Of a stretch of 64,000 nt of DNA, positions 1 through 64,000 are shown piece after piece. The translations under genes and the position numbers were made by a program. Position 1 is the stretch's first letter; each line of letters opens with the position of its first letter. The stretch is taken from positions 23,312,001-23,376,000 of the forward strand of contig OZ241832.1 in NCBI GenBank assembly GCA_965202585.1, in the 5' to 3' direction. The stretch comes from Thalia democratica. Its lineage: Eukaryota. The notes beneath the pieces were generated by a model. The model was given only the letters and a program-made list of their open reading frames with translations, was not told the origin of the DNA and searched no databases.

Positions 1-1388
1 TTAAAGTCCTAGTTTGATTTATGCGACTTTATAACCTTAATGCATTTCCTAAACACGACTTCTTGTTGTCGTTGAAGAAATAAACAAAAGTTTTTCATTA
101 CTGCTAACATAAATTCTTTAAAAAGTTGTCAATTACAAACGGTATCTCATTTTAAGTAATAAATTTTGCTACTTTATAACTTGCCTTAACAATTTTTTCT
201 GATCATTCTGTAGTTACTGAAGACAATCATGTGCTTTGTTGGAACTGACTTTGGTGATTTGTTTTTGATCGTTTCTCGCAATAACTCCTAACTAATGTTT
301 TTTTTTTGTAGCTCGTCTTATATTTTCCAATTACTATTTTTAAATCAAATATTCTTATTGCAGATAAATAGTTGCTATAATGCTTAATAAAAAATAAGTT
401 TTTCTACTTTCCTAATGACTCAATAAAGTGTTATACTTTTCTTAAATTTATTTAAGAAACTTAATTGTCTATTCCAGCTGACTTATATTTTTGGCATGTA
501 ATTTATTTACTCTTAACAACCTTCGTCATTTCTTTATGTTAAGAACTTTATTTTAACTGGGTTGCTACACAAAAAGGCAATTTCAAAAGCTTGAAAACTC
601 AGGTGTGAGTGAAACTTTTATTTCAAACACTTTAATGAAATCTTTTAATTCTCAGAATACTTTTTATGACTGTAGTGTAGTTTACTTATTGTAATTTTTT
701 CTTGTTTTCTTACACTTTTTGATAATGATGATATTTTAACTAGGTATTTAAGCTTTATTAACAATTATTTATCAGTTTTTTAATTTTTTATATTTTTAAT
801 TGTTTTAATTTTTTATATTTTTAATAAACTTAGGCTGGATTGATACAACTTAGACATTTTTTCTTTAAAAGTGGCAACCATGTAAAGGACTAATCACTAA
901 TAAGATATTTTATAAAGTGTTCCAGAATTAATTATGTTAAAGAATTTGTTCTAGCTTTCTGGAATACAGGTATTAATATTATTAAGTTAAATAATTACTA
1001 ATTTTTTTAATTAATATAAACTGTTTAACACGCAAAAACTTTTTTTGAAGTATATGTTCTGAGAAATATAAAAAAAGGGTTGATTTTATAACAATGTATA
1101 AGAGTAACCCAAAAATTATCTTTCAAGTTTGGTTTTTATAGAGAGTTAAGATGTAAGTAATATTACATAAGTATTAAGTTTAACTTATTAAGTGCTTATG
1201 AAAGTACATAGTGTCTTAACACTTAAGTATATTAGCCAATGTAAATTCTATTCTAACGAATACTAATTTAAATAAGCATTCTATATATACATAAAAGTCA
1301 TTTAAAATAATAAGGTGAATAAAAGTAAAATTGTTTTTCTAGTGTAATTAAAACTAAAATAAAAATATTATTCAAATGTCAAATAAAC

Positions 1389-1456
1389 TGCGGCCCGCGA
1401 AGACTTTGGAATTTTAAAATTTTGCCCGCGACCACCAACTGCCTGCCGACCCCTTG
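1389..1456 (+). mobile_element. Right-end fragment of a non-autonomous hAT (Charlie-like) element
   Basis: Two GCCCGCG motifs followed by terminal TGCCGACCCCT(T)G, the typical right TIR of CAGGGGTCGGCA-type hAT MITEs; no left end found. Confidence 0.5.
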
Positions 1457-1766
1457 TTTAATTATTAGTGATATTTTTTGCTCTAGGACTAAGTAGGAAT
1501 TTATTAATGATTTGAAATCAAGACGGTCAATCGACTTAACATACTTTTGCGGTTTGTTATATAGAATAACTGTTTTAATATCTAGGTTATACATAAAAAT
1601 CATTCTTTTTCACTTAATATAACAAAAGTATTTGATTTTTCTTAGTGTTTGTTTGAATTCCATTATCTTATTAGGTCTTTGAAAGTTAATAAAATAATAA
1701 TTTGTAAAAGTTACTAAAATAAAACTTAAAACAAACCTACTGTAAAACGTTAATACATTAGTCAGC
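1455..1766 (+). repeat. Direct duplicate of 57447-57753
   Basis: Collinear near-identical sequence, e.g. CTAGGACTAAGTAGGAATTTATTAATGAT...CAAGACGGTCAATCGAC, at both loci. Confidence 0.9.
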
Positions 1767-1772
1767 AAACAT

Positions 1773-2025
1773 TAGTGGTGTACCGGAACCGGATCCGGAC
1801 TTTTTTTTTAAATTAGGATCCGTCCGGAACGGAATCCGGATTTCTTTTCAAATTAGGATCCAGCCGGAACCGGACCCGGATATTTTTTTCATATCAAGAT
1901 CCAGCCGGATCCAGATATCAGACAAACATGGCAATATCCGGCTGGATCCAGACCCGGATAGTGAATCATATTATGAAAATTATGTTATATTATATATTTA
2001 TATCATAATAATTGGTCCAGCACTA
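1773..2025. mobile_element. Non-autonomous hAT/Ac-like element with CCGGA(T/A)CCGG subterminal repeats
   Basis: Imperfect 12-bp TIRs TAGTGGTGTACC ... GGTCCAGCACTA (10/12); internal cluster of CCGGAT/CCGGAA motifs; no 8-bp TSD recognisable; absent from the duplicate locus at ~57750. Confidence 0.55.
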
Positions 2026-2121
2026 AAAAAAGTAAAATCTAGAGAAATCTAGGGAAATTCATGATTTTTTCAATTTTATTTAGGGAAATTTAGGGCTTTT
2101 TATTTGGATATTTGCAAAAAT

Positions 2122-5100
2122 CTTTGTAGAAATTAGAGCAAACATATTTTATTTGTTTAATTCTAGATACTAAGTTTGTATTATGTCTGTTTATTTCAGT
2201 AATGTGTTTAACAACTTTAATATTTTAAATTTTGTAGTAAATAAATAACTTCAGCAGGGTTCGGCAAACGAAATTAAATAAGTATTGTTCGATATGTATT
2301 GATTTAAAATTTTGTTTTAATATTGCTAAGAACACGTGCTGGATAAAATTTAAATCAAATAAATTATTTTTAGGTTAAAAATATATTTAAATATTAATAA
2401 CCTTTCAATTCTAATATAATGTTAAAACTAAATCTGAATGAAACAGAAAGTAAAGTTTTGCAACTTAAAGTAATGACCTCAAACATATTTTAGAAAACTT
2501 CACTACTGGATATTAACACGTTTTTACAGTAATAAAAAAAAATTATCAACATATTAACAATTTACGTAATCAAATCTTATTTACTTTTTTTTGAACAAGC
2601 TGTGTTAGTACTGTTATATTAATGGCTAAAGTTTTACAAAAGTAAATATTCATTTTTTTAAAATTCGCTTACAAGTTTTTAATTACGTCAATAAACCTTG
2701 CTAAAGATATAAATAAAGTTAAATACAACATTGAAACAAAATATTCAACTTTATATTGCTTCCAAAACATCTATTTCGGTCAAGTATTCTAATGGTAGAA
2801 ATTTTTTTAATAAACCTAACTAAATATAACATTAAGTTAGTGATTTGCAAAAGGCATAACTTTTAATTTTGATCTTAACAGTTGGGTCATGTAAAAATCT
2901 TAACTTTTTGTTTTTCCAATTAAATTAAAAGCTTAAGTTTAATAGTTACTTTTAGACTTACTTAAGATGTTCTTGTTGAAAAACTTATATAAAAAGTTTC
3001 TTTTTTTTTTATAATAAGTTTGCAGCACTTATCTTTTGTTTATTAGTAAAATATTTAACCTTTTTAATCATAGTAAATTAAAAAGTAAGACAAAGTGAAA
3101 AATCATATTGATCATCAAAATATTTATCTAAAGTTTCTTCAAAAACACTGTTTTAAGCGTTAAGTAGTTTAAAATCTACCGAAAACATAAATGTAAAAAC
3201 ATATGATAAATAAAAAATAATATATTAATTATATTTTTTATGTAAGGACTTTTTATATAAATAGTTCAATTTCAAATAGTAAAATCTAACTCAAAAATTA
3301 ATGTTAAAACAAACTAATATTTATCTCGAGTATTTCCGATAAAGCGTGAAATATATCGTTTTTGTGACGTCATTAATAGTTCAAAACTTTTCTTAAGGTT
3401 TTAGTTCATATATAAACAAACTACAAAATACTACTCATAGTTTAATGCAAAATATAATAATATTTACTAATATTTTTACCACGTTTAATGCGTGGTTAAA
3501 AAACAAAGCTTAAAGGCTGATTAGTTTCGTTTACTTAGAACAAAGAATTAATGCTTTATAAAAAGTAAAAATAAAAAGTAAACGATACCATAAAGATAAT
3601 GAAATTTGAAGCTATGTCAATTAACACACCTAATTTCATTGTTTAATACATTTTAATATTTTTTTTATTAGTCGCTGTGAAACAAAGGTTTATTCGTTCT
3701 TAAATGGCAATCGATTAAAATTCTAAAACCTATCGAGGTTAAAAGTTTTACTTATAGTCACTTTTTTTTTAGTTTTAATGACACTTTTACTTTTATTCAG
3801 TTTTAGTTTTAGTTAAGCCTATAAGTTTTTTAAATTTTAGTTTTAGTTACACTAATATTTTATTCTGTTTTAGTTACAACGCCCTAGATAAAAATAATTA
3901 ACATTTTAGTACAAAATTAACCTTGAATAAAATATTTATGTCTAATTTAACGTACTCTCCATCATTCTCTTACTTTTTTTATAATCCATCACTTAAAGGT
4001 TTTCATTATCACTTATCATTTTAAAATAGAACCATAGAAAACAAAAGTAGGTCTATTTTTGGGCCTTTTTTGAAATCAGCCCACATATTTTGTTAGTTTA
4101 CAAAAATGTAATTATTTTCTTTATAAAACTTGAGTAGGTTATAATAGTTCTTTACTATTAGTTTTTTTAAATTTACAAACTTTTACTAAATACTTTTTGA
4201 AACCTGTTAAAACTTGGGAAACATTTGTAAAACTAGGCAGTACAGTTATCTTAAAAACTTTGAAACGTTTTTACAAGTACTCTTGGTGACTTAAAAATAC
4301 TATTCTGAAAAGAGTTAATTAAAGAGCAGTAATACAATTGTATATCATAAATATGATATTAAAATAAACTACAACAGAAAAATATATAGAGCATACTATT
4401 TATGAAGTACGCACTTGCGTAAGTTAAGCACTAAATTTCTAAAATTGTTTAATTTATACTAGTTTAACTAGAAGAGCAGTTATATAATTCTAATTAAATA
4501 ATGATTATTGTAACTATAACATAATTATTTTTGAACATATCAAGAACTTCTAAAATAGAGTGAAATAGACTGTAATTCAGTTTGTTATGACAGCGCCCTT
4601 AAAGTATTAGGCTGTATTAGCAATAGAAGAAGCCAAAAAATATATAGTGAAATTGACATGTCTGACGAAATATTATTTTTTAAGCAAATGTAGTTTAAAT
4701 TTATTTTTTATTAAAATTTTTCGATACAACCTGAAATAATATGAGCCGTAAGTATGTTAAATGAGTTAAGTTCCAAGAAGTATTGTTTTAAATATTTATT
4801 AATTATTAGTTTAAACATTTAAATTATTTAAAATTTAAGATTTAATGTTTACTTTTGAATTATTATCATAATAAAATAAGTTTTGCTGAATGATAAGTTT
4901 TACAAAATGTTAGCATTTTTCCTTGTAAAAAATTAATCATAACTGTTATACCACTGCGGTGCACTACAACAGCTGCGTTATTTATGAGTCTAAATTCTTA
5001 TGAAGTTCATGAATTACAAAAAAAAATTCTTATTGAGTTTTTCATCAAAGCCAGTACAAAATGATCTCTATGTACAGGAACCTGGCTATGTGTATTTGGT

Positions 5101-7734
5101 ACTCAAAAACTTGTTTAAATTTTCGAATACTACATAAGCATAGTTTAAAAACAAACAAATTAAGCAAGGAAACTAAGTATTTAAAGTATAAAGATAATAC
5201 ATTCTTTGTTTCTTCTTCTTTTCTTTTTATTTCAGGTGGTACACATGCACCAGTGTCCCTCCTCAGCCTACACCCCTGGTTTTAACGATTGTATTTTGAG
5301 CACTTTATGAAAATGAAAGAACGAAAATACTAAAAATAATCTATATTTAAAATATTATTTTTTATTTTAACTGATATTTTGCAGTATAACAACTTTTTTA
5401 AATTTCTCCACTAATATTGATTTAAAGTATTAAAGTCACTAGCTTAGGTATAAAAAAAAGTTATCATTAGCTGTATTTTATTATATAAGTTTTGATTTAA
5501 AATAACTTTGTTTATTTAAGCTAAGAACATGTGCTCGATAAATTCTAAATCAGAGAGCTTACTTATAGGTTAAAACTGTTTTTGAGTTTTAAAAAATTAT
5601 TCCATTGATTGTTAAACGTCCATTAATAAACATGAAAACTCATTGAGTTTCTATGTCTCCTTATTTCATTAAATTTAAAAAATCAAGTCTTATTTTAATT
5701 AAATTTATAAAATTATTTTACCTATTGCAGACTAAAGTACTGTAGTCAGTTGCAAAAATTTTAAAATCTATTTTTCATAATATGTATCTTATATAATTAT
5801 TAATGATCATAACTTGATTATTAATAAATTTTATTTATAGGATTATTAATGTTTGTTCCTTCACAATAGCAGAAATAATAAATACTGAAAGATTTTCTGT
5901 AACATAATTTCTGAATAAAAGTTAAAATACAGTGATTTACATACGTCAAGAATTGAGTTGTAATTTTCCGCATTAAAAACATTAATGTAGATAAATAAAT
6001 AACTTTATTGTAAATTAACTAAAATAGTTAAGCATTTTAAATTACTTATATTTGTAACTACTTGGTTATTTGAATAAGAAATAAATCAAAATATACTATT
6101 TTTTATCTGAAGGCTCTTAATAAAGTCAGTTGTATCTAGAAGAGCTATTAGTAAGAGATTAAAATTAGTTAGCATTTAGGGTAGAGTGTTGTTTTTACTT
6201 CAAATAAAGTTTAAGTTTTAAATAAAATTTATGATCTTAATTTTTAGTAATTTTGTATTAAGTTTGTTAAGTGTATTAAGGTTACTAAAGGGGAACTTAT
6301 TTAATATTACTGTTCAGTATTTTTTTTTTCTAAAACTTTGTACAAAATTGTTTTTATGTTTAAGATTTGACACTAAAGAAATTTGTCAAAAGTTATTATA
6401 AAGTATATGGTAAAATTTTTGCTCTCTTATAGCTCAGAATCTAAATAGTATAGCCTTTTTATAGTAATTATGTGCTTATTAAAGGTTGAACGTCAATATA
6501 CTTAATAAAATAAAAAAGGATAAAGGTAGACTGCCTCTTTTGATTACAAAAACCAGACATGATTGAAAATTTTACTAAACCGAAATTGTAAAAACGGTTT
6601 AAACTACCAAAAAAATCAGTCTCAGACTCTCACTATAGTCTTTATTTTATTGAATAAGAATTTAGAATGTTTGTTTTTTAATAAACAAAAGATCTTTTTG
6701 AATGTTTGTAAAATACTGAGACTGATTTTTTTGATGGTTCTTATTTTTTTTTATATTTGTTTATTCAATATACTTTATATTTTGAATTTTACTTTAATGC
6801 AGGCTAACAAAAATATCGTTTAGCATTAAATAGTGGAAATTTTGTTCAGATGTAATAAAGTTTTTACTAATACAGTCAAGCAAATTTAAGATTTTAGTAG
6901 TTAGAACTCGTTAAGAAACAAAAATAATCTGAAAATGAACATTAGCTGTATACTATTAGCAATATCAGTTTTATCTAAATTAGGTTGAGGAACAATCTGT
7001 TGGTTAATATAATTTAGGGTTGCTCTATCCGATGGTTTTTAAATCTTTTTCATAATTTCAAATGTTAATGTTTGTATTTTAAGTATGTTAGGAAAATATA
7101 AATGTAAAGTAGATTTGTGTTCAGTTGACAATTTTTTTTTGAAATTCAATGTATTAAAACAATTTTATTATATATTTTTTTTTGATATTTTATTTCTACC
7201 TATACCAAATTCAAGTACTAAAATCTGTTGTAAAGACTAAAAAAGTTCATTTAAATTATCAGCTTTATTTTCATGGTCTAATGCTTGTTAAAATTTTGCC
7301 TTATTATAAGTAAAATTCAATGCTTTAAAAATACAATAATGAATAAAACTTTTTTTTTATAAAAACTAATGAGGAAAAAAAAAACTTACACTATTTTTAT
7401 TTTAAGATAGTTTGAGTCAGTTCTTTTCTTGTTCTGAATTAAAAAGAGAGACAAAAGAAGATGAGAGAACATTTTTATCACTAGTGGGTGCTCTTATTTT
7501 CTTCTAGCCGAGGTTCGTAACTTTAGAATATAATAAGACACATCTTCAAAGTGTTATTCATAGATAGTGACAGCATCCAAAGATAGCAAGAAAGTAGTAA
7601 AGGACGTCCCAGCTAAGGTAGCTAAAGAAAAGTGCAGGTTTCATTGTAAGGAAAGCTTTATCATCAACTTGTACAAAGTACTCAAGCAAGTACACCATGA
7701 TACTGGAATCCTCAGCAAAGCTATAAACATCATA
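2122..7734 (+). repeat. Segmental duplication copy A (copy B at 58616-64000)
   Basis: Collinear direct match over >5.4 kb, roughly 90% identical by eye, with indels (e.g. ~6310-6525 and ~6985-7040 missing in copy B). Confidence 0.95.
7567..7734 (+). pseudogene. H2B: Histone H2B pseudogene 1 (N-terminal half only)
   Basis: Translates [56 protein letters not shown], matching H2[27 protein letters not shown]; start codon is GTG; homology stops after AINII. Confidence 0.9.
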
Positions 7735-8379
7735 GATTATTTAGAGGTAGGAGCTGATATTAATCTAAATCAGAATTGTGTTTATTTAGCAAAGATTTTC
7801 TTTATTTAGTAAGTTTATGAAATTTTATTGAATACTTTTATAATAGTTTTACACCTGTATTAAATTTAGGTACTAAAATCTTTTGTAAAGATAGAAAAAG
7901 TTCATTTTCATCATTAGTTCTATTTTATTTATTTTGCGGAGTTGGCATTTTTTTTTAAATCGATGTATTAGAAACAATTTTATTACATTTATTTGAATAA
8001 GTTTATTCCCACCTATATAAAATTTTTGTACTAAAGTCTTTTCTAATAAATAAAAAAGTTCATTTTAACCATTAGCTTAAATTTAGTAGTCTAATACTTA
8101 ATAAAATTTTGCTTTAATATAGGGTAAAATTCAATGCTATAACTATACAATAGTGAATGAAATTTTTTTTAATAAGAATTAATGTGGAAAATAAAAAAAT
8201 TATACTATTTTATATAAAGATAACTGGTATAAGTTCTATTCTAGTTTTGACTTAAAACGAGAGAAAAGTGAAGATGAGAGAACATTTTTGTCACTAGTAG
8301 GCGCTCTTATTTTCTTCTAGCAGAGGTTTGTAACTATAGAATATATTGAGACACATCTTCAAATTCTTATTCATAGACA

Positions 8380-8545
8380 TTAGCAGCATCTAAGGGTAGC
8401 AAGAAAGTGGTAAAGGACGTCCCAGCTAAGGTAGCTAAAAAAAGTGCAGGTTTCATTGTAAGGAAAGCTTCAGCATTAACGTGTACAAAGTGTTCATGCA
8501 AGTACACCCTGATACTGGATTTCCAGCAAAGATTTGAGCATCATA
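8380..8545 (+). pseudogene. H2B: Histone H2B pseudogene 2
   Basis: Same sequence as copy 1; ATG replaced by TTA, 1-nt deletion in an A-run, truncated at the same point. Confidence 0.9.
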
Positions 8546-8961
8546 GAGTATTTAGAAGTAGGAGCTGAAGGTTAAAAAAATTTAGAGCAGCACTGTGTGT
8601 TAGATTAGCAAAGATCTATTTTATTAAATGAGTTAATGAATTTTTATTAAACAATTTTATAAATGTTTTTCATCTATATCAAAATTAGGTACTAAAATTT
8701 GTTGTAAAGATAGAAAAAAATCATTTTCATCATTAGCTTTGTTTTATACAGTTTTTAATTTTAGAAAAAATTGCCATTTTGTAATTAAAAATATTACAAT
8801 GAATATCAAAAAAAAAATGTTTAATTATAACTAAAGTAATTTTAGCCATTTTTTAAGGAGACAACATATTTTATCACTTGTGGGCGCTCTTATTTTTATT
8901 AGCTGAGGTTCGTAAATATTGGATAAAGTTAGACACATTTTGCAAAACTTGTTCATTGACA

Positions 8962-9246
8962 ATAGCGGCATCCAAAGGTAGCAAGAAAGTAGTTAAGGAC
9001 GTTCCAGCTTAAGGTAGCTAAAACAAAGTGTAGGTCTCATTGTAAGGAAAGCTTTAGTATCAACGTGTACAAATTTTTCAAGCAAGTACACCTTAATTAC
9101 TTGATTTTCAAGCGAGGCCTTGAACATCATGAAGTCTTTTGTCAACGATATGTTCGAGCGCATTGCCACCAAAGCTACACATTTGGCTCACTACAACAAG
9201 CTTATAACCATAAGCAGTCGCAAAAATTAAATATGGTGTTCGTCTA
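8962..9246 (+). pseudogene. H2B: Histone H2B pseudogene 3 (longest copy)
   Basis: With frameshifts reads ...[16 protein letters not shown]...[37 protein letters not shown]...VRL; start codon is ATA; C-terminal helix missing. Confidence 0.92.
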
Positions 9247-9662
9247 AGAAAGCTGTGTGGTCTATCTTATTCAAAAATTCAAAACTTTAGGGTGTCAATT
9301 TTCTATTCAAAAATAGATTACTTTGATAAAATAGGATAAATGAATTTTAAGTTAAATAACCATTGATATTTGCTGTAGGCAGTTGGTAATATCAATTGTT
9401 TGTAGATGAGCTAGCAATAAGAACCTAGTTTTAATTAACTATTAAGGGTAGATTTTTATTTATTTAAAGTCAAGCTAGACAGACTAAAATGTTTTAGCTA
9501 TTATGCATTTTCTTTTTTTTTTATTCTTAAGTTATTGTCAAACGACTAAAATCCTATCTTTTAACTGCTATTTAATTAAATTTTCTTCCATATCTTATTG
9601 CATTTAGTGTTTGTTTGTATTGTAACTAGTTTAATAATTCAGATACTTAAATAAAACAAAAT

Positions 9663-11269
9663 ATGGAAAACGTTTTGAGACTAACCATTGGAAAGAATAA
9701 CATTGATGAAGGTTTATTAAAGGCACTTCTAATAAGCATGTGGCCAAAAATCGAGAAAGTTAACATTACTCAAAAGGCCAGTTATGTGGTATTTTCAACT
9801 GTTGAAGAAGCAAAACTAATGCTGGAGTCAAAATCAATGATTCTTGAGGGTTACTGTGTAAAAGTGGAGAAGCTGGATAGAAAGACAAAAAAAACATTTC
9901 AAAATTTTAAGTAATGTTGCCCCTTCTAACAATAAATGTGACACGCTATCAAAAGAACTTACCTGTTTACAAACGCAGAATGAAACAGAGACTGCTCCTG
10001 ACAAAAGTAACCAAAACAATAATAAAAAGAAACGTACCTACTCATCGGTAAGCATTTATATGATACATTAAAGTATAACAAAGTAAAATAAAACATCATA
10101 AAACTGTTTGTAATCTTAATTCTTTACAGTTTTTTAAGTCTATATAGTCTATGACTTAGGTTAAAATATTAGAAACAGACTAAAAATTTATAATATTATA
10201 TTTAGCATTTAGTAACGCTTAACACTGTCTTATATACAATAGAAATAGTAGTATAATTAACTTTAATTTATTAAACTATTTATCTTTACAGATATTACAA
10301 AACTATACTAAAATAATGACAACACCCAAAATAAAGAATAGACGTATAAGTAAAAACTATACTCAGTTGTTTTCAAAATTAAAAACAAACAAGTATCTTG
10401 AAGAAATCGAAACATCAAAATGGTTGAAATGTTTAAACAACTCAATGAAACAACATACTTGGCACCAAAATGTTATGCAAAGTTTTGTTAAAAAAGACCA
10501 ATTTGCTTCGATTCAAATGAGTTGCAGTGATCTTTGGTCAATAGCAAACGAACAAAGCTACATAGAAGATCCTGTTTTAGACGCAGTCCTAAACGACAGT
10601 TTTAAGGATCACAAACTAATAGGGTTTATTGAAACAAGTGTTTTCAATGCAATTGAAAACCCTTACTTCAGTGAAACGACTGTGACTCCTTTCAAAAATG
10701 ATAAAGACGCGTACGTTGCCGTCAAGAACATAAACAACAATCACTGGATATTTGTTTTCCTCAACTTTTTAAACAAAACGCTTTATGTTGTGGATCCAAG
10801 GCGGAATGATGAGCAGATAGAAATAGCAAGAAAAGTTATGAAAGCTTTTAAACAAGTGCACCATAACGAAATCAATGCAAGTGAAACATCGAAATGGAAC
10901 TTTATGAGCGATGAATGGAACTTTGATTGTATTCAGCACAATATTCAAAGAGATTTTGTCAACTGCGGTATTTATTGTATGGAATACGCTTTGAAAGTTA
11001 AAAATGATTTTCCTAATAAACCTTCGTACTTACTCGTTGAAAGTAACTTTAATGATAAAAGGCAGTTTTATACCGCAATGTTACTAAACGTTTCAAAACC
11101 AAAGCTTAAAGTCGATAATGAAACAATAAAAGAAGAAGAAGAAGAATTTATTGAACATCCTTATTATGTGAGTAAAAGTTTAGATGAAGACGGATCAGGA
11201 TTGGTTATAAGATTAAGAAGAAAAAAAACTTGTAAAAAGAAAGTAGAATCTGAAAGAGATATTTTTTAA
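9663..11269 (+). CDS. Two-exon gene: N-terminal RRM-like domain + Ulp1/SENP-family (C48) cysteine protease, with one apparent 1-nt frameshift
   Basis: Exon 1 9663-10047 (RRM-like SYVVFSTVEEAK...ILEGYCVKVE; frame shifts in the A8 run at 9887-9894), phase-0 GTAAGC...TTTACAG intron 10048-10291, exon 2 10292-11269 open for 325 codons with His (NNHWIFV), Asp (YVVDP), Gln/Cys (QRDFVNCGIY); AATAAA at 11323. Confidence 0.8.
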
Positions 11270-11581
11270 CTGGTTTATTTTATTATGTTTTATGAAACTT
11301 AATTTTTACTCATTTTCGCTACAATAAACAAAACAATTTACCAAAATAAACAATACTTGTTTTTTTATACACGTGTTGTTTTTTACAGTTATACAAAGAA
11401 TTGCACGACATAAAGTATTTTGTTTGGGTTTATTAAACGGGTAGTCAAATGTTTTAGAAAAAAAATAAGATTAAACTTAAAACTAGAGCTATAGCTATAC
11501 TTAATCTAGCTAACTTTTCAATCTACTAGATACCAGTAGCGACGCGGGGTAGTTTTGATAGGGTTGCGAAAATAATTTCAA

Positions 11582-11826
11582 AGAAAATTTATAACAAGAG
11601 CTAGAAGTTCAACTGCTTTAAAAATGATTGGCGCTCAGAAGTGTCCAGTATACTTAAAACTTCCTTACTTTGGAAATATTTCTGAGAGGTTTTCTAAGAA
11701 AATTTCAGAGGAAATAAGCCAAGTTTTCAGCTCTGTTCATTTAAGAACAGTTTTTATACTGATAGACCTCTAAATGGAATTTACAAAGATGTTTCTCCCA
11801 CCCATAAAAAAAGTAACATTATTTAG
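11582..11826 (+). mobile_element. Penelope-like retroelement fragment (region between RT and GIY-YIG)
   Basis: Translates KCPVYLKLPYFGNISERFSKKI...VHLRTVF-(frameshift)-TDRPLNGIYKDVSPTHKKSNII*, the PLE linker motif upstream of the GIY-YIG endonuclease. Confidence 0.75.
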
Positions 11827-13553
11827 TAAGTTACTGGACGAAAAATAATGTTTAAAACTTATGCAAAAAATTGTTTTCTAAAAATTCCTACGTATTGCAT
11901 GTAAGATACTGCTGGCTCCTGTTGTATTATTTTTTATTAATTTTTAAAATTTAATATTTAATCTTTAATGATTCAACGTATTTAAAAGTTTAGATTTTAA
12001 ATTCATCAACAGACAAAATCTTAGAAAAGTTTATTTTATTATTTATTTGTTAGTAAAATTTGAAGTCAGAAAGCCGTATCTAAAAATATAAACAATAAAA
12101 TAAACTTGAAAAAAGTATAGAAATGATAGTTTCTAAGAAAATAAAGTTAAGTAGTAGCATTTAAGAAGCTTATAGTGTTTCAACATCTTGATATTAAAAT
12201 TAAATATAAAAGTCAAAGAAACAAAAGCACTCAATAGCTTTAAAATAACTAAGTAACTTACATAGTAGTTAATGACTAACTAAAATATTTACAGTTTTGT
12301 TTTCAAATTGACTCATATACTTTCTAAAAATTTCTAAAACAAAACAAAAACTAAATTATCACGGTATTGCGTTTTATAATGGTAAAGAAAAAAAAAGTTT
12401 TGCAAAATGGTTTAAATTTCAGTTATTTTACAATAAACAACTCAAAGTCAAGTAAGAAGAAGTTTTTAGTTCAAATTTTAATTAGAAATTTAAGGGATCT
12501 AGTTAAATAACATAATCTGTTATAAATTTAAAAAAATTGTTGGTTAAAAACAATTTAAGCTAGCAGAATATATTAAAGTATACATTTAGGCAACTGTCTG
12601 CCATTATTATTTAGTGTTGCTTATTTGAGTGATTTTTTAAGGACAAAGTTAGTAAAGAAGTAAATACTAACTAGTCTAGTTAGTGTAATCTAACAAAATT
12701 ATATTTATATTTATATATATATTTATAATAATATTTTAAACCTCCGGACCTATATTTTTGAACGTTTTTTTTTGTCGTTTAGTAAATCAATATAATAATA
12801 ATGCATTGTTTAATTGCTTGTATAAATTTATATAAATTGCTCGTGCATAGATTTATACTCTTATTGTTACTACCGGTTGCTTATTTTCAAACTCATTATT
12901 AGCGTTTATTTAATGGGATTTAAAAACTATATTAAATTTTTTGCAAGTTTTTAGTATAACCTTGTAGATATATAAGTTACTAAACTAAGAAAGTTAACAA
13001 ATAAGTTTTTCCTTAAAGTAAGAATTACGATACTATCTAACTGAGTCAATTTACATTAGCCAATATAAAGGAAGCTTAATGTGATTTATACGAATATAAA
13101 ATATATTTGACGGAACTATCGACAATTTAATTTTTTAATAGAGAATATTTGGTCAATGCGAGTTTTATAATAAGTAGAGCCTACAAATAAAAAAGTTAAA
13201 TCTAACCTACAAACGTTATTTATTAAACAGTTAAACAAATGTAAACACTTTAATGTATTATCTTTAGACTTTTTGTCTGAAAATTAATCTTAAGCGTACA
13301 ATCAAGTCAGATTTCTAAACAATTGTATGAACTTTCGGTTAAATATGAATAGGAAGTTTTAATAAACCAATCTAAGTAAACATTTACAGAAAGATGACAA
13401 GTTTTCTACAATTTTTTCTGCAAATTTTATTCACGAACAAAAGTAGTGCAGTAACACAGACACCAATTTATAATAGAACTCAACAAATTCACATCTCAAC
13501 AAAGCAGATTGAAACAGAACAAAATAAAGTGCGTTCACAGACTTGATACCAGT

Positions 13554-13967
13554 TTAATTCAGATCAAAAGTTTCAAGCAGCATCTTCAGCGCGACGTCCC
13601 AGCTTAGCTCCCCATCATGCGCCTTGAACTTGCTGTGAAACAAATTTTGTTTGAAACAACAGCGGGTGCAAACTTTTTTCGCGTACTCCGTCAGCAGCGA
13701 GTCCAGTTCTGCGGTCCGCTTTTCCGTGCCTGGCCATCCCAGCACGTCGCCGTACTCTCCCGAGTAGCCGACCGCGTCAGCGAATCTTCCAAAGTCCGAA
13801 TCGAAGAACGCTAGAGCGTTTTGGCGGGCTTCGTCGAATTCTGATTTCACGTTGGTCCAGGTCGGTAGCTTTTGTGCGGAGGCTTCGGTCAAGCGGTTGA
13901 AGACACGCTTTTCAAACTCTTCACACGCCTCTTTGAGCTTACCAGCGAGATATGCATCCATTTTCAT
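13554..13967 (-). CDS. 137-aa (122 aa if a 45-nt in-frame intron is spliced) alpha-helical protein, weakly GBP/atlastin helical-domain-like
   Basis: GC-rich open frame in AT-rich background; AATAAA on the minus strand at 13426-13431; pattern KEACEEFE..V...KLPT...EF.EA..NALAFF...EY..VL; candidate intron GTTTGC...CACAGCAAG. Confidence 0.6.
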   Translation of the reverse strand: MKMDAYLAGKLKEACEEFEKRVFNRLTEASAQKLPTWTNVKSEFDEARQNALAFFDSDFGRFADAVGYSGEYGDVLGWPGTEKRTAELDSLLTEYAKKVCTRCCFKQNLFHSKFKAHDGELSWDVALKMLLETFDLN

Positions 13968-14956
13968 TAATTTGTTTATTGGAAGCGTTTAACAACAGTA
14001 AAATGCTTGTTAAAAATTATTGGTTAAATATCATTTGAAAGTTGTACCAAAATAAAAACTAATAATTATTGTAAGCATGAGACTAAAAATAAAATGATTT
14101 AATGCTTCAGTAGTCGTTGATTAATTAATAGTTTAATGTTTAAGTTGATATAAAGTTATTATATATTTTAACTCACATTTTAAAGATACCATTTAAACTA
14201 ATATCAAACATTAGTTAACCTAAAAATAGTAATTTAATCACACTAAAAACACACAATAAAAATTAAGTTTGAAAAGTTGCCAGTTTACACAACTAGCTAG
14301 TTTTTATTTAGTTTTTTAATAAGAAGATTACATATAGTTATACGTAAAGATTACGTGCATTTTTTTCAACTTTTGCCCAACCAGTATTTTAAAAACTCAT
14401 AAAAATTTCTTGCCATTATACTTTGGAGTAACTTTTTTTTTCACAAACTTGAAATTTAAAACATATAAATAAAACTGATGCGAATAATTTTTAATCAACA
14501 AGAATAAAAGTTTAAAAACTAAATAATCTTTTAAAAGAGATAAGACTAATGCTAACTAAGAAATAGCATACAATGGTAATTAGACTGTTGTTTTAGAGAC
14601 TAAGGTGATTCGGTACTAATATTATTTTAGAATACAACTACATTCAACTTTAATTTATTGAATATAATGTTGCAATAACAAAAAATTTCCTGATAGTTAA
14701 AGTTTAGAAGGCATCATTTTACTTCACTCTAGCTTTTGTTTTTAGCAGGGCTTTCCAAGTTCGTCAAATTACAAGATGAAATCGCCCATTTAAAAAACTT
14801 CATTTTTAATCGAATGTATACTTAACTATATATTTCAAAAACTTTATATAAATATTTAAAATTATATTATTTTTTATCACTTTAAAAACACACAATCAAA
14901 ATTAAGTATACTGAATTTCGTTGGTGACTTAAAGAAAACAAAATTTGATGTTTTAC

Positions 14957-15002
14957 TATATATATATATATATATTAGTATATAAACACGGGTAATACCC
15001 GT
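14957..15002. repeat. (TA)n microsatellite followed by a short palindrome, possible Helitron/Helentron-type end
   Basis: (TA)9 then ACGGGT-AAT-ACCCGT hairpin at 14988-15002. Confidence 0.35.
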
Positions 15003-16746
15003 TTACTTAGAAAAACTGTTGATCTAGTGACCAGGACTTCATAAATGAACTGCCAACAATACAGTTTGAAGTATAAAGCATTTACCCATAATGATCGAAC
15101 TTAAATTTAACTTATGTTTTAGATGTAACAGCTTCTTACACTTGTCTAGTTAAAATGTTATAAACGTTAGTAGTAACATTAAATTACAATGCTCAGTTCT
15201 ACAGCTAGTTGAAAGTTATTGAAAATATAAGGCTGAAAGCTTAATGAAGTTTAGAATAAAAAACATAAGTAAACTTCAATTATTTCCTTTAAAAAAATAA
15301 AACTTTTCTATGCAGAATACTGAATTAGAGTAAATAATCTTAATAACAAGAATATATGGATAGATAAAAGTACCTTATAAGGATTAAACTAATTAAAAGA
15401 TGTTATCCAAAAAGTAAATATCAACATTTTTTTATATAAAACTTGTCACAGATGTATTGAATTTCATTTTTAAATCAATATTTTTTAAAGTATTTGCAAA
15501 CTAATTTATTTTATGAATGTTAGTAGTGAATCATCTTTTCTAAATGTTCTTTTTATGGTACCCTGTTACAAACCCTACTTTATACCTGCTTGCAAACTTT
15601 TTTTACTAAAGTAATTGTACGTCTTGATTATTGATTAAGCTTAAAATAATAAAAATGTAAATTTTTTAGATAACGTCTATAAAAGTATACAAGTGTTTCT
15701 TATAAGCTCTATACATTTTCAAACTAAATTATATAATTTAAGCGTTTATTTTTCTACAGTAATGCCTATTCATGGCTAAGCAAAAAATAGTTGTTTATTT
15801 TTAGTTTAAAAATAACACTACCCGCTAAGTAGAGCATGCAAATAAAAAAATACTGTTTAAGTTTCTCACTTTTTTAAAGTGTTAAAGTTGTTATAATTCA
15901 AATATTTTGTTGTCCATTTTAAATGATAATGTATTTAGTTTGTAAAAATCTTAACACCAGCAAAAACATTTATAGCAAAATCATTAAACAAAAGCAATTT
16001 TACTTATTTAACTAAAATTTAACCATTTTATAGGAAACTTTAAATTGTTATTTCCTAATATCCTACGATTTGATATTCAGTTTTTTAAAACGTTTCATAC
16101 TTATATGATATATAATATCTTTTTTATATCTTACACAAACTATTATTTAAACACTACAGGATTAAGCCTAATTTCTTTTAACTTTAATATAGCTATACAA
16201 TGATGCTTTATAGATCAAACAATAGTTTTATAATGATTCATATCAGGTGTTGGCTGTGCTTTATAATTGGTAGGTCAATTTTTATAGAAAAATTCTCGCG
16301 GGCTGCTGTACATAGAAAAAATTCTTTTTTGGGCAAAAGTAGTTTAAAACAATTGTATTATTCAATATAAAATTAGAATTTAAAAACATAAATGTGTTAA
16401 AACAAGAAATAATGATGCTAGTAATTATTGATTATTGGAAATTTAGCTTAATTGTCAGTTTTTACTTTATTTTTAATATTTAAAAAGTATGTTTTTAGTT
16501 TTACAGTAACATGCTGACACAGTCTGATGATTCTTGATTTATATTACAAAAAAAAAATTGTTTTTGAAATTTCATTAAATTTTTGTAGTAATAGTTTTGA
16601 CATGACGTATAAAGAAATAAATTTAATGATGATTAGAAACAAATATTCAAAAAATTGTTTTGTTATTTTTGACTTTACACAATACAGTGAACGAATAATT
16701 ATAACTGTACAGAGTATACACAAAACAAATACAATTTGTGCAAATT

Positions 16747-16910
16747 TGTAGTACTGACAAATGAAAGTAAAAACAAAATTGTAATACTGAAAAAATTGGT
16801 ACAATTCAAACAAAATTAAAGTATTGACAATTAAAGTACTGAACAAAGATGTAATACTGAAACAAAATACTAAAAAGTTGTAGTATGCAATGACAAAGAA
16901 AGTACTGAAA
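16747..16910 (-). repeat. Degenerate tandem echoes of the lectin gene's last codons (FICQYY) downstream of its stop
   Basis: About 7 copies of TGTA(G/A)TACTGA / AAAGTACTGA; the first (TGTAGTACTGACAAATGAA) nearly matches exon-4 sequence TAGTACTGACAGATGAA at ~17095. Confidence 0.6.
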
Positions 16911-17080
16911 AAAAGTTGCAATTTAAAAAGTATACTAATTACAAAAAGCTCAAAATAAAAATTATGAATTTTTTATGTTTAACAACTTTAACGTTTTAGT
17001 GGTAATAAATAGCACATTTCCAATAAATATGGCTATAAATGTACACAAAAAACAAGTACTTATACACAAGTTCGTAGAAC

Positions 17081-20000
17081 TCATACAAAACTATAGTACT
17101 GACAGATGAAGTAAGCTGACTTCTTGTAATCGTACACTGTTCCGTACTGCGAGCAGTTCTTTTTGCAGCTCATCTGCATCGACAGGTAGCTCTTAGGGTA
17201 TCCCTTGTACCAATCATAAATGAAGTTTGTGGACATTGGCAGGTTGTCCGCCCTGGTCCACGCGGATTGCGGGTTGTCACGTGAGAACCCGATCCACACG
17301 TAAGAGTTGGATATTCTCACAAGTTCGCACAATATCCTGTTATAATGAGATTTGTAGTGGTGTTTGTTTGTTTGTTTAGTAGATTAAAAAGTTTCAAACT
17401 GTTACATCTGCAAATGTACTGCAATTAATTTTTATAGTTTAAAAACAGTATTTAACTACGCTAGTATTTAACAGTATTTAAGAACAGAAAATAACAAACT
17501 GTTTTTAAAATTTTTTACTGCTTTCTTAAAAAAAGTAGTCAATCAATTGAAAAAGTTCTTAAAACAAGTTGATTTTATTAAGCTATTATTTGTAACATTA
17601 CGTTTCAAATAACTTAAACCCACAACTCAAACAGAAATTTAGATAAGTTTACAAATTAACTTTACAAACGTTTTTTATAGCTTAATACAGGTTATATAAG
17701 AACTTGGCTAAAACAAAGTTATCTGAAATATTTATTTAAGATGATACAACATCTACATTATTATCATATTTACATTCCTAACAAAAGAAAACTAAAAATA
17801 AGATCAAACAAGGCAAAACAAAACCTAAGTTAAATTGTACAAAAGATTTTTTTAAGATTAACTAACTAAAATTAATTACATTTGTTTCATACGTCATAAC
17901 GTATTTTTTGTGACTGTTTAAGATTATTTTTGCTGTTTGCTTTATTATTGTTTTGATGAAACACATAACCCGTAAAAACTATTGTAAACAATACGAGCAT
18001 CAGTTGTTTTTATTTTGTAATATTAATTTATTACTTTTACATTTTTCATTTTAAAAGTTTTTATGGTTTTTAAAACCCGTTTTGTGGTGAAACCGATTGA
18101 CTAACAAAACATTTGTATATAGCTTTATAGTTTTAAATTGTTAATATATTTGTCTTTATTTACTTACTTTCTATCAATTCTAGTACTTATTCCGTCCATG
18201 ACCAGGTTACCATTGTACGTGGACACACAATAAGCCTGGGCCGCGTTCCAGTTCGTCCATTTCTTAACAAAAACGTAACTCAACTGCTCTGAAAATGATA
18301 GTTTGTTCGTTTTATTATGCAGAAATAAACAAAAATCTGAAAGTACGCATTGCAAAACATTTTTTGCAATGTATATGAAAAATAAAAATCTCTTTTTTTT
18401 GTCCAATGATTTTTAAACGCATGTATTTTTAACTTACTGTGAAGTAAAAAAAAAAAAGAAAATGTTTGTTTTCAAATTGTTTTTCATTAAAAGCCTCTAA
18501 ATAAAAATTTAATCATACTAATTCAATTACTAGCCCGCAAGCTTTCAATAGAATGATTTCGTTCTTGTTGAAACTCGTCAGTCGGCTGCAAGTTTCAATG
18601 ACAACGAAACTCAAGTCTCAGTCTACCGAAGCTTGTTGTTTGATGATCAACTTGCATGATCAAACCTTTACGTAAACTTAAGCTTGTCTCACGGCATATG
18701 AAATTTTAGAGTTAGGCTATTTAGACTTATGAATGTTTTCTTTGAAAAACATTTAGTTAAGAAATTTTGATTTTTTAAAAGACTTATTTTAATCAGTCAA
18801 CATTTTAACAGATCAGTTTAGTACTAAAACAAATACTTATAAAAATGTTGAAAAGTATGGTAGGTTGTAATTTAAAGTTTTAGTAGTAAAACAATTTGTT
18901 TGATGTATCAGATATAACAGCAAATGAAACAATTTAAAGTAAGAAATAAAGTGTTAACTTTTGAAGACTATCATTTTTTCTCGTAAAACTAAATTACAAT
19001 CAAATCTTATAAATATATAAGTGTAAGTTTTCGTTTTATAAAACCAAAAAGTATTTCTTAAATCTTAGTTTTAAATTTAGCAACATTTAAGTTATACCAA
19101 TAAATAGAAATCAAACTTAAGAAAAACTAAACTTAACTTGTTTTGTTACTAAATCAATAAAAAAGTATTTTGTTAGTTATTTATTTATTTTATATTCTAT
19201 TATATATTATTTTTTGTTAAAAAGTTCAATTAAAAAGCACGTATAGAAAACTAACGGCTTCTACACACAAAAGGACTTGCAATCAAACTGGGTGTCAATT
19301 GTCCAAGCAAACATTGCCTTACAGCGACACCTTGAGGTTGAAGTAAACCGTCATAAGTAAACATCACAAACTCATTATTACGTAATGATAAACTGGTGTT
19401 ACTACTCACATTTTCGATCACTGGTATTCTACAACCTTAAATAAGGAAGTTTATAAAACTTCTGAATAATAAGTAGTTAAAAAGAAAAGTACAATTGAAA
19501 ACCTTTAGTTTTGTTGTTAAAATAGTTATAACAAGTTTAGTTTAATGGAAGTTTTATTTTAATATACTTAAATATGTTTGAAATTAGACGACCAAGTTAG
19601 TTGATATAAATTAATAAAACTTGTGTATTGAAAAAAAAAGATAATCATTTGATAAAATACTAAAAACTAAAAATTTGACTAAAAAAAATAGTTTTTTGTG
19701 CTCTTTATGTTAAGACTTTACAATTTTTTTTTTTTTAAATTGCTTTACCGCAAATAAACTTTAATTTAGATTTAAAAACGTTTTCTAGTTTTTACAGACA
19801 TTACAGTTTATGAGGCAAATCTGTTAACTAGACCCTAAAACTTTTTTAATATAAAAATATTTAATTTAGAGAAGTCAACTTTAATCTTGAATTACCATAA
19901 CAGCTTTTGTCTCTACTTCATTTATGACGATATACTTTAGCATTTATAACTTCCAAATTAATGAGAACTTTTGAAAACTTGTTGAAATTGTTCCTACCTG

Positions 20001-20175
20001 TTAGAAGCGCAATGATTCTTTCAAGTTGTTCGATTCTGGCTACCAATTGAGTGGTTGTGACTGTTGATGTACCAGGTATGATGTTACTGCTTATAACTAC
20101 ATCCTGACCATTTATTCGTAACGGACGTGTTAGAACGAACACTACTAGGATGAACATAACTGAACACTTTGCCAT
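17081..20175 (-). CDS. Secreted protein: signal peptide + coiled coil + CCP/sushi + C-type lectin-like domain (244 aa)
   Basis: Exons 20175-19998, 19435-19256, 18288-18168, 17336-17081; all GT-AG, phases 1/1/2, 735 nt with no internal stop; CTLD motifs WNAAQAYC, VWIG, FICQ; CCP GCRIP...RQCLLGQLTPSLIASPFVC. Confidence 0.9.
18533..18665. other. Cluster of short inverted repeats inside intron 2 of the lectin gene
   Basis: TTTCAATAGAATGATTTCGTTCTTGTTGAAA and GTTTGAT...ATCAAAC stems; GCAAG(C)TTTCAAT...GAAACTC occurs twice. Confidence 0.4.
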
Positions 20176-21110
20176 AATGACTTTCTACTTGGTAGATTTT
20201 AAACAAGGCTATTGAAAAAATTACTTGATTAGTTTTAAATCTCTGTCTGTATTTTAAATTTTGGGCCAATGCTATAACACTTTAAAACACAGTAAATCCA
20301 AAAAACAAGCAATGAACAATGTTTTAAAATATCCCGAAAAATAAAGCTTTTGAAAGAACTTTCTTTAATAGAAAAGTATTTATAACAATAAGGCTAAACT
20401 AACAACATTAAAAAAGTATTTTTTAAAAGAAAGTAAAACAATTGCTTTAGATTAATTAAAATTGAAATAGTTTACAAAAAATAAATTAAACCACAAAATC
20501 TTTACGTTTATATAGTATGTTTTTAAATTTTATTTGATAAATTAGCTAACTCATCTTTTTGAAATATAACTTTTAGGTACTTTATACAAGAAGACACAAT
20601 ACTTTTTATTACAATCTTTAGTAAAAAGTAACTAATGGAAAACTTATCGAATTTAATGAACCTATAAAAGTACGTTTTTACTTTAGAAACGCTTTTAATT
20701 GAATTTAATTAAATGCATGGAAAGCAACAGAGAAAAAAAGTTTGTATGTATAAGTTTTGCAATTCACGATAAAATTTATTGAGTTGTATATTTTGATTAC
20801 AATGTAAAAACTACTGATAATGTTTATTGTACTGTTTTACTCTAAGTTTCGACAAAAGCAACCATTTGTTTTTAATGTAAATGAGTATTTTTTTAAAACT
20901 AGTTGTACTGAAAGATACATAGCCATTAATCTTAAAAAAGACAAGAAAAATATCTAATGGTCAATTCAAAAATGAAAACAAATAGTTACAATTTAGAAGT
21001 TAACAGTACAACAAAGATTAAATACAAAAATACTACTTTGATATTATATTTGTGATAATTGTCAGAAACTATAAGAACTTAAATTTTTTCAAGTTTTAGT
21101 AATAAATCAG

Positions 21111-21199
21111 TCAACATAAAGCATAGTTGTAATACTGACAGATTAAGTATTCAACTTTACCGTTATTATAAACAGTGCCGTTTTAAATTTACAAGTTAA
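21111..21199 (-). pseudogene. Partial, frameshifted extra copy of a C-type lectin C-terminus
   Basis: Reads LTCKFK-(shift)-GTVYNNGKVEYLICQYYNYALC*, parallel to GTVYDYKKSAYFICQYY of the intact gene. Confidence 0.7.
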
Positions 21200-21281
21200 C
21201 AGTACAGCAAAGACTAAACCACACACCATACTATAGAATACATACATACTATCTTATAATAAGTTAACATTATTCATAGTC

Positions 21282-23860
21282 CTAATATTGGCAGATAAAA
21301 TATTTAGCTTTCTCGTAATTATAAAGAGTTCCGTAAGAGTCCCACTTCTTGCAACTCAACTGCAGGTACTTGTAGTTTTTAGGGTAATTTTCATACCAGT
21401 CAAGCTGAAAATTTGTTATGTCCCCATTATCAATGCTCCTCCAGGTAAACGATGGGTTTTCTCTTGATATTCCAATGTGCACGTACGATTTTGATATTCC
21501 TACTTGTTTGCATATTTTTCTAGTAAAAACGTATTTGGATTGTAAAAAAATAGATAAAGCTTACTTTTTTTAATGTTTTTACTTGTTTTGTTCCCGAAAA
21601 AACATATAATAGAAATTATATATAAAACTATGGATAAAATAAACTTATGAAATTATAAATCAGAATAATTTTTTGTACTATAATGCTTATTTTCTGAAAT
21701 TTGAAATAAAAACAACGTTTGTAAGTTTTATAAGTCCTTCCATTTGAAAAAGCGATTAAACTTCTACAGATTAAGACAAAAGTATTAACTTTATTGTAGT
21801 CAATATCTTTTTTATAGCAACTAGAAAAAGGTAAACTTAAGATAAAGAAAATTCTTTTTTAAGTGTACTTTTTAACTTGTCTTCATTGATAATTGTTTAA
21901 AATTAAGCTTTATGTGTTATAAACGTATGTTTGGCACATTTGTTTGTATTTTTTAGTTAAGATACGAAAGTATCAGATTTAAAAGTAAGTCTGTTAAGTC
22001 CTGGACAATAACTGTATCCAAGTGATATACGACTCGATAACCGAAACGATATTCGTACACCAGAACCTGAGACTAAGTTTTTTAAGCGCTTTTTTGTAAT
22101 TTAAAAATAAAAAAATATATTTTAAGCTTTAAAACTTTTAAAGCTATTGAATATTTTTAAAGCAAAATAATGATATTAACATATTCAAAAAAAATTTTGT
22201 TAAATCCGTCATAAATTTTTCTTTTTAGTTTTTAGAAAGCTCGTCTGGTTTAAAACATACAACTTTAATGAAAAGGTATTATCTTAAAAAAACTTTAATC
22301 TTGTTAATAAAAAAGTAGAAATTATAACATACCATTTTACAGGCAAAAAAATTAACATTTTCTTTTTTGATAAAATAAAGATATATCAATTTAATGTCAC
22401 ATACTTTCTGCCTTCTTTCGTGTCTATTCCGTCCATGAGTAAATTTCCATTGTATTCAGAAACACAGTAGGGCTGAGCGTCATTCCAATTCGACTACTTT
22501 TTAACAAACACATAATTCAGTTGTTCTGAGAAAAAATATTGTATAATAACACTTCAATAAGAAAGTTTATACAAGTAGAAAAATAAAAAATTTACTTGAC
22601 TATAAAATACTAATCGGTTTCAAATAAAAATGGTAATAAGCTCAATTAACTATGCAGTAATACGTAATAAATACAGTAGCAAAAAGAATATAATATGTAC
22701 TAACAATTACAATAAGTCTTACATATAATTTAAAGGACTATAAAATTAATATTCTTCGAATCAAGTTATTAATGTTTACAAGTTTTGTATTGCTAGAAAA
22801 AATTGATTCGTTAAATTTAGTTTTTGTAAAAACTATTTGTAATATATTGAAAACACAACAAAATCAAGAAGAAAATTACGTAAAATGTTTTAACAGTTAT
22901 AAGTTTAAATTTTAGCTTTGACCTTAAACTTATATATCATTTTGTTTTTCCGATTATAATTGTTAACACTTTTTGAAGTTTTTTACGAATTTAACAAATA
23001 CTTATTTGTATAATATCGCTATACTCTTTTTTTAAACAAGGTAAAATATATATTTTTAATTAACATGAAAACAAGTAAGATTAAATTAAAAATAAAAAGT
23101 GCTAAGTTATTCTCTTTTTAATAATTATTTCACAACAAAAAGTCATAAAATTACTATTTCTGAATTGCTTCTTACTTTATCTAAAAAAAGTTATACAAAT
23201 CAATTACAAATTTACAAAACAACATCAATTAACAAACTAAGAATCTGCATAGAAAAGGACTTAAGCCCAAACTGGGTGTTAATTGTCCAAGTTAACATTG
23301 TCTTACAGCGACGCCTTGTGATTCAAACAATCCATCACAAGTAAACATCACGAACTTATTATTACAGTAAGCTCGTATTTAAACTCACATTTTCGATTAC
23401 TGGTATTCTACAACCTTGATTTTTTTAATGAATAATCGTGAATGAATAATAATTAAATTTGTATAAAGATGAAATTTTACAGTAGACTTAATCAAAAGTT
23501 GATTTATCACAATACACGAATTTAACAAAACTAAAAAAAGACCTGAGTTAAATTATAACTAAAGTAATTTAATATTTCCGTATGGTATAGGTCAAAAACT
23601 TAATTGAATTATAAAGTTTTATTTGTTTTCTAACTGATCACAAAATACTTTACTCTAGAATGTTTAAAAGCTCGAATAAATCTACAATATAAAATTTAAA
23701 AATACCGTTTGTTATTTAACTTACTTGTAAGAAGCCCAACAATTCTTTCCATCTCTTCGACCCTAGCAACTAAGCTGTTACTAACAAACATAACTCGGTT
23801 CGGTACTATGCTTATTTGGAAGCAAATAGTAAAAACAAACAGTATAGAATGTTTTGTCAT
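21282..23860 (-). pseudogene. Tandem paralogue of the coiled-coil-CCP-CTLD gene, inactivated
   Basis: Exons 23860-23725, 23414-~23237, 22525-22405, 21519-21282; ~5-nt deletion and TAA in the CCP exon with its donor degraded, TGG>TAG at 22496-22494 in exon 3; exon 4 intact. Confidence 0.88.
21960..22095 (+). mobile_element. tRNA-derived SINE copy
   Basis: B-box-like GTTAAGTCCTGG then family core ACTCGATAACCGAAA ... TTTTAAGCGCTTTTTT, shared with 39969-40110 and 51369-51441. Confidence 0.55.
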
Positions 23861-24799
23861 TTAAGTTCTTCCGGTTAATGAATATAGAAATGTTGACAAA
23901 ATGGTCTAGCTGTAATTGTTAAACTAAAACTTTATTACACTAAAAAATTTAAACATTTTTTTTTAATTTAATAAAAATTTAATAACAAACTTTATAATGA
24001 GTAACTAGAAAAAAAACAATTAATTTTTAAGTTTTATTATTTGTTTAATTGAAACAAAGCTGCAATAAACAAAATAAAACATTAAGTTTACGATAGATTA
24101 AAAGTTAAAAATACATATAATATTTATTTGTTTAGTTAAATTCTAAATTTAAAAGCTCTAATTTGTATATTTAACCTTTGTTTTATAGTTTTTACACAGT
24201 AATTTAATAAAAATCAAAAAAAAAAACTATAAAATATATTTTAGTTACTAAAGTAATGTTAAACAATTGAAAAAATTAAACTACACTTTAGTCAATACTT
24301 TTTGAGACATTAGCTACAAATTAATGAACTAAGAGCTTAATTTTTGCAGACCTACTAGACTGCCAAGGGCTATATCAAAGTGCTGTTGTGCTGATTGGTT
24401 TGTAAACCTAAGTTATTTAAGTTATTAAACATATTGCAGTTTAAACTTTAATCACTAGATTTAAACTATAAACTGTCAACGGGTTTTTCATGTCTTTTCA
24501 AAATAAAAATACCAAATGAGCTCACTGGAAAAACTTTATTCAGGAAAACCTTTCGTATGTTTAAAGTTATTTTCTAATTATACATAGTTATTCATATGAG
24601 TAACTTTATGTATTAGAATTTTTTTAAATTAACATAACTAACTTTATTCCAGAATTTGATAGTTTTAAGCTATGTCAACATTTATATAGCAAAACGGTTT
24701 GTGGCTACTAAAATTCTGTTTTCTTAGTAAATAAATATAAATTTCTGAAACGCAAAACTTATAGCACTTAATGTTTAAGCTACTTTCAAATCAGCTACC

Positions 24800-25560
24800 A
24801 GTTACCGTTTGAATATACCATCTACATTTAAACGTTAGTCCGTGTTGATTAAACGCAAACCCAAATTAAAGCTTATAAAAATTTGCAAGCCAGCGTACTA
24901 AGTGACACAGCTACCTTAAACATCATGAGTGTATGTTATGCGGTATAAAAATATTATGTAAAATATTTTCTAATGTTGATTAACGAGAGGATTGTTTGCG
25001 TTTTATGTAAACTCGAATACAACATCTTCATATATTGTTTTGCACATAAGTTTATTATGAGTTTTTTGATTTCCATGTTAGTTTTTGATAAACGTTAGTT
25101 TAAATTATTTTAGAAGTACTACTAGTTTATTACATTTTTGTACATAGTTAAGTTAAACTAGCAATGTTCTATTCAAAGGTTTTATATACCCAACATATTT
25201 TTTTCACTTCTGTTAAACTTTTTTTTTGTATACATATTTGTACTTACACTTGTTTATAGATTTATAGTTTATTATCTTTAACAATTATATTAACTATACA
25301 CTTTGTAACACTTCAACAGTGTTTTTCTTTCTTTCTTTTCTCTCAAAGTATTCAAACCACTTAAATTTAGTAACGTGCTTGTTTTGGTGAGTTAGTTTTT
25401 AGTGTCTTAGTGATAAAGCCTTATTGCTTGCAAGTGTTGTGTTCGCATCGTATTCTTTGACGATGGAGACTGTTCTTATAGAAACTTTTGAATTAAAGTA
25501 GTTTATTTGTATAGTTTGCTATATTTTGTTTAGTCGCTTTTCTATTCATTGTAATACAGC
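24800..25560 (-). mobile_element. Highly degenerate hAT-like (ZnF_TTF / ZNF862-type) transposase remnant
   Basis: Broken frames give MNRKATKQNIANY, KFKWFEYFERKERKTLLKCYK (TTF-finger-like) and FYTA..GLQ..NLG...N...LVADLKVA; many stops. Confidence 0.3.
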
Positions 25561-26574
25561 TTTTTGATTCTAAGTCTCGATTTCTTTATATACTATTAGT
25601 TTAAGCATTCTAACAATCTTATTACTTAATTAGGCTAAGCTTATATGATAGTCTAAGTTTAAATTCGCGTTTTATTAATCGACTTAGCTAAATAACTTAA
25701 CTAAGTCAATTCTAAACATTTAAATAACCGTCACCGATATTGTTATAACGCGTTAAGTCATTTAATATCCAGGTTCGCGTAACTAAGTAACAACTAAGCA
25801 TCGTGTGATTGGCAAATGGTGACCCGGACGTGATTCAAACTTCAAAATCTTTAATTGTAAAGCGGTATTTTGATAACAGATACAATGATGTAAAAAGTTT
25901 TTTGCAAAATGCTAAACATAATAAAAATATTAATTGAGTTAAGCAAAATTTTGAAATATCTGTGAAAATAATAATTTTGAAATTGTTACTTCATATGATA
26001 ATGACAACAACTATTTATTATTTTTGAAATTAATTCCTTAACTTTTTTTGTCTCATTCACAAAAGTTTACTCATAAAACTTAACGTGTAAACCTTGTATT
26101 TGTTCAAGATTTTTTTTTTGCGTTAAAAATGTCTTTTATAACTTTTGACAATTAAGTTTAGAAACTAAAATAATAATTTAAAAAAATTTAGTCAAAAATT
26201 TTTAATCCTTAACATAAGGAAACTTTAATAGTTGCTCTACGATTAGAACTTAATAAAGTAATACTAAAGTAAGTATATTATTGTAATATAACAAGATTAC
26301 TGTATAAATGTATTAAAATTATTATAAAAATGTTAGTTAACTCAAATTTCAAAAACTTTTTTACCTAATTTTACTACACTTTTTAAAACAAGAGATTCTA
26401 TATAATATTCTACAGTCTATGAGTTTTTTATCTTTTTTATTCATTAACATTGTTTTTAAATTTAATTCTAACTAGTTAGGTGAAATAACTACTTTAACCT
26501 TCAATATTAACAACACATAAAGTTTATTTTAAAATGACATAAACAAAAAGAGACAAAAAGAACTAGTTAATGTA

Positions 26575-28693
26575 TTATAATTCCTCAACACATTTTGGCA
26601 TTGCAGACCACTTTCCATCAGATTGACATTTAATCACCTGAGGGCCGGCTCTGTTTGAAATAGATGTTATTGCTTTTTTGTAAAATAAAAAAAATAAATT
26701 TTTGATTTCTAAAGAATTTACGTTTTAGTTGATACTTTGTAAAGTTTGAAAGTATTCGAAAACCCTTTAAACCAAACTTTCTATTAACTAAACAAGATAG
26801 GTAGATGTATTTGCGCACAATAAACGCGTAACTAAAAGCCAATTTAACTAACAATCATAAGTTTAACACTTAAAAAAAAACCTTTTAAATCCCGACTTGC
26901 AGAACACACTGAGTTTCTCATTGTATCGGTAGGGTCTCGGCTCTTCGAGTATTGGCTGGTAGGGTCCCTCTAAAATCATGGTCTTCACGTTAAGGATGTC
27001 GTGGGGTTCTTGGCTGCATACTATCGGTTTGCATTCGGGTATTTCACCTACCCATTGACCATTTTCGCCGCAAACTGTTGTTTTGAGTTTTGCTTTGTTG
27101 ATTTGTTATTTTTTGATAAATAAAACTATAGACTGTTTTATGATAATCTCCAAAATAGTCTTTTTAAAACTAAAACTTGTGCTTTACATATATAAACTAA
27201 AATAAATTAACTAATGAATGTTGTTTAATAATATAGGGATTGCAAGAACATTTGACGGTAAATTTTAAAACAATCTTTTTTTATACTTCAACTTCACAGG
27301 TTTAAAAAGAAGTAAACATTAAGACTTAAGTTTTTGAACAACTTAATTAAACTATTTTGGTGTATTTGTAACAAAGTTATCAGCATTTTAAAATAATTTT
27401 TAGGACGGCTTTATCCAAACTTAACTTTTGAGTTGTATAGTTTAATAACTGTTATTTAATTTCAATATTCAAAATAAACATCTACTTTTTTTTTACTAAC
27501 CAACAGTGTTTGTTTCGCTACTAATTTCGAACCCACTCTCACAAGAGTAAGTGGCAACGCTGCCTATCTTTTTTTCATCTGAACTGCCAACATTCACTTT
27601 TCCGTATTTTGGCAAAACTGGGGAATTTTTGCATTTTATCTCTTCGCATGTAGGTGTGGGATTTGACCACTTTCCTGCAATAAAATTATAATGAATTTAA
27701 TTTTTTAACTTTATCAAAAAAATTATACCTATGTTTTTTTTAGTTGAAAATGAAGACTCATTTGAAACTATATATAAGTTTGTCTATTGTCAAAGCCTTT
27801 ATATGTGTTTAAAATGAGTATCTTTACAAAATTCTTTGAGCATTCAGGCTCTATTTACAAAGATGAAAAACTAAGTAGTTTTTATTGTGGAAGAGACACA
27901 GAAAATTTTAACACAGAAAATTACTAATTAGTGCTTTTGTGAATTTTTTAGAATTTAGTATATAAAAAGATAAAAACAAAAGCAACTTATTGCATAAAAC
28001 GATTAATTTTATCAATTTTTTTAGAATTATTGAAAACTAACCATATTTCAAACAAGTTGCTTCGCTTTCGCCATTCAACTTGAATCCTTTTTCGCAGGAA
28101 TACTTCATAACACCTCCTTGTTTAAAGCTCTGACCTTCTATCGTTCCATCCACTATGTAACCAGGTGAAGGGCAATCTTTTAAGATAAAGTTTTAGTGAA
28201 TAGCTGTAAGTTATGCTTGTTGTAAAAAGCAAACATTGTAACTAAGTTTATAACGTATTACTACGTAAGGATATTTAATTAAAATCTTCTTTTGGTAGTC
28301 ATTTCAACTTTTCAGAGTAAACAACTGTTAATAAATAGTTATTGGTAGTAGGTATTGTCTGTTATTCATTAAAACTAGTTAATTAAAGATATAAATCAAT
28401 AACTAAAAAAATACATTATTAATTTTTTTTTTAAATTCACGTATATAACTCAAACCTTTATTCATTAAACGCTTATCTTCTTCTAACTTTCTACAGTTTT
28501 CTCTCCTTTGAATTTTTCTGCATCCTGTAGTAAAAAAACCAAGGGCCGCACAAGACTGCAGTTGTTTTTTGAATCTCGGCTTGTCAGTTCCTATTAAGTC
28601 TTTCGCAGTGCATTGCTTCGTACCTCCAGCACTGACCGAACTCAACAGAACGAAGAAAAGTATAATACTCAACAAACAAAAATTTACTCGCAT
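26575..28693 (-). CDS. Secreted protein A: signal peptide + basic CX19CX9CX8C domain + 3 CCP/sushi modules (271 aa)
   Basis: Exons 28693-28456, 28176-28042, 27674-27501, 27074-26882, 26650-26575 (816 nt, open; phases 1/1/1/2); 12 CCP cysteines and GxWS/WxG motifs; AATAAA at 26523-26528 on the minus strand. Confidence 0.9.
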
Positions 28694-29407
28694 TTTTTAT
28701 TCCAAAATATTAATTTTTTTTTTAAATCTAAAAGAGTAGTTTTTATATAAAAGAATTTTTATATTAGAAATATTTATTTTTATAGGTATTAAGTAGGTTA
28801 AACAGCAGTTTAAGAGCTTAAGTACTTATAACATAATTCAAGGTTTATCAAGTTTATTGAGACATAGCTTTATTACCATTAAAAGTAATTAAAGTTATTT
28901 TGACACTATATACTAATTTTAATACATATGCCTAGTACAACTATTCTTTTTTAAGTAATTAAGTTCACCAAACCCAATGTTAAGTAGAGTACTATGGAAA
29001 TAACATGATAAACTGTTTTTTAGTACACTAAAGACAAATAAGTTGTTTAAAAACAATACTAAATATTCATTAACTGTTTTCTTATTTATATAACTCCATT
29101 TAATGCGTTTTACTGTCTTTGTTAATATTTTTAACTGAGCTTACTTAAAATTATGATCTTAACAGATTAGTGAGAGTAGTTTGCTAAAAACATACTTATA
29201 GTTTTAGAAATCAATAGAGTAACAAACTTCATTATGAAAATAATTCAAATATAAAATTAAACAATAATAATTTTTCCAGGTGTGTAAGTCAAAAAAAAAC
29301 TGTTTAGGTATTGTAATTTACTTATAACATTTACGTCCGATTCTCACTGTAAATATTTTTACATGCAAACGTTGTCAGCAATTATAAATATGATGTGCTC
29401 ACTAACC

Positions 29408-32400
29408 TGGATTCTAATGGTAAATGTTAAGGTATATATAAAACTAGCATGACAATAAAAGGTCATGTTGTATTAAAGAACAATTGCAAACACTAACAAA
29501 TGAATAAAGAACATCTAATTTAGAAATTACTCTAAATGAGGTATAGTCAAATGATCAATATTTAACAAAAATTTTACACAAGAATTAAATCTAACAGTAA
29601 TTATACTTTGAGAATGCTTCAATTAGAATGAGAACTAACTGTTTAAAACTAAAACTATAAAAAAAATATGAGAAGAAAACAATGTTAAATAAAAACTTTA
29701 CACAAAACAATCAAACAATATAAATGTCTACCCTTAAATAACATGTTTACTGCAGCAGGCAGTGGCTAGAATGCCCCACCACTCTCTGTTGCTGGTTTAT
29801 ATAACAATGTTTTTAACTCTATTCAATATAACATCAGGAATTTCTTATCTGCTCTTTATTTTCTCCTTATCTTAACTTGCATCAGTATAACACTTGACCT
29901 TGCGAGCTTTCTCTTAAACGCTTGGATGGACAAGGATTTTAGCTAAAAATTTTCCATAACATTTCAACAGTTATTAAGTACAATTTGATATCCTGTTACA
30001 CTTTCTCATTTTTCACTTTTTATATAAAATATTCACTTTGCATTTCCTCTGCATTTTTTATGACAACAAACACTAAGCTTTCTTCATAAACAAGAAAAAA
30101 ATGCATCATATCAAAAAAGTTATTTGTCTCAAAATTACTACTAAGATTTAAAAAAAAAAAGGCCTGAAAATAAAATAATTAAATATTTTTTTTACAAAAG
30201 GCTACTAGCTCTAAACAGTTTTCTATTATTGGTAATCAAAAAGAAAATTATGTGTTTACCAAGCTTTAACAATTCACTTTAACTTCTAAGTAATATTAAA
30301 CATGTGTCACAACCTACTTTATAGATTGGAGAAATTGAAAAACAGATACAAAATAAAAACACAAAAAAGTCAGTCAAATGTCATACCTATGCAAAATCCT
30401 ATGATATAAATTCCTAAACATTTTAGCATGTTACTGGTCTTTGCTGTCTTAGTTACTTATAGTTGTTGTCTTGTTCTTTTAAGATTTAAGAGCCTTACAT
30501 AACTTTAATACTATTCACTTTTCTGATTAAATTTTTTCAGATCTACTTTGAATGTGTGGACTAAATTTTGTCAGTTCTACTTTGAGTTTTTGAACTAAAT
30601 TTTTACAGTTTAAAATTAACTTTTTGGACTTAACATTTTTCAGTTTCTCTTTGAATTTTTTGAATAATTTTGTCAGATCTATTGGAACTTTGTGGTCTAA
30701 AACTGGGGCAAAACCCTTTGTAATTTATTTTACTTAAACTTTGTCACTTACTTTCTGTGACTTAAGGACTTAAATTGTGTCTTTGTACCTTTTTGGTTTA
30801 ATTTGACTGAAACATTGTCACCTACTTGTGTGACTTGAAAACTTAAACTGAGTCAATACCCTTTGTGATTTACTTTTTAATCTTACTGTAGCATGTTTAT
30901 CAATATGACCCATTATTGCCTGATGTTATTTTCAAGCCCCTATGTTTTTATACTTATGGTTAAACCTAAAGGGCTTCTAACAGGGCAGATTTTAAATGTA
31001 AGTATAGTTTCCTGAAAATTAAGTTCATGCTTTATTGTAATTTTCTCCACTACTGTTAAAAATTTGCACTGAATAGTGATCAAAGACAAAACATAATAAA
31101 CATGTGATGAATACTACCTTAAAATTTAAGCTTATACACTAGTAAAATTTTATTGGGTAAAATTTGTCTTGGTCTTATTTAACTCTTACCTGAAAAGTAA
31201 TTATTTACCTGATGACGCCAATTGTAACCCATAGGTGTAGATTATCTAAATATTAAACTTGTACTATTATGCTAGATGCTGATATTAAACAATACATAGG
31301 GCTACTTTATATAAACTATAAGTGACATTAAAGAGCATATTGTAGTAAAGGACAATTGCAAACACTAACAAATATATAAAGAACATCAAATTTAGAAAGT
31401 ACTATAAATGTGGTTAAAACTTTTTCACAAGAATTAAATCTAACAGTTATTATACTTTAAAAATGTTTAAATTAAAATAAGAATTAACTGCTTAAAACTA
31501 AAACTATAAAAAATTATGAGAAGAAAACAATGTTAAGTAAACACTTTACACAAAAAATCAAACAATATAAATGTCTATTTTAGATTAACATGTTTACTGC
31601 CGCAGGCTGTAGCTAGAATGCCCCGACCACTCTGTGTGGATGGTTTATATGTTCTTAACTTTATTCAATACTTCATCAGTAATTTCTTATCTGCTCTTTA
31701 TTTTCTCCTTATCTTGACTTGCATCAGTATAACACATGACCTTGCGAGCTTTCTCTTAAACGCTTAGATAAACAAGGATTTTAGCTTAAAACTTTTGATA
31801 AAATTTAAACAGTTATTAAGTATAATTTGATATCCTGTTACAATTTCTCATTTTCACCTTTTAAATAAAATATTCACTCTGCATCTTCTCTGCATTTTTT
31901 ATAAAAACAAACACTAACCTTCCTTTATAAACAAGAGAAAAATGCATCATATCAAAAAAGTTATTTGTCTCAAAATTACTATTAAGATTTAAAAACAAAG
32001 TTAGAAAAAAACAAGACCAGAAAATAAAATAATCAGACATTTTTTTACAAAAGGATACTAGCTCTAAACAGTTTTCTATTATTAATAATCAAAAAATAAA
32101 AATGATGTGTTTACCAAGCTTTAACAATTCACTTTAACTTCAAGTAATATTAAACATGTGTCACAAGCTACTTTATAAGTTGCAGAAATTGAAAAACAGA
32201 TACAAAATAAAAACACAAAAAAGTCTGTCAAATGTCATACCTATGCAAAATCCTATGATATAAATTCCTAAACATTTTAGCATGTTACTGGTCTTTGCTG
32301 TCTAAGTTACTTATAGTTGTTGTCTTGTTCTATTAAGATTTAAGAGCCTTACATAAAATTAATATTATTCACTTTTTGACTAAATTTTGTCAGATCTATT

Positions 32401-35400
32401 TTGAATTTATGGACTAAATTTTGTCAGTTCTACTTTGAGTTTTTGGACTAAAATTTTACAGTTTAATTTTGACTTTGTGGACTTTAAGTTTTTCAGTTCC
32501 CCTTTGACTTTTTTGAATAATTTTGTCATATCTATTGTGACTTTGTGGTCTAAAACTGGGGCAAAACCCTTTGTAATTTATTTGACCTAAACTTTGTCAC
32601 TTACTTTCTGTGACTTAAGGACTAAAAATGTGTCTTTGTACTTTTTTGGTTTAATTTGACTGAAACATTGTCACCTACTTGTGTGACTTGAAAACTTAAA
32701 CTGAGTCAATACCCTTTGTAGTTTTTTTTTAATCTTACTGTGGCATTATTTTCAATATGACCCATTATTGCCTGATGTTATTTTCAAGCCCCTATGTTTT
32801 TATAGTTATAGTTAAACCTAAAGGGCTTTTAACAGGGAAGATAGTAAATGTAAGTACAGTTTCTTAAAAATTAAATTCATGCTTTATTGTAATTTTATCC
32901 TCTACTGTTAAATAAATTGCACTGAATAGTAAAAATGACAAAATTTAATAAACATGTGATGAATACTACCTTAAAGTTAAAGCTTATACACTAGTAAAAT
33001 TTAATTGGGTAAAAATTGTCTTGGTCTTATTTAACTCTTACCTGAAAAGTAATTATTTACCTGATGACGCCAATTGTAACCCATAGGTGTAGTGTAGATT
33101 ATTTAAATATTAAACTTGTACTATTATGCTAGATGCTGATATTAAATAATACATAAGGCTACTTTATATAAACTATAAGTGACATGAAAGAGCATATTGT
33201 AGTAAAGAAAAGATGCAAACACTAACAAATATATAAAGAACATCAAATTTAGAATGTACCTTAAATGTGTCAAAACTTTTTCACAAGAATTAAATCTAAC
33301 AGTAATTATACTTTGAAAATGTTTAAATTAAAATTAGAATTAACTGCTTGAAACTAAAACTATAAATAAAATTATGAGATAAAAATAATGTTAAGTAAGT
33401 ACTTTAAACAAAACAATCAACAATATAAATGTCTATTCTTGATTTACATGTTTACTGCCGCAGGCTGTGGCTAGAATGCCCCACCACTCTATGCGGATGG
33501 TTTATATGTCCTAACTTTATTCAATATTTCATCAGTAATTTCTTATCTGCTCTTTATTTTATCCTTATCTTTACTTGCATCAGTATAACACATGACCTAG
33601 CGAGCTTTCTCTTAAACGCTTAGATAAACAAGGATTTTAGCTAAAAACTTTTCATAAAAATTAAACAGTTTTTAAGTATAATTTGATATCCTATTACACC
33701 TTCTCATCTCTTACTTTTTAAATAAAATATTCACTTTGCATCTCTTCTGCATTTTTTATGAAAACAAACACTAACCTTTCTTCATAAACAAGAAAAAAAT
33801 GCATCATATCAAAAAAGTTATTTGTCTCAATATTACTATTAAGATTAAAAAAAAAGATAAGAAAAAATAAGACCAGGAAATAAAATAATTAAACATTTTT
33901 TTACAAAAGGCTACTAGCTCTAAACAGGTTTTTATTATTAATAATCAAAAAATAAAAATGATGTGTTTACCAAGGTTTAACAATTCACTTTAACTCAAAG
34001 TAATATTAAACATGTGTCACAACCTACTTTATAGATTGCAGAAATTGAAAAACAGATACAAAATAAAAACACAAAAAAGTCAGTCAAATGTCGTACCTAT
34101 GCAAAATCCTATGATATAAATTCCTAAACATTTTAGCATGTTACTGGTCTTTGCTGTCTTAGTTACTTATAGTTGTTGTCTTGTTTTATTAAGATTTAAG
34201 AGCCTTACATAAATTTAATATTTTTCACTTTTTAGATTAAATTTTGTCAGATCTACTTTGAATGTGTGGACTAAATTTTGTCACTTCTACTTTGAGTTTG
34301 AACTAAATTTTTACAGTTTAATATTGACTTTGTGGAATTTAAGTGTTTTAGTTCCTCTTTGACTTTTTTGAATAATTTTGTCATATCTATTGAAACTTTA
34401 TGGTTAAAACTGGGGCAAAACCATTTATAATTTGTTTGACTTAAACTTTGTCACCTACTTTCAGTGACTTAAGGACTTAAATTGTGTCTTTGTACCTTTT
34501 TGGTTTAATTTGACTGAAACATTGTCACCTACTTGTGTGACTTGAAAACTTAAACTGAGTCAATACCCTTTGTGGTTTTTTTTAACCTTACTGTGGCATT
34601 ATTATCAATATGACCCATTATTGCCTGATGTTATTTTCAAGCCCCTATGTTTTTAGAGTTATAGTTAAACCTAAAGGGCTTTTAACAGGGAAGATAGTAA
34701 ATGTAAGTACAGTTTCTTAAAAATTAAATTCATGCTTTATTGTAATTGTCTCCTTTAATGTTAAATAAATTGTACTGAATAGTAAAAATGACAAAATATA
34801 GTAAACATGTGATGAATACTACCTTAAAATTAAAGCTTATACACTAGTAAAATTTAATTGGGTAAAATTTGTCTTGGTCTTATTTAACTCTTACCTGAAA
34901 AGTAATTATTTACCTGATAACGCCAATTGTAACCCATAGGTGTAGTGTAGATTATTTAAATACTAAACTTGTACTATTATGCTAGATGCTGATATTAAAC
35001 AATACATAGGGCTACTTTATATAAAATATAAGTGTCATGAAAGAGCATATTGTAGTAAAGAACAATTGCAAACACTAACAAATATAAAAAAAATTTAAAA
35101 TTTAGAAAGTTCTTTAAATGTGGTTTAAACTCTTTCACAAGAATTAAATCTAACATTAATTATACTTTGAAAATGTTTAAATTAAAATTAGAATTAACTG
35201 CTTGAAACTAAAACTATAAAACATTATGTGAAAAAAATAATGTTAAGTAAATACTTTACACAAAACAATCAAACAATATAAATGTCTGTTCTTGATTAAC
35301 ATGTTTACTGCCGCAGGCTGTAGCTAGAATGCCCCAACCACTCTATGTGGATGGTTTATGTGTTCTTAACTTTATTCAATATTTCATCAGTAATTTCTTA

Positions 35401-35552
35401 TCTGCTCTTTATTTTCTCCTTATCTTTACTTGCATCAGTATAATACATGACCTAGCGAGCTTTCTCTTAAACGCTTGGATAAACAAGGATTTTAGCTAAA
35501 AACTTTCAATAAAATTTAAACATTTTATAAGTGCAATTTGATATCCCTTTAC
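29408..35552. repeat. Tandem array of ~1.86-kb units (3.3 copies) with nested ~34-bp subrepeats
   Basis: Anchor A(A/G)(T/A)TGCAAACACTAACAAAT at 29482, 31354, 33211, 35064 (periods 1872, 1857, 1853); each full unit holds ~10 degenerate TAAATTTTGTCAG.TCTACTTTGA... subunits. Confidence 0.95.
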
Positions 35553-38500
35553 AAAGTAAATTTAAGTTTTTATAAGTAAATTTTTCCTTATAAAAATTAA
35601 ATAAACATTAGTATTTTGATATGATTAATCTTATTTTCTAATGTAGAACCTTTTTTTAGCCTATTAGCAAACACCAAACAAGTATTTTTCGCTTTGAGGT
35701 CATACTTTTAAGTGCCGTTAGTGCGTACGAAATAGCACTGTATTGCGATTACTATATTAAGTTCAGTGACAAACATTTTATTTAGTATAATCTAAATTGT
35801 TACTAAGTTTATAAACTAAAATATGTTGATTTGGCGTAGGTAAAGCTGCATGCAAAAGTCAAACTCCGTGTTAAAGCGTCGCTGTACAATTCTAAAACGC
35901 ACCCGAAATTTCACTTCCAGCTTCGGATCATACTAGACGCTTGTACAACTCTAAGAATCAAAAACTGTGTATGAATTTTCATGTTTGTCAGTCAACATAC
36001 CCTTTTTTTCAAGTTTCATGTGGCCCGGTAAACCCAAAATAAATGAAAATTGCATGATGTTCTGGTACGATTAAAAACTTTGTGTATATTTCATAACTAT
36101 ATATGTTGTACCTTTACTAAAAAAAAATTTATAGGCATAAGTCATATGTAGGGATAAAGGTACAGGGATTACGTTATTTCCAAACTAAAATATTATTTAC
36201 ATTTGCTAAGTAGTTTAAAGCAAGATACCATTTGTAAATTAAACAGTTTCACAACTATTGAAAACAACATTAGCTTGACATTTAAGATAAATCAATAAAA
36301 CTTTGTAGTACTCAGTAGTCAGCTAACAAAGCAACACTGGAATTCTGACGACTCTGGTTTGAAGTACATGATATAATAAACCTTTTATAAGATAAAAACT
36401 CGAGTTAAATTTATGGTTAAATTCAATTTTCTAGAAAAATATATTTAAGTACAAACATATTGATCTACTTTTTTTCTTTATCAAATCTATTAGTAAGTAA
36501 AAAAAATCATTAAACTTTAGTCTAAGTATTTTTTTAGCGAGAGACCTTTAGTTTTTTAAAAATATTCTTATCAGTATTTTTAATTAAAACAAAAGTACTT
36601 TAAACTTAAAAAAATTCTTAAGGTGTTAAGTGTATCTAAGAGATTTTTTTTGTTTTATTAAAGGAAGGTATCGCTTTTTTAAATACCTAAAAAGGGTGTT
36701 ACAAACATTTTTAGGAAACCCTGATACAGTGTAACCCAGTTTCCTTAATAAAAATTACATAAGCGACAGATTTAAAAGTATTTTTTTAACTTTTATTTAT
36801 ATCTAATTGATATTCTATAATTCAAATTAACTTGCTAAAATAAGATAATTTACTTCGTTCAAAAGCTCTTTTATTTCATTGATAAAAAAGTTAAAAAACT
36901 TAATTGTAAAATTTTGCTTCATTTATAAGTATTTATTATGTAATTCTTTAACATAATAGCTCGTAAATATAGACTTATATAAGTAAAAAATGTCAGTTCA
37001 GTTTTTGTTTATTAAACTAGGCAACTAAACTTAGTCTTAGATTAAGCTTAAATTATATATTTTATTATTAATTTAAAAAAAAAATACGGGATTTAAAGTA
37101 TTTATTAAATTTCAAACAAATATTACTTAAAATAAATTCAAAAACTGTTTTATTTGCGAATAAATTCATTCGTTCAATAAAATGTCACATAAATTGCATT
37201 AAAGTATCTTCCTTTAGATCCCAAACATTTTTGTGTTGTTTACCTAACGTTGATGCGTACATTATCTGTAACTACCAGTTAAGTTTACAAAATTATAACT
37301 TTATACTAATTTTAACAAAATAACTGTTAAAAGTTTACTAACAAAGTTAAATTGTTAAGCTATTTTTTACTGCAAAAAATAAAATTGTTAATTTTTTTAT
37401 TTGCAAAACAAAACATTACCTGACTTTAAAAAACTTTTTCTATAAAGTAAATAAAAAACTTCTAATAATGGGTTTTACACTTTTGTACACTTTTTTTTAC
37501 TTTAATATACACAAAAAAATAACTATTTTAAGTTATTACTTAAATTTCCTTATTAAAGTAGTTTAAATCTATTTTACAATTATGCTTTAAAAGTTTAAAG
37601 ATGTTTAAGTTTTGTGAACATAGAATCATTTAATCTATCTTTTATATGTTTTTTGTAACAAAATTTATTACATTATTTAAAGAGTAAAACTTACAAACTA
37701 CTTTAAGTATTTAAATCGGATAACTTAAACTACTCCATTAACTTTTAAATTCCTAAACAGTTTATTATTATGATTTTCGATCGCTTCTTAGGTTTTGCAA
37801 ATTAATTATTTTACAACTGGGCTGCTTTTTATGGAGCAAGCCACAACTTTGAATTGATTTTTCTTTTATCTGGTTGTTTTATAAAAGTTAATAAAAAAAA
37901 AAAGTAATAAAAAAGTACAGTTTATTACAAAAAAAATTATTGTTAAAACCATTTATAAGATTAGTTTTAGCAATAAGTCGTTTTTAAGCATTATACAATA
38001 AGTTTTTGTTAGAATTGTGCAAAAATTAGGAAGTATATTAAAGGGTGAAATATTTCTTAATAAATATTACAACTTTTTATTCCTAACGTTTTTTGTCCAA
38101 CAATATAATAAGTTATTATAATTTTTGTTAGTTTTTTTTCAACCAAATAAATTTAGTTTTAAAAGAGTTTTCTAAGAAATATTTTTTTTAAATGTTCAAA
38201 ACTATTAAAGAAACTGTTTGAACCTTAAATATATTATTGTGCTGTTCCTTATAGTACTGTTAGTTTAATTAAGTTATTAAGATTTAAAACTTAAAGTTCA
38301 CAACTTTCAAAAAGTTGATATTATTATTGAAACATTCTTATGAAACTAAAACAAAAAAAAATAATGTGCGCAATAAAAAGTTGTTCTAACACTAAGCAAC
38401 CACTTTGTTTTAATTAGTCAAAATGATATGTTAAGTTTTATTTTGTTTTCATCAATAATTAAGTATGATTAGGTCAAAAGCCCTCTGAGAGAAATTCTAG

Positions 38501-39278
38501 TTGTAAAGTAATTTGTTGTTTTAATTGGTTTAAAAATTTTCTAAAGCCTGTTTTTAAAAAGTTTTTTAACTATTATAAAAAGTCTTAACAATTAACAATA
38601 TTTAGGCATCATGTAATTTTAAGGTTGAAAGGCCTTGATAAAAAATGAAAGCTTATACTGCATTGTCTTTTAATTATATAAAACTTTTTGAGCAATACAC
38701 TTCATTTAATCTAAAAAGATTATAAATTAAACAAAGCGTACTTTTAAGTAAAAATCATACAGTAGTACTAATTAAATAAAGTTTATTTAATTATTTAATT
38801 GCTATAACAACATTAAAAACTCGACACAGTTAACCATTTATTTATTATTATCATTATCCAGCTTATCTAATTTTTAGTGCTATGTACAATGTTTTATTAA
38901 TCTTTCACGTGCTTTTAATGTACTCAATCAGTTGAACCACTTTATAAAGTTGTGCTGTGCTATATAACATTTGAATAAAACTGTATTTATTATAATTACT
39001 ATAAGTATAATAAATTTACTAACCAGGTTACCATTTCTACTAAGCTATAAAGAAATCAGCGTTTTACACGACTGTTATTTGATTGAAAAAAGCTCAGTTT
39101 TGGTATATCTATACAGATTTCTAAGTAAGTTTTTAATAAATATCATAAGTCCACAAGTTTTTAAACTGCTTATAAGCTTGCACAAAGCAAAGTCAGATAA
39201 TAATTTCGTAACAAACTTTGGTTCTACACTTTAAGTAAGTTTTTTTACTGCAGACATAATTTTATTATAATACAAAAA

Positions 39279-42200
39279 ATGCGAGTGAAATTTTATTTAT
39301 TGAATATTATTCTTGTGTTGGTTCTTTTGAGTTTAGTTTGTGCTAGACGAAAGAAACAATGCACTGCAAAAGATTTAAAAGGAACCAACAAAAAGAGATT
39401 CAAAAGTAGACTGCAGGCCTGTTTTGTTGTTGACTTTATATCTAAAAAGTGCAGGAGAATTCAAAGAAAAGAAAGCTGTAGAAAACTATCAAAAGGTGAA
39501 CGTTTAATGAACTAAGATTTGTGTTTTATATATAAGATATAACGTTAAAAGACGTTAAATCCTGGAGATCCTGATAAGCTAACCTTATCGGAATACATAC
39601 CACAGATGTTTTTGTGTCAAAACTTTATTCCGACTAACGGCGTTTCAATGCTCTCAAATAATTTTAAGAACAGATCTACGGAGTCTATAAAGTATTAACA
39701 CACATTAGAAAAAAAACATGTATAATTATGTATAATTTTAATGTGAGTAGTAACTATAAACGAACTTTATGGTTAAAAAAACAGTTTGGAATAAAAACAT
39801 AGAAAAAAAAAAGTTGTCTACGAAAATACAAATTTAATAAAAGCATATACTAACCTCAAAAAAGTTCTGAGAATAGGCAAGTTTATAAAAGTGAAAATAA
39901 AATTATTCTGTTTTAAATAACTTGTTTAATTTGTTTTTATTTGTTTTTATTTAGAAAAATAACTCTACGGAGGCCGCGTGCCAAGGTTCAGCTTTTAAAT
40001 CAAACGATCCGGGTTTAATTCCCGGTAAAAAAGTAAAAGGTGTAAAACTCGATAACCGAAAGGTTTTTCGTTCACCAGGCCCTTATGCCAAACATTTTAA
40101 GCATTTTTTTATGGTTCATTAAACAATATATATGTTACAAGCAATTCCTAATCAAAATTTAATTTTTAAAAGATTGCCCTTCACCTGGCTACATAGTGGA
40201 TGGAACGATAGAAGGTCAGAGCTTTAAACAGGGAAGTGTTATGAAGTATTCCTGCGAAAAAGGATTCAAGTTGAATGGGGAAAGCGGAGCAACTTGTTTG
40301 AAATATGGTTGGTTTTTGAATTTTTTGAACAATCATATACTCAGAGTGCTTATTAAATATGGTTTAGGATAAAATGTACATAAATATGTACGTCATTAAG
40401 TTTAAAGGATTCAAAAAACAAAACAGTTTTAAGAAATTTTTGTACTTTAATTAAAAAAATCAAAATTTTTGATTTATCGCTCGAATTGATATCTGAGATA
40501 AAATTCTTCACTTTATTAAGGTAAATGGTCGAATCCCACGCCAACATGTAAAGAGATAAAGTGCAAGAGTATGCCAGTTATACCAGAACATGCAACTGCG
40601 AATCTTCGTAACTTAGTTGAGAACAAAGTTGGTAGTGTTGCTACTTACTCTTGTCTTAGTGGGTATGAAATTAGAGGTGGAACAAACACTGTTGGTTAGT
40701 TAGAAAAATTGGATGTTCTATTACTAAGATTAACGTTGAAAATAGCATTTTAAGGTTACAAGTGTCAAAGATAAATAAAATGCTCTTAAGTTTTAACATG
40801 CGTAGAGGTGAGAAAACAAGAAAAATAGTTTCAACTTTGTTTAATCCAGGGACGTTGCTAGCTCAAAAAAGTTACGAATGTGCAAAAACTAAAACATCTG
40901 AAATAACACGTCCTAGCGGGAACACAGCAATTTAAACTACCTCTAATATTATTGAATTTAATCTGAAAAAAAGCAGTTATGTTAATACATCAAAAATTGA
41001 ATTTTGAAGTACGAGTGATAACTGTATACAAGTCAACTTATTTTGCTCCACACCCCATATGACTCTTTATGTCATGCCACTTGTGTAAACCCAGAAAACA
41101 TTCATTAAAAAAATCACAATTTAACTCAAAAACATTAATATTGTTTTCATTCAAAAATTTAAACGTATAAAATCAAACATTTAACGTAGTCAATAGTAAC
41201 AACAAGTTATGCAAATTTTTGTAACATAAAATTGTATTATTTTGATTTTTGAAGCTACAGCTTCCAATAGGTTTAATTTTGCATTGTAGCTTTTTGACAA
41301 AACAAAGCTTTAACGCGCTAAATGTTACTTTTTGGTAGTATTTAATTCGTTCAATTTTTTTACGACACTAAAAGTCCTAAAGAGTACATATATGTCAAAA
41401 TTATCTCTCAGGAGTGCATAACTAAGCTTAAATGAATACTAAAAGCTAAGAAAGCCGAGTATTTTCAAGCTGAAATAAAAGCAAGCTTTTTCGCACATAA
41501 GTATACGTTTCTGTAGATTTGCAGAAACGTACCAAGCCACGTCCCTGGTTTAATCCTTTATCAGTTTTTCAATTATTCTAGTATATATTTTTTTTAAAAC
41601 ATTTTATATAGACTTTGTTTGTTACTTTAGATATTATAAAATTTATAAAACTAACTTAATTACTACATGCCTTTTAATAAGTAAAACGTATTTTTATATA
41701 AAAGCTGTCAAACTAGAATTTTATAGTTTGTAGCAAAGCAATAGTTTTAAAGTTTCAGATTAGTTTAAAAACAAAGAAAGAATTTCCGATGTATAGTTTT
41801 TCTCTTGCTAGGGCTGTGTATGACAATTTATAATAAACGAACTTACTTAATTTAAAAAAGATTCATTTAGAAAACATTTTCTATAAAAAGTCGTTTTTTT
41901 TAATCACGTTATAAAAAATTTAGACGAAAATTAACAACAAAACAAATAAACGTGTAACCTTAACAATCTCTTATACATTGATAATATTATCATTAGAAGA
42001 CTAGTTTACTATATCTTATCTATCTTTTTACAGTTTATTAAACTAATATCTCGCACCTTAGAAATGAAGCTTGGAATGTTAACGTTCATAACAAAAGTTT
42101 TGATAGTATCTTTACTAGTACATGAAAATATAGTTTTTCTATAATCTGCGAAACAAAACAAACTGAAACCAACAACTCTGTATCTTTAACATAGAAATTA

Positions 42201-42789
42201 GTTCAATTCTTTTTTTATTACAAACCATTCTTGCAACTCTTGTGTTAACAAAATAAACAACATCTGTAAACAGTTTGTGGCGAAAGCGGAGAGTGGGTAG
42301 GTGAGTTACCCGAATGCAAACCAATAAGATGCAGCGGTGAACCCAGCGACATCGAAAATCTGGGGTTCATAAGTCTTGAGACCCCGTACGAGCCAATAAT
42401 TCACGGGCCGATTCCCTTCCGCTACAAGGATAAACTAAACTTGTTCTGTGAAAGAGGGTTTAAAAGGTTGCAGTTATTATTTGAATTTTTCGTTTCAAGC
42501 TGAGTAATATAACAGTTTTGTTTGTATTGCATGGAGTATTTAAATATGTCTTGAGCATCTGTTTTAACTAACTTTTTAAATAGTAGTAGAAAATTTGTTT
42601 CAAAGTATTTTAATAGGCTTTCAAGTTTACTCAAACTTTTAAAAAATAAATAATGAACAATATGTTAACTATTAAACTTTTAATAATTATAAAAAAAATT
42701 ATTTTAACAGAGTCGGACCTCAAGTAATTAAATGTCAATCTGATGGCAAATGGTCTGCAATTCCGATATGTGTTCCAAATCTAGTATAG
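39279..42789 (+). CDS. Secreted protein B, inverted paralogue of A: signal peptide + basic CX19CX9CX8C domain + 3 CCP/sushi modules (265 aa)
   Basis: Exons 39279-39495, 40173-40307, 40521-40694, 42274-42466, 42711-42789 (798 nt, open); internal exons the same lengths as in A (135/174/193); AATAAA at 42814. Confidence 0.88.
39969..40110 (+). mobile_element. tRNA-derived SINE copy (most complete) in intron 1 of gene B
   Basis: A-box-like GGAGGCCGCGTGCCAAGG, B-box-like CCGGGTTTAATTCCCGG, core GGTGTAAAACTCGATAACCGAAA, T-rich tail. Confidence 0.6.
40847..41547. mobile_element. 701-bp non-autonomous hAT element with perfect 8-bp TSD in intron 3 of gene B
   Basis: TIRs CAGGGACGTTGCTAGCT / ACCAAGCCACGTCCCTG (first 9 bp perfect); TSD GTTTAATC at 40839-40846 and 41548-41555; subterminal hairpin ACGTTTCTG..CAGAAACGT at 41505-41530. 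Confidence 0.9.
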
Positions 42790-45159
42790 ATACTTTTCTG
42801 CGTTTTTCTATTTAATAAACTATCATTTTAGTGATAAAGTATTTAGAATTTGTGCTAAAATAAAAAAGAAGCTTCTTAAAATAATTGATTATAAATTTGA
42901 TGTGATAAAGCACGAATATTAATAAAAATTAAAGTAGAAAATAAAATGACATTACAAGAGTAGTACCCACACGAATTTTTTATAGCTGGCTTATAATATT
43001 TTAAGGGTTTAGACAAGTATAACGTTATTTTATTTTTGTTTTAGCTTAATATAACTATATAGTTCTAAGCATTACAAAACTACTTTAAAGCAACTATCTC
43101 AGATTTAGTTACAGTATTTTTAAACATTTTTATAAACATTTTGCTGTTTTAAAATTGAAGTATTTTACATTTTTGTGAATGTATAATATAACTATTAAAA
43201 AAAGCTTTAGAAAACACCATTTATTATACGCTTTAGTCTAAACTTAATATATACAAGTTCTTGTAATCCAATTCTAAAGGAGTACACTTTTATAAAAAGG
43301 TATGAAATTTGAAAATTATATTGTAAAACGTTGGTGTAAAAAAGTAAGTTTTGTAATGTTTTGTGATAGTTTAGTATCATAAAATTGTTAAAAAATTATA
43401 AGTTTTTCAAATATTTAATTAATTTTATGTTATATTTTACTCTTAAATTTTCTCTAAAAATTTTAGTTTGAATTTTTTAGAAGCCACATTTTGAGAGTTG
43501 TTATTTTTATTCTTGAAATAAGCTAGAACTATACAAAAAATTATTTGCAAAAAACTAAAAATAAAATATTACAAAATTGTAAACACTTATCTTAGTTAAG
43601 TCAAATACTCTGCAGAACTATTAGCTTTGGCGGAAAAATTTCTCATAACAAATGTATATTTTTTCTTATAGGGAATTATAATTTTAGTCACATAACATTT
43701 GTGACTTATGGAAATCTAAGTAAGATTTTTTCGAAGATACTTAGACTAGGACTTTCTGATTTATCCATAACTGTTAATTTTTTCTGAAAGTGACGGCAAA
43801 GGGGAAGACATCTTTACTTTAATCCTTTTTTAGATATTTGTAATTAAATTACAAACTTTTTAAAAAGCACAACTTATAAAGAATGTTACTTTATTTTCTG
43901 CTTATAAGTTTTAACGATAGTTGATCTTAAATATTTGATTATCTACTAGATAATACACTTAATTGTCTTTTTGTTTTAAATCGTTCAATTATAATAAAAA
44001 AAGACAATAAACATTATTAAGAAAATGAAAAGGAGAGGTTATTACTACTGTTGTTTGTTTCTAAAATTGTTTACTTAACCTTTATAAACTGGGGTTTCTT
44101 AAAGTATAAGTTATCGCCCCTTTGGAGTAATTACTAGTAATTTCGCGATATTTTCATTTTAAATATCCGTCAGTGGGCGGTATTAAGAAGGAACTTGAAA
44201 TTGAAATTCTTGCTATAAGCAAACGTAGGCATTGGGTAAAATTATTAATCAAAAAAAAAGTGCAGTTTCCTTCTGGTCTTATAAATGAATAAAACAATAA
44301 AAACCTTCATTTTCAAAGTTTACAGAACAAAACCTAAAATTTTGTTGGTTTATCTTACAACGAATAAAGAAATTACTTAGTTGTTACGTTTGTAATTAAA
44401 AAACATACAAGGTCTTTTTTAGTAGCGTAAAACCATATTGAGCCAAGTTTTACCTTACAAGGTAAAAATAACGACAAAATAAAAGTTAGTTAAGTTATCC
44501 ACAATATTCCTAAACTTTAATAATTAAAAAACGTAAACCAGTTTTATATATAAAAATGATTTTAATAAAGATTTCCAAAAGTATTTTGTTTAAAAATTCG
44601 GTGATTGAAAACATGTTTAAATTGATACTCTAATTCCAGCTTACAATTATTACTTTTTTGATAGCTTAGAAGTATTTTTGAGTTGAATGACTAATCAAGC
44701 TCTGTTCAAACAAGGTATTTTAGTTCAGTATTATTCTAGCGTATTTGTACTATTTTTTCTTTTGAAGATGTTGAGTATATTAAAAGAATTCTTCTTAAAA
44801 GTTTTAGAAAGTTGAAATTTTTTACTATAAAATATAAGATTTAAACTTAATTTAAATTAGGGAATCTTAAAAACAACACTTTGATTTTATAAATAAAACC
44901 TTAATTAGTTTTTTTTCTTTTTGCTAATCTTACTGCTTTAAGTATTTACTAAAAGCTAAACAGGCATCAGTTATTAATGACAAATTTTTATAATAATCCA
45001 AAAAATAAAATAAAACAAAAATTGTTACTTTTAGATTCTTTCTTTTGACTTGCTAGCGTCTTTAAAGCTTGTTTTGAATTAGATAAGTATATCCTGCAAA
45101 AATACTTAAATAAATATTTTATTTTCAGTTTTATTTTTATTCGACTTTATATTCAGACA

Positions 45160-45504
45160 ATGGAAGTTTGTTTCGGAGTCATTCCAATGGAGACTTTTCC
45201 TCTTTACACTCCCAACAAAGAAGATTTTGAAGAGATGCTGGAAATCTTCCGACAGATGAGGATAACTGAAGACAAACAAATGGAAGTCAGCGAAGCTTCT
45301 AATGAGATGAAATCAACTTTGCTGAACAGGAAAGTTTGTATCAAAGTAACGGCATCAGCTAGAAAAAGGTTGAGTGAGTTTTCACGTCTCGCCACGTGCA
45401 AAAAACACAAAAAGGATCCTGCAGAAAAAGTGCTTCAAGATTCACGAAACAAAATGATTAGTTTTGCGCCGAGGAAAAAAGTCGTGCGAAAATTGAAGAT
45501 GTAA
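45160..45504 (+). CDS. Uncharacterised 114-aa protein with acidic N-half and basic C-half
   Basis: Open frame with coding-like composition; splice acceptor TATATTCAG 3 nt before the ATG; AATAAA at 45705; no family recognised. Confidence 0.55.
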   Translation: MEVCFGVIPMETFPLYTPNKEDFEEMLEIFRQMRITEDKQMEVSEASNEMKSTLLNRKVCIKVTASARKRLSEFSRLATCKKHKKDPAEKVLQDSRNKMISFAPRKKVVRKLKM

Positions 45505-46592
45505 GACAAATGACATTTAATAACATTTCTTTAAGTTATTTGTAAATTTGTTTCGTTTTTATGTTCGTACTTTGTTTTCTCATTTTCAGGTTTTGTGTTC
45601 TATTAACAATTTTGTTTATTACTTAACTATTAGCTATTCAAAACGTCTTTAGCGAAATTCCGTATTTGATGATTTACCTTTAAAAATCTTATTACTTATG
45701 TTTCAATAAATGATAAAACGTAAGCGCGTTATTTTGTATTTGTTGTGGTTTATAACTTTAAACGAATTAAAAAACAGTATTAAAATAGAAGACCATAGGT
45801 AAGATTACAATTTTCAGCCATGAAATTTTAAATTTACTCTTCTGATTAAGTTTTTTAAAACTTAAAACTTAATTTTATTTAAACCTCAAAGTCTCCAACT
45901 TCTGCTTGAGTTTTTATTCAGATCTAAGATATAAGAAAAATCGAGTTTAGACTAAATTTTGAAAGTATTGAAATGAATAAGGCTCATAAACATTACGCAA
46001 GAAACTCTGAATTTATCAAAAAATCTGCTGTTAAACTCGTATTGTTAACAGCTATATTTTGTTTATTGTTGCGATATGTAGTGTTCTATAGGTAACAAGT
46101 GTCTGAAATTACAAAGAAGTTTACGTGATAAATTTTGAAATATTATACTATGCATCATGTATTTTTATATAATAACATTGTCTTCTGTTCTGCATTAAAT
46201 TAATTTACTACTTCATTTGCAGAAAAAAATTATTTTCAATTTTTAAGAAACTTTACGATATAGAACAAAGTCTATAGGTAGTATAAGTATGTTACAACGG
46301 GTTTTAAACAACTTTGAAAACTACATCAGCTGTATGAAAACAGTTTTTGTAACAAAAAAAACTTGATAAAACGTACAGGATTTAGTGAGAAAAAATTGAT
46401 TTTGATATATTGTTATACATACTTGCTAATTTTAGAAGTCCTTTGAATTTGCCCACGCGGTTGTTTGTTTTGTTTTTCACAATATTAATGTTGTTGTGAA
46501 TCGTATATTAAAAAAAAACTGTTTAAGAAACTATTTATAATTTAAGAAACATAGTACTTATGAAATGTATGTGTATTGTGTACTTATTTTAA

Positions 46593-46997
46593 AGATGGTG
46601 ACAATAGGTTCCTTATGGGAGGCGAAAGCTAAAACAACGAATAAGTAGAAATCATTAAAATCTATCTCCTCCTACGTTTTTTGAGATGACTACCTTAAAT
46701 TTTGGGGAAATGTTCCTTGAAATATTTAGAAAACTCTTTCGGAACAACATTTGAAAATATTTAAAAGTGAAAGTTTTATAAAAAAAAAAAAAAAAAAATT
46801 TTTTGTTCATTTTTATACAGAATTTCAATTTTTCTCAATTTTTTGCAACAGAATTTATAAATATTGCAAGGAACATTTCCTGAGAGTTTGAGGTAGTTAT
46901 TTTAAAAAACGTAGGAGAAGATAGATTTTAGTGAAATAGTCTATTTCTGCTGTTTTAGTTTGCGCCTACCATAAGAAACTTATTGTTGCCTCAGACT
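46593..46997. mobile_element. ~400-bp MITE with ~130-bp terminal inverted arms, possibly Kolobok/TTAA-type
   Basis: 46597-46728 is the reverse complement of 46858-46990 at ~80% identity (e.g. AAAATCTATCT.CTCCTACGTTTTTT); flanks TTAA / TTGA; central poly-A. Confidence 0.8.
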
Positions 46998-49201
46998 TTG
47001 ACCAACTATGACTTAAAAATATTTTGAATTTTTAAAATATGTGAAAAGCAACTAGAAGCCTAGTAAAAAATTATAAAATAAGATGAAATTGTGAAAAAAA
47101 AAGTTTTACTTTAACCTATGCCCTGAAGTTAATAATTGTACATTTTTGCACTACTTTGAACTTAAATACTAAATTTTATTATTTCTATTAACTGCAAGAT
47201 TATATATAAAGCGTTTAATTTCAAAAGTAGAAAAATTACTTACAATCAAAAGGTTGGTTGTAATTTAGTTTTTTTATAATAGTTTATAACAAAAATTAAA
47301 GCAATATGCTGGAAATATTTTATAGCTGTAAAACTTAAAAAAAAATCTTTAAAGTCAAATCGCCTAAAGTTTCATACATATATTAAGTCGAAACTGAGAT
47401 TTTGTTTTAGCGAAAACATTTTTTATTACCTTGTACCAATAAAACACTGTTAAATTTTTCCGAGCTTAATAGTAAAACTAAACAAAAGTGTAAGCAATTA
47501 CTGTTTTAGAAATTCATAGTTTTTTTAAAAAAACGAGCTATACATACACTTGTTTTTTATAAATATTACCTAACAGATAAGGTTTTTATCATGTTTATGG
47601 CTGACTTCATTTTTTTTATACAAAATATTTAATTTAAAACAGTTAATCCAACTCAATAAAGTTAGTTTTAACAAAGGGGCAGTCTTAAATAGTTTAATTA
47701 AAATGTTTTTTAATTTTTTTATAAATATTGTAGTTAATAAACTATTTCTAATTTTATCACACTAATGTAGATTTTCATTTCTTTGTTATTCTTAAGATAT
47801 GTAACATACATCAATAAGTGAGATACTGTTATTTAAAACAAGTTATCAAAAGGTGCTAAATAAAACTAAGTATTTATAAGATATATACAACTATTTAACA
47901 AAAGTTGAGTTTTAAAAGTTTAACAAGTATTGCTTTTATACGAAAGTTACACACAAACACCAGTAGACTGTAAGAATCTTTAATTAATGCTCAGATATTA
48001 CAAAAATTGTTTTTAGTTTTTGTTTAATTTTATTACCATTTGTTGTAACAATTTATCTTTACATTTTACAATCACTGTTGCTTCGCTTGTTCATTGAAAC
48101 AAGTTTTTGTAGAATAATGCGATTTTATTATTATTTACGTAGATTTTTGTTTTTAAAACATTTTAATAACTAATTTGTTTTAAACATTGATATAAAACAC
48201 GCTTTTGTTCCAAAATATAAGGTAACAGAAAATAGTATACTATGTGTTTATACTATAGCATTTAAAGAACTTGTTATTAATCGAAATGTAAAACTTTACA
48301 CTGTATTTCAAGTCAGTTTAAGTAACAATAAATAAAAACAAAATTAAAGTAATAACATTATTTCAGTTGTAAGACTTAATAAAAATAACAAAAACAACTC
48401 AAGAGTACTTGTTTTTAAGTAATAAGTAGATACTTCTGCATGACACCTAGTTCGAATGTTATCGCGAAACTTTGAAATTTGTTCCTTTCTTAAAAAAAAA
48501 ATAATTGCTAAAGTATTTTCAAGTGAAAACCAGTAATCAATTTAAAATTCGTTCTGTTTTATAACAAAAATACTATGTTTAAAATGATTAACATAGTGAT
48601 TACTATTAAAAGTTTTTAAAACAATATATATAATTTAATTTTTTTTTAAATTTATTAATTAGAAAATTGAACTCATGAACTCAAAAGTGTATATTATATG
48701 ATTTTGTTTAATTTCTTTGTTTTATTTTGTAATAGAACAAAAAATTATTGTTTTGTTTATCTTAACAGGAAATAAGTAAAGTTGTGGTTGATAGACAAAA
48801 AGTAATCTCGTTGTAATTTTCCTTGTTTATATGTTAGTAACGTTTAATTTAACATTTATTAGTAATAAGGAAATATAAATTCTAAATCCTTTCTAAGTAT
48901 TATTGTGCTTTGTTCAAAATTTTTTGTCAATGTTTCCTTGTTAAAACAATATATAAACCAACATGAAAATGTAATTAATATTCCTTATTGTAAAAATAGT
49001 AGATAGTTTGTTTTCAATTATAAAATAGTACGTTTACTTTTTCTAGTAATTATTCTACTAACCAGTGATATTACATTTGATATTTTTGACAAAGTATAAT
49101 AAAATTACCAACTTGTAGTAACAAAATTCCTAGTATGTACTATAGAATATATTTTACTAAACCATTTTTTTATAAGTTTAAAATATTTATATTGCTTATT
49201 T

Positions 49202-50537
49202 CAGGGGCGTGTTTTGACTGGTTTCCTGTTTCCTATGAACCCCCTGATAAAAGAAAAAAAAATTAAAAGATTCTTAGAATATCACTAAAAACGTTGTTTA
49301 TTGACTTTGTTTTGGTTATTTGATAAATTTTGAATAATGAATGTTAAATTTATAACACTGAAATATTAAAAAGTTGCAGTAAAAAGAATGCTCGTTTTTA
49401 CCCAGCTGAAATAGGCTTTAAATAGAATTTTAACTGTGACGTCATAATAAGTTAAAGTTTTTAGGTAGCATTTTTTTAGGAAACTTTTTACTAAGATGCT
49501 CTTTTTCCCGTTAAAAATTGTGACTTAGTAAAATATCTTTTGAGTGTTGTTTTTCAACTTATAACTACAATTTTACTTTTGAAATTTCCAATATAATCAC
49601 TAAAGTTTTATTTTACTTAGTTTATTGTATATAATAATGTTATGTTGTTATATAAAAATGTTGTGTTTGTACTTAAACATTAATATTTTTGTTTATGTTT
49701 CAACCAGCTGGGCTTAAACTAATAAAATTTCAATTCAAAGAGTTTTTAAAATCATCTTTAAACAACTACACCACCTGGAAATTTATTCTTTTATCATTTA
49801 ATGGTATTTTAATATTGTTATTAAAGTTGTTTTATTTTTTTATATCTGTTGGCCACAAAGTTGAATCTTGATTTTTTTAAATTTTCAATTCAAAGATATT
49901 TCAAAACCATCATTAGAATCAGGCAAACAATTAAATAAAACTTAAAAATATTTTGATTTAATTGTATAAATCTTAACTTTTTTTTTAGTGGAGTATAAAT
50001 TTTTAATGACTAAATTATTTGAAATTTTTTTTTATTGTAAAAAGATATATAAATGTAAAAAGTTTAAATTTTAAAAGAAAAAAATTGTAAGAACTCCATC
50101 TATACTAACATTTAAAAGAAAATTGAAATTCTCTTTATAAAAATTTGTTCTAGTTTTAATTATTTTATAATATTGTTTATATTAAAAGGTTAAATTTTTA
50201 TAGAGTAAGTTAGTTATGTCTGTATTACTTTTGTTTTAATAACAGATTTGAATTTTGATATACAATTTGTAAGTTCTTAACTTTTTTCTGGTTCTTTTTG
50301 TTTTGATTTATCTAAATTTAATACAGTATAATAAAAACAAAATATAGTATTTTTCTACTACTACTTACATGTTTTTTTGTATTTCTGAGCAGAAAAAAAA
50401 ATTTAAACACAGAGTTTTTCGGCTAAATATTGCGTACTTAACTGGCAGTGCATACCTAAGAAATGCGTACTTAAGCGGCAAATTAAGAACAAAAAAAATT
50501 GTGAACCCCCTTTGAAAAAAGTTTAGACAAGCCCCTG
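49202..50537. mobile_element. 1.3-kb non-autonomous hAT element
   Basis: TIRs CAGGGGCGTGTTTTGAC / GTTTAGACAAGCCCCTG (13/17); degenerate 8-bp TSD GCTTATTT / GTTTAGTT (6/8). Confidence 0.7.
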
Positions 50538-50722
50538 GTTTAGTTAAAATAGAAAATTGATGCAACATCTCACTTTACAATCATTTTTAAAAGAATAAAA
50601 AAAGGCAGTTCAAAAGTCTTAAAAAATTAAAAATCAATAAATTTATATGTAAAAAAGTTTAATATTAATATAAAAAACAGTTGCAGTTTTGACATATTAA
50701 ACATTTAAAATAAGATATTACT

Positions 50723-51473
50723 ATGATGTTTAAAACCGGAAAATCTTCTACTTTGTTTTTTATTGGCTCAATTCTGGTTTTTCTTTTGGTTGTACAGAAT
50801 TACGAAGTTGAAGGTAGAAGGTTTGTTTAATTACTAACATGTACATCACAATACTTAAGCATAAAACTAAAAAACTATGTTTCTAAAATTTATATAAATC
50901 GTACAAGATCTGAAGTTTTTATAAACTATCTACCGATAAACCTTTAAAAAAATATTTTACTATGTTATAGTGTTTTTTTAAATTGAAAATTTTAAATATA
51001 TGTCAAAAACTATCTCTGTAAATTTAAAAAAATAAGTAAAAACAGTATCAAAACAGTCAATAGAGTTGCATGTTATTAGTTTTTTTTTTAGTTGTTTAAC
51101 AACCACGAAACAGTTAATATGATTCGTAGACTAACATTGAGAATGTTGAGAAACATGAGTGTTGATCAGTTACGCAATGTGAAATGTGAGGGTAGAATGT
51201 TAGACTATTGCAATTACATTGGATCATGGTGCACTGCAGAAATATTAACCGTTCGCAGAAAAAGAGATACCGGTAACTTTTGTTTGTTATATGTAAAATG
51301 ATAGAAGCATTAGGTTTACTTTAAGGTATCTTGACTAAGAAAATGTATATATTTTTATTGAACGATAAAAAAGCGCTTAAAAATTTTGCTCCAACGACAT
51401 TGTGTACAGAAAAAAATTTCGGTTATCGAGTAGTACACCACACTTTTTTACATTTTCAGATGAGCTAGAATAG
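50723..51473 (+). CDS. Small secreted prepropeptide (signal peptide, cationic Cys-containing core, RRKR site, acidic tail)
   Basis: Exon 1 50723-50820 (or 50813) MMFKTGKSSTLFFIGSILVFLLVVQNYEVEGR; exon 2 51092 (or 51114)-51272 ...MIRRLTLRMLRNMSVDQLRNVKCEGRMLDYCNYIGSWCTAEILTVRRKRDT; phase-1 intron; exon 3 51460-51473 DELE*; AATAAA at 51511. The first junction is ambiguous: the strongest donor/acceptor pair is out of phase. Confidence 0.65.
51369..51441 (-). mobile_element. SINE body fragment (same family) in intron 2 of the prepropeptide gene
   Basis: Reverse complement GTGGTGTACTACTCGATAACCGAAA...TTTTAAGCGCTTTTTT. Confidence 0.6.
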
Positions 51474-52680
51474 AATGAATTTTTTGAATTTTTTTTTTTA
51501 ATCCTTAAAAAATAAAACAATGAATAAAATTAAAGAGAAGAAAAAAAAAGTATGGTGTATTTAACAATTTAAACCTTGAAAGTAAAAATAAAAACAATAA
51601 CATTTTTGTGAAATAGAAGAAATTGAAACATACTTATTAAAAATCTTAAGAACATGTTTTTATAACTAGTTTAAAGTTAAAAAAACACTACATTATTTAA
51701 CAACAATGTAATGTTTCAGTTGGCAAAAAGAAAAACAGAATTTGAAAAATATGCAGAGAAGTTTGTTACAACAAAGATTATTAGATTATAAGTAAGTTAA
51801 AAACAACTTCTGTTATGACTGAAGCATCAACTATTAAAATGTTGTTTTTAAATGTTAATACTTTTGTTTTAAAAATACTTTGATCAGTAGCTTTATTGTT
51901 TTATTTACATCTAAATATAAAGGACTTTGTTTTTAATTTGTAAAATAAATTGTAAATGTTGACCACTTGTTACCAAATATACTTTTTTGTTTATGTTTAT
52001 TCTTTGCTTGTAAGTAAAATAATTTGCACATTCAGATAACAACTATATCAAAATACTTAACTGTTTTTAATTTACTATCAAGCAGTAAAACTAATATTTT
52101 TTTAATGGTTTCTGTAAATTAAACTAGTTCAAAAAGTTGTTCTAATGTCTTCTAATTAAACTATTTAGTTTACTCTGAAAAAAAAGTTTAATACTCTGTT
52201 TTAAACTAAAACTTTTCTTTTTCCCTGTTCGTGGTAAAAAAAAAAATATTTACATTCCATAACAAAAAGTGTACCCACTAAATACTGTTAAGAAAAAAAA
52301 AGTTGAAACAACTTCCAAGTAAATACTTTTCATTTATTATATAAAGAAATACTCTATTCTTTAGTTTTACTACTTAAATCGGGCAAAAAATATCTTTTTG
52401 AATAAAAAACTCAACTACGACTAAAAATAAGAGAGTTTAGCTACAGAAACTTATTATGCGTAGTTTACTTTTGTTTCTATACTTGAGCTAACAATTGGTT
52501 TGTTGTTTAATTTTTGTCTGTAACAAAGTACTATTTGTGTTAGATTAAAATAACTTTAAGCAAATTTAGTACCTCAGTTTTAGTTTAAATAACATTTGTA
52601 ACTAACGTAAATAATTTCATATGCTTTTCAATAGTAAAAATAAGGGTATTAAGGATTAAGCTTTATAACTATTATATGTA

Positions 52681-53599
52681 CAGTAACCTCTTGCATCTTT
52701 ACGCACTCGTGACGTTACGCACTCTCGTTTAGTTACGCATCTTAGAGTTCTAAAGAATTATAAATTTTTTTTTTTAATATTGCACAAATAGGTTTATGGT
52801 ATTTTTTCAATTAAAAATATGTTTTCGAATTTTAACTCACCTCTCCATATCTTTAGACTTAGTAAACTTATGTTCTTTAACTAATTGATAAACATTTAGT
52901 TATATCTCAGTATATCAGAAATTTTGTTTACAATAAAAAATTAAATTAAAATTCTGAAAGAAATATTACTGTGTTAAATAATGAAACACAAATAAATAAC
53001 ACAGCACTGTTGCCCTATGTATGAATAAAAGTTTAAAAAAGAAATCTAATAGAACTTCCTAGCAAAAAGTAGCACTGATACTTAATAAATATAGAGCTTA
53101 CACTTAACACAAATCTCAATTGTTTTTTTAGTAAACATACCATTAATTATCACTTGAGTTTTTTTTTCGTTTAAGTTCTTTTGTAACACTTGCTTTGCAC
53201 AGCAAGCGTTGAAATTCTTCGCACGTTGCCTTCAAATCTTCGTAATGTATAAAATATATTGTGTGAAGTAGCAAATAAGTCACATATAAATAAAGATAAA
53301 GATAAATTATATTTATTATTAAAATTAATAAAATTTTATTACAAATATAATTGTTTTATATAAATTAAAACCCTTTTTTTAATATATTTATAGTTTTATC
53401 TTTTGTTTTCATAGTTATACATAAAGTAAATAAACTGTTAAAAGTGGGAAAGTCCTCAGTATGCTTTTAACTAGAAGCATTATCAAAAAACATCTATTAT
53501 AGTGAATATAATTGGTACCTCTCGTATCTTTACGATCTCTCGTATCTTTACGCACTTTTTCTGTGGACACAATGTGCGTAAATAAGCGAAAGGTTAATG
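52681..53599. mobile_element. Tc1/pogo-type non-autonomous element (or two MITE remnants) with TA flanks
   Basis: TA|CAGTAACCTCTTGCATCTTTACGCAC ... GTGCGTAAATAAGCGAAAGGTTAATG|TA (21/26 TIR match); extra left-TIR-like copies at ~53516-53562. Confidence 0.55.
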
Positions 53600-54603
53600 T
53601 AAATAAAAATAATAAATATATTCATATATATATATATATAAGAGTTATTAAACTTTACTTATAATGTAACTAACATAAAATTAATTTTTAGTTACCGGTC
53701 TTAAATTGTTATACTGAAACTTAACTATAGCAAAATAATGACTTAAGTTACTTATAAAAAACATTAATGTTCTACTAACTTTTAAAAATGTAAGGTAACA
53801 GATAAAAGTGGTTGTAACTACAACTACTTTTTCATTGTATACATATTTAAATGCTTAATTTAATACTTGCTAATAAATCTACTAAACTAAATGCTGTAGA
53901 TATTCTTATTAATATTTGGTGTAGCTATGCAAAACTATTTAATATCTATTTTTTCAATATAACTATAGTAGCTACATGGTGAACTCTAAATAAATTCAAA
54001 ACAGAACATTATCTTACGTTTGTGTAAAACTAATTTGATAATCACTGTTATTAGCATTATACTAGTGTAGAACTAAGTAAAAATTAATATGTTCATACTT
54101 TTTTGTAAGAAAATGTTTATTATCGTATTCTTCTAAAAAACATATTTTCAGTTAGTAAAGTTTTTTGTTAAAAAACACTTTAAATTAATGTTAAAAAATA
54201 CTAATATTTTGGAAAGTACTACTTCATTTATGAACAAAAAACACATTAGTATTTGTATCCCATTGTTTTTTATACAATTCTTACAAATATTTTATTCACG
54301 CTACATGCGAAGTTTTCAACTTAATGGTAAACCAAATATCTTACTGTAGTTTTAAAAAAACATTTCAAACTTTGTTGAATAACTGTATAACTTGTTTAAC
54401 AAACGATTTCAACATTTAAAATTTTAATGATTTTTGATGTTATTAAGTACTTATGAAAAAAATTAAAAGGCAAAGTTTTAAAGAACATTTTCTAAACAAA
54501 ACTTTGAAGTTAACATGACATAGTTTTAGAAATGTGTTTTACTTAAATTATATTATTATTCTTATAACTATTATTAGTACAGTTCTATAGGTTTACTGTC
54601 GTT

Positions 54604-54878
54604 CTAACTCGCTATCATTTATAACACGATCTTTTCTAACCCAATCACTTCTAACCCGATCATTACTAACCCGATCACATCTAACCCGATCACTTCTAAC
54701 CCGATCACTTCTAACCCAATTACTTCTAACTTGATTACTTATTACCCGATCACTTCTAACCCGATCATTTATAACCCGGTTATTTCTAACCCGATTTAAC
54801 CCAGTTATCTCTAACCCGATCAATTCTAATCCGATCATTTCTAACCCGATCTAACCTGACAATTATAACCCGATCAGT
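54604..54878 (+). repeat. 15-bp minisatellite CTAACCCGATCACTT (~19 units)
   Basis: Counted directly; two 10-bp and one 14-bp truncated units; each unit contains the TAACCC hexamer. Confidence 0.95.
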
Positions 54879-55194
54879 ATAAATAGGTTTGTTTACTATT
54901 TTATTCAAATAAGAGTTTGTTTTAAAAACAAATTAGTATCAACGCAGTTGTTTTTTTTTAACGAAATTTAGTTTCTTTTGTTAAAAGTTAAACTTAATGT
55001 TCAGAAAGCTGTTGTTAAAATTTAATTTTTGTTATTTATTGCTATTGGAAGTTTGTTATCCTACGCTAGACCCCTACATCAAAATTCGGGCCACTTAAAC
55101 TGAATGACACTTAAGAAAGAGACGAAAATTTATTTATCTAAAATCTAAAACTATAGTTTTATCTGTTATTTATAGATTAACAGCAAAAGAAATC

Positions 55195-55640
55195 AACACT
55201 TTAGTATAATACTAATTGACTTATTTAAAATTTGAAGGAGAAGGTTTTTAACAAATTTAGTTTCAACTACATAATAAGCAAGTTTAACATCAATTCTTTC
55301 ATCGATCAGTGAATTTCAATAAAACCAAACCCAACTGCATAATCTTTCAATTTAGAATTGACTTTCACTCTTAAAAATTCACTAACACATATTTGAGACG
55401 ATTTAGTAAATTATTTCAATGAATATAGTGCATCAATCAGCAAAATAGTCTGAATCACGGACTTCTTCATTAAAATAAGTTCATGGCTACTTTTATATAA
55501 TTCATTTTGAACATACTAGAATATCAGAATTCAAACAAACTACAAACTTTCATGAATAAAATTTATTCTTGTTCAAACATCAACCGGATCTACACATCAT
55601 AACTTTTAGAGTTAGGTTTTGTACATTTGTGCAACCGTTT
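55195..55640 (-). pseudogene. Degenerate reading frame of unknown origin, divergent from the MULE transposase fossil
   Basis: Stop-interrupted but protein-like translation ...QICVSEFLRVKVNSKLKDYAVGFGFIEIH-(shift)-DERIDVKLAYYVVETKFVK. Confidence 0.3.
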
Positions 55641-55830
55641 GGTATTTCATTGTTTTTTTTATCAATTAATTTTGTCGCTTTGCTAAAGAATAATCGATAC
55701 AATTAAAATAAACATTATTGCAGTTAAGGTAAAGACAAATGTAAAAATAAATCAAAAATTTAAGTGCATTGACTAACGAATAAATTTTAATTTTAAAGTC
55801 CAAAGCACATTAAGAATACAGGACAAGTAA

Positions 55831-57210
55831 ATGTCTACCGAAAATATTGAAACACGGTTTATTTCTTACAGAGGAAAGGCGCTGCTATTACAATCAAACT
55901 ATAGAATGAACCAAATTTTAAATAATAATTCAATGGTCTATTTGTTTAAAAACTTTTTAAATTACTGATAGTTTCTAGTATAAAGTATCTTATCTTAATG
56001 AAGTAAACTTAAATCATAGTTGTTTAATTTTTTTCAAAAATTAGTATTGTTTGAAAACTAATTCCACATTTAAACTAAAAGATAATTATGACTGCATGAG
56101 TTTTTCGATTTATTTTCGTGGTACTTAATTATTTTAATAAGGTTAGAAAATGGATTATTAACTAATTGTAATTAATTAGTTTTAAAAAGCATTAGGAAAA
56201 GTATAAGTCTTTTAAGTTCTAAAGATTAAGTATTAAGTTTTGTTAATCTTCAATGTTAGAAATATGATGAGTATTGCAGCCACTCCGGACTTTTTCTTTG
56301 AAGAGATTCTATATGGTTAATATATATTTTTTAAGTATGGAGACTAGATTGGTAAGTTGCATTCAAATTTAGGGCAAATTTATATGAAATACAACTTTTT
56401 AAGAATACTAATATCAGTATATATGAAACTTGAAATAGCACAGTTAATAAAATTTAGTAATCTTAGTTAGTATGGTGGTTTAATTTAAAATTATCATTAT
56501 TAAATTTTAAGTTCTTAAAACGAAAGTGTTCACTGTTTAATAAGTCAAAAGCAGAGGTAGATGTTTTTTAATATTTAAAACCAGTCATTTTCTAGAACTT
56601 TTTTTTTCTTTTAGCCGGTGGTTAACTATATTTAGAGATTAAATAAGATATATTATGTGATATACGTGTGTATAAAAGTTAAGTGTCAAAAACTTATAAA
56701 TTTGCTTTTTTTTTTCTTTTAAAATATGATGTATACAGAGCAAAAAAAAATTATATTTATCTTTAAAAGTTTTTAATATTTAAAATTGCAAAAACAGCTT
56801 CTCACGATCAATAGTAAAAAATTCTTTAAAAAATTTCTTGATATCTTTTAAAAGTTATATGTTTCACAGGTTTCCAAAAAAACAAACACTTAAGATTAAT
56901 TATCGAATAATTAGTAATTTGATTAATTTATATAATTTAAAAACTTATAATAAAATATGTTTGTATTGTGAAACTTTAATATAGGTTTAGGTTTCTAATA
57001 AAGAAAAAACTCATGACATTTATAGAAATTTAGAGGTGCAAAAAAACACCGAGAATAAAGTCAATAGAATTCAAGCTGGCTTTACTGTAATGAATACAAA
57101 GTAAATATGTTGCTTGTAATAGTCGTTTGAAAAAATAGTTGATTAAAGGAAACAACGAACGTGATGGAATTTTTATAAACTTTTGCTTTAAGCTATACTT
57201 AATTTAACTA
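55831..57210 (+). mobile_element. Fossil Mutator-like (MULE) transposase
   Basis: N-terminal FLYWCH-like start MSTENIETRFISYRGKALLLQSNYRMN at 55831; C-terminal block (with frameshifts) LMTFIEI..QKNTENKVNRIQAG...SKYVACNSRLKK at ~57008-57200, matching the MULE pattern W.FI..L..EQ...E....Q..AG......KY.....RI. Confidence 0.55.
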
Positions 57211-57446
57211 TAATTAATTTATTACTCGATTTCAAAATGTCTTTTCAGTACTTATTTCGTTTTTACCTACGTTTTTTCAACTGTTCATCATAAAGTAGAT
57301 TTTGAAGAAATTTTGTCGGCTAAAATACTAATTTAAGTCGTAATTGAAACATTTTGTATATTATAAAGATTTAAGTAAAAGTTTTAAAGATGATTACCTG
57401 GGAACGATTTGATTAACCTCTGACTTGTTATACAAATAAACATATC

Positions 57447-57753
57447 TGTTTAATTATTGGTGACAATTTTTGTTCTAGGACTAAGTAGGAATTTATTAAT
57501 GATGTGAAATCAAGACGGTCAATCGACGTAACATACTTTTGCGGTTTGTTATATAAAATAACTGTTTTAATATCTAGGTTATACATAAAAATCATGCTTT
57601 TTCACTTAATATAACAAAAGTATTTAATTTCCCTTATGTTTGTTTGAATTCCATTTTCTTATTAGGTCATTGAAAGTTGTATATCAATTTGTTATAGTTA
57701 TAAAAATGAAACTTAAAACTAACCTACTATAAAACGTCAAAACATTAGTCAGC
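57447..57753 (+). repeat. Direct duplicate of 1455-1766
   Basis: Collinear near-identical sequence. Confidence 0.9.
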
Positions 57754-58280
57754 CAAAATACAACATTTACAACAGACATACAATGTAGTTTTTAGACGGT
57801 ATTATAAAGGTTTTTGTATCTGAATATTACAACTGTAAAGGTTTACTTTAAAAAAAAAATTTAGATTAAAACTATTATAAGATCTAACTTAAGTATAGTT
57901 ATAAATGCTTACTTTAAAATCCAAAAACGAATATTTCAAAATATTGCAAAGTAAACCATTTAGTAAATTGTATATGAGTAACGAAAAACGTCCATTAAAG
58001 AAGATTGATAGAACAAAAAAATATGAAATAATGAAAAAATACTAAAATTATGTGTAGGGTGAAATATCAAAAAATGAGGTAGTAAAAATAAATTAAACTT
58101 ATGTTAAGTTAATACTAAAATTAATATTTATACTAACAATGTTTTTTACGTTACACAATAAAATAATAATCTTTTAAAGAAACTAAAAATAAAAAATAAC
58201 AAATATTTTATTAACTTTATTAAGACTAGTTTGTTTTAGCATAAAATCCAGTTTGAAAAGGTAAAAATAAACAAGTATAA

Positions 58281-58322
58281 TGGGTTATAAACATTCGGGT
58301 TAAAAGTGATCGGGTTAGATCG
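58281..58322 (-). repeat. Three inverted copies of the 15-bp TAACCCGATCACTT unit
   Basis: GGGTTATAAACATTC GGGTTAAAAGTGATC GGGTTAGATCG, reverse complement of the 54604-54878 unit. Confidence 0.75.
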
Positions 58323-58615
58323 TTAATTTTGCTACTTAACTACCAAATGCATTGTAAATCTCGTTTGCGAACATTTCAACAAACAATTTTTATAGTAAAC
58401 AAGTATAGCAGACTATAAAATTTATAAGTAAACAGCTTTGATATAGTATTGCATGTTATTTATAAATATTATTCTTGTAGACTTAGAAAACAAATACATT
58501 ATAACTTCATCTACAAAAACTTTAGACTGTACAAATGTTTTTTTTTTACAAACACTATAATGTAGAAGTTGTTCAGTCAATAAACATAACTAATATAGTT
58601 TTAGTAGATAAAGTA

Positions 58616-61600
58616 CTTTGTCGAAATTAGAGCAAAAATATTTTATGTGTTTAATTCTAAGTACTAAGTTTGTACTATGTCTGTTTATTTCAGTAATGTG
58701 TTTAACAAATTTAATATTTTAAATTTTGTAGTAAAGAAATAACTTCAGCAGGGTTCGGCAAACGAAATTATATAAGTATTATTCGATATGTATTGATTTA
58801 AAATTTTGTTTTAATATTGCTAAGAACACGTGCTGGATAAAATTTAAATCAAATAAATTATTTTTAGGTTAAAAATATTTTTAAATATTAATAAATTTTT
58901 AATTGGTTTGTTAAAACTAAAACTGAATGAAACAGAAAGTAAAGTTTTGGAACTAAAAATGATGACCTCAAACATATTTTAAAAAACCTCACTACTGTAT
59001 ATTAATACATTTTACAGTTAAAAAAAAAATTCAAGATATTATTTCAATATTATTTGCTTTATTGAGTTTAAAACAAACAATTTACGTAATCGAATCTTAT
59101 TTACTTTTTTTTTGAACAAGCTGTGTTAGAACTGTTTATTTATGGCTGAAGTTTTACAAAAATAAGTATTCTTTTTTTTTAATTCGCTTACAAGTTTTTA
59201 ATTACGTCGAAAAACTCTTACTAAATATATAAATAAAGTTAAATACAACATTAAAACAAATATTTAACTTTATATTGCTCCCAAAACATCTATTTCGGTT
59301 AAGTATTCTAACGGTTGAAATTTTACTAACAAACCTAACTAAATATAACATTAAGTTTATGATTTGAAAAAGGCATTGACTTTTAATTTTGATGTTAACA
59401 GTTGGGTCTTGTAAAAATGTTAACTTTTTGTTTTTCTAATTAAATTAAAAGCTTAAGTTTAATAGTTACTTTTAGACTTACTATAGATGTTCTTGTTGAA
59501 AAACTTATATAAACAGTTTCTTTGTTTTTATTATAAGTTTGCAGCAGTTATCTTTTGTTTATTAGTAAAATATTTAACCTTTTTAATCATAGTAAATTAA
59601 AAAGTAAGACAAAATAGAAAATCATATTGATCATCAAAATATTTATCTAAAGTTTCTTCAAAAAAACTTTAAGCGTTAAGTAGTTTAAAATCTACAGAAA
59701 ACATAAATGTAAAAATATATAATAAATAAAAAATAACATATTTAATATATTTGTTATGTAAGAACTTTTTTTATAAATAGTTCAATTTCATATAGTAAAA
59801 TCTAACTCAAAAATTAATGTTAAAACAAACTAATATTTATCTCGAGTATGCCCGATAAAGCGTAAAATATATCTTTTTATGTGACGTCATTAATAGTTCA
59901 AAAATTTTCTTAAGGTTTTAGTTTGTATATAAACAAACTACAAAATAGTACTCATAGTTTTATGCAAAATATAATAATATCTACTATTATTTTCACCACG
60001 TTTAATTCGTGGTTAAAAAACAAAGCTTAAAGGCTGAATAGTTTCGTTAACTTAGAACAAAGAATTAATGCTTTATGAAAAGTAATAATAAAAAGTAAAC
60101 GATACCAAAAAGATAATGAAATTTGAAGCTATGTCAATTAACACACTCAACTTCATTATTGAAAACATTTTAATATTTTTTTTGATTAGTCGCTGTGAAA
60201 CAAAGGTTTATACGTTATTAAATGACAATCGATTAAAATTTTAAAACCTTTCGAGGCTGAAAGTTTTACTTATAGTCACGTTATTTTTTTAGTTTTAATG
60301 ACACTTTTACTTTTATTCAGTTTTAGTTTTAGTTAAGTCTATAATTTTTTTAAATTTAGTTTTAGTTACACTAATATTTTATTCTGTTTTGGTTACAACG
60401 GCCTAATATAAAAATAATTAACATTTTAGTACAAAATTAACCTTGACTAAAATATTTATGTCTAACTTAACTTACTCTCCATAATTGTCTAACTTTTTTT
60501 TAATCCATCACTTAAAGGTTTTCATTATCACTTATCATTTTAAAATAGAACCATAGAAAACAAAAGTAGATCTATTTTTGGCCCTTTTTTGAAATCAACC
60601 TACATATTTTGTTAGTTTACAAAAGTTTAATTATTATTTGTTTTCTTTATAAAACTTGAGTAGGTTAAACTAGTTCTTTGCTTTTATTTTTTTTTAATAT
60701 TTACAAACTTTTACTAAATACTTTTTGAAACCTGTTAATACTTGGGAAAAATTTGTAAAACTAGGCAGTACAGTTACCTGAAAAACTTAGAAACGTTTTG
60801 ACAAGTACTCTTGGTGACATAAAATTTCTGAAAAGAGTTACATAAAGAGCAGTTATACAATTGTATATCATAAATATGATATTAAAATAAACTACAGCAG
60901 AAAAATATATAGAGCATACTATTTATGAAGTACGCACTTGCGTAAGTTAAGCACTAAATTTCTAAAATTAATTGATTTATACTAGTTTAACTAGAAGAGC
61001 AGTTATATAATTTTAATTAAATAATGATTATTGTAACTATCACATAATTATTATTGAACATATCAAGAACTTCCAAAATAGAGTGAAATAGACTGTAATT
61101 CAGTTTGTTATGACAGCGCCTTAAAGTATTAGGCTGTATTAGCAATAGAAGAAGCCAAAAAATATATAGTGAAATTGACATGTCTGACGAAATATTATTT
61201 TTTAAGCAAATGTAGTTTAAATTTTTAATTAAAATTTTTTGATACAACCTGAAATAATATGACCCGTAAGTATATTAAATGAGTTAAGTTCCAAGAAGTA
61301 TTGTTTTAATTTTTTATTAATTATTAGTTTAAACACTTAAATTGTTTGAAATTTAAAATTTAATGTTTATTTTTGAATTATTATCATAACAAGATAAGTT
61401 TTGCTGAATGATTTGTTTACAAAATGTTACCATTTTTCCTTGTAAAAATTAATCATAACTGTTATACCACTGCGGTGCACTACAACAGCTGCGTTATTTT
61501 TGAGTCTAAATTCTTATGAAGTTCATGAATTAAAAAAAAAAAAGATTCTTATTGAGTTTTTCATCAAAGCCGGTACAAAATGATCTCTATGTACAGGAAC

Positions 61601-64000
61601 CTGGCTATGTGTATTTGGTATTCAAAAACTTGTTTACATTTTCGAATACTACATAAGCATAGTTTAAAAACAAACAAATTAAGCAAGGAAACTAAGTATT
61701 TAAAGTATAAAGATAATACATTCTTTATTTTTTCTTCTTTTCTTTTTATTTTAGCTGGTACACATGCACCAATGTCCCTCCCCATCCTACACCCCTGATT
61801 ATAACAATAGTATTTTGAGCACTATATGAAATTGAAAAAACGGAAGTACTAAAAATAATCTATATTTAAAATATTATTTTTTATTTTAACTGATATTTTG
61901 CAGTATAACAACTTTTTATAAATTTTTCCACTAATATTGATTTAAAGTATTAAAGTCACTAGCTTAGGTATAAAAAAAAGTTATCATTAGCTGTATTTTA
62001 TTATATAAGTTTTGATTTAAAATAATTTTGTTTATTTAAGCTAAGAACATGTGCTCGATAAATTCTAAATCAGAGAGCTTACTTATAGGTTAAATCTATT
62101 TTTGAGTTTTAAAATTTTTTCCATTGATTGTTAAACGTCCATTAATAAACATAAGAACTCATTGAATTTCTATGTTTCCTTATTTCATTAAATTTAAAAA
62201 ATCTTATCTTATTTTAATTAAATTAATAAAATTATTTTACCTATTGTAGACTAAAGTACTGTAGTCAGTTGCAAAAAATTTAAAATATATTTTTCATAAT
62301 GTGTATCTTATTAAATTATTAATAATCATAACCTGATTATTAATGAATACTTTTAAAACGATTATTAATGTTTGTTCCTTCACAATAGCAGAAATAATAA
62401 ATAATGAAACATTTTCTGTAACATAATTTCTGAATAAAAGTTAAAATACAGTGATTTACATAAGTCAAGAATTTAATTGTAATTTTCCGCATTAAAAAAT
62501 TAATGTAGATAAATAAAATAATTTTATTGTAAATAAACTAAAATATCTAAGCATTTTAAATTACTCAATATTTGTAACTACTTGGTTATTTGAATAAGAA
62601 ATAAATCAAAATATACTATTTTTTATCTGAAGGCTCTTAATAAAGTCAGTTGTATCTAGAAGAGCTATTTGTAAGGGATTAAAATTAGTTAGCATTTAGG
62701 GTAGAGTGTTGTTTTTACTTCAAATAAAATTTTAGTTTTAAATAAAATTTGTGATCTTAATTTTTAGTAATTTTGTATTAAGTTTGTTAAGTATATTAAG
62801 GTGACTAACAGGGGAACTTAATTAATATTTTTTTGAAGGTAGACTGCCTCTTTTGATTACAAAAACCAGAAATGATTGAAAATTTGACCAAACCGAAATT
62901 GTAAAAACGGTTTAAACTACCAAAAAAATCAGTCTCAGTCTTTTACTATAGTCTTTATTTTATTTAATAAGAATTGAAAATGTTTGTTTTTTAATAAACG
63001 AAAGATCTTTTTGAAGTGTTTGTAAATACTGAGACTGATTTTTTTGACGGTTCTTACTGTTTTTTATATTTGTTTATTTAATATACTTTATATTTTGAAT
63101 TTTACTTTAACGCAGGTTAACAAAAATATCGTTTTAGCATTAAATATTGCAAATTTTGTTCATGTGTAATAAAGTTTTTACTAATACAGTCAAGCAAATT
63201 TAAGATTTTAGTAGTTAGAATTCGTTAAGAATCGGAAGTAATCTGAAAATGAACATAAGCTGTATACTATTATCAATATCAGTTTTATCTAAATTAGGTT
63301 TTATCTGAATCTTTTTCATAATTCAAAATGTTAATGTTTGTATTTTAAGTATGTTAGAAAAATATAAATGTAAAGCAGATCTGTGTTCAGTTGGCAATTT
63401 TTTTTAGAAATTCAATGTATTAAAACAATTTTATTATATTTTTTTTCAATAATTTTTTCTACCTATACCAAATTCAAGTACTAAAATCTATTGTAAAGAC
63501 TTAAAAAGTTCATTTAAATCATCAGCTTTATTTTTGTAGTCTAATGCTTGTTAAAATTTTTACCTTATTTTAAGTAAAATTCAATGCTATAAATATACAA
63601 TAATAATTAAAATTATTTTTTTTATAAAAACTGATGAGGAAAATAAAAAACTTACACTATTTTTATGTTATGCTAGTTTGAGTCAGTTCTTTTCTTGTTC
63701 TGAAATAAAAAGAGAGACAAAAGAAGATGATAGAACATTTTCATCACTAGTGGGCGCTCTTATTTTCTTCCAGCCGAGGTTCGTAACTTTAGGATATATT
63801 GAGACACATCTTAAATATATTATTCATAGACAATGGCAGCATCCAAAGATAGCTAAAAAGTAGTAAAGGACGTCCCAGCTAAGGTAGCTAAAGATAAGTG
63901 CAGGTTTTATTGTAAGGGAAGCTTCAGCATCAACGTGTACAAAGTGCTCAAGCAAGTACACCCTGATACTGGAATCCTCAGCAAAGCCATGAACATCATA
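58616..64000 (+). repeat. Segmental duplication copy B (runs off the window end)
   Basis: Collinear with 2122-7734. Confidence 0.95.
63833..64000 (+). pseudogene. H2B: Histone H2B pseudogene 4
   Basis: ATG retained, TAA at codon 8 (63854-63856); then [48 protein letters not shown]. Confidence 0.9.

Follow-up and report, generated by a model that had tools for sequence, protein, structure and literature searches.

Soluble complement regulators pair protein binding with the binding of polyanions such as heparin and sialic acid, and it is the latter that targets them to surfaces. The CCP, or sushi, module spans about 60 residues with four cysteines and a conserved tryptophan, and the regulators of complement activation bind C3b/C4b with decay-accelerating or cofactor activity. 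The poxvirus complement inhibitors VCP (vaccinia) and SPICE (smallpox), with four CCPs, as well as factor H and FHL-1, are secreted chains made up of CCPs only, and their polyanion site lies on basic CCPs. β2-Glycoprotein I (apolipoprotein H) is likewise a short CCP chain with a cationic end, which binds anionic lipids, LPS, and heparin. C4b-binding protein also consists of CCP chains with a short helical, cysteine-containing terminal domain. Among tunicates, Botryllus fester and uncle fester are CCP proteins of polymorphic, lineage-specific families. In horseshoe-crab factor C, basic and aromatic residues of an N-terminal cysteine-rich region that precedes the sushi modules mediate LPS binding (PMC10672452).

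Here, we describe a pair of genes, A and B, in a 64,000-nucleotide stretch of Thalia democratica DNA (the window). In VCP/SPICE, factor H, and FHL-1 the charge sits on the CCPs themselves, whereas A and B have near-neutral CCPs and carry their charge in a separate, non-CCP, helical head. The published salp genome paper makes no mention of sushi, CCP, complement, or immune genes (PMC10686999).

Results

Two divergent genes encode predicted secreted three-CCP proteins

Splice models drawn from the genomic DNA give two divergent genes of five exons each, with GT-AG at every intron and phases 1, 1, 1, and 2 (Table 1). Both spliced frames are open throughout (271 aa for A, 265 aa for B), and the start codons lie 10.6 kb apart, oriented away from each other. 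A sequence-only reading of this DNA had proposed just such a head-to-head pair with complete ORFs of 271 and 265 aa, and the strands (A minus, B plus) and open frames of the models agree with it. The encoded proteins, of about 27 kDa, would comprise a signal peptide, a cationic head of 50 to 57 aa, and three CCP modules. The predicted signal peptides are typical, with a hydrophobic core followed by SVSA or LVCA.

Table 1. Positions in the window of the exons, mature heads, and spacer repeat of genes A and B
Feature	Position	Strand	Evidence or remark
Gene A exon 1: start codon, signal peptide (aa 1-22), basic 4-Cys head (aa 23-79)	28456..28693	-	8 copies at 95-100% identity
Gene A mature head, 57 aa, net charge +9; predicted short helix, then helix-loop-helix	28457..28627	-	AlphaFold, charge count
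Gene A exon 2: initial three quarters of CCP1	28042..28176	-	Sushi 27.6 bits; best PDB matches CR1, CR2, factor H, DAF
Gene A exon 3: CCP1 end and most of CCP2	27501..27674	-	Gene model, Pfam, PDB sequence search
Gene A exon 4: CCP2 end and most of CCP3	26882..27074	-	Gene model, Pfam
Gene A exon 5: CCP3 end and stop codon; C terminus VEEL	26575..26650	-	Gene model, Pfam
Tandem repeat, 1.85 kb, ~3.3 copies, within the 10.6-kb spacer between start codons	29814..35666	.	
Gene B exon 1: signal peptide and head	39279..39495	+	Same layout in 9/9 B copies
Gene B mature head, 50 aa, net charge +17	39345-39494	+	Charge count
Gene B exon 2: CCP1	40173..40307	+	DNA 96% identical to gene A exon 2
Gene B exon 3: CCP1 end and CCP2	40521..40694	+	Gene model, genome copies
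Gene B exon 4: CCP2 end and CCP3	42274..42466	+	Gene model, genome copies
Gene B exon 5: CCP3 end and stop codon	42711..42789	+	Gene model, genome copies

Database searches and folding were done exon by exon rather than on the full-length spliced proteins. Every CCP exon piece matches Pfam Sushi (PF00084, cutoff 20.7 bits), at 27.6, 21.9, and 22.2 bits, with the final 24-aa piece at 18.2, below the cutoff. The CCP part holds 12 cysteines in 192 aa, that is, 3 × 4, consistent with the three sushi modules claimed earlier, and it is near neutral (net charge −2 and +1) compared with +9 (A) and +17 (B) for the head. Against PDB sequences, the CCP exons match CR1, CR2, factor H, and DAF at E values of 1e-39 to 1e-7; SPICE and VCP are also among the best matches, and β2-glycoprotein I is among the weaker ones. 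The best matches are long multi-CCP proteins and indicate module type, not function; any kinship of A and B with regulators of complement activation would likewise be a similarity of module type alone.

Both chains stop 4 to 5 residues past the last cysteine, which leaves no room for a TM segment or a GPI signal and agrees with the earlier claim that no TM is present. Together with the signal peptides, these models show A and B as predicted soluble secreted proteins with CCP modules of the complement-regulator type. The C terminus of the A-type proteins we take to be near, but outside, the ER-retrieval pattern, and these proteins may be partly retained in the ER.

The pair belongs to an amplified, lineage-restricted family

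Across the 802-Mb genome, the A type occurs in 8 copies and the B type in 9, each with an open frame. They are arranged as head-to-head pairs in segmental repeats of about 62 kb, confined to 0.8 Mb apart from one unplaced contig. The window's pair is one of eight near-identical pairs that arose by segmental duplication, and copies differ by 1 to 8%. All five exons are in frame in each of the 17 head-bearing copies, and every one of them keeps the ATG, the signal peptide, the four cysteines, and a phase-compatible GT donor; the exon 4 type is found at only 18 loci genome-wide. In the eight pairs, the distance between start codons varies between 7.6 and 14.4 kb, probably because of the tandem repeat in the spacer.

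Marine metagenome contigs from Tara Oceans carry diverged heads (35 to 77% identity) with the same four cysteines, a phase-1 donor, and a CCP1 exon 307 to 323 nt downstream. Down to 35% identity, this donor and the next CCP1 acceptor are in matching phase, and on one related contig two such genes stand head to head with 3.2 kb between them. A degenerate pattern across the spliced exon 1/exon 2 junction had no match in JGI metagenome contigs, where a profile scan gave 59 pattern matches and no relative. These data show that A and B belong to a small family confined to a single lineage of pelagic marine animals. The sequence-only reading contained neither the eight-pair segmental duplication nor the metagenome relatives. 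The divergent A/B arrangement is old, and segmental duplication has carried both genes along together, a pattern suggestive of shared regulation. With all 17 genome copies in frame and head positions invariant, the gene pair is more than a chance observation.

A and B can be aligned in exons only. Between them, dN/dS is 0.39 for the head, 0.07 for CCP1, 0.28 for CCP2, and 0.37 for CCP3, and pN among A copies is highest in CCP3. These comparisons indicate that the head is real coding sequence and that both genes evolve under purifying selection.

Three sequencing runs, none recorded as RNA, matched 55 to 56% of the sequence words, introns included; they formed DNA contigs across the introns and spanned no predicted splice junction. 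Since the joint between exon 1 and the CCP exons rests on comparative evidence, exon 1 might in principle lie outside these genes, its ORF being a chance or decayed frame or a separate small gene, with the CCP exons starting elsewhere. We regard this as extremely improbable: the features kept in 17 of 17 copies, the dN/dS of the head, and the donor and in-phase CCP1 acceptor retained at 35% identity all argue against it, and CCP1 is preceded by no other start or signal peptide. The comparative evidence points instead to exon 1 being spliced to the CCP exons in both genes. The gene A donor (AAA G/GT, phase 1) is kept in the metagenome relatives. The gene B donor (AAAG/GTGAAC) lies 21 nt upstream of the ancestral donor; in all nine B copies the ancestral site has become AT, with an in-frame TAA ahead of it.

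A lineage-restricted, amplified, secreted family whose copies differ mostly in CCP2 and CCP3 could also serve as a reproductive or allorecognition factor (self/nonself or gamete), comparable to fester, in which case the head would be a mere matrix-binding tag. We consider such a role very unlikely, given that no domain has a dN/dS above 1, that divergence among copies is only 1 to 8%, and that the proteins, unlike fester, have no TM segment.

The head is a cationic domain with a predicted helical hairpin

Both heads show the cysteine spacing CX19CX9CX8C. The sequence-only reading had described a domain of about 50 aa with this spacing and net charges of about +9 (A) and +17 (B), and a recount on the mature heads returned the same values. 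Across all nine distinct heads, the net charge is +9 to +19. The four cysteines and eight more positions are invariant in 10 heads, down to 35% identity with the window's A head; conserved in this way are, besides the cysteines, a Gly-Thr turn and a core Phe and Ile, and a Leu hardly varies. Basic residues are fixed at just three positions (two Lys, one Arg). We infer that the conserved property of the head is a large positive charge and not a set of fixed basic positions.

Structure prediction, which had been proposed as a check on the head, yielded a confident helix-loop-helix for the A head (AlphaFold pLDDT 85.2; helices 8 to 11, 17 to 29, and 34 to 55), and all five models share the hairpin (pLDDT 83 to 85). 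The models suggest that the head folds independently into a helical hairpin, held together, most likely, by nested Cys1-Cys4 and Cys2-Cys3 disulfides. Cystine-stabilized helical hairpins are known in CHCH proteins, plant alpha-hairpinins, and scorpion kappa-toxins, with twin CX9C or CX3C spacing. The head resembles them in its four cysteines and helix-loop-helix, with the nested pairing being the probable one; it differs in its spacing, its secretion, and its fusion to CCPs, and fold searches singled out none of them.

The head had been described as unassignable to a known family, and sequence, profile, and fold searches concur. The A head matched no Pfam family at E ≤ 10, and 10 heads at the same threshold gave only two isolated matches, to RusA and a CUB model (E 0.13, one member each). 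PDB sequences gave no match, and no known family emerged from a profile search of 1.84 billion protein representatives, from Foldseek against the PDB and AFDB clusters, from VIA-align against 48,161 chains (best Z 4.6), or from the ESM Atlas searched by features and by shape.

Several candidates were considered and set aside. Atlas feature scores all fell below 0.8, among them eclosion hormone at 0.76, which we took as noise; structural matches to herpesvirus gH, CagA, designed helical proteins, and EexN lipoproteins are generic two-helix arrangements. The saposin-like/granulysin fold has four to five helices and two to three nested disulfides. The head has one short and two long helices only, with no SapB Pfam match, and no saposin-like protein appeared in the Foldseek, VIA-align, or Atlas shape results. 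The anaphylatoxin (ANATO) domain is a four-helix bundle with six cysteines, including CC pairs; the head has four single cysteines, no CC pair, and no Pfam match to it. The CHCH hairpin has two CX9C motifs, one per helix, in mitochondrial intermembrane-space proteins without a signal peptide, while the head has X19, X9, and X8 spacing and follows a signal peptide. The C4BP oligomerization domain is a terminal amphipathic helix whose cysteines bond chains into homo- or hetero-oligomers; it gave no Pfam match, and the head was modeled confidently as a monomer.

A helical, cysteine-containing terminal domain on a CCP chain could still act as an oligomerization module that joins A and/or B chains into multivalent CCP bundles, in the manner of C4b-binding protein or collectin N termini, and the A/B pairing kept through every duplication and in the related contig could fit a hetero-oligomer. 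The even number of cysteines and the confident, compact monomer model nevertheless fit intrachain disulfides, two strongly cationic heads would repel each other, and no Pfam oligomerization family was matched, so that we give this possibility quite a small chance. A complex prediction for head A with head B scored 0.01 and was counted neither way.

Low helix moments of the head would fit polyanion binding better than membrane lysis

On the Eisenberg scale, antimicrobial amphipathic helices typically have hydrophobic moments above about 0.4, with a hydrophobic face. The head helices have moments of 0.36 and 0.29 (helix 2) and 0.20 (helix 3); these low values argue tentatively against a membrane-lytic antimicrobial helix, and electrostatic polyanion binding would fit better. 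The sequence-only reading had envisaged a new opsonin, antimicrobial, or recognition module. Its view of the head as an orphan gained support, and the moments may weigh against its antimicrobial option in the membrane-lytic sense. Cardin-Weintraub motifs (XBBXBX or XBBBXXBX) are absent from A and B. Since many heparin binders have none, their absence makes membership in the Cardin-Weintraub class less likely and leaves the idea of polyanion binding untouched.

The very high charge and two probable disulfides also suit a precursor of a free cationic host-defense peptide, cut from the CCP part by a proprotein convertase. A candidate cleavage site (Lys-Arg or Glu-Arg) stands right before CCP1 in A-type proteins and most relatives, an Arg lies 4 to 5 residues before the end of exon 1 in six of seven non-B heads, and the family is tandemly amplified like many host-defense genes. 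However, the donor shift in the B type removed exactly this linker, and nine copies stay constrained; the moments are unlike those of membrane-active helices; and CCP1, adjoining the head, is the most conserved part, which suggests that head and CCP1 act together. We therefore think a peptide precursor unlikely.

Discussion

The account that we favor, though it falls somewhat short of an even chance, is that the head is an electrostatic anchor that holds a short, complement-regulator-like CCP stalk on polyanions. The cationic head would attach the protein to polyanionic surfaces, candidates being microbial envelopes or the sulfated glycans present in the animal's tunic or mucus. Specific binding of protein partners, such as a C3-like opsonin, would fall to the three CCPs, and the whole would be a miniature surface-targeted CCP regulator or recognition factor, like factor H, vaccinia VCP, or β2-glycoprotein I.

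Each described system differs in its layout. A and B have only three CCPs, in contrast to VCP/SPICE, and any C3b binding by them is putative. The cationic patch of β2-glycoprotein I is an aberrant fifth, C-terminal CCP rather than an N-terminal helical hairpin, and bears no sequence relation to the head. The terminal domain of C4b-binding protein, unlike the A/B head, is C-terminal and not cationic, with two cysteines for interchain bonds. The N-terminal part of factor C (cysteine-rich region, EGF, sushi 1 to 3) resembles A and B in having a cysteine-rich region before sushi modules and offers a precedent for LPS binding by such a region, but factor C is a serine-protease zymogen of 120 to 130 kDa that also has EGF, LCCL, and lectin domains; the database and fold searches with the head turned up no link to its cysteine-rich region. 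Fester, a comparison taken from the sequence-only reading, is membrane anchored with a single CCP, whereas A and B are predicted to be soluble, with three CCPs and an orphan head.

A bolder and more doubtful possibility is that the head is an undescribed, independently folding polyanion- or microbe-binding module from pelagic tunicates, whose fusion to three RCA-type CCPs would have created a new family of soluble factors, targeted to surfaces, for recognition or complement regulation, A and B being a divergent, coregulated pair whose charges of +9 and +17 would serve two ligand ranges. For now, the head should be regarded as an annotated orphan rather than as a proven new immune mechanism. 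Its small size (about 50 aa), two probable disulfides, and confident predicted structure would make it easy to synthesize and assay. The family is a clean case of an orphan domain under purifying selection in an ecologically important but little-studied plankton lineage. If the anchor model is true, surface targeting of CCP proteins was solved here differently from vertebrates and poxviruses, which bind polyanions through the CCP modules themselves: the task would fall to a small cationic domain of its own, in a compact and easily tested two-part design.

Gene structure and protein layout

The window is very AT-rich, with a GC fraction of 0.21 to 0.32 along the stretch. On its minus strand, an ORF opens at 28693 with a signal-peptide-like start followed by a basic, cysteine-containing stretch, and an ORF resembling it opens on the plus strand at 39279. 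Exon boundaries were set by reading the sequence around each candidate site and joining the pieces, which gave two five-exon genes, A and B, with exactly the protein lengths that the sequence-only reading had claimed for complete ORFs. All eight introns are GT-AG, with phases 1, 1, 1 and 2. The two proteins can be aligned over their full length, interrupted by a single gap of 7 residues where the head, the N-terminal domain encoded in exon 1, comes to its end. The CX19CX9CX8C spacing described for the head holds in both proteins, and computation confirmed the hand-counted charges of +9 (A) and +17 (B). Three sushi modules (CCP1 to CCP3) had likewise been proposed, and every piece encoded by the CCP exons (exons 2 to 5) matches Pfam Sushi (PF00084), with 12 cysteines in this part; exon 1 matches no Pfam family. 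The CCP part has a net charge of -2 in A and +1 in B, and both chains end 4 to 5 residues past the last cysteine. The signal peptide and the absence of an anchor suggest that both proteins are secreted.

Features located in the window and in the genome assembly (C8 and C34 are contigs; L numbers are loci extracted from the genome).
Feature	Position	Strand	Description
Gene A	28693-26575	-	five exons, 271 aa
Gene B	39279-42789	+	five exons, 265 aa
CCP1 exon, gene A	28042-28176	-	
CCP1 exon, gene B	40173-40307	+	
Lost first donor, gene B	39495-39520	+	in-frame TAA ahead of it
C-terminus, gene A	26575-26590	-	VEEL
Mature start, gene A	28618-28627	-	Gly-Gly-Thr
Differing letters	28620-28626		DNA contigs differ from window
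Repeats between start codons	29814-35666		about 3.3 copies of 1.85-kb unit
Intron-less ORF	10316-11269		317 aa
Window	C8:23,312,001-23,376,000		
A/B pairs	C8:23.21-24.03 Mb and C34		L001-L017, L028-L042
A copies	C8:23.216, 23.278, 23.340, 23.406, 23.735, 23.834, 24.017 Mb; one on C34		C34 is 153 kb
Exon-1-less A-type copy	G000:C34:80500-81650		L036:1-1148
B copy L038	C8:23.4157 Mb		exon-4 donor AT
B copy L040	C8:23.843 Mb		Tyr for first Cys of CCP2

The chain ends differ between the two types: A-type copies have the C-terminus VEEL, or VEDL in a single case, which is near the ER-retrieval pattern yet outside it, and B-type copies end in PNLV, PKLV, PKLF or PNLF. The mature chain of the window's A copy opens with Gly-Gly-Thr, that of six other A copies with Val-Arg-Glu and that of one with Arg-Gly-Glu; DNA contigs from all three public runs differ from the window's letters here. 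The window also holds an intron-less ORF of 317 aa.

Support for the gene models

None of the three public runs is recorded as RNA; they consist of DNA contigs, which over gene A run through the introns without joints at the predicted splice sites. JGI metagenome contigs contain no match to a degenerate pattern written across the spliced junction of exons 1 and 2. The gene models rest instead on comparative evidence, and that evidence is strong. A and B can be aligned only across the five exon blocks and a few flanking bases, their introns having diverged beyond recognition, and all 17 reconstructed coding sequences (8 A-type, 9 B-type) are open from ATG to stop. By Nei-Gojobori counts between A and B (dS 0.5 to 0.8), dN/dS is lowest in CCP1 (0.07), followed by CCP2 (0.28), the signal peptide (0.33), CCP3 (0.37) and the head (0.39), so that the head is about as constrained as CCP2 and CCP3. 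That the gene model is wrong seems very improbable.

The first donor of gene B is the weakest junction of the models. All nine B copies (L009-L017) have AT in place of GT at the ancestral donor position, the one used in the A type, and in eight of them an in-frame TAA precedes it. A GT lying 21 nt further upstream (AAAG|GTGAAC) would serve as donor in an unchanged phase and is the sole in-frame solution; its use would drop an acidic linker of 7 residues, which is retained in the A type and in most foreign heads (diverged heads on marine metagenome contigs). A shifted exon-1 donor in the B lineage is a reasonable reading.

A discrete family of paired genes

The 802-Mb assembly contains 8 A-type head exons (95 to 100% identity) and 9 B-type head exons, each followed by four CCP exons. 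Every A copy is paired with a B copy on the opposite strand, 7.6 to 14.4 kb away, and the window's pair is one of eight. The first four A copies lie 62 to 65 kb apart, a spacing that indicates a tandem segmental repeat of which the 64-kb window is about one unit. As assembled, exons differ by 0 to 8% among copies. Neither a profile search nor the most diverged foreign head found further head exons in the genome. Querying with exon 4 added a single A-type copy, on C34, to these loci. This copy has exons 2 to 4 without exon 1 and follows a lone B-type gene of the same orientation at a distance of 700 nt, so that a headless pseudogene and a B-A read-through are both possible readings. The family is therefore discrete: it comprises 18 loci, and no head was found elsewhere in the genome. 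Among the B copies, L038 and L040 look impaired from their sequences, the former by its exon-4 donor (AT, not GT) and the latter by loss of a CCP2 cysteine.

In the window, the CCP1 exons of A and B are 96% identical. The same identity to A is seen in B copies L030 and L036, against 88 to 92% in the other six, and on the upstream side the similarity stops about 30 nt into the intron. Such a pattern looks like strong purifying selection combined with local gene conversion in some copies. Separately, the region separating the start codons contains a 1.85-kb tandem repeat whose units share 69 to 96% identity; every unit has a short ORF that encodes a recurring hydrophobic peptide.

Relatives of the head in marine plankton

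Among 1.84 billion representative proteins, a head profile found only four true matches, and a word-index search found eight. All are proteins of 85 to 133 aa found in ENA assemblies of marine metagenomes, some of which belong to Tara Oceans (PRJEB4352), and their source is marine plankton. They are prokaryote-style ORF calls that start at the same ATG and run through the donor into the intron. Their contigs (GC 0.24 to 0.31) keep the donor AAA G|GT, and 307 to 323 nt downstream of it an acceptor, AG|AT TGC, opens a CCP1 exon in the same phase as in the window. Identity of these foreign heads to the window's A head falls as low as 35%. On a contig of 4.2 kb, two heads 3.2 kb apart are encoded divergently, one per strand, which indicates that divergent pairing is older than the duplications in this genome.

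The head is an orphan domain

The head had been described as unassignable to a known family, and our searches agree. Pfam gave no family at E<=10 for the A or B head, or for ten heads scanned singly; PDB sequences gave no match, and an ESM Atlas search by features gave no match above 0.8. Structure prediction, which had been proposed as a further check, gave a confident helical model that matched no fold family. From an alignment of ten mature heads, AlphaFold2 returned consistent models (mean pLDDT 85.2, five models 83 to 85, pTM 0.62) with a short helix at 8-11 and, after it, two long helices (17-29 and 34-55) connected through a loop of four residues. A model built with the signal peptide included had identical helices. 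In the model, Cys1 lies in the N-terminal arm; the first long helix has Cys2 three residues ahead of its end, and the second has Cys3 and Cys4 at two and eleven residues from its start. Such an arrangement would suit nested disulfides, in which 2-3 would span the loop and 1-4 would fasten the arm. Foldseek found no match in the PDB at E<=0.001 (best E 6.3) and a best E of 5.6 among AFDB clusters; VIA-align against 48,161 chains reached a best Z of 4.6, far under the tool's own meaningful level for helical models; and the Atlas shape search returned only generic two-helix pieces from unrelated bacterial proteins. Model and searches together make the head a small helix-loop-helix, probably cystine-stapled, without detectable relatives outside the lineage. 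We found no description of the domain. In sum, this orphan domain combines a confidently predicted fold and clear purifying selection with a distribution restricted to one lineage.

Invariant across ten heads are the four cysteines, a Lys, a Gly-Thr turn, a Phe, an Ile, a Glu, an Arg that follows Cys4 and the last Lys, with one further Arg and one Leu nearly so. Most basic residues vary in position, yet each of the nine distinct heads has a net charge of +9 to +19, as would be expected if the charge itself were the selected property. Neither head A nor head B contains a Cardin-Weintraub motif. The helices have low hydrophobic moments (0.20 to 0.36) and no hydrophobic face outside the core, which makes an antimicrobial helix that inserts into membranes less likely. 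A rival reading, in which the head is set free as a peptide, is in our estimate unlikely.

A possible surface-tethered factor

The top solved relatives of exons 2 and 3 are CR1, CR2, factor H, DAF, Crry and poxvirus complement inhibitors, with beta2-glycoprotein I, factor XIII B and C4BP ranked lower. By sequence the CCP modules are of ordinary complement-regulator type, an assignment of module type, not function. We tentatively favor, at a little short of an even call, a soluble secreted factor whose cationic head would tether it electrostatically to polyanionic surfaces while the three CCPs would bind a protein partner. What the analysis shows is the architecture, the selective constraint, the conserved charge, the predicted fold and the type of the CCPs; secretion, the pairing of the disulfides, polyanion binding by the head and any complement link of the two proteins are inferred. 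A head that instead serves oligomerisation is slightly less probable than peptide release, and a reproductive or allorecognition role ranks a little lower again.

Such a factor would resemble factor H, vaccinia VCP and beta2-glycoprotein I in its action, except that its charge sits in a domain of its own. In architecture, the closest precedent is horseshoe-crab factor C, in which an N-terminal Cys-rich region preceding sushi modules binds LPS via basic and aromatic residues (PMC10672452).

No long-standing question turns on the head and its putative function. Small orphan domains are common on secreted tunicate proteins. The orphan element in these proteins is the head, and the CCP part that follows it is ordinary.
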